DNA of 32,000 nucleotides, taken from NCBI RefSeq assembly GCF_016127575.1, contig NZ_CP066018.1:1260001-1292000 (forward strand), in the 5' to 3' direction. How positions within the stretch are numbered: the first letter of the stretch is position 1; each line of letters starts with the position of its first letter. The notes under the pieces were generated by a model that worked only from the letters and a program-made list of their open reading frames with translations, was not told where the DNA came from and made no database searches. Below, in pieces: positions 1-32,000 of this stretch. A program made the position numbers and the translations under genes. This DNA is from Cupriavidus necator. Lineage in GTDB: Bacteria; Pseudomonadota; Gammaproteobacteria; Burkholderiales; Burkholderiaceae.

Positions 1-143
1 AGCCGCGTGCGGCAATAGCCCTCCTCGATAAGCTCCGGCTGCAGGCCGAAATAGCGCATCAGCGGCACGTCGATGCCGAAGTAGGGCTTCTCGGGCGTGC
101 CGGGGGCGACGGGGGTGATTTCGGGGGCGGTCTGGCTGGACAT
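1..143 (-). CDS. hotdog-fold (PaaI-like) thioesterase, first 47 codons only; the gene runs off the left edge
   Basis: The ATG at 143..141 (minus) opens a frame that stays open to position 1: MSSQTAPEITPVAPGTPEKPYFGIDVPLMRYFGLQPELIEEGYCRTR. The ..PLMRYFGL..E.IEEG.. pattern resembles the N-terminus of PaaI/4HBT-type thioesterases. It is absent from the ORF track because it is truncated. Confidence 0.4.
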   Translation of the reverse strand, partial: MSSQTAPEITPVAPGTPEKPYFGIDVPLMRYFGLQPELIEEGYCRTR

Positions 144-259
144 GATGGGGGATGCTGGGTGGTTGGCGGGGAATGCTGCCCAACATCATAACGGCGGGGT
201 CCCGTTCGGTTCCCGCGGCTGGGCGAATGTCGCACAAATCCTGGCACCGCGCGCGCCCT

Positions 260-769
260 TCAGAGCACCTGCCGCATCGCCACCCGCTGCCGCAGCCCCG
301 CAGCACGCTGCGCCGCCAATGCATCGGCCAGCAGCGGACACAGCTCGTCGTCACGCAACTGGCGAAACCCGAGCGATGCATAGAACGGCGCATTCCAGGG
401 CAGGTGGGCAAACGTGGTCAGGTTGAGCGAGTGCGATCCCCCCGCCCGCGCCCAGCCCTGCACCGCCCCTACCAGCGCCCGCCCAATGCCGCGGCGCCCG
501 TGGTCGGGGTGCACATCCATTTCATCGAGGTAGGCGCACTCGCCGTTGCGGCTGGCCAGCGCAAAGCCGGCCAGTTCCCCATCGCGCTCGGCTACCCACA
601 GGCGCGCTTCGCGCTGCGCGGCGGCCAGCACCGGCTCGGGCGTGCTGACCAGGCGCAGCAGTGCCGGCAGGTCCGTATCAGGGAAGAGCGCCGCGGCGGC
701 CAGTTCGATATCGGCCAGGCGCGGCACCTCGTCCGCCGCTGCCAGGCGGATGTGCGCAGCAGCAGCCAT
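260..769 (-). CDS. GNAT family N-acetyltransferase
   Basis: 169-aa ORF with the acetyl-CoA binding motif-A pattern (LDEMDVHPDHGRRGIGRALV). Lies 14 nt downstream of thiE on the same strand. Confidence 0.75.
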   Translation of the reverse strand: MAAAAHIRLAAADEVPRLADIELAAAALFPDTDLPALLRLVSTPEPVLAAAQREARLWVAERDGELAGFALASRNGECAYLDEMDVHPDHGRRGIGRALVGAVQGWARAGGSHSLNLTTFAHLPWNAPFYASLGFRQLRDDELCPLLADALAAQRAAGLRQRVAMRQVL

Positions 770-783
770 GGCTGGCTCCGCGC

Positions 784-1920
784 TCAGGCAGCCGGGAACA
801 GGCTGATCAGTTGGGCCACCGCGGCCGGCACGTCGTCAGCCTCGGTCACCGCGCGCACCACGGCGGCACTGCCGACGCCCACCGCCAGCACCTCGCGCAT
901 ATTGGCCGCGTTGACGCCGCCGATGCCCACCAGCGACGGGATCACCGGCTGCATCAGCTTCACGTAGGCGCGGAAGCGGCCCATGCCCTGCGGCTGGGTC
1001 GGCATCACCTTGGTGGTGGTCGGGAAGATCGCGCCCAGCGCCAGGTAGCTGGGGCGGATCGCGGCCACGCGCAGCATCTCGGCATAGCCATGGGTGGAGA
1101 CACCCAGGCGCAGGCCCGAAGCGCGGATCGCATCGAGGTCGGCATCGTCCAGGTCTTCCTGGCCAAGGTGGATGCCGTAGATGCCGCTCTGATCGCCGCC
1201 GTTGGCGGCGCGGTAGTCGATCGCGGCCTGCCAGTGGTCGTTGACGAACAGGCGCGAAGACGAGCCCTGCGTGGCCTTCGCCGCGCGTGCGATCTCGGCG
1301 CGCACCGCGGCCGGGTCTTCGGACTTGAAGCGCAGCTGCACCGTCGGTACGTTCAGTGGCGCCAGGCGCTCGATCCATTCGGCGCTTGGCACCACCACGT
1401 ACAGGCCCAGCGCGGGGCACGGCGCGAACGGCGCCGCGGCCTGCTCGGGTGCCACCAGGGCGGCGTGCCGTACATGCGGGAAGCGGGCAAAGTCAGACGG
1501 CCAGTCGGCCGAGCCCGGCTCCCAGGCGCGCGCCAGGCACAGCGCGTCGTGCGCGGGGAAATGCAGCGCCAGGCTGGCCAGCAGCACCGCGACGAAGGCG
1601 GGCGAATGCGGCTGGTCGGTGTCGGCGGCGACGGAGAAGACCCACGTGCCCATCGGCGAGCGCACGGTGTCGATCCACTGGCCGCCCTCGCGATCGCTCT
1701 CGATCAGCGTGGCGCCCGCGGCGGCGACGCGCGCGATCGTGCCTGCGTCGGCTTCGCCGTCGAACAGCAGCACGTCGTGGGCGCCGGGTTGCGCGGGCGC
1801 GTCGGCCAGGCGCCAGGCCTGCCACGGCTTGTCATCGACGCCGAAGGTCTCGCCATAGTGTTCCAGCACCGCCTGGCGCAGCGGGCCGTCGCTGGCGGCA
1901 TGCACGGCGCGGCGGGTCAT
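784..1920 (-). CDS. thiE: thiamine-phosphate synthase ThiE with an extra N-terminal domain of about 160 aa
   Basis: 378-aa ORF. The C-terminal ~215 aa show the ThiE/TMP-TENI barrel pattern ([54 protein letters not shown]). Its start overlaps the thiG stop by ATGA (1917..1920). Confidence 0.85.
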
Positions 1921-2753
1921 GCGCGCTGCTCCGTGCTGTCGGCGTGCCAGAACGGCATGCCGACCACCGGGGTGCTGGCCTGCGCCACCTCGCGCTCGGG
2001 CATCGGCCCGGCCAGGTAGGCGGTGCGGCCGGCCTCAACGGCCTGCGCAAAGGCGCGCGCCATATTGACCGGGTAGGCGGCCTGCGCCACCGCGGTATTG
2101 AGCAGCACGCCGTCGTAGCCCCACTCCAGCACCTGCGCCGCATGCGACGGCAGGCCCAGGCCGGCATCGACGATCAGCGGCGTGTCGGGCAGGCGCTCGC
2201 GCAGCACGCGCATCGCGTGCGGGTTGACCGCGCCGCGGCCGGTGCCGATCGGCGCGGCCCATGGCATCAGCGCCTGGCAGCCCACGTCGAGCAGGCGGCG
2301 GCACAGCACCAGGTCCTCGGTGCAGTACGGCAGCACCTTGAAGCCTTCCTTGATCAGGGTCTCGGCCACGGCCGGCAGGTTCAGCGTATCGGGTTGCAGC
2401 GTGTAGTCGTCGCCGATCAGCTCCAGCTTGATCCACGGTGTTTCGAAGACCTCGCGCGCCATCATCGCAGTGGTGATCACTTCCTGCGCGGTGAAGCAGC
2501 CGGCGGTATTGGGCAGCACCGGCACGTCCAGCGCCTTGAGCATCTGCCAGAAGGCCTGGCCGCCCTCGCCGGCGCCGACCGCGCCCTGGCGGCGCAGCGC
2601 AACGGTGATCATGGCGGGCCTGGAGGCCTGCACGGCCGCCTCCAGCGTGGCCGGCGACGGGTAGCGCGCGGTGCCCAGCAGCAGGCGCGAGCCGAACGAC
2701 TCGCCATACAGCACGAACGGGTCGCGCAAGGTTTCGGAAGGTTCGAATGTCAT
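1917..2753 (-). CDS. thiG: thiazole synthase ThiG
   Basis: 278 aa with ThiG hallmarks: [50 protein letters not shown]. Confidence 0.95.
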
Positions 2754-2756
2754 GGG

Positions 2757-2963
2757 TCAGCCTCCCGTCACGGGTTGCACGAGGTCGATGCGGTCGCCGG
2801 CCGCAAGAATGGTGTTGGCGTGGGCGCCGCGCGGCACGAACTGGCCGTTGACCGCCGCGGCAAAGGGGGGCGCGATCTGCGCCGCGCTCACCGCGTCCGC
2901 CAGCGTGGCGGAATCGGCAAGGGCGAGCGGTCGGCCGTTGAGCAGGATTTCCATGTCAGTCAT
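2757..2963 (-). CDS. thiS: sulfur carrier protein ThiS
   Basis: 68-aa ubiquitin-like ORF ending in GG, located between thiO and thiG. An internal Met at codon 4 is an alternative start. Confidence 0.85.
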   Translation of the reverse strand: MTDMEILLNGRPLALADSATLADAVSAAQIAPPFAAAVNGQFVPRGAHANTILAAGDRIDLVQPVTGG

Positions 2964-2966
2964 GCG

Positions 2967-4160
2967 TTAGTGCAGCAGCCCGCCGGGTGCGGCCATGGTA
3001 GCGGCAGCGGGCGCTTCGGTCACGGCTTCGATCATGCCAGGCCAGCGCAGCGCGGCCGGCACGGCATGGGCCGCGGGATCGCCCTTGAGCAGCGCGCCAA
3101 CCACCGCGCACGCGGCCTCGGTCACCGCCGGCGCAATCAGAAAGCCATGCCGGTACAAGCCGTTGACGCGCACCACGCGCGCGCGCTGGTCCACGCGGAT
3201 CGCCGGCAGGTGGTCGGGCCGCGTCGGGCGCCGCTGCACGTTCAGTTCCAGCACGCGGGCCTCGCCGAAGGCGGGATGCAGTGAATGCGCCGCCGACAGC
3301 AGCTCCAGCGCGGAACGCACGCTCATGGGCGAATCATCCTCGCTTTCCAGCTCGGTGGCACCGATCACGTACAGGTCGTTGGGCTTGGGCGCGATATAGA
3401 TCGGGTAGCGCGGATGCAGCAGCCGCACCGGCCGATGCAGCCTGACGTCGGGCGCATGCACGCGCACCACTTCGCCGCGCAGGCCGCGCAGGCCCGGCTT
3501 GTCGCCGCCCGGCTGTGCGGGCCAGGCCGAGCGCGCGCCCAGGCCGCGGCAATCCAGCACCACGTCGGCACGGATGCCGAGCTTGGGCAGCGATTCGGCA
3601 TCGACCTCGCCAGCCTCCCAGACGCAATGCACGCCTTCGCTGACCGCGCACGACAACAGCGCGCGCAGCGCGCCACGGTTGTCGAGCTGGCCTTCGCCGG
3701 CCAGCAGCAGGCCCTGCGGGAAGCGGCCCGCCAGCGCGGGCTCGACTTCGCCCACGCCCTTGCCGTCCAGCGCGCGCAGCCGCTGCGACACCAGTTCGGG
3801 CGGCGCCACCGCGCGCACGCGGCTGGTGAACAGCGACATCTCGGCACGGTCGCGCGCATGCCAGACCACCAGCGTGCCGTCCTCCTGGAAGAAGACCGGC
3901 TCAGGCAATTCGGCCAGCCACGCGCGCCACAGGTCGACACTGGCGATGCCCAGGTCGACGATGCGGCGCTCGGCGATGGCCGATTCCGCCAGCGGCGCCA
4001 GCATGGCCGCAGCCACATAGGCGGCCGAGCCCGCGCCGTCCGGACCGGCCCGCTCCACCAGCGCCACGCGGGCGCCGCTGCGTACCAGTTGCCAGGCGGC
4101 CAGGCGCCCGGCAAGACCGGCCCCGAGAATGGCGACGTCAAACGACTGCACTGCTGTCAT
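2967..4160 (-). CDS. thiO: FAD-dependent glycine oxidase ThiO
   Basis: The FAD Rossmann motif DVAILGAGLAGR begins 12 residues after the ATG at 4160. Amino-acid oxidase family in a thi operon context. The ORF-track start at 4292 would add 44 R/P/A-rich residues that span two strong hairpins, so I treat that stretch as non-coding. Confidence 0.8.
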   Translation of the reverse strand: MTAVQSFDVAILGAGLAGRLAAWQLVRSGARVALVERAGPDGAGSAAYVAAAMLAPLAESAIAERRIVDLGIASVDLWRAWLAELPEPVFFQEDGTLVVWHARDRAEMSLFTSRVRAVAPPELVSQRLRALDGKGVGEVEPALAGRFPQGLLLAGEGQLDNRGALRALLSCAVSEGVHCVWEAGEVDAESLPKLGIRADVVLDCRGLGARSAWPAQPGGDKPGLRGLRGEVVRVHAPDVRLHRPVRLLHPRYPIYIAPKPNDLYVIGATELESEDDSPMSVRSALELLSAAHSLHPAFGEARVLELNVQRRPTRPDHLPAIRVDQRARVVRVNGLYRHGFLIAPAVTEAACAVVGALLKGDPAAHAVPAALRWPGMIEAVTEAPAAATMAAPGGLLH

Positions 4161-4296
4161 GAGGGGTGTTGTGCCGGACGGCGCGTGCGGCCGCGCCGGC
4201 CTCCTTGTTGTCGGTGCCGCCGCGCGAGGCGCTGCGCGGCGGCGAAACACGAGCGGGCATGGATGCGAAGCCATGCCCGTACTGCCAGTCACTGCA

Positions 4297-6372
<2,076 letters not shown>

Positions 6373-6577
6373 TCATCCAACGGGGTGAATTTAAGCACAA
6401 GGTGCCGGTGGGCGCCAGTGCCAGTTCCCTGCCGTTTGTGGTGCCACACCTGTTCGAAAAGGTATCGAATCGCGCATGCTGCAGCGCAATAATCACTCAC
6501 AAGGGGACAACCGCGCACTCAAACGCCGGCGACGTGCTCTACCATGCAGTAAGACGCGTCCATCTTCCGATCCCGCC

Positions 6578-8239
6578 ATGACCGAAGCTGCCACCCACCG
6601 CGTGTTCAACCAGGTGCCCGATCTCGCGCACTACAACCTGTTCGCCACCGATCCGGCGCTGCGCGGCGCGCTGGAACGGCTGGGAGGCGGCTGGCACGCC
6701 GGCACGCTGGGCCAGTTCGGCGCGCGCCTGGGCGAGCCGGAAGTCCAGCAATGGGCAGCCGATGCCAACCGCCACACGCCCGAGCTGCACACACACAGCC
6801 GCACCGGCGAGCGCATCGACGCCGTGGATTTCCACCCGAGCTGGCACGCGCTGCTGGCCCTGTTGCGCAGCCAGCAGCTGCAGGCCCTGCCCTTCGCGCA
6901 GCCGCGCGCGGGCGCATGGGTGGCGCGCACCGCCGGCTACTTCCTGCAGGCGCAGGTGGAATCCGGCTCGCTGTGCCCGCCGACCATGACCTTCGCCAGC
7001 ATCCCGGTGCTGCGCAAGGAAACCGCATTGTTTGCCGAGCTTGAGCCGCGGTTGTATGCGACCGAACACGATGCGCGCGACCTGCCGTGGCGCAGCAAGA
7101 GCGCGATCATGATCGGCATGGGCATGACCGAGAAACAGGGCGGCTCGGACGTGCGCGCCAACACCACCGTGGCGCGCGCGGTGCGCGGCGAGGGCCGCGG
7201 CGCGGAATACGCGCTGACCGGGCACAAGTGGTTCTTCTCCGCGCCGATGTGCGATGCGCACCTGGTGGTCGCGCGCATGGGCGCCGAAGACGGCCCGCTG
7301 TCGTGCTTCTTCGTGCCGCGCTTCCGCGACGACGGCAGCAAGAACGCGGTGCTGATCCAGCGGCTCAAGGACAAGCTAGGCAACCGCTCCAATTCCAGCA
7401 GCGAGGTGGAGTTCCGCGACGCCACCGGCATCCTGATCGGCGAGGAAGGCCGCGGCATCCCGACCATCATCGAGATGGCCACCAGCACGCGGCTGGACTG
7501 CGTGATCGGCAGTGCCGCGATCCTGCGCGCCGCCTTTGTGCAGGCGCTGCACCATGCGCGCCACCGCAGCGCCTTCGGGCGCCTGCTGGCCGACCAGCCG
7601 CTGATGCGCAATGTGCTGGCCGACCTGGCGCTGGAATCCGAAGCGGCCACGCTGCTGATGATGGAACTGGGCCACGCCTTCGAGCACGCTGACGATGATC
7701 CGCTCGCGGCGTCGTGGAAGCGCGTGGTCACCCCCGCGGCCAAATTCTGGGTCTGCAAGCGCACGCTGGAAGCCACCGGCGAAGCCATGGAAGTCTGGGG
7801 CGGCAACGGCTACGTGGAAGAAGGCCCGATGGCGCGGCTGTACCGCGAGGCGCCGGTCAACTCGATCTGGGAAGGCTCGGGCAACATCATGTGCCTGGAC
7901 GTGCTGCGCGCGATCCAGCGCAATCCCGACGATGCCGCGCGCTTGCTGCAAGACCTGTCGCGCCGCGCCGGCGGCCATCCGGCGGTGCGCGCGGAACTGG
8001 CATCGCTGCAGGCGCTGCTGCGCCAGCCGCCGGAATTGCTGGAAGCCAGCGCCCGACGCTTTGCGCAGGGGTTGGTGCTGACCGCACAGGCCGCGCTGAT
8101 GCTGGCGCATGCCGATACCGAGAATGCCGAGCTGTTCGTCGCCAGCCGGCTGGGACGGCAGCACGGGCGCGTGTTCGGCACCCTGGATGCGGATGCCGAC
8201 GTGCTCAAGCGGGTGTTCTCGCGCGGCTTCGAAGGCTAG
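6578..8239 (+). CDS. AidB-like acyl-CoA dehydrogenase
   Basis: 553 aa from the ATG at 6578. Shows the acyl-CoA dehydrogenase fold with an AidB-type N-terminal extension (GMGMTEKQGGSDV, EVWGGNGYVEE, REAPVNSIWEGSGNI). Confidence 0.85.
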   Translation: MTEAATHRVFNQVPDLAHYNLFATDPALRGALERLGGGWHAGTLGQFGARLGEPEVQQWAADANRHTPELHTHSRTGERIDAVDFHPSWHALLALLRSQQLQALPFAQPRAGAWVARTAGYFLQAQVESGSLCPPTMTFASIPVLRKETALFAELEPRLYATEHDARDLPWRSKSAIMIGMGMTEKQGGSDVRANTTVARAVRGEGRGAEYALTGHKWFFSAPMCDAHLVVARMGAEDGPLSCFFVPRFRDDGSKNAVLIQRLKDKLGNRSNSSSEVEFRDATGILIGEEGRGIPTIIEMATSTRLDCVIGSAAILRAAFVQALHHARHRSAFGRLLADQPLMRNVLADLALESEAATLLMMELGHAFEHADDDPLAASWKRVVTPAAKFWVCKRTLEATGEAMEVWGGNGYVEEGPMARLYREAPVNSIWEGSGNIMCLDVLRAIQRNPDDAARLLQDLSRRAGGHPAVRAELASLQALLRQPPELLEASARRFAQGLVLTAQAALMLAHADTENAELFVASRLGRQHGRVFGTLDADADVLKRVFSRGFEG

Positions 8240-8243
8240 CGAT

Positions 8244-9923
8244 TCAAGCCTCCATCGATTCCAGCACCCGCAGCATCACGCGCGGCGCATAGCGGATCAG
8301 GTCATGCGCGCGCTCGCCGATCATGATCGCGGGCGCATTGATGTTGCCGCCGACCAGGGTCGGCATCACCGATGCATCGACCACGCGCAAACCCTCGACG
8401 CCGCGCACGCGCAGTTGCGGGTCCACCACCGCCATCGCATCCATGCCCATGCGGCAGGTGCCCACCGGGTGGTAGATGGTGTCGGCATGCTCGCGGATCA
8501 TCTCGCGCACGGCAGCGTCGTCGCTGCCATCGGCACGCAGGCCGGCGGAATAGAGTTCGCGCCCGCCGAAGCCGGCCAGTTGCGGCTGCGCAAAGATGCT
8601 GCGCACGATGCGAACGCCGGCGACCATGTCGTCCAGGTCGCGCGCATCGCTCAGGTATTGCGGGTCGATCAGCGGCGCGCGCCGGATATCGTGCGAGGCC
8701 AGCCGCACCTCGCCGCGGCTGCGCGGGCGCAGCACGCAGACATGGCAGGAATAGCCATGGCCGAAGTTCAGCCGGCGCATGTGGTCATCGGCCATGCCGA
8801 CCACGAAATGCAGCTGCAGGTCGGGCTCGGGCAGGTCCGGGCGGCTGCGCAGGAAGCCGCCTGCCTCGGCGAAGTTGCTTGACATCATGCCGGTGCGTTC
8901 GCGCCGGTAGCGCAGCATTTCAGGCACCAGCCGCGCCAGGCCGCCGAACGACACGCCGAACAATTCAGGCACGGCCACGCGCTTGTGCAGCACGATGTCC
9001 AGGTGGTCCTGCAGGTTGGCGCCCACGCCGGGCAGGTCATGCACGACGGCGATGCCATGTTCGCGCAAGTGCGCGGCGGGGCCGACGCCCGACACCATCA
9101 GCAGCTGCGGCGAGCCGAACGTGCCCGCGCACACGATCACGTCGCGGCGCGCGCGCAGCAGTTGCCGGTGGCCCTCGCGCACCACCTGCACCCCGGCCGC
9201 ATGGCGGCCTTCGAAGACTATGCGCAGCGCCTGCGTATCGGTCAGCACCCGCAGGTGCGCGCGGCCGCCATTGCAGGCCCGGTCGCGCTTGTTGCCACCG
9301 TGCAGGTAGGCACGCGCCGCGTTCCAGCGCTCGCCCGCGTGCTGCGTGACCTGGTACCAGCCCACGCCCTCCTGTTCTTCGCCGTTGAAATCGTCGTTGC
9401 GCGGGAAGCCCGCCTGCTGCGCGGCCTCGATGAAGCGTTCGGCAAAGGGGTTGGGGGTGCGCAGGTCGCTCACGTGCAACGGCCCGTTGCCGCCGTGCAG
9501 CGGGTCGTCGTCGCTGCCGGCCAGGCGTTCATTGCACTCGGCGCGGCGGAAGTACGGCAGCACGTCGTCCCACGACCAGCCGTCGCAGCCGGCGGCGGCC
9601 CACGCGTCATAATCGGCGGCGCGGCCGCGCGTGTAGATCATGGCGTTGATCGAGGAACTGCCGCCCAGCCCGCGCCCGCGCGGCTGGTAGCCGCGGCGGC
9701 CGTTCAGGCCTGGCTGCGGCACGGTTTCATAGCCGTAGTTGCGTGCCCCCGCGCGCGGCAGCAGCGCGGCAAGCGCCGCGGGTGTGCGTACCAGCACATG
9801 GTGATCGTGGTGCCCGGCCTCGACCAGGGCAATGGTGTCGTCGCCGCTGTCGGCAAGCCGCCCCGCCAGCGCACAGCCCGCCGAGCCCGCGCCGACGATG
9901 ACGTAGTCAAAGGTGGTTTCCAT
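8244..9923 (-). CDS. GMC family FAD oxidoreductase (choline/alcohol dehydrogenase-like)
   Basis: 559 aa from the ATG at 9923. N-terminal FDYVIVGAGSAGCALAGRLA dinucleotide motif, GMC signature regions, and C-terminal HPVGTCRMG. The longer ORF-track start at 10139 adds a non-homologous leader. Confidence 0.88.
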   Translation of the reverse strand: METTFDYVIVGAGSAGCALAGRLADSGDDTIALVEAGHHDHHVLVRTPAALAALLPRAGARNYGYETVPQPGLNGRRGYQPRGRGLGGSSSINAMIYTRGRAADYDAWAAAGCDGWSWDDVLPYFRRAECNERLAGSDDDPLHGGNGPLHVSDLRTPNPFAERFIEAAQQAGFPRNDDFNGEEQEGVGWYQVTQHAGERWNAARAYLHGGNKRDRACNGGRAHLRVLTDTQALRIVFEGRHAAGVQVVREGHRQLLRARRDVIVCAGTFGSPQLLMVSGVGPAAHLREHGIAVVHDLPGVGANLQDHLDIVLHKRVAVPELFGVSFGGLARLVPEMLRYRRERTGMMSSNFAEAGGFLRSRPDLPEPDLQLHFVVGMADDHMRRLNFGHGYSCHVCVLRPRSRGEVRLASHDIRRAPLIDPQYLSDARDLDDMVAGVRIVRSIFAQPQLAGFGGRELYSAGLRADGSDDAAVREMIREHADTIYHPVGTCRMGMDAMAVVDPQLRVRGVEGLRVVDASVMPTLVGGNINAPAIMIGERAHDLIRYAPRVMLRVLESMEA

Positions 9924-10238
9924 CTGTCTCCCCGCGAGTCCGCAGGCGGCGCGCGTGCGTGAGCCGGGCCGCGCCGGTGCATGCGCGCCCTGTCCGTCCA
10001 GCGGATGGCAAGCTGTGAGATTCAGTGTAGGCGCTAGCCCGGACGGTGGAGAAGCCCGGTGGCGCGGGCCGCCGGCGCTGCGCAGACGGGCGTTTGAATT
10101 GCCCTTCTGGTAGGAAACTTCCATTGCCATGGCTGGCACGCTACCTTATCGTGCGCGGGAACACGCGGACCGCTGCAGCGCCACTCGCCGCGATCCACAT
10201 CCACTTTCCCCGCACGTCCCTTGCCCAGGAGCGCAGCA

Positions 10239-11642
10239 ATGCGAGAAGTCCCCGACCTGTCGTCCGTCTTTGGCGCCATGCACGCCGCGTCGCGGCGCGA
10301 CCAGCTGCCCGCCTGGGCCGTGCGTGCCGACCGCCTGCAGCGCCTGCGCCGGCTGGTGACAGAGAACGAGGCTGCCATTGCCGCCGCCATTCACGCGGAC
10401 TTCACCAACCGGCCGCGGCAGGAAACCGCGCTGCTGGAGGTATTCCCGAGCCTCGGCGGCATCGACGACGCGCTGCGCCACGGCAAGCGCTGGATGCGCG
10501 TGCGCCGCGCCGCCACCGGCTTCTGGTTCCGCCCGGGCCGCTCGCGGCTGGTGCCGCAGCCGCTGGGAGTGGTGGGCATCGTGGTGCCCTGGAACTATCC
10601 GCTGTACCTGACGGTAGGGCCGCTGGCCGGCGCGCTGGCGGCGGGCAACCGCGCCATGGTGAAGCTGTCGGAATACACGCCGCGCTTTGCGGCCTTGTTC
10701 GCGCAACTGGTGCCGCAGCACTTTGCGCCGGACGAGATCATGGTGGTCAATGGCGATGCCGAGGTGGCGAGCGCCTTTACCGCGCTGCCCTTCGACCACC
10801 TGCTGTTCACCGGCTCGACCGCGGTCGGCCACCATGTGATGCGCGCGGCAGCCGCCAACCTGACCCCGGTGACGCTGGAACTCGGCGGCAAATCGCCGGC
10901 GATTATCGGCGCCGGCGCTGACCTGCCGCGTGCGGTGGAACGCATCCTGGTGGGCAAGCTGATGAACGCGGGCCAGACCTGCATCGCGCCAGACTACGTG
11001 CTGGTGCCGGAAGACCTGCGCGGGCAGCTGGTGGAGCCGGCACGCCGGTGCGTTGACCGGCTCTATCCGGACCTGGCGCGCAACCGGGACTACACCAGCA
11101 TCATCAGCCCGCGCCACTTCGCGCGGCTGGCGGCGCTGGTGGACGAAGCCGCGGCGCAAGGCGCGACCGTGGTGCCGCTGTCCGATGCGCAGCCGGACGC
11201 GCACGCGCGGCGCCTGCCACCGGTGCTGCTGCTGGATGTGCCCGAAGGCGTCACGGCGATGCGCGAGGAGATCTTCGGGCCGGTACTGCCCGTGGTGACG
11301 TACCGCACCCTGGACGAGGCGGTGGACTACATCAATGCGCGCCCGCGGCCGCTGGCGCTATACCTGTTCGAGCGCGACCGCGGCGCCATCGGCCATGTGA
11401 TGAAGCAGACCGTTGCCGGCGGCGTCACGGTCAACGACACCCTGTTCCATATCGCCCAGGACGGCCTGCCCTTCGGCGGGGTCGGCGCCAGCGGCATGGG
11501 CGCCTATCACGGCCAGGCGGGCTTCGACACCTTCTCCAAGGTGAAGCCGGTGTTCCACCAGGCCGGCCTGAACGGCGCAGGACTGCTCAAGCCGCCTTAC
11601 GGCAAGACCTTCGAAACCATGTTGCGCCTGCTTCTGCGTTGA
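10239..11642 (+). CDS. NAD(P)-dependent aldehyde dehydrogenase (coniferyl/fatty aldehyde dehydrogenase-like)
   Basis: 467 aa from the ATG at 10239, with AGGAG 7 nt upstream. ALDH motifs VVPWNYP, ELGGKSP, NAGQTCIAPDY (catalytic Cys) and EEIFGPVLP. Confidence 0.88.
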   Translation: MREVPDLSSVFGAMHAASRRDQLPAWAVRADRLQRLRRLVTENEAAIAAAIHADFTNRPRQETALLEVFPSLGGIDDALRHGKRWMRVRRAATGFWFRPGRSRLVPQPLGVVGIVVPWNYPLYLTVGPLAGALAAGNRAMVKLSEYTPRFAALFAQLVPQHFAPDEIMVVNGDAEVASAFTALPFDHLLFTGSTAVGHHVMRAAAANLTPVTLELGGKSPAIIGAGADLPRAVERILVGKLMNAGQTCIAPDYVLVPEDLRGQLVEPARRCVDRLYPDLARNRDYTSIISPRHFARLAALVDEAAAQGATVVPLSDAQPDAHARRLPPVLLLDVPEGVTAMREEIFGPVLPVVTYRTLDEAVDYINARPRPLALYLFERDRGAIGHVMKQTVAGGVTVNDTLFHIAQDGLPFGGVGASGMGAYHGQAGFDTFSKVKPVFHQAGLNGAGLLKPPYGKTFETMLRLLLR

Positions 11643-12584
11643 TCAGGACACCAGCATCGGCCGCCCGAGCATGCGCGACAGCACCGCCTCGGGCGAGTGG
11701 GTGTGGTCGGAAATCGCCTGCGGCGCCAGGTAGATGGTCTGCTCCATCATCGCCCGTCCGCGCATGGCCGCGTGCAGCAGCTGGTCGCTGAAGACGATCC
11801 AGGTGGAACCCGGCGGGAAGTGGAATTCCTGCTGCGGCACCTTGGCCTGGTAATCCAGGTCGGCCTTGGCCAAGTCATGCAGCTGCAGCATGCGGTGGTC
11901 ATATTCCGAGCGCTTGCGCTTGGTGATATGCAGCAGCTTCATCAGCGCCGCCTGCCCCGGCCACATGCCATGGGTCTTGGGCACGAACTTCTGCGCAAAA
12001 TCGCCGAACGGCTCGCCCACGCGCCACACGCGCGCCGCGGCCGGGTCGATGTTGTGGAACACGCGCAACAGGCGCTTGCCCAGCATCGGGTTGGACGGGA
12101 ACGAGTCCACGTGCAGGCGGGTGTCGTCCTTGCGCCAGCTGACCGGGCGCCCGGCGATCTCGCTGGGCCGCAGCGAGGTGCCGGCGCGCGTCATGTGCGG
12201 GATGTATTCAGGGAACAGCGTGCGCACCAGCAATTCGCTGTTGTCGGCGTAGCGGCGGATCAGCGTGTACAGGTCCGCCAGGTCCTGCGGACTGCCCTGG
12301 GCGCCGCGCACCGCGGTGTCGTCGGCGCGCAGGTTGATGTTCTTGGACTTGCCGTCGGAATAGCGGCTGTCAAGGAAGCGCTCTTCGCCCGGCTGGAAGC
12401 GGAAATTCAGGTTCGGGAAGTACAGCACGGCGCCCTGCTCCAGCTCGCGGCGCAGCGTGGCGCGTTCTTCGGCCGTGACCTGCGGCGCCCAGTCGGCATA
12501 TGGCTGCGGGCGGATCAGGTTGAGCTGGCCGGCGGCGGGCGGCTGGGTTGAGGTCGAGGGGGCAAGGACAGGCGCTTCGGACAT
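11643..12584 (-). CDS. kdoO: Kdo hydroxylase family protein (Fe(II)/2-oxoglutarate dioxygenase KdoO-like)
   Basis: 313-aa ORF with AGAGGA upstream of the ATG at 12584. Recalled resemblance to the KdoO family, including an HxD facial-triad motif (RLHVDSFPSNP). Its position beside lipid A late acyltransferases fits that call. Confidence 0.65.
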   Translation of the reverse strand: MSEAPVLAPSTSTQPPAAGQLNLIRPQPYADWAPQVTAEERATLRRELEQGAVLYFPNLNFRFQPGEERFLDSRYSDGKSKNINLRADDTAVRGAQGSPQDLADLYTLIRRYADNSELLVRTLFPEYIPHMTRAGTSLRPSEIAGRPVSWRKDDTRLHVDSFPSNPMLGKRLLRVFHNIDPAAARVWRVGEPFGDFAQKFVPKTHGMWPGQAALMKLLHITKRKRSEYDHRMLQLHDLAKADLDYQAKVPQQEFHFPPGSTWIVFSDQLLHAAMRGRAMMEQTIYLAPQAISDHTHSPEAVLSRMLGRPMLVS

Positions 12585-12719
12585 GGCATCCTCTGGAAAC
12601 GGTCACCAGTGTTTGGGGTCGGCCGCCGGCGTGGCGGCTGGGGATGGCGGGATTTTACTCCCTGCCGTCAGCCGTGGCGCCGGCGTCACGCGGCGACTGG
12701 ACCAGGATCAAGCCCGCGT

Positions 12720-12754
12720 AAAAAAACCCCGCGGGCCCTTGCGGGCCGGCGGGG
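12720..12754 (-). terminator. rho-independent terminator of metK
   Basis: The minus strand reads CCCCGCCGGCCCGCAAGGGCCCGCGGGG (6 bp + 5 bp stem, GCAA loop) followed by seven U. It starts about 30 nt after the metK TAA. Confidence 0.85.
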
Positions 12755-12786
12755 CTTGCCGTCAGTGCTGCTGGCGCGGGTGGCGC

Positions 12787-13950
<1,164 letters not shown>

Positions 13951-14001
13951 GAACTTATTCTCCAGGTTGGCTATTGCGTGCCAGCCCGATCAGTTCATGG
14001 C

Positions 14002-14090
14002 GGCGACGCTTTAGCGGTATTTCAAGCAGCCCGGTTAGAGCCGCATCGCCCCGCAAGTTGTCAGTTAACTCGGCGATACACGCTATTATA
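14002..14090 (-). promoter_or_regulatory. metK promoter -10 box plus a structured 5' leader motif shared with metX (candidate riboswitch)
   Basis: In order on the minus strand: TATAAT (14090..14085); P1 AUCGCC/GGCGAU (14077..14072 / 14050..14045) closing a 21-nt loop GAGUUAACUGACAACUUGCGG; hairpin GCGGCUC-UAACC-GGGCUGC; the block AAAUACCGCUAAAG (14022..14009); and GUCGCC (14007..14002), which mimics the P1 5' strand. The same order and spacing occur in the metX leader. Confidence 0.55.
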
Positions 14091-14281
14091 CGCGCCTGCC
14101 GGGCTCGTTGCAGCGCGCCAACGGTACGGTACGGCACCCTGCCAACCAGCCGGGGGCACCGTGCCCAGATGAATCCGATGACGGCACGCTGCGCGCGGAA
14201 CTGAATACCGCCATAGAAAAAACGCTGCCTGCCCGTCTGTTCCCCGGCACAGACCCGTAGCAGACCCGCTTTTCGCGCCTG

Positions 14282-15178
14282 ATGACCTTTTTGTTCTGGC
14301 TGATCTCCCGTTTTCCCCTGCGGCTGCTGCAAGCCGCGGGCGGCGCGCTCGGACTGCTGAGCGCGCGCCTGCCCGGCCGCTACGGCCAGCGCCTGCGGGA
14401 GAACTTCCGCCAGGCGTTTCCCGACGCCACCGATGCGATGATCGACGAAGCGGCCCGTTCGGCCGGACGCATGATCGTCGAGATGCCCTACTTCTGGAGC
14501 CGCAGCAAGATCGGTGCGAAGCTGCATGGCTTTGACGACTACCTGTGGCCCGAGCTGGGCAAGCTGCAGGCGCGCGGCAAGGGCATCATCATCCTGACCC
14601 CGCACCTGGGCTGCTTTGAAGTGCTGCCGCAGTCCCACGCGCTGCAGCGCCCGGTCACCGCCCTGTTCAAGCCGCCGCACCAGCCCTGGCTGCGCGACTG
14701 GATTGAAAAAATGCGCACCCGGCCCGGCATGCACATGGCGCCGGCCACGCCGCGCGGTGTGCGCATGCTGGTGAAGGCACTCAAGCGCGGCCAGGCGGTG
14801 GGCATCCTGCCCGACCAGGTGCCCAGCGGCGGCGAGGGCAACTGGGCGCCGTTCTTCGGCAAGCCGGCCTATACCATGGCACTGGTGCACCGGCTGCAGC
14901 AGCTGACCGGCGCGCCGGTGGTGGCGGTCTTTGCCGAGCGCCTGCCGCGCGGCGCCGGCTATCGCGGCCACCTGCGCGTGATCAACGACGGCGGCATGCT
15001 GCCGGACGATCCTGCCGCCGCTGCCGCGGTCATCAACCGGACTATCGAGGAACTGGTGGGCCTGTGCCCCACGCAGTACCTGTGGGCTTACAACCGCTAC
15101 AAGCAACCCGCCGGAGCGGGTACCCCGGACGCGCCGGGCAATGATACCGAGCCGGCCACTGATCGATCGATTTCATGA
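14282..15178 (+). CDS. lipid A biosynthesis late acyltransferase (LpxL/LpxM/HtrB family), copy 1
   Basis: 298 aa with an N-terminal membrane anchor and the HX4E acyltransferase motif (TPHLGCFE). Its stop overlaps the start of copy 2 by ATGA. Confidence 0.8.
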   Translation: MTFLFWLISRFPLRLLQAAGGALGLLSARLPGRYGQRLRENFRQAFPDATDAMIDEAARSAGRMIVEMPYFWSRSKIGAKLHGFDDYLWPELGKLQARGKGIIILTPHLGCFEVLPQSHALQRPVTALFKPPHQPWLRDWIEKMRTRPGMHMAPATPRGVRMLVKALKRGQAVGILPDQVPSGGEGNWAPFFGKPAYTMALVHRLQQLTGAPVVAVFAERLPRGAGYRGHLRVINDGGMLPDDPAAAAAVINRTIEELVGLCPTQYLWAYNRYKQPAGAGTPDAPGNDTEPATDRSIS

Positions 15179-16068
15179 GCCGTGTGTTCACGTGGCTTGG
15201 CATCGGCTTGCTGACGGTGCTGGGCAAGCTGCCATATCCGTTCGTCGCGCGCTTCGGCGAGGCGCTGGGAAGCCTGCTCTACCTGGTGCCGAGCGAGCGG
15301 CGCCGCGTGGTGCAGGCCAACCTGCGCCTGTGTTTCCCGGACCGGACCGAGGCCGAAATCGATGAACTGTCGCGGCAGAGCTTCCGCATCCTGTTCCGCA
15401 GCTTTGCCGAACGCGGCATCTTCTGGACCGGCAGTGAGGCGCAGATGCGCCGCTGGGTGCAGATCGACGACCAGGCCGGCCTGGTGGCCCTGGATGGCAC
15501 CCCGCATATCCTGGTGACGCTGCACCTGTCGGGCGTGGAAGCCGGTGCGATCCGACTCACCATCGACCTGCGCGAGCATCTCGGCCGCTCCGGCGCATCG
15601 CTCTATACCAGGCAGAAGAACGACCTGTTCGACCACTTCCTGAAGCACGCGCGCGGGCGCTTCGGCGCCAACATGATCTCGCGCAACGACAGCGCGCGCG
15701 ACATCCTGCGCTGCCTGAAGAAGGGCGAGGCCCTGCAGCTGATCGCCGACATGGATTTCGGCGAGCGCGACTCGGAGTTCGTGCCGTTCTTCGGCGTGCA
15801 GGCGCTGACACTGACCTCGGTGTCGCGGCTGGCGCGCCTGACCGGGGCCAAGGTCGTGCCGATCTACACCGAGATGCTGCCCGACTACCAGGGCTATGTG
15901 CTGCGCATCCTGCCGCCCTGGGAAGACTACCCCGGCGCAAGCGTCACCGACGACACGCGCCGCATGAATGCCTTCTTCGAGGACTGCATCCGCCCGCGCG
16001 TACCCGAGTACTACTGGGTGCACAAGCGCTTCAAGCACCGCCTGCCGGGCGAGCCCGAGATCTACTGA
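15175..16068 (+). CDS. lipid A biosynthesis late acyltransferase (LpxL/LpxM/HtrB family), copy 2
   Basis: 297 aa with the HX4E motif (TLHLSGVE) and the C-terminal YYWVHKRFK pattern typical of LpxL-like proteins. Confidence 0.82.
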   Translation: MSRVFTWLGIGLLTVLGKLPYPFVARFGEALGSLLYLVPSERRRVVQANLRLCFPDRTEAEIDELSRQSFRILFRSFAERGIFWTGSEAQMRRWVQIDDQAGLVALDGTPHILVTLHLSGVEAGAIRLTIDLREHLGRSGASLYTRQKNDLFDHFLKHARGRFGANMISRNDSARDILRCLKKGEALQLIADMDFGERDSEFVPFFGVQALTLTSVSRLARLTGAKVVPIYTEMLPDYQGYVLRILPPWEDYPGASVTDDTRRMNAFFEDCIRPRVPEYYWVHKRFKHRLPGEPEIY

Positions 16069-16110
16069 GCGCGCCGGCACGTCCGGCGCCGCGCAGCTAC
16101 AATCCCCACC

Positions 16111-16977
16111 ATGAAACTCCAGTTCACCAAGATGCACGGCGCGGGCAACGACTTTGTCGTGCTCGACGGCATCCACCAGCAGATCGACCTGACCCCGGCG
16201 CAATGGCGTGCGCTGGCCAGCCGGCATTTCGGCGTTGGCGCTGACCAGATCCTGATCGTTGAAAAGCCGTCCCGCCCCGATGTCGACTTCCGCTACCGGA
16301 TCGTCAATGCCGATGGCAGCGAGGTGGAGCACTGCGGCAACGGCGCGCGCTGCTTTGTGCGTTTTGTCACCGACAAGGGCATGACCGACAAGCGCTCGGT
16401 GCGCGTCGAAGTGATGAACGGCGTCATTACCCTGACGCTGCAGGACGACGGCCAGGTCACGGTGGACATGGGTGCGCCCGAACTGGAACCGGCGCGCGTG
16501 CCGTTCCGTGCGGAAGGCCTGCCCACCCGCGCGGAAGGCGCGGACACGCTGTACGGCCTGGAGGTCAACGGCCGCACCGAATGGATCTCGGTGGTATCGA
16601 TGGGCAATCCGCACGCGGTGCAGGTGGTGGACGACGTGGAGAACTTCCCGGTGCTGCAGGACGGCCCGGTGGTGGAGCACCATGCCGCCTTCCCCAACCG
16701 CGTCAATGCCGGCTTCATGCAGGTGCAGGACCGCCATGCCATCCGGCTGCGCGTCTACGAACGCGGTGCCGGCGAAACCCTGGCCTGCGGCACCGGCGCC
16801 TGCGCGGCCGTGGTGGCCGGCATCCGGCGCGGCCTGCTGGACTCGCCGGTGCGGGTGCATACCCACGGCGGCGATCTGACCATTGCCTGGGATGGCGGCG
16901 CGGAACCGGTGCGCATGACCGGCCCGGCCACCACCGTGTTTGAAGGCAGCATTGACCTGGCAGCCCTGCCGGCCTGA
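16111..16977 (+). CDS. dapF: diaminopimelate epimerase
   Basis: 288 aa beginning [19 protein letters not shown]. The two catalytic-Cys regions are present (EHCGNGARC and [11 protein letters not shown]). Confidence 0.96.
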
Positions 16978-17084
16978 CCATAGGGGCTGTGCGCCCCTGT
17001 CCACACGCCCCGCATTCCTTGCCGCGGAGCCCCGGCCGGGGCGCTCATTCCCTTGATCTTGCTGGTCAGACCGATGGAGCGCCC

Positions 17085-17894
17085 ATGCCGCTGGACGATT
17101 TCCGCATTACCTCAGGCAAGCGTTTTCGCCTTGCCGACTTCGACCCGGGCAGCAAGCCGCTGTCGTGCGGCAAGAAAGAAGAAGACCTGGCCCGCATCAT
17201 CGAGCTGAGCAACGCCCTCGACGCGCAGCAGGATATCTTCTACGCCGAGCACCGGCGCAGGCTGCTGGTGGTGCTGCAGGGCATGGATACCAGCGGCAAG
17301 GACGGCACCGTGCGCGGCGTGTTCCGCAGCTTCGATCCGCTGGGCATCCGCGTGGTGGGCTTCAAGTCCCCGTCGCCGGAGGAACTGGCGCGCGACTTTC
17401 TATGGCGCATCCACCTGCAGGTTCCGAAGACGGGCGAGATCGTGGTCTTCAACCGCAGCCACTATGAAGACGTACTGATCACGCGCGTGCACAACTGGAT
17501 CGACGCCGCCGAGTGCGAGCGGCGCTTCCGCCAGATCCGGGACTTCGAGTCGATGCTGACCGAGACCGGCACCACCATCGTCAAGTGCTTCCTGCACATA
17601 TCCCGCGACGAGCAGAAGGCACGGCTCGAAGCGCGCCTGGCGGATCCGGAGAAACACTGGAAGTTCGACACCAACGACCTCGCCCAGCGCAAGCACTGGA
17701 AGGCCTACATGGACGCCTACGAGGCTGCCATCATGGCGACCAGCACGCCCGAATGCCCGTGGTACGTGGTGCCGGCCGACTCCAAGACACACCGCAACCT
17801 GATGGTGGCGGAGATCCTGACCAGGGTCTTCGAGGACCTGAAGCCGGCCTACCCGCCCGCCCGGCCGGAACTGGCCAGTACCAAGGTCGACTGA
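17085..17894 (+). CDS. PPK2 family polyphosphate:nucleotide phosphotransferase
   Basis: 269 aa from the ATG at 17085, with GGAG 5 nt upstream. Walker-A-like LQGMDTSGKDG, FLWRIH and FNRSHYEDV are PPK2 hallmarks. Single-domain size. Confidence 0.88.
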   Translation: MPLDDFRITSGKRFRLADFDPGSKPLSCGKKEEDLARIIELSNALDAQQDIFYAEHRRRLLVVLQGMDTSGKDGTVRGVFRSFDPLGIRVVGFKSPSPEELARDFLWRIHLQVPKTGEIVVFNRSHYEDVLITRVHNWIDAAECERRFRQIRDFESMLTETGTTIVKCFLHISRDEQKARLEARLADPEKHWKFDTNDLAQRKHWKAYMDAYEAAIMATSTPECPWYVVPADSKTHRNLMVAEILTRVFEDLKPAYPPARPELASTKVD

Positions 17895-17908
17895 GCCGCC
17901 CGGCCGCC

Positions 17909-19336
17909 TCAGCCACCGTTGCCGCGGTGCACGTCGTGCGTGACGAAGGGGTGCTCGCGGCTGGGCATCGCCAGCCATTGGGGGTGGCGCAGGGTCTGGC
18001 GGATATCGTCCAGCCCGCTGGTCCAGTGCTCATGCATGGTGAGCGCGCCGAACTGGTAGTCCTTGGCCAGGTTCTCGAACGACTTGTCGCGGTAGATCAG
18101 CTGGATTACGTTGCGGCGCGCGTCGCAGGCCTGCTCCGCCGCGCGGCGGTACCAGGCGTTGTCGCGCTTTGACGGCGGCACCAGCGCCATCACCTCGTTG
18201 AGCATGCGGCGCATGTTCTGCTGCTCGCGCATGTAGTCGGTAATGGCCCGCGTGCGGCTGGAGTACTGGATGTCCTTCTGGCGCTCGGCCACGTCGACCA
18301 GGTCGTGCGGCAGCTTGCCGCGCGCGCTCCACAGGTCGACCTGGAAAATCAGCGCGTCGCGCCGCGGCTGCGCCGTCAGCACCTCGGCCAGCGGCGTGTT
18401 CGATACCAGCCCGCCATCCCAGTAGTACTCGCCATCGATCTCCACCGCCGGAAAGCCCGGCGGCAGCGCGCCCGAGGCCATGAAATGCTCGGGGCAGAGC
18501 TTGTCGCGGGTATTGTCGAAGTAGGCGAAATTGCCGGTGCGCACATTGACCGCCCCCACCGAGACGCGCATCAGGTCGGGGCGGTGGTTGATCAGGTCGA
18601 AGTCGGCAAAACGCTCGAGCGTCGCCTTCAGCGGCGTGGTGTCGTAGAAGCTGACATGGCTCGGGTCCGAGTAGCGCGACATCAGCTCCGGCCAGCCGCG
18701 CGGCTGGAAGAAGCCACGCTGGCCTTCCAGCATGGCACGCGCTGCATGCAGGCCATCGAACCAGATCCGCATTGGCTCGGGCCAGCCTTCGGCATGGTCG
18801 GCGAACCAGGAATGCGACAGGCTGGGCAGCCACGGCTGCGCGCAGATGTACTCCCAGAAGGCGCGCAGTTGTTCCACGCGGCGCCGGGGCGGATTGCCGG
18901 CGATGATGGCGGCGTTGAGCGCACCGATCGAGATGCCGGCAACCCAGTTCGGGTAGATGCCGCCCTCGGCAAGGCCCTGGTACACGCCGGCCTGGTAGGC
19001 CCCGAGCGCGCCGCCGCCCTGCAGCACCAGCGCGCGCACGGCATAGGCCTCGTGCGCCGGCCGGTCCGGGGCCTTGGCGGCCCGGCGCACCGGCTTGCGC
19101 GGCTGCACCTGCGCGCCGCGTTCGGCCAGGGAATCGGCATTGGCGCCGCTTTCAGCCTTGGCCTGCGTTGGCTGCCGTGCCATCTGCCGTGCCGTCTTTT
19201 CCTGCCGCTCTTGCGGCACTTGCCGTACTTGCCGCTCCTGCCGTTCTTTTTCCGCCACGCCGCGCTCCTGCCGATTGGAAAGTCCGCCTGTCCGCCAGAT
19301 GCTGAACGGGCGCCGCTTGGCGGCGCCCCTTGCCAT
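17909..19336 (-). CDS. patatin-like phospholipase with a charged, repeat-containing N-terminal extension
   Basis: The patatin core carries the oxyanion GGGALGAY, the nucleophile GISIG and the dyad Asp in YWDGGL. The start is uncertain: ATG 19336 is 8 nt after the pyrE stop, and ATG 19183 would remove the E/R/Q-rich extension. Confidence 0.8.
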   Translation of the reverse strand: MARGAAKRRPFSIWRTGGLSNRQERGVAEKERQERQVRQVPQERQEKTARQMARQPTQAKAESGANADSLAERGAQVQPRKPVRRAAKAPDRPAHEAYAVRALVLQGGGALGAYQAGVYQGLAEGGIYPNWVAGISIGALNAAIIAGNPPRRRVEQLRAFWEYICAQPWLPSLSHSWFADHAEGWPEPMRIWFDGLHAARAMLEGQRGFFQPRGWPELMSRYSDPSHVSFYDTTPLKATLERFADFDLINHRPDLMRVSVGAVNVRTGNFAYFDNTRDKLCPEHFMASGALPPGFPAVEIDGEYYWDGGLVSNTPLAEVLTAQPRRDALIFQVDLWSARGKLPHDLVDVAERQKDIQYSSRTRAITDYMREQQNMRRMLNEVMALVPPSKRDNAWYRRAAEQACDARRNVIQLIYRDKSFENLAKDYQFGALTMHEHWTSGLDDIRQTLRHPQWLAMPSREHPFVTHDVHRGNGG

Positions 19337-19344
19337 CAACGGTT

Positions 19345-20031
19345 TCAGACGCCGTAGCGCTGACGATAGGCCGCCACCGCCTCGCGCGAGGCCGACAGCG
19401 CGGGGTCCTGCGACGCATCGAGGTAAGCCAGCAGGTCCTTCAGGCTGGCGATGGCGATCACCGGGATGCCATACTCACGCTGCACGTCCTGCACGGCGGA
19501 ATGGGTGCCGACCTGCTCGGCGGTACCGCTCTTCTCCATGCGGTCCAGTGCGATCAGCACCGCGGCCGGCTCGGCGCCGGCGGCGCGGATCATGTTTACC
19601 GATTCGCGCACCGAGGTACCGGCGGAGATCACGTCGTCGACGATGACCACCTTGCCCTGCAGCTTGGCCCCGACCAGCGTGCCGCCTTCGCCGTGGTCCT
19701 TGGCTTCCTTGCGGTTGTAGGCGAAGCCGACGTCACGTCCCATGCCAGCCAGCGCCACCGCGGTGGCCGACGCCAGCGTGATGCCCTTGTAGGCCGGCCC
19801 GAACAGCACGTCGAACTGCACGCCCGAGGCCAGCAGCGTTTTGGCATAGAATTGCGCCACCTCGCCCAGCATCGCACCCTGGTTGAACAGGCCGGCATTG
19901 AAGAAGTAAGGCGACTTGCGGCCGGCCTTGGTGACGAACTCGCCAAACGACAGCACGCCCGCATCGAGCGCAAAGCGGATAAAGGTCTGGCTGAGATCGG
20001 CACCCGCGGGCGGTTTCTGCTGCGTCATCAT
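19345..20031 (-). CDS. pyrE: orotate phosphoribosyltransferase
   Basis: 228 aa with the PRPP-binding loop VVIVDDVISAGTS and full-length PyrE similarity. GAGAGAA lies just upstream of the tandem ATG ATG. Confidence 0.95.
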   Translation of the reverse strand: MMTQQKPPAGADLSQTFIRFALDAGVLSFGEFVTKAGRKSPYFFNAGLFNQGAMLGEVAQFYAKTLLASGVQFDVLFGPAYKGITLASATAVALAGMGRDVGFAYNRKEAKDHGEGGTLVGAKLQGKVVIVDDVISAGTSVRESVNMIRAAGAEPAAVLIALDRMEKSGTAEQVGTHSAVQDVQREYGIPVIAIASLKDLLAYLDASQDPALSASREAVAAYRQRYGV

Positions 20032-20058
20032 TTCTCTCTGAATTCAAAATTTCCCCGA

Positions 20059-20835
20059 ATGTTACGGATTATCAGCGCCAACCTCAACGGCATCCGCTCC
20101 GCGTCGAAGAAGGGCTTTTTCGACTGGATGGGCAAGCAGGACGCGGACATGGTCTGCGTGCAGGAACTGAAGGCCCAGGAGGCCGACATGACCGAAGCGT
20201 TCCTGGCGCCACATGGCTACCATGGTTTTTTCCATTACGCCGAGAAGAAGGGCTACAGCGGCGTGGGCCTGTACACGCGGCACAAGCCGGAGCGGGTGGT
20301 CACCGGCTTCGGTAATTCCGAGTTCGACAGCGAGGGCCGCTACGTCGAAGTGCAGTATCCGCACCTGGCAGTGATCTCGGTCTACGTGCCGTCGGGTTCC
20401 AGCGGCGAGGAACGCCAGCTTGCCAAGTTCCGCTTCATGGAAGCGTTCCTGCCGCACCTGTTGCAACTCAAGGCGAGCGGGCGCGAGATCGTGCTGTGCG
20501 GCGACGTCAACATCGCGCACAAGGAAATCGACATCAAGAATTGGAAGGGCAACCTGAAGAACTCAGGCTTCCTGCCGGAGGAGCGCGCCTGGATCGGCGA
20601 ACTGTTCGACGTCCATGGCTATGTGGACGTGTTCCGCAAGCTGGATCCGCGCCCCGAGCAGTACACGTGGTGGAGCAACCGCGGCCAGGCCTATGCCAAG
20701 AACGTGGGATGGCGGATCGATTACCACCTGGCCACGCCGAAGATCGCCGATACCGCGCGGCTTTGCTCGATCTACAAGGACGAGAAGTTCAGCGACCACG
20801 CGCCGCTGTCGATCGATTACGACTATCCGCTCTGA
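20059..20835 (+). CDS. xthA: exodeoxyribonuclease III
   Basis: 258 aa from the ATG at 20059: MLRIISANLNGIRSA..VCVQELK..NIAH..SDHAP (EEP nuclease motifs). The 501-aa ORF-track entry is an upstream extension antisense to pyrE. Confidence 0.93.
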   Translation: MLRIISANLNGIRSASKKGFFDWMGKQDADMVCVQELKAQEADMTEAFLAPHGYHGFFHYAEKKGYSGVGLYTRHKPERVVTGFGNSEFDSEGRYVEVQYPHLAVISVYVPSGSSGEERQLAKFRFMEAFLPHLLQLKASGREIVLCGDVNIAHKEIDIKNWKGNLKNSGFLPEERAWIGELFDVHGYVDVFRKLDPRPEQYTWWSNRGQAYAKNVGWRIDYHLATPKIADTARLCSIYKDEKFSDHAPLSIDYDYPL

Positions 20836-20844
20836 GCGCAGCCA

Positions 20845-21246
20845 TCAGGCCGCCCGGACCTCCTCAAGCAGTTCCGGGTGGCGGTCCAGCAGCCTGAGCA
20901 GTTTTACCAGCGCAAGCGGCGGCTTGGTCCGGCCAGTCTCGTAGCGCGAGAATGCATTGACCCCGCCGCCGAAGATCTCTGCGGCTTCGCGCTGGTCGAG
21001 GTGGAGTTTCTTGCGGACTTGCATGATGTAAGTCGGATCGACAAGCGAGGCGTTGACTTGCTTGTTGAAGGCGAGCGCCAGCGGTCCGATCCGCTCTTCC
21101 TCTTCCTGGCCCAGCACACCTTCTCCACACTGAGCACACCAGTCGGCAAGGACCGCTTCGATTACCGTGGACTCGCCACGGTAGGTATAGACAAAGTCTT
21201 TCCGCCCCCTTTCGAGTTCGGCGCCTCCACATACCGGGCATCGCAT
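20845..21246 (-). CDS. mqsA: type II antitoxin, MqsA family (zinc-ribbon + XRE HTH)
   Basis: 133 aa from the ATG at 21246, with GAGGAG upstream. N-terminal CPVCGG...CAQCGE zinc ribbon and C-terminal HTH (QREAAEIFGGGVNAFSRYETG). Lies 31 nt downstream of the MqsR-like toxin gene. Confidence 0.88.
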   Translation of the reverse strand: MRCPVCGGAELERGRKDFVYTYRGESTVIEAVLADWCAQCGEGVLGQEEEERIGPLALAFNKQVNASLVDPTYIMQVRKKLHLDQREAAEIFGGGVNAFSRYETGRTKPPLALVKLLRLLDRHPELLEEVRAA

Positions 21247-21277
21247 AGACAGCTCCTCTGGCAAGGCGGCGCACGCG

Positions 21278-29755: not shown

Positions 29756-30933
29756 GCGCCGATCTCCTCTGCGATGCGGTCGTAGTAGGCGCGCATCAGG
29801 TTGTGATAGCGCGGGTCGTCGAGCAGGAAGGCATCGTGGCCGTGCGGCGCATCGATCTCGGCGTACGAGACCGGGCGCTTGTTGTCCAGCAGCGCCTTGA
29901 CCAGCTCGCGGCTGCGGCTGGGCGCGAAGCGCCAGTCGGTGCCGAAGCTCGCCACCAGGAAGCTGGCCTGGGTCTGCGCCATCGCGCGCGTCAGGTCGCC
30001 GCCGAAGGCCAGCGCCGGGTCGAAGTAGTCGAGCGCGCGCGTGATCAGCAGGTAGGTGTTGGCGTCGAAGTATTCGGCGAACTTGTCGCCCTGGTAGCGC
30101 AGGTAGCTCTCTACCTGGAACTCGACATCGAAGGAGAAGCGGATGTCGTCGGTCTTCAGCTCGCGGCCGAATTTCTCGGCCATGTCCTCGTCCGACAGGT
30201 AGGTGATATGGCCGATCATGCGCGCCACGCGCAGGCCGCGCTTGGGCTTGACGCCATGCGCGTAGTAGTTGCCGCCGTGGAAGTCGGGGTCCGACAGGAT
30301 GGCGCTGCGCGCGACCTCGTTGAAGGCGATATTCTGCGCCGACAGCTTGGGCGTGGACGCGACCACGATGCAGTGGCGCAGGCGTTCCGGGTACAGCAGG
30401 CTCCAGGCCACCGCCTGCATGCCGCCCAGGCTGCCGCCCATCACCGCGGCGAACTGCGTGATGCCGAACGCGTCGGCCACGAGCGCCTGCGCATTGACCC
30501 AGTCTTCCACCGTCACCACCGGGAACGCTGCGCCGTAGGGCGCGCCGGTGGCCGGATTGAGGCTCATCGGGCCGGTCGAGCCGAAGCACGAGCCCAGGTT
30601 GTTGACGCCGATGACGAAAAAGCGATTGGTATCGAGCGGCTTGCCGGGCCCGACCATGTTGTCCCACCAGCCCACGTCGCGCGGGTCTTCCGCATAGACG
30701 CCGGCCACATGGTGCGAGGCATTGAGCGCGTGGCACACCAGCACCGCGTTGGAGCGGGCCGCATTGAGCGTGCCATAGGTCTCGACCATCAGGTCGTAGC
30801 CGGCAATGGACGAGCCGTTGCGCAGCTTCAGCGGCTCGGCAAAGTGCATGCGCTGCGGCGCAACCACGCCGACCGAATCGGGCGGCAGGTCGAACGCGGC
30901 AGGCGCGGCGGTCGGCAGGGCGACATCAGTCAT
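29752..30933 (-). CDS. metX: homoserine O-acyltransferase MetX (acetyl versus succinyl donor not determinable here)
   Basis: Alpha/beta hydrolase with MetX conservation ([25 protein letters not shown] nucleophile elbow, HGHDAFLLD). The start is either ATG 30933 or ATG 30960. The latter directly abuts the U-run of the leader terminator. Confidence 0.92.
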
Positions 30934-30960
30934 GGAATCCGGCCCGTGGCGAACGGGCAT

Positions 30961-31009
30961 AAAAAAACCCGACCGGCATTTGCGTATAAAGCGTCGCAGC
31001 CAAGTCGGG
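30961..31009 (-). terminator. intrinsic terminator/attenuator inside the metX 5' leader
   Basis: The minus strand reads CCCGACU...GGUCGGG (7 bp including one G-U, large loop) followed by UUUUUUU, ending 1 nt before the first in-frame ATG of metX. Confidence 0.6.
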
Positions 31010-31070
31010 ATTCACTGGATTCCTTGCGGGATTCCGCGTGCCGGCGCCATCCACTACCGTGGAGGCATGG

Positions 31071-31182
31071 GGCGCCGACCCAACCTCTTTAGCCGCATTT
31101 GTAGTGGCAACCCGGAACTTGGTCCCTTGGCTGCCGCGCGCCCGCAAGCCAGTCATCAAATCGGCGCGACCGGGCAATTATA
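31071..31182 (-). promoter_or_regulatory. metX promoter -10 box plus a structured 5' leader motif shared with metK (candidate riboswitch aptamer)
   Basis: In order on the minus strand: TATAAT (31182..31177); P1 CGCGCC/GGCGCG (31168..31163 / 31142..31137) closing the loop GAUUUGAUGACUGGCUUGCG; an extended hairpin GGCAGCC..GGGAC-CAA-GUUCC..GGUUGCC; AAAUGCGGCUAAAG (31100..31087); and the P1-5' mimic GCGCC (31075..31071). Confidence 0.55.
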
Positions 31183-31208
31183 GAGCAATCGGCCCGGCAT
31201 GTTGATTT

Positions 31209-31388
31209 AGAACCCATTTCACATTGAAGATGGGCACGCGTTCAAGCCAGGCGCGGCGCAGGCTAGGCGCGGGCCGCCGGCCTTGGTCATTCCAAGGTCA
31301 AGGCCCGTAACGACGCATGCGCCGCGCCTGGCTTGAACCCGAAGGGAAGGCTGCTGCCGGGCCCCTTCTTCATTGTGAAATGGGTTCT
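31209..31388. repeat. 180-bp nested imperfect inverted repeat between the slmA stop and the metX promoter
   Basis: Outer arms 31209..31235 / 31361..31388 pair at 24 of 27 positions. Inner arms 31240..31260 / 31318..31338 are a perfect 21-bp inverted repeat (GTTCAAGCCAGGCGCGGCGCA). The 57-nt centre contains a further CCTTGG-N5-CCAAGG hairpin. Confidence 0.8.
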
Positions 31389-32000
31389 TAACCCAGCAAG
31401 ACCCTCAGGTGCGCCTCGGCATGGTCCGACGGCGACTTGCGGAAGCCGCTCTTGGCATAGCGGTGCCACTGGCCCTGCACCGCCGCCATGATCAGCGCCG
31501 CGCGTGCGGGAATATCGGCATCCGCCGGGAACGCGGCCTGCGTCACCGCCATCTTCAGGCACTGGCGCAGCGAGGCCTCGATGCGGTCCACCACCTGGTT
31601 GATGCGCTCCTGCAGGCGTTCGTGCTCGCCCACCAGCGCCTCGCCGGTCAGCACGCGCGTCATGCCAGGGTTCTTCTCGGCAAACGACAGCAGCATGCGC
31701 ACAATGGCGTGGGCCTGGCGCAGGCCGTGCTCTTCCTTGTCGGTGATCTGGTTGATCAGGCCGAACACGGTCTGCTCGATAAAGCCGATCAGGCCCTCGT
31801 ACATCTGCGCCTTGCTGGCGAAATGGCGGTACAGCGCCGCCTCCGACACGCTCAGGCGCGCGGCCAGCGCCGCCGTTGTGATCTTCTCCCCGCGCGGGTG
31901 CTCCAGCATGGTGGCCAGGGTCTGCAGGATCTGCACGCGGCGCTCGCCCGGGCGCGGGCGCTTGCGCGCCGGCGTGGCCGGCGGCTGGCCTCCGTCCTGC
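31388..32000 (-). CDS. slmA: nucleoid occlusion factor SlmA (TetR family), 5' end beyond the right edge
   Basis: The frame is open to position 32000 (..KRPRPGERRVQILQTLATMLE..). Strong similarity to recalled E. coli SlmA (ITTA.LA..VSEAALYRHF.SK, NPG.TR.LTG.AL, RINQ...RIEA.LRQ). TAA stop at 31388..31390. Confidence 0.85.
   Translation of the reverse strand, partial: QDGGQPPATPARKRPRPGERRVQILQTLATMLEHPRGEKITTAALAARLSVSEAALYRHFASKAQMYEGLIGFIEQTVFGLINQITDKEEHGLRQAHAIVRMLLSFAEKNPGMTRVLTGEALVGEHERLQERINQVVDRIEASLRQCLKMAVTQAAFPADADIPARAALIMAAVQGQWHRYAKSGFRKSPSDHAEAHLRVLLG

Follow-up and report, generated by a model that had tools for sequence, protein, structure and literature searches.

A predicted pseudoknotted RNA conserved in the metK leaders of Burkholderiales, probably a diverged SAM-II-class aptamer

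The window that we analysed is a stretch of 32,000 nt from the genome of Cupriavidus necator. It contains, on the minus strand, a metK gene for S-adenosylmethionine synthetase, the enzyme whose product is the main methyl donor of the cell. The gene begins at a GUG codon that opens a 387-aa ORF, and its product is 99% identical to the MetK of Cupriavidus oxalaticus. The leader in front of this gene, whose elements had been noted in an initial annotation of the same DNA, is the subject of the present work. The elements to which the text refers are listed below from upstream to downstream with respect to metK; all pairings in the list are predicted ones, with the kind of evidence given for each element.

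14282-15178 (+): lipid A acyltransferase gene, the divergently oriented upstream neighbour
14090-14085 (-): -10 hexamer TATAAT, followed by a 7-nt spacer to P1 (read from the sequence)
14077-14072 (-): AUCGCC, 5′ strand of P1, pairing with 14045-14050 (three P1 pairs covary)
14071-14051 (-): P1 loop of 21 nt, GAGUUAACUGACAACUUGCGG (read from the sequence)
14066..14071 (-): L1, GAGUUA, counterpart of the SAM-II L1 GAUUUG (leader alignments)
14063-14060 (-): UGAC, 5′ strand of the distal pseudoknot helix, pairing with GUCG 14007-14004 (covariation)
14057-14051 (-): CUUGCGG, 5′ strand of the pseudoknot, with UU in P2b and GCGG in P2a (P2a covariation)
14050-14045 (-): GGCGAU, 3′ strand of P1 (covariation)
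14044-14026 (-): hairpin GCGGCUC-UAACC-GGGCUGC inserted in L3 (lineage-variable, optional)
14022-14009 (-): AAAUACCGCUAAAG, the A-rich end of L3 and then the 3′ strand of the pseudoknot, in which CCGC 14017-14014 belongs to P2a, U14013 is unpaired (equivalent of U44 of SAM-II) and AA 14012-14011 belongs to P2b (covariation, invariance)
14009-14002 (-): switch strand C, GCGUCGCC, contributing GUCG 14007-14004 to the distal helix as its 3′ strand, and complementary to D over its whole length
14007-14002 (-): GUCGCC (read from the sequence)
13946..14001 (-): start-sequestering fold (minimum-energy folds)
13983-13968 (-): D hairpin, UGGC-ACGCAAUA-GCCA, to which D supplies the 5′ stem and the loop
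13982-13976 (-): element D, GGCACGC, complementary to C over 7 bp with C14005 bulged
13963-13960 (-): GGAG, the Shine-Dalgarno (SD) sequence (read from the sequence)
13950-13948 (-): GUG start codon
12787..13950 (-): metK, the regulated gene (Pfam S-AdoMet_synt N, M and C at E = 1e-42 to 2e-68)

When the minus strand was read again, every leader element was found where the initial annotation had placed it. On the 3′ side of the L3 hairpin the order is UUGAAAUA, then CCGCUAAAG (14017-14009), then CGUCGCC (14008-14002), after which a stretch of about 50 nt, containing the GGAG and ending at the GUG, leads from the aptamer to the gene. The statement that no terminator follows the metK aptamer was confirmed: nothing terminator-like lies within 13900-14300, and in this region no G+C-rich stem with a U tract was found between the aptamer and the start codon. 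Upstream of P1, a TANNNT hexamer is present in 63 of 71 homologous leaders and ends there 5-9 nt (mostly 6-7) before the helix, whereas neither a -35 match nor a full sigma-70 promoter was found in the metK leader. Given the fixed distance between the -10 hexamer and P1 in these leaders, the metK transcript very probably starts at the foot of P1.

The covariance and covariation analysis that the initial annotation had suggested was run on 80 MetK loci, gathered with one genome per species. A covariance model, named R1, was built from 30 metK leaders with a short linker, all from other species, the sequence of the window being excluded. R1 matched the window at 14000-14079 (-) with 46.1 bits (E = 7.6e-13), and this was its sole significant match in the 32 kb, the next-best one having E = 0.28. 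Among the 80 Burkholderiales-type metK loci there was a match in 73, every time upstream of metK; the seven loci with no match to R1 include those of Usitatibacter and Methylobacillus. The Burkholderiales comprise, among other genera, Burkholderia, Bordetella, Achromobacter, Ralstonia and Cupriavidus, and in nearly all leaders of the order in our set the block lies 60-125 nt from the start codon. It is found in the Burkholderiaceae (Cupriavidus, Ralstonia, Paraburkholderia and Trinickia), in the Comamonadaceae and the Roseateles/Aquabacterium/Methylibium group, in the Alcaligenaceae (Bordetella, Achromobacter, Castellaniella and Pusillimonas) and in the Oxalobacteraceae (Undibacterium and Duganella), with the consensus [rUCGCy] GAGUUA..GA(A)C-wA-CUUGCrG [GGCGAy] – linker – yyGCUAAAGCGU(U)CGCC.

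To evaluate the pairings we used an alignment of 65 distinct leaders from which the variable linker had been removed. A standard pair is present in 98.7% of the cells of the proposed pairs, compared with 33-52% after a shift of the partners by 1-3 columns, and seven pairs change on both sides. The observed pairing score was reached by 0 of 500 shuffles, a count that is not a probability, since with related sequences shuffle-based statistics overstate independence. The varying pairs of P1 are GC37/AU20/UA3/CG1/UG1, UA57/CG7 and CG43/UG17/UA3, and those of P2a (GCrG/CyGC, corresponding to the GCGG/CCGC of the initial annotation), which are never unpaired, are GC33/AU29/GU3 and GC60/AU4/GU1. A distal helix was newly found, in which UGAC, three nt 5′ of CUUGC in the loop, pairs with GUCG 14007-14004; its varying pairs are AU60/GU5, AU39/GC23/GU3 and GC41/CG9/UG6/UA1. 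Covariation supports all the three helices that are testable in this way (P1, P2a and distal), while the UU/AA part (P2b) is invariant and hence beyond its reach. Moreover, G-U pairs occur in the metK sense only (e.g. UG 17 times in P1) and, as they would be A-C on the opposite strand, they fix the sense of the RNA as the metK direction.

As judged from these alignments, the metK leader element is a real and widely conserved pseudoknotted RNA. Precisely, it is predicted to fold as an H-type pseudoknot in which P1 (AUCGCC/GGCGAU) would be joined by the tail CCGC-U-AA...GUCG pairing back into the P1 loop, and the resulting helices would be P2a (GCGG/CCGC), P2b (UU/AA) and the distal UGAC/GUCG, with L1 (GAGUUA) running along P2b. 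Of the 7-bp pseudoknot that had been proposed for this leader, the four GCGG/CCGC pairs are secure, as they covary, but the remaining CUU/AAG pairing with its UA bulge is disfavoured. Only the first base of CUUGC ever varies, 3 of the 65 leaders having A there, and this change argues against the C-G pair of that register. The register is probably shifted by one nt, with U14055-A14012 and U14056-A14011 paired and U14013 alone unpaired, as is favoured by homology to the SAM-II crystal structure and by the distal helix, which is in register with the crystal pairing. A conserved alternative hairpin between L1 (GAGUU) and AACUU was also considered and rejected: positions 10 and 19 do not covary, and A19 stands with G10 in three leaders.

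The L3 hairpin (14044-14026) is missing from 31 of 71 leaders. The distance from CUUGC to GCUAAAG is accordingly of two kinds, 23-27 nt in 31 leaders and 35-143 nt in the other 40, and one or two unrelated hairpins, up to ~120 nt, can stand in its place. In relatives within Cupriavidus its stem is preserved through compensatory changes (e.g. GCCGCUC/GAGUGGC in L003). Model R1 handles this hairpin as an insertion and, on the strength of the leader comparison, it is a lineage-variable and dispensable one.

We then considered the class of the element. The Rfam gathering scan of the window returned a TPP riboswitch only, and the metK leader of the window had no match to the SAM-II family (RF00521) at E ≤ 10, which we attribute to the hairpin of 18-19 nt inserted in L3. 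None of 20 metK loci passed the RF00521 gathering threshold of 36 bits. Nevertheless, the short-linker metK leader L038 aligned to RF00521 from end to end, with 19.6 bits (E = 0.014; threshold 36), and in the Rfam alignment its GAGUUA is placed on GAUUUG. Among the metX leaders, the short-linker L157 passes RF00521 (38.9 vs 36 bits) and is itself matched by R1 at 32.4 bits, as are four other short-linker metX leaders at 27-38 bits. Since R1 matches these leaders and L157 passes the curated model, significant profile matches connect curated SAM-II with both the metX and the metK type.

With SAM-II (RF00521, 2QWY) the metK element shares the H-type pseudoknot whose 3′ tail enters the P1 loop, the core of invariant CUUGC and GCUAAAG in which one U alone is unpaired, a U-containing L1 right after P1, an A-rich L3, the methionine/SAM gene context and a distal pseudoknot helix leading into the expression platform. 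As to this last feature, the distal part of the SAM-II pseudoknot is known to connect to the platform (PMC2258182), and in the metK leaders the 3′ strand of the covarying distal helix is also part of an alternative helix between C and D. The metK type differs from SAM-II in reaching at most 19.6 bits against a threshold of 36, in its L1 (GAGUUA, not GAUUUG), in having AA or UA, not GG, before CUUGC, in a P2a of four covarying pairs against about two, and in a platform that we propose to be translational and not a terminator. It also precedes metK in Burkholderiales, whereas the published SAM-II regulons are metX, metY, metA and hom (PMC4239095).

Our main reading, to which we give a probability of about 0.7, is that the metK element is a SAM-II-class aptamer of a diverged metK subtype that senses SAM to lower metK translation; in this assignment the Rfam threshold is taken as an operational, not a structural, criterion for membership of SAM-II. 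The class itself is already known; it is the metK subtype that goes undetected by the standard model of Rfam 15. The initial proposal of a riboswitch-type aptamer with a pseudoknot, lying at the 5′ terminus of the metK transcript and akin to the element before metX, is supported by the covariation, by the -10 spacing and by the profile links.

The ligand site can be compared with the crystal structure 2QWY, in which U21 and G22 sandwich the SAM adenine, the otherwise unpaired U44 pairs with it, P2b consists of U20-A46 and U21-A45, U10 contacts U44 and U12 contacts A46, U10, U11 and U12 line the P2b groove, and the carbonyls of U11 and U21 form the sulfonium site (PMC3303485). The counterparts of this core in the metK leader are UU|GC at 14056-14053, U14013, AA at 14012-14011 and the L1 uridines 14068-14067 (for U11 and U12), all of them invariant; GCUAAAGCGU and UUGC are invariant in the 65 distinct leaders and align to the same positions of the RF00521 model. 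SAM would bind as in SAM-II, with its adenine stacked between U14055 and G14054 and paired with U14013. S-adenosylmethionine is thus the inferred ligand, on the grounds of homology to SAM-II and of the metK gene context.

One position adjoining the ligand is different. The counterpart of U10 is a G in nearly all metK leaders (GAGUUA) and a U in the metX type (GAUUUG). This leads to an alternative that we hold to be improbable, namely that the SAM-II fold is retained with a changed ligand preference or affinity (SAH, SAM plus SAH, or a higher SAM threshold) brought about by the U-to-G change in L1 and the longer P2a. The change separates nearly all the 65 distinct metK leaders from all those of the metX type, the U10 of SAM-II contacts the U44 that pairs with the ligand adenine (PMC3303485), and other metK riboswitches, such as the SAM/SAH one in Rhodobacterales, discriminate poorly (named in PMC4239095); however, the equivalents of U11 and U21 at the sulfonium site and the rest of the core are invariant, and metK is a classic target of SAM-sensing OFF switches.

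Very unlikely, in our opinion, is that there is no ligand sensor at all and that the leader binds a protein, acts as a DNA operator, or is a stable 5′ structure that sets the half-life or the basal translation of the metK mRNA. Such a reading draws on the fact that SAM binding is argued from homology and gene context, and on the folding predictions, in which the start codon is constitutively buried. Nevertheless, strand-specific compensatory changes in three helices, the pseudoknot included, indicate a folded RNA, those of its unpaired positions that never vary fall on the binding core of SAM-II, and through the profiles it is linked to a sequence scoring above the curated SAM-II threshold.

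Other known classes were compared with the SAM-II-class reading. RF01057, RF01727, RF01826 and RF01726 had no match at E ≤ 10 in 13900-14200. The SAM-II long-loop (RF01726) and SAM-V (RF01826) families are likewise variants of the SAM-II architecture that the original model had missed (PMC2864571; PMC5473149), but they match neither the metK nor the metX leader of the window at E ≤ 10 and were reported from Bacteroidetes and marine samples, not from Burkholderiales metK leaders. Like the metK element, the SAM/SAH riboswitch (RF01727) is an H-type pseudoknot of small size, and in its proteobacterial order it controls the translation of metK; it differs in its lineage (Rhodobacterales) and consensus, and has no Rfam match in the window leader. 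The positive control of the scan was an SAH riboswitch (RF01057) at 3641-3714 (+) of the Duganella locus L080, found with 60.3 bits about 1 kb downstream of metK. Together with the metK aptamer this gives two different SAM-cycle riboswitches in the metK neighbourhood of Duganella.

For the expression platform we considered the stretch between the aptamer and the gene. The best duplex partner of the tail within the window is D (-15.9 kcal/mol), and C:D is present in the minimum-energy fold of transcripts cut just 3′ of D in 59 of 70 leaders, compared with 25% when D is shuffled. The versions of C and D in the different lineages are still complementary (GCGUUCGCC/GGCAACGC, GCGUCGCC/GGCACGC, GUCGCAG/CUGCGAC and GUCACCG/CGGUGGC). 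In the minimum-energy fold of the window leader an outer helix, GCCAUGAACU (14001-13992) with AGUUCGUGGC (13955-13946), covers the GUG, and an inner helix, UCGGG/CCUGG, around the D hairpin covers half of the GGAG. The unpaired probability of the start codon of the window is 0.00, against 0.27 in shuffled leaders, and across the leaders the values for real and shuffled sequences are 0.17 vs 0.31 for the SD and 0.36 vs 0.47 for the start codon.

The mechanism that we propose, at a lower confidence than the aptamer itself, is that C would be shared between the distal pseudoknot helix and the alternative hairpin with D. With SAM absent, the C:D hairpin would form upon transcription and delay the folding over the ribosome site, so that metK would be translated. 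With SAM present, the pseudoknot would hold the GUCG of C and block C:D, D would fold into its own hairpin, and the surrounding helices would bury the GUG and part of the GGAG, with less metK translation; Rho-dependent or degradative loss of the untranslated metK mRNA might follow. In this way the element would probably allow metK to be turned off at times of abundant S-adenosylmethionine. A simple thermodynamic switch is unsupported: in equilibrium folding with the aptamer constrained to its bound form or not, the mean access was 0.20 vs 0.18 for the SD and 0.37 vs 0.39 for the TIR, and the ribosome site is predicted to be buried in both states. As no thermodynamic switch is visible, the ON state would have to be a kinetic trap, and the modelled switch is probably kinetic rather than at equilibrium. 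Some lineages show a stretch of U residues downstream of the D hairpin (e.g. L006, L009, L019 and L037), and there the same logic would give termination.

The initial annotation had given GUCGCC a different task, the replacement of the P1 5′ strand. Such pairing is possible in all leaders (4-6 bp), but it leaves the access to the ribosome site unchanged, and GUCGCC makes more sense as 3′ strand both of the distal helix and of the alternative helix with GGCACGC; as a candidate, the replacement was rejected for being weak in Oxalobacteraceae and of no predicted effect on the ribosome site. We hence consider it rather unlikely that the aptamer is as described above and the control is exerted by P1 strand exchange (GUCGCC with GGCGAU when SAM is absent) or mainly by Rho-dependent termination. 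The P1 3′ strand can pair with the tail over 4-6 bp in 71 of 71 leaders, the window leader, folded to minimum energy without constraints, contains this pairing, and in L007 a G-to-A change of the tail is matched by a C-to-U change in the P1 3′ strand. However, in Oxalobacteraceae only 4 bp form, in a different register, the predicted access to the SD and the start is unchanged, and the complementarity is to be expected regardless, given that the tail resembles the P1 5′ strand. As for Rho, a loading site would have to fit into the ~50 untranslated nt after the aptamer, a short stretch for this purpose.

The C strand of Comamonadaceae and Oxalobacteraceae shows complementarity to the region of the start codon as well, and the C of GUG-start leaders matches the start in 9 of 9, though these may be one clade. 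Full pairing of C with the start and the distal helix are mutually exclusive, which complicates the switch logic. At the loci L008-L077 (Comamonadaceae and relatives), CGUUCGCC after the aptamer is the exact complement of AUG-GCG-AAC-G, and the GAAC of the aptamer loop copies the Asn codon; this complementarity gives one strand three alternative partners, i.e. the aptamer loop, the decoy hairpin and the start region. There is a small chance that in function the metK type forms a SAM-II subclass of its own, e.g. one sensing SAH or SAM/SAH, with a set-point unlike that of the metX copy and with a three-way competition for the strand. As part of that same doubtful reading, and with no greater likelihood, the competitors would be the distal helix, the decoy hairpin and the start-codon region, not a simple occlusion of the SD.

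A D-type hairpin, GGC(A)ACGC, lies 20-50 nt downstream of the aptamer at the loci L001-L080; its stem covaries, and its loop (AACGC among Comamonadaceae, ACGCAAUA in Cupriavidus) is highly conserved. The loop is conserved beyond what a decoy needs and may have a further role.

The second element of this kind in the window is in front of metX:

31082..31168 (-): SAM-II aptamer of the metX/metW leader, with a hairpin inserted in L3 (partial RF00521 matches)

In this leader RF00521 found the P1 hairpin with 19.8 bits (E = 0.022) and the 3′ tail with 10.6 bits, and R1 gave 6.5 and 5.2 bits only. A terminator-like stem with U7 follows at 31009-30961. The register of the distal helix is common to the metX and metK types, and covariation is seen for it among the metX leaders as well. 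Leyn et al. 2014 described a new 'metXZ' element in beta-proteobacteria, with one element per genome, and McCown et al. 2017 identified the metXZ elements as canonical SAM-II (PMC5473149); SAM-II with terminators had already been seen in beta-proteobacteria by Barrick and Breaker 2007. The metX copy of the window is this metXZ element, hence a canonical-type SAM-II that is already known. It shares the fold, the L3 insertion site and the distal-helix register with the metK copy, from which it differs by the canonical GAUUUG L1, a 2-bp P2a and the terminator-like stem with U7. The idea of one aptamer with two expression platforms thus stands as to the platforms, which do differ (stem and U7 at metX, no terminator at metK), but the aptamers are two diverged subtypes of one class.

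Some metX leaders (L128, L130, L133, L136, L145 and L156) have an extra 11-13 nt (GAUUUGAAUGGUUACUCAACCUCAGCUUGC) between L1 and CUUGC, so that in some metX-type aptamers insertions occur at two sites, in L3 and in the P1 loop. At 30960-30967 of the window, the U7 tract belonging to the metX terminator abuts the ATG listed as the ORF start (30960), and most MetX relatives align from residue 9-29 onward only. The true metX start is hence probably further downstream than 30960.

The regulator of metK in beta-proteobacteria was stated to be unknown by Leyn et al. 2014, whose own search was unsuccessful, and no earlier description of a metK-associated SAM-II in beta-proteobacteria was found in the open-access literature. 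If our main reading is true, a diverged SAM-II riboswitch would fill this gap in metK regulation across at least five families, and Rfam-based annotation would miss the metK subtype systematically, the metK covariance model being ready for re-annotation. One genome would then hold two SAM-II subtypes with different read-outs, termination at metX and translation at metK, a natural system for how one aptamer fold gets re-tuned. The metK finding overturns nothing that is established.

Two other features of the window were observed. The TPP riboswitch (RF00059) is at 6278-6379 (-), with 70.3 bits and E = 4e-12, directly upstream of thiC (4297-6267(-), ThiC radical SAM family), which is an ordinary arrangement. 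Between a SlmA-like TetR gene and the metX promoter, at 31206-31391, there are two nested inverted repeats, one with 29-nt arms that are 90% complementary and one with 27-nt arms that are 93% complementary; possible readings of them are a bidirectional terminator and a REP/MITE-like element.

Follow-up and report, generated by a model that had tools for sequence, protein, structure and literature searches.

In the 32,000-nucleotide window of Cupriavidus necator analysed here, the leaders of metX and metK, both on the minus strand, carry a recurring RNA motif, which raises the question of what kind of RNA this is, which ligand it would sense and how it might act on the two genes.

A common architecture in the metX and metK leaders

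Read from 5' to 3', the metX leader (31168-31075) and the metK leader (14077-14002) share an architecture with a fixed order of elements: helix P1, a U-rich L1, UUGC, the return strand of P1, a hairpin, an A-rich stretch, GCUAAAG and a tail (Table 1). Within the window, the pattern CTTGC-N(20-50)-AAANNNNGCTAAAG matched these two leaders only, and it was found in 0 of 100 shuffles. Two covariance models gave further matches. Model R1, built from metK-type sequences of other genera only, with Cupriavidus sequences excluded, found the window metK leader at 44.9 bits (E ~2e-11). Model R2, built from hairpin-free metagenomic metX-type elements, matched the metX leader in two halves (32.7 and 20.4 bits) on either side of the hairpin. 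The pattern and the models thus bear out the sequence-only reading of this DNA, which had seen structured RNA of one kind in both leaders.

Several details of that reading could be recounted. Its placement of the metX TATAAT, followed after 8 nt by P1 (CGCGCC/GGCGCG) with a 20-nt loop, is correct, and so is its tally of 12 matching positions out of 14 in the 3' block (AAAUGCGGCUAAAG in metX, last base 31087; AAAUACCGCUAAAG in metK, last base 14009). The elements do follow the same order in metK, but their distance from TATAAT is 7 nt instead of the 8 nt of metX. Likewise, the 15 identical loop positions out of 21 are obtained only after a 1-nt shift, the ungapped comparison giving 12 of 21. 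The metX promoter-like site agrees with the consensus at 10 of 12 positions (1 site found, versus a mean of 0.2 in shuffles).

Table 1. Features of the two leaders and the genes that follow them. Roles of the RNA elements are predictions.
Feature	Position	Strand	Sequence or basis
metX promoter-like site	31177..31205	-	-35 TCAACA 31205-31200, 17-nt spacer, -10 TATAAT 31182-31177
metX putative aptamer, SAM-II/V type	31075..31168	-	sequence, model matches, P3 compensatory changes
metX P1	31168-31163 with 31142-31137	-	CGCGCC with GGCGCG; closes 20-nt loop GAUUUGAUGACUGGCUUGCG
metX L1 third strand	31162-57	-	GAUUUG
metX P2a 5' strand	31155-51	-	UGACU
metX P2b 5' strand	31148-43	-	CUUGCG
metX P3 hairpin	31135-31106	-	GGCAGCC/GGUUGCC, inner stem GGGAC/GUUCC
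metX A-rich L3	31105-31094	-	
metX P2b 3' strand	31093-87	-	GCUAAAG, bulged U 31091
metX tail	31086-75	-	P2a 3' strand GGUUG 31085-81
Hairpin H2	31042..31077	-	CGGCGCCCCAUG...AUGGCGCCG; between aptamer and terminator, in all free and constrained folds
metX intrinsic terminator	30961..31009	-	5' strand CCCGACUUGGC 31009-30999, 3' strand GCCGGUCGGG 30977-30968, U7 30967-30961
Regulated operon metX-metW	29144..30933	-	metX 30933-29752, homoserine O-succinyl/acetyltransferase (MetX_succinyl 685.1 bits); metW 29752-29144 (TIGR02081 278.8 bits)
metK putative aptamer, diverged SAM-II/V subtype	14002..14090, including -10	-	R1 model, family covariation, P3 compensatory changes
metK -10	14090-14085	-	TATAAT
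metK P1	14077-14072 with 14050-14045	-	AUCGCC with GGCGAU
metK L1 third strand	14071-66	-	GAGUUA
metK P2a 5' strand	14063-60	-	UGAC
metK P2b 5' strand	14057-52	-	CUUGCG
metK P3 hairpin	14044-14026	-	GCGGCUC/GGGCUGC; compensatory changes
metK L3	14025-16	-	
metK P2b 3' strand	14015-09	-	GCUAAAG, bulged U 14013
metK tail	14008-02	-	CGUCGCC, P2a 3' strand GUCG 14007-04
metK expression platform	13945..14001	-	GCCAUGAAC 14001-13993; its pairing partner GUUCGUGGC 13954-13946 spans the GUG start (13950-48)
Box B	13982-76	-	GGCACGC; complementary to metK tail
metK SD	13963-60	-	GGAG
Regulated gene metK, SAM synthetase	12787..13950	-	TIGR01034 601.3 bits

Sequence and covariation show the architecture to be the H-type pseudoknot of SAM-II and SAM-V. 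P1 closes a loop whose 5' part (GAUUUG in metX, GAGUUA in metK) is predicted to lie in the major groove as a third strand. UUGC, at the 3' side of this loop, pairs with the GC-U-AA of the downstream GCUAAAG to give P2b with the U bulged, and the tail 3' of GCUAAAG pairs with the middle of L1 to give P2a. The additional hairpin of both leaders takes the position of the SAM-V P3 helix. The earlier reading had recognised the likeness to this pseudoknot and the added hairpin. Its pairing of the loop CUU with UAAAG gives way to UUGC with GC(U)AA. Our own initial register, CUU with AAG and UA bulged, also had good pairing counts and was dropped for that of the solved SAM-V structure; the two registers cannot be told apart from sequence alone because all positions concerned are invariant.

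Both window copies contain the P1 and P2b pseudoknot, and in both P3 is followed by AAAU. Compensatory changes back the two P3 stems, that of metX being preserved in this way across Cupriavidus and Ralstonia. Among 30 metK-type sequences GCUAAAG and UUGC are invariant, and 60 metX-type sequences likewise show no variation in GCUAAAG (UUGC was fixed there by the search pattern). In the core defined by the SAM-V structure, the invariant features are the U:A.U triples with the bulged U, the third A in GCUAAA, and P3 with an A stack after it. The residue 5' of UUGC is C in 68 metK-type leaders and A in 3; SAM-II has C at this place and SAM-V has A18. Compensatory changes preserve the helices, as had been claimed from the two window copies, and in the metK type P1, P2a and P2b covary. 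In the metX type, the outer P1 pair is found as 6 pair types and the P2a pair 20-58 also as 6, with 88% paired at (-3,+3) on the P2a diagonal and 75% at (-4,+4) (5 pair types).

On these grounds the two leaders are likely to be riboswitches for SAM that belong to the SAM-II/SAM-V superfamily, each with a P3-like hairpin inserted after P1 and before the A-rich L3. The solved structures of SAM-II and SAM-V suggest, by homology, that the ligand would stack on the bulged U and be cradled by the U:A.U triple, locking the tail into the pseudoknot.

Relation to known SAM riboswitches and to the metXZ element

At Rfam gathering thresholds neither window leader passes, the only match in the window being an unrelated TPP riboswitch, and 20 metK loci gave zero matches. 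The Rfam scan that the sequence-only reading had suggested therefore names no family at gathering score, but it does give sub-threshold matches of the metX leader to SAM_alpha (RF00521), split into 19.8 and 10.6 bits and short of the gathering threshold of 36. The metK leader had no match to this model at E up to 10. The match is split or abolished because of the hairpin after P1. Short, hairpin-free metX-type elements score 23-43 bits against SAM_alpha, 6 of 18 reaching 36, and short metK-type elements score 19.6-22.1 bits with the whole model aligned (1-79 of 79). With model R1, in turn, short metX-type elements give end-to-end alignments of 20-44 bits. The RNA had been described as one that could not be placed in a known class; with hairpin-free relatives at the SAM_alpha gathering score, SAM-II/SAM-V fits. 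No match was found for either leader to SAM-V (RF01826, gathering score 41 bits; E up to 10), SAM-II long loops (RF01726) or SAM/SAH (RF01727).

SAM-II (RF00521; Corbino et al. 2005; structure, Gilbert et al. 2008) resembles both leaders in its H-type pseudoknot with an A-rich L3. Its L1 GAUUUG is identical to that of the metX type, its P2b is UUGC with GC-U-AA and a bulged U, a 2x2 internal loop separates P2a from P2b, and many members have terminators and belong to a methionine and sulfur regulon. The regulon of our elements includes metX, metZ, metH, metA, metK and a cystathionine-gamma-synthase family gene (metagenomes), and an SsuA-family gene and a sulfite/nitrite-reductase-like gene also lie 3' of elements (metagenomes). 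Unlike SAM-II, both window copies insert a hairpin of 19-30 nt after P1. The metK type departs further, with GAGUUA in L1, one additional nucleotide between P2b and P1, a conserved P2a of 4-5 bp (GAAC/GUUC or GAC/GUC) and only ~20 bits against SAM_alpha even without the hairpin.

SAM-V (RF01826; Poiata et al. 2009) shares the binding core of both leaders, and its structure has a P3 stem-loop directly 3' of P1, then stacked adenines and the 3' strand of P2 (Huang & Lilley 2018, PMC6061858), P3 thus standing exactly where both leaders have their hairpin. Translational control, which is predicted for metK, is a further likeness of the metK type. However, the SAM-V SD lies in a 2-bp P2a immediately 3' of the aptamer, whereas the metK SD lies ~45-50 nt further downstream and metX has a terminator; SAM-V hosts are marine bacteria such as Pelagibacter. 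The SAM/SAH riboswitch (RF01727), a small H-type pseudoknot with translational control, is found upstream of metK like the metK leader, but differs from both leaders in its consensus and its restriction to Rhodobacterales. SAM-II long loops (RF01726) is a variant of SAM-II whose larger loop lets it evade the standard model. Weinberg et al. (2010) list this riboswitch for Bacteroidetes and marine metagenomes.

The metX leader has already been published as the metXZ element (Leyn et al. 2014, PLoS One 9:e113714): window positions 30913-31167 (minus strand) are identical at 255 of 255 positions to row H16_A0211 of its alignment. The uncharacterised terminator/antiterminator RNA before metX and metZ that the sequence-only reading mentioned is this element, so that its statement was accurate and covers the metX leader itself. 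As described by Leyn et al., the element precedes metXW or metZ in one copy per genome and consists of six conserved regions with a terminator 3' of them; they proposed an unspecified terminator/antiterminator element, named no ligand and drew no relation to SAM-II. The pseudoknot of the metX leader is the same (regions 1 with 4 and 2 with 6), as is the terminator. The metXZ element would in this way gain a class and a probable ligand. The metK leader, on the other hand, is a second and diverged copy in the genome. Apparent tandem copies in the Bordetella rows of Figure S2 of Leyn et al. were discarded; the second copy is identical to the row of another species, and they look like concatenated lines.

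A metK-type subgroup across Burkholderiales

The link of this leader to metK, noted at first within the window, extends far beyond it: of 80 Burkholderiales species, 73 have the R1 motif directly before metK, among them members of Cupriavidus, Ralstonia, Paraburkholderia, Bordetella, Achromobacter, Variovorax and Acidovorax. Among 30 leaders of short form, pairing over the full structure reaches 96%, and it drops to 36-42% once the 3' partners are shifted along the sequence. In P1, where 98.3% is paired, 3 pairs covary (pair 1-35 as GC18/AU9/CG1, pair 2-34 as UA25/CG5). P2b is 100% paired, its pair 28-49 occurring as AU17/GC12/GU1 with zero unpaired, and P2a pair 18-60 occurs as AU23/GC5/GU2. 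An unbiased offset scan of the P2a diagonal gave 100, 100, 100 and 89% paired from (-3,+3) to (-6,+6), with 2-3 pair types from (-4,+4) on. The third strand GAGUUA is found in 64 of 71 leaders; its first U has become G, and the two U's of the U:A.U triples are retained. The corresponding residues of SAM-V are U8 U9 U10. Terminators were seen in 2 of 70 metK leaders, one of them really an SD:anti-SD helix.

The metK type thus appears to be a diverged subgroup of SAM-II/SAM-V upstream of metK across Burkholderiales. In the account of Leyn et al., SahR controls metK, SAH riboswitches do not, and a search for a regulator of beta-proteobacterial metK identified none. Among the Burkholderiales species sampled, about nine in ten have a SAM-II-like RNA before metK, which would close this gap. 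Because the window copies and the whole metK subgroup fall below the SAM_alpha threshold, they would be overlooked by standard annotation. No curated family or published report of the subgroup was found, and a literature search for SAM-II tied to beta-proteobacterial metK returned Leyn et al. alone, most subscription journals lying outside both searches. C. necator H16 is an industrial chassis, and the metK and metX elements could help to tune its SAM supply.

A more ambitious proposal, to which we give slightly less than even chances, is that the metK type constitutes an undescribed subclass of SAM-II/SAM-V and the missing regulator of SAM synthetase across Burkholderiales, with a signature of its own. 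This consists of GAGUUA, a P2a fixed as GA(A)C/G(U)UC, and a conserved tail that can pair with any of three partners: L1, the decoy box B and, in certain families, the region of the start codon. In its strongest version, the replacement of U by G in the third strand, together with pairing between the tail and the start-codon region, would mean that the element is not a simple SAM OFF switch; it could then have altered SAM/SAH selectivity, or be kinetically timed or of ON type.

Predicted switching at metX and metK

The metX terminator and antiterminator were modelled with RNAfold on full-length and truncated leaders, with the tail free or blocked. A simple scan missed the terminator because its loop exceeds 8 nt. 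The better-supported candidate for the antiterminator is the P2a 3' tail, AGGUUGG, paired with CCGACUU of the terminator 5' strand. Mechanistically, without SAM the free tail would hold CCGACUU and allow read-through into metXW; with SAM bound, the tail would be drawn into P2a, the terminator with its U7 would form and the operon would be OFF. We infer this OFF logic from the folding and from the conserved terminator 5' strand and U-run, CCGACUUG and the U-run being conserved in four Cupriavidus leaders. The antiterminator appeared only in the nascent fold with a free tail, is worth only ~3.5 kcal/mol and has an ambiguous register in Ralstonia. Two other pairings were set aside. The GCGCC at about 31074-31070, earlier proposed to compete for the 3' strand of P1, receives no support, as it lies within a local hairpin (31077-31042) that proved stable in all folds. 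The long-range CUUGCGGG/CCCGCAAG pairing of the free metX MFE, considered as an anti-aptamer, has no conserved complement in C. metallidurans and C. pinatubonensis, which have just a local hairpin at that place.

For metK, control at the level of translation is the weaker of our two inferences and is suggested by the absence of a terminator. Without SAM, the tail and the conserved box B would pair as soon as box B is transcribed, trapping the anti-initiation segment in the loop of their hairpin and leaving the SD and start codon usable. Upon SAM binding the tail would be captured and this hairpin would dissolve, and the released GCCAUGAAC would pair with GUUCGUGGC over the GUG start, turning translation OFF. 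Of 66 leaders, 62 have the tail/box B pairing in their nascent MFE (7 nt in the window metK). Openness of the SD was 0.42 with this hairpin versus 0.22 with the tail captured (39 leaders versus 7, p ~6e-7). In the window metK the difference is small, the start codon being 0.29 versus 0.00 open and the SD 0.44 versus 0.56. This platform, in which one tail has three competing partners, would offer a compact model for kinetic versus equilibrium control.

That the leaders sense no ligand, being protein or sRNA sites or plain attenuators with a convergent likeness to SAM-II, seems to us very unlikely. The sub-gathering Rfam scores of both window copies and the unspecified element of Leyn et al. would suit such a reading, but it would have to accommodate the invariance of all SAM-II/V ligand-contacting positions over more than 150 diverse sequences with covarying helices, the hairpin-free relatives that pass the SAM_alpha gathering score, and a classic SAM regulon among the associated genes. 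Nor is a Met-rich leader peptide evident: the sole AUG of the metK leader is followed by AAC UGA.

A further question is the direction of control at metK. At equilibrium, the SD of the metK folds is paired in both states, and the start codon opens from 0.33 to 0.54 when the tail is captured (47 leaders versus 5), a predicted change opposite to that of an OFF switch. SD sequestration modelled at equilibrium was rejected for metK, since it left the SD unchanged and moved the start codon in the wrong direction. The same change would be expected of an ON switch, or of a response to another ligand (SAH, or SAM and SAH), where the free tail sequesters the initiation region and its ligand-driven capture in P2a frees the start codon for more MetK. 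Complementarity between the tail and the initiation region is indeed far above chance (42 of 70 leaders), strong in Comamonadaceae and Oxalobacteraceae (-15.7 versus -7.5 kcal/mol), where the decoy model leaves it unexplained, and it includes a compensatory change in the non-coding spacer (GCAGG/CCUGC in leader L012, GCAAG/CUUGC in L080). A different ligand would also suit the G, instead of U, at the first third-strand position, and in other proteobacteria SahR regulators induce metK in response to SAH. However, the complementarity is absent in Cupriavidus, an ON switch would leave the conserved box B without a role, neither the bulged U nor the U:A.U triple that contacts the sulfonium varies, and the SAM-class riboswitches known upstream of metK are, to our knowledge, all thought to be OFF switches. 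We therefore regard the ON or other-ligand alternative as improbable and retain the OFF reading for metK as the likelier one. Elsewhere, leader L102, a sister aptamer upstream of a MetK homologue, has a terminator whose 5' strand CCGCUUUAG complements GCUAAAGCGG of its own aptamer, a design of unambiguous OFF logic for metK.

Two related leaders upstream of metX and metK

The sequence-only reading had described one structured motif shared by the leaders of metX and metK, and every element it listed was found on the minus strand in both, in the same order; the genes concerned are metX-metW and metK. The distance from TATAAT to P1, reported as the same, is close but unequal (8 nt in metX, 7 nt in metK), and the loop identity of 15/21 falls to 12/21 in an ungapped comparison. 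A loose pattern of the motif matches these two sites only, with 0 matches in 100 shuffles, and the metK leader scores 44.9 bits (E about 2e-11) against a covariance model from other genera; the recurrence is therefore not due to chance.

Elements of the two leaders
Feature	Position	Strand	Basis or remark
TATAAT, metX leader	31182-31177	-	sequence
Sigma-70-like promoter, metX	3' end 31177	-
P1 CGCGCC/GGCGCG, metX leader, enclosing a 20-nt loop	31168-63 with 31142-37	-	sequence
Two-tier hairpin, metX leader	31135-31106	-	sequence
AAAUGCG-GCUAAAG, metX leader	3' end 31087	-	sequence
Tail, metX leader	31086-31075	-	sequence
Terminator hairpin, metX leader	31009-30999 with 30977-30968; U7 30967-61	-	upstream of ATG 30933
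TATAAT, metK leader	14090-85	-	sequence
P1 AUCGCC/GGCGAU, metK leader		-	sequence
Hairpin, metK leader	14044-14026	-	sequence
AAAUACC-GCUAAAG, metK leader	3' end 14009	-	sequence

Upstream of the metX promoter lies the gene for the nucleoid occlusion factor SlmA (31388-31936, minus strand; NF007015, 291 bits). The sole Rfam family over threshold within the window is a TPP (THI element) riboswitch (RF00059, 6278-6379, minus strand; 70.3 bits, gathering score 54.3).

The metX element within SAM-II and SAM-V

Positions 30913-31167 are identical (255/255) to row H16_A0211 (Ralstonia eutropha / Cupriavidus necator H16 metXW) in Figure S2 of Leyn et al. 2014 (PMC4239095). The window therefore derives from strain H16 or one nearly identical to it, and its metX copy has already been published. 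That work reports, from 35 beta-proteobacterial genomes, a "metXZ" RNA element that precedes metXW or metZ; the features described are a terminator, a pseudoknot and an alternative fold, and neither a ligand nor SAM-II is mentioned. Most other beta-proteobacteria in the alignment lack the hairpin, and the hairpin-free rows read GCGCC-GAUUUG-N-GCUUGCG-GGCGC-N-AUAAAU-N-GCUAAAG, the plain SAM-II layout. In three Bordetella rows (Bpet0417, BAV3187, BB4554) a second species' row is apparently appended (Tbd_1907, Mfla_1691 and Nmul_A1905, respectively), mimicking tandem elements, which is probably a formatting slip in the supplement.

At gathering thresholds, Rfam reported nothing at either leader. 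In E-value mode the metX leader gave two separate matches to SAM_alpha (RF00521, SAM-II) that skip the hairpin, one over P1 and its loop (19.8 bits) and one over the 3' tail (10.6 bits); the metK leader gave none. Among 120 metagenomic metX-type elements, hairpin-free for the most part, 18 short forms scored 23-43 bits against SAM_alpha and two long forms had no match. As 6/18 pass its gathering score of 36, the metXZ family overlaps SAM-II by Rfam's own criterion. For the metX copy the element is already known, and assigning it to SAM-II reclassifies it in a way already adopted, in effect, by the riboswitch field.

The hairpin itself has a counterpart in SAM-V. In that riboswitch G5-G11 forms the third strand and places U8, U9 and U10 within the P2 major groove; the SAM adenine pairs with bulged U47, the sulfonium is surrounded by the U20:A48.U9 triple, and the amino-acid end is bound by A50, opposite A18. 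Its P3 stem-loop starts directly at the P1 3' end and is followed by stacked adenines making A-minor contacts with P1, then by the ascending P2 strand (Huang & Lilley 2018, PMC6061858). The inserted hairpin of both window leaders lies exactly at the P3 position, followed by AAAU, and relatives from Cupriavidus and Ralstonia keep both stems through compensatory changes. The motif, which the sequence-only reading could not place in a known class, can be placed in SAM-II/SAM-V; the finding is real, and that reading was right to see it as SAM-related.

Genes following the metagenomic metX-type elements include metX (38 loci), metZ, metH, metA, metK (2 loci), a cystathionine-gamma-synthase family gene, an SsuA-family sulfonate-binding protein and a sulfite/nitrite-reductase-like gene, a set as expected for a SAM sensor. 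On three metagenomic contigs, L136 (1672-1854, minus), L101 (2305-2523, minus) and L086 (2643-2859, plus), a metX-type SAM-II aptamer coupled to a terminator stands 40-110 nt ahead of a SAM-V-like aptamer (RF01826, 32-38.5 bits against a gathering score of 41); in L136 the SD stands immediately 3' of CUAAAG. These tandems look similar to the SAM-II/SAM-V riboswitch listed for the bhmT intergenic region of Pelagibacter in a table of Meyer et al. 2009. The Burkholderia sRNA candidate Bp2_Cand287_SIPHT (RF02424) gives sub-threshold matches (20-45 bits; gathering score 70) on the opposite strand of several metX-type aptamers, among them L101 2416-2553 (plus), L086 2616-2748 (minus) and, on a further contig, L142 1078-1201 (plus), and this family may overlap a SAM-II leader read antisense. 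Two metagenomic contigs with a metX-type element also carry RNAs unrelated to the finding: a manganese (yybP-ykoY) riboswitch (L138 727-909, plus; 82.1 bits) and a chrB-b RNA (L135 2595-2651, plus; 48.7 bits).

A metK-type subgroup

We sampled 80 metK loci from different species, and in 74/80 the block GCUAAAG precedes metK by 60-120 nt. The consensus runs from TATAAT through (G/A)UCGCC, GAGUUA...GA(A)C..ACUUGC(A/G), G and GGCGA(C/U) to a 0-60 nt insertion, an A-rich stretch, C(C/U), GCUAAAG, CGU(U)CGCC, a box GGC(A)ACGC (box B) and the SD. In about half of the leaders the P3 position is expanded by an insertion: L3 measures 25 nt or more in 39/70. A covariance model seeded with 30 short forms, Cupriavidus excluded, located the motif immediately before metK in 73/80 loci, including Cupriavidus, Ralstonia, Trinickia, Paraburkholderia, Comamonadaceae, Alcaligenaceae and Oxalobacteraceae, with no other match within those loci; it is missing from six sampled loci, including Usitatibacter and Methylobacillus.

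Across the seed alignment, pairing in the complete SAM-II-style structure reaches 96%, versus 36-42% in slid controls, with double-sided changes in all three helices. A register-free offset scan recovered P2a, including the 2x2 internal loop read from the SAM_alpha consensus. Hairpin-free metK-type leaders align over the whole SAM_alpha model at 19.6-22.1 bits, and none of 20 metK loci reached Rfam gathering scores. Unlike SAM-II, the metK type has GAGUUA rather than GAUUUG (64/71 leaders) and one extra nucleotide at the P2b-P1 junction; it is further marked by a covarying R-Y pair extending P2b and by a fixed P2a. The metK-type model matches short metX-type elements end to end (20-44 bits) and a model seeded with the latter gives half-matches on the window metK leader, so the two types are homologous.

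We found no curated Rfam family for this subgroup (window leader, 20 metK loci and hairpin-free leaders) and no published report in literature that excluded subscription journals and current SAM-II alignments; Leyn et al. 2014 (PMC4239095) placed beta-proteobacterial metK outside known regulators, their search for one having failed. The metX half of the finding is already published; the metK half is a widespread subclass specific to metK, apparently lacking annotation, and its expression platform is unusual.

L142 996-1167 (minus) holds two tandem aptamers ahead of a MetK homologue, the first metX-type with a terminator, the second with P1 CCGCC/GGCGG and an L1, GAUUUAAGUGACCAACUUGCG, intermediate between the metX and metK types; this second aptamer scores 44.3 bits with the metK-type model. 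In a Duganella locus (L080) a metK-type element and a SAH riboswitch (RF01057, 3641-3714, plus; 60.3 bits, about 1 kb downstream of metK) flank one gene neighbourhood.

Predicted switching of the two leaders

Nascent-transcript folds of the metX leader join AGGUUGG of the free tail to CCGACUU of the terminator 5' strand, and this pairing is lost when the tail is blocked to mimic P2a capture; the terminator is present in every full-length fold. CCGACUUG and the U-run are kept in four Cupriavidus species. The antiterminator energy is modest (about 3.5 kcal/mol), and the Ralstonia register is ambiguous. Together with the transcriptional nature of the majority of SAM-II riboswitches (Huang & Lilley 2018, PMC6061858), the folds and the conservation fit a SAM-dependent transcriptional OFF switch, in which SAM binding would capture the tail in P2a, remove the antiterminator and turn metX transcription off.

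Terminators are almost absent from metK leaders (2/70), from which we infer translational control. Besides its role in P2a, the tail has alternative partners in the conserved box B and the start region; the pairing at the window's start region covers the GUG and joins GCCAUGAAC (14001-13993) to GUUCGUGGC. With the transcript cut just before the SD, tail-box B pairing appears in the MFE of 62/66 leaders, and predicted SD openness is 0.42 with this hairpin versus 0.22 with the tail captured (39 leaders versus 7), which fits a decoy-type OFF switch.

Some folding and complementarity results contest this model. Equilibrium folding gives no SD difference and predicts a more open start codon upon tail capture, and an OFF switch leaves unexplained the strong complementarity of the Comamonadaceae and Oxalobacteraceae tail to the initiation region, where one compensatory change lies in the non-coding spacer. 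On the other side, all known SAM-class switches upstream of metK are OFF, and a sister aptamer of metX type precedes a MetK homologue (69% identity to the window MetK) at locus L102 2640-2830 (minus). There the terminator repeats the aptamer's own GCUAAAGCGG, so either copy can serve as partner for the terminator 5' strand CCGCUUUAG, a very clean terminator/antiterminator design. We therefore retain, with moderate confidence, the model of the metK element as an OFF switch.
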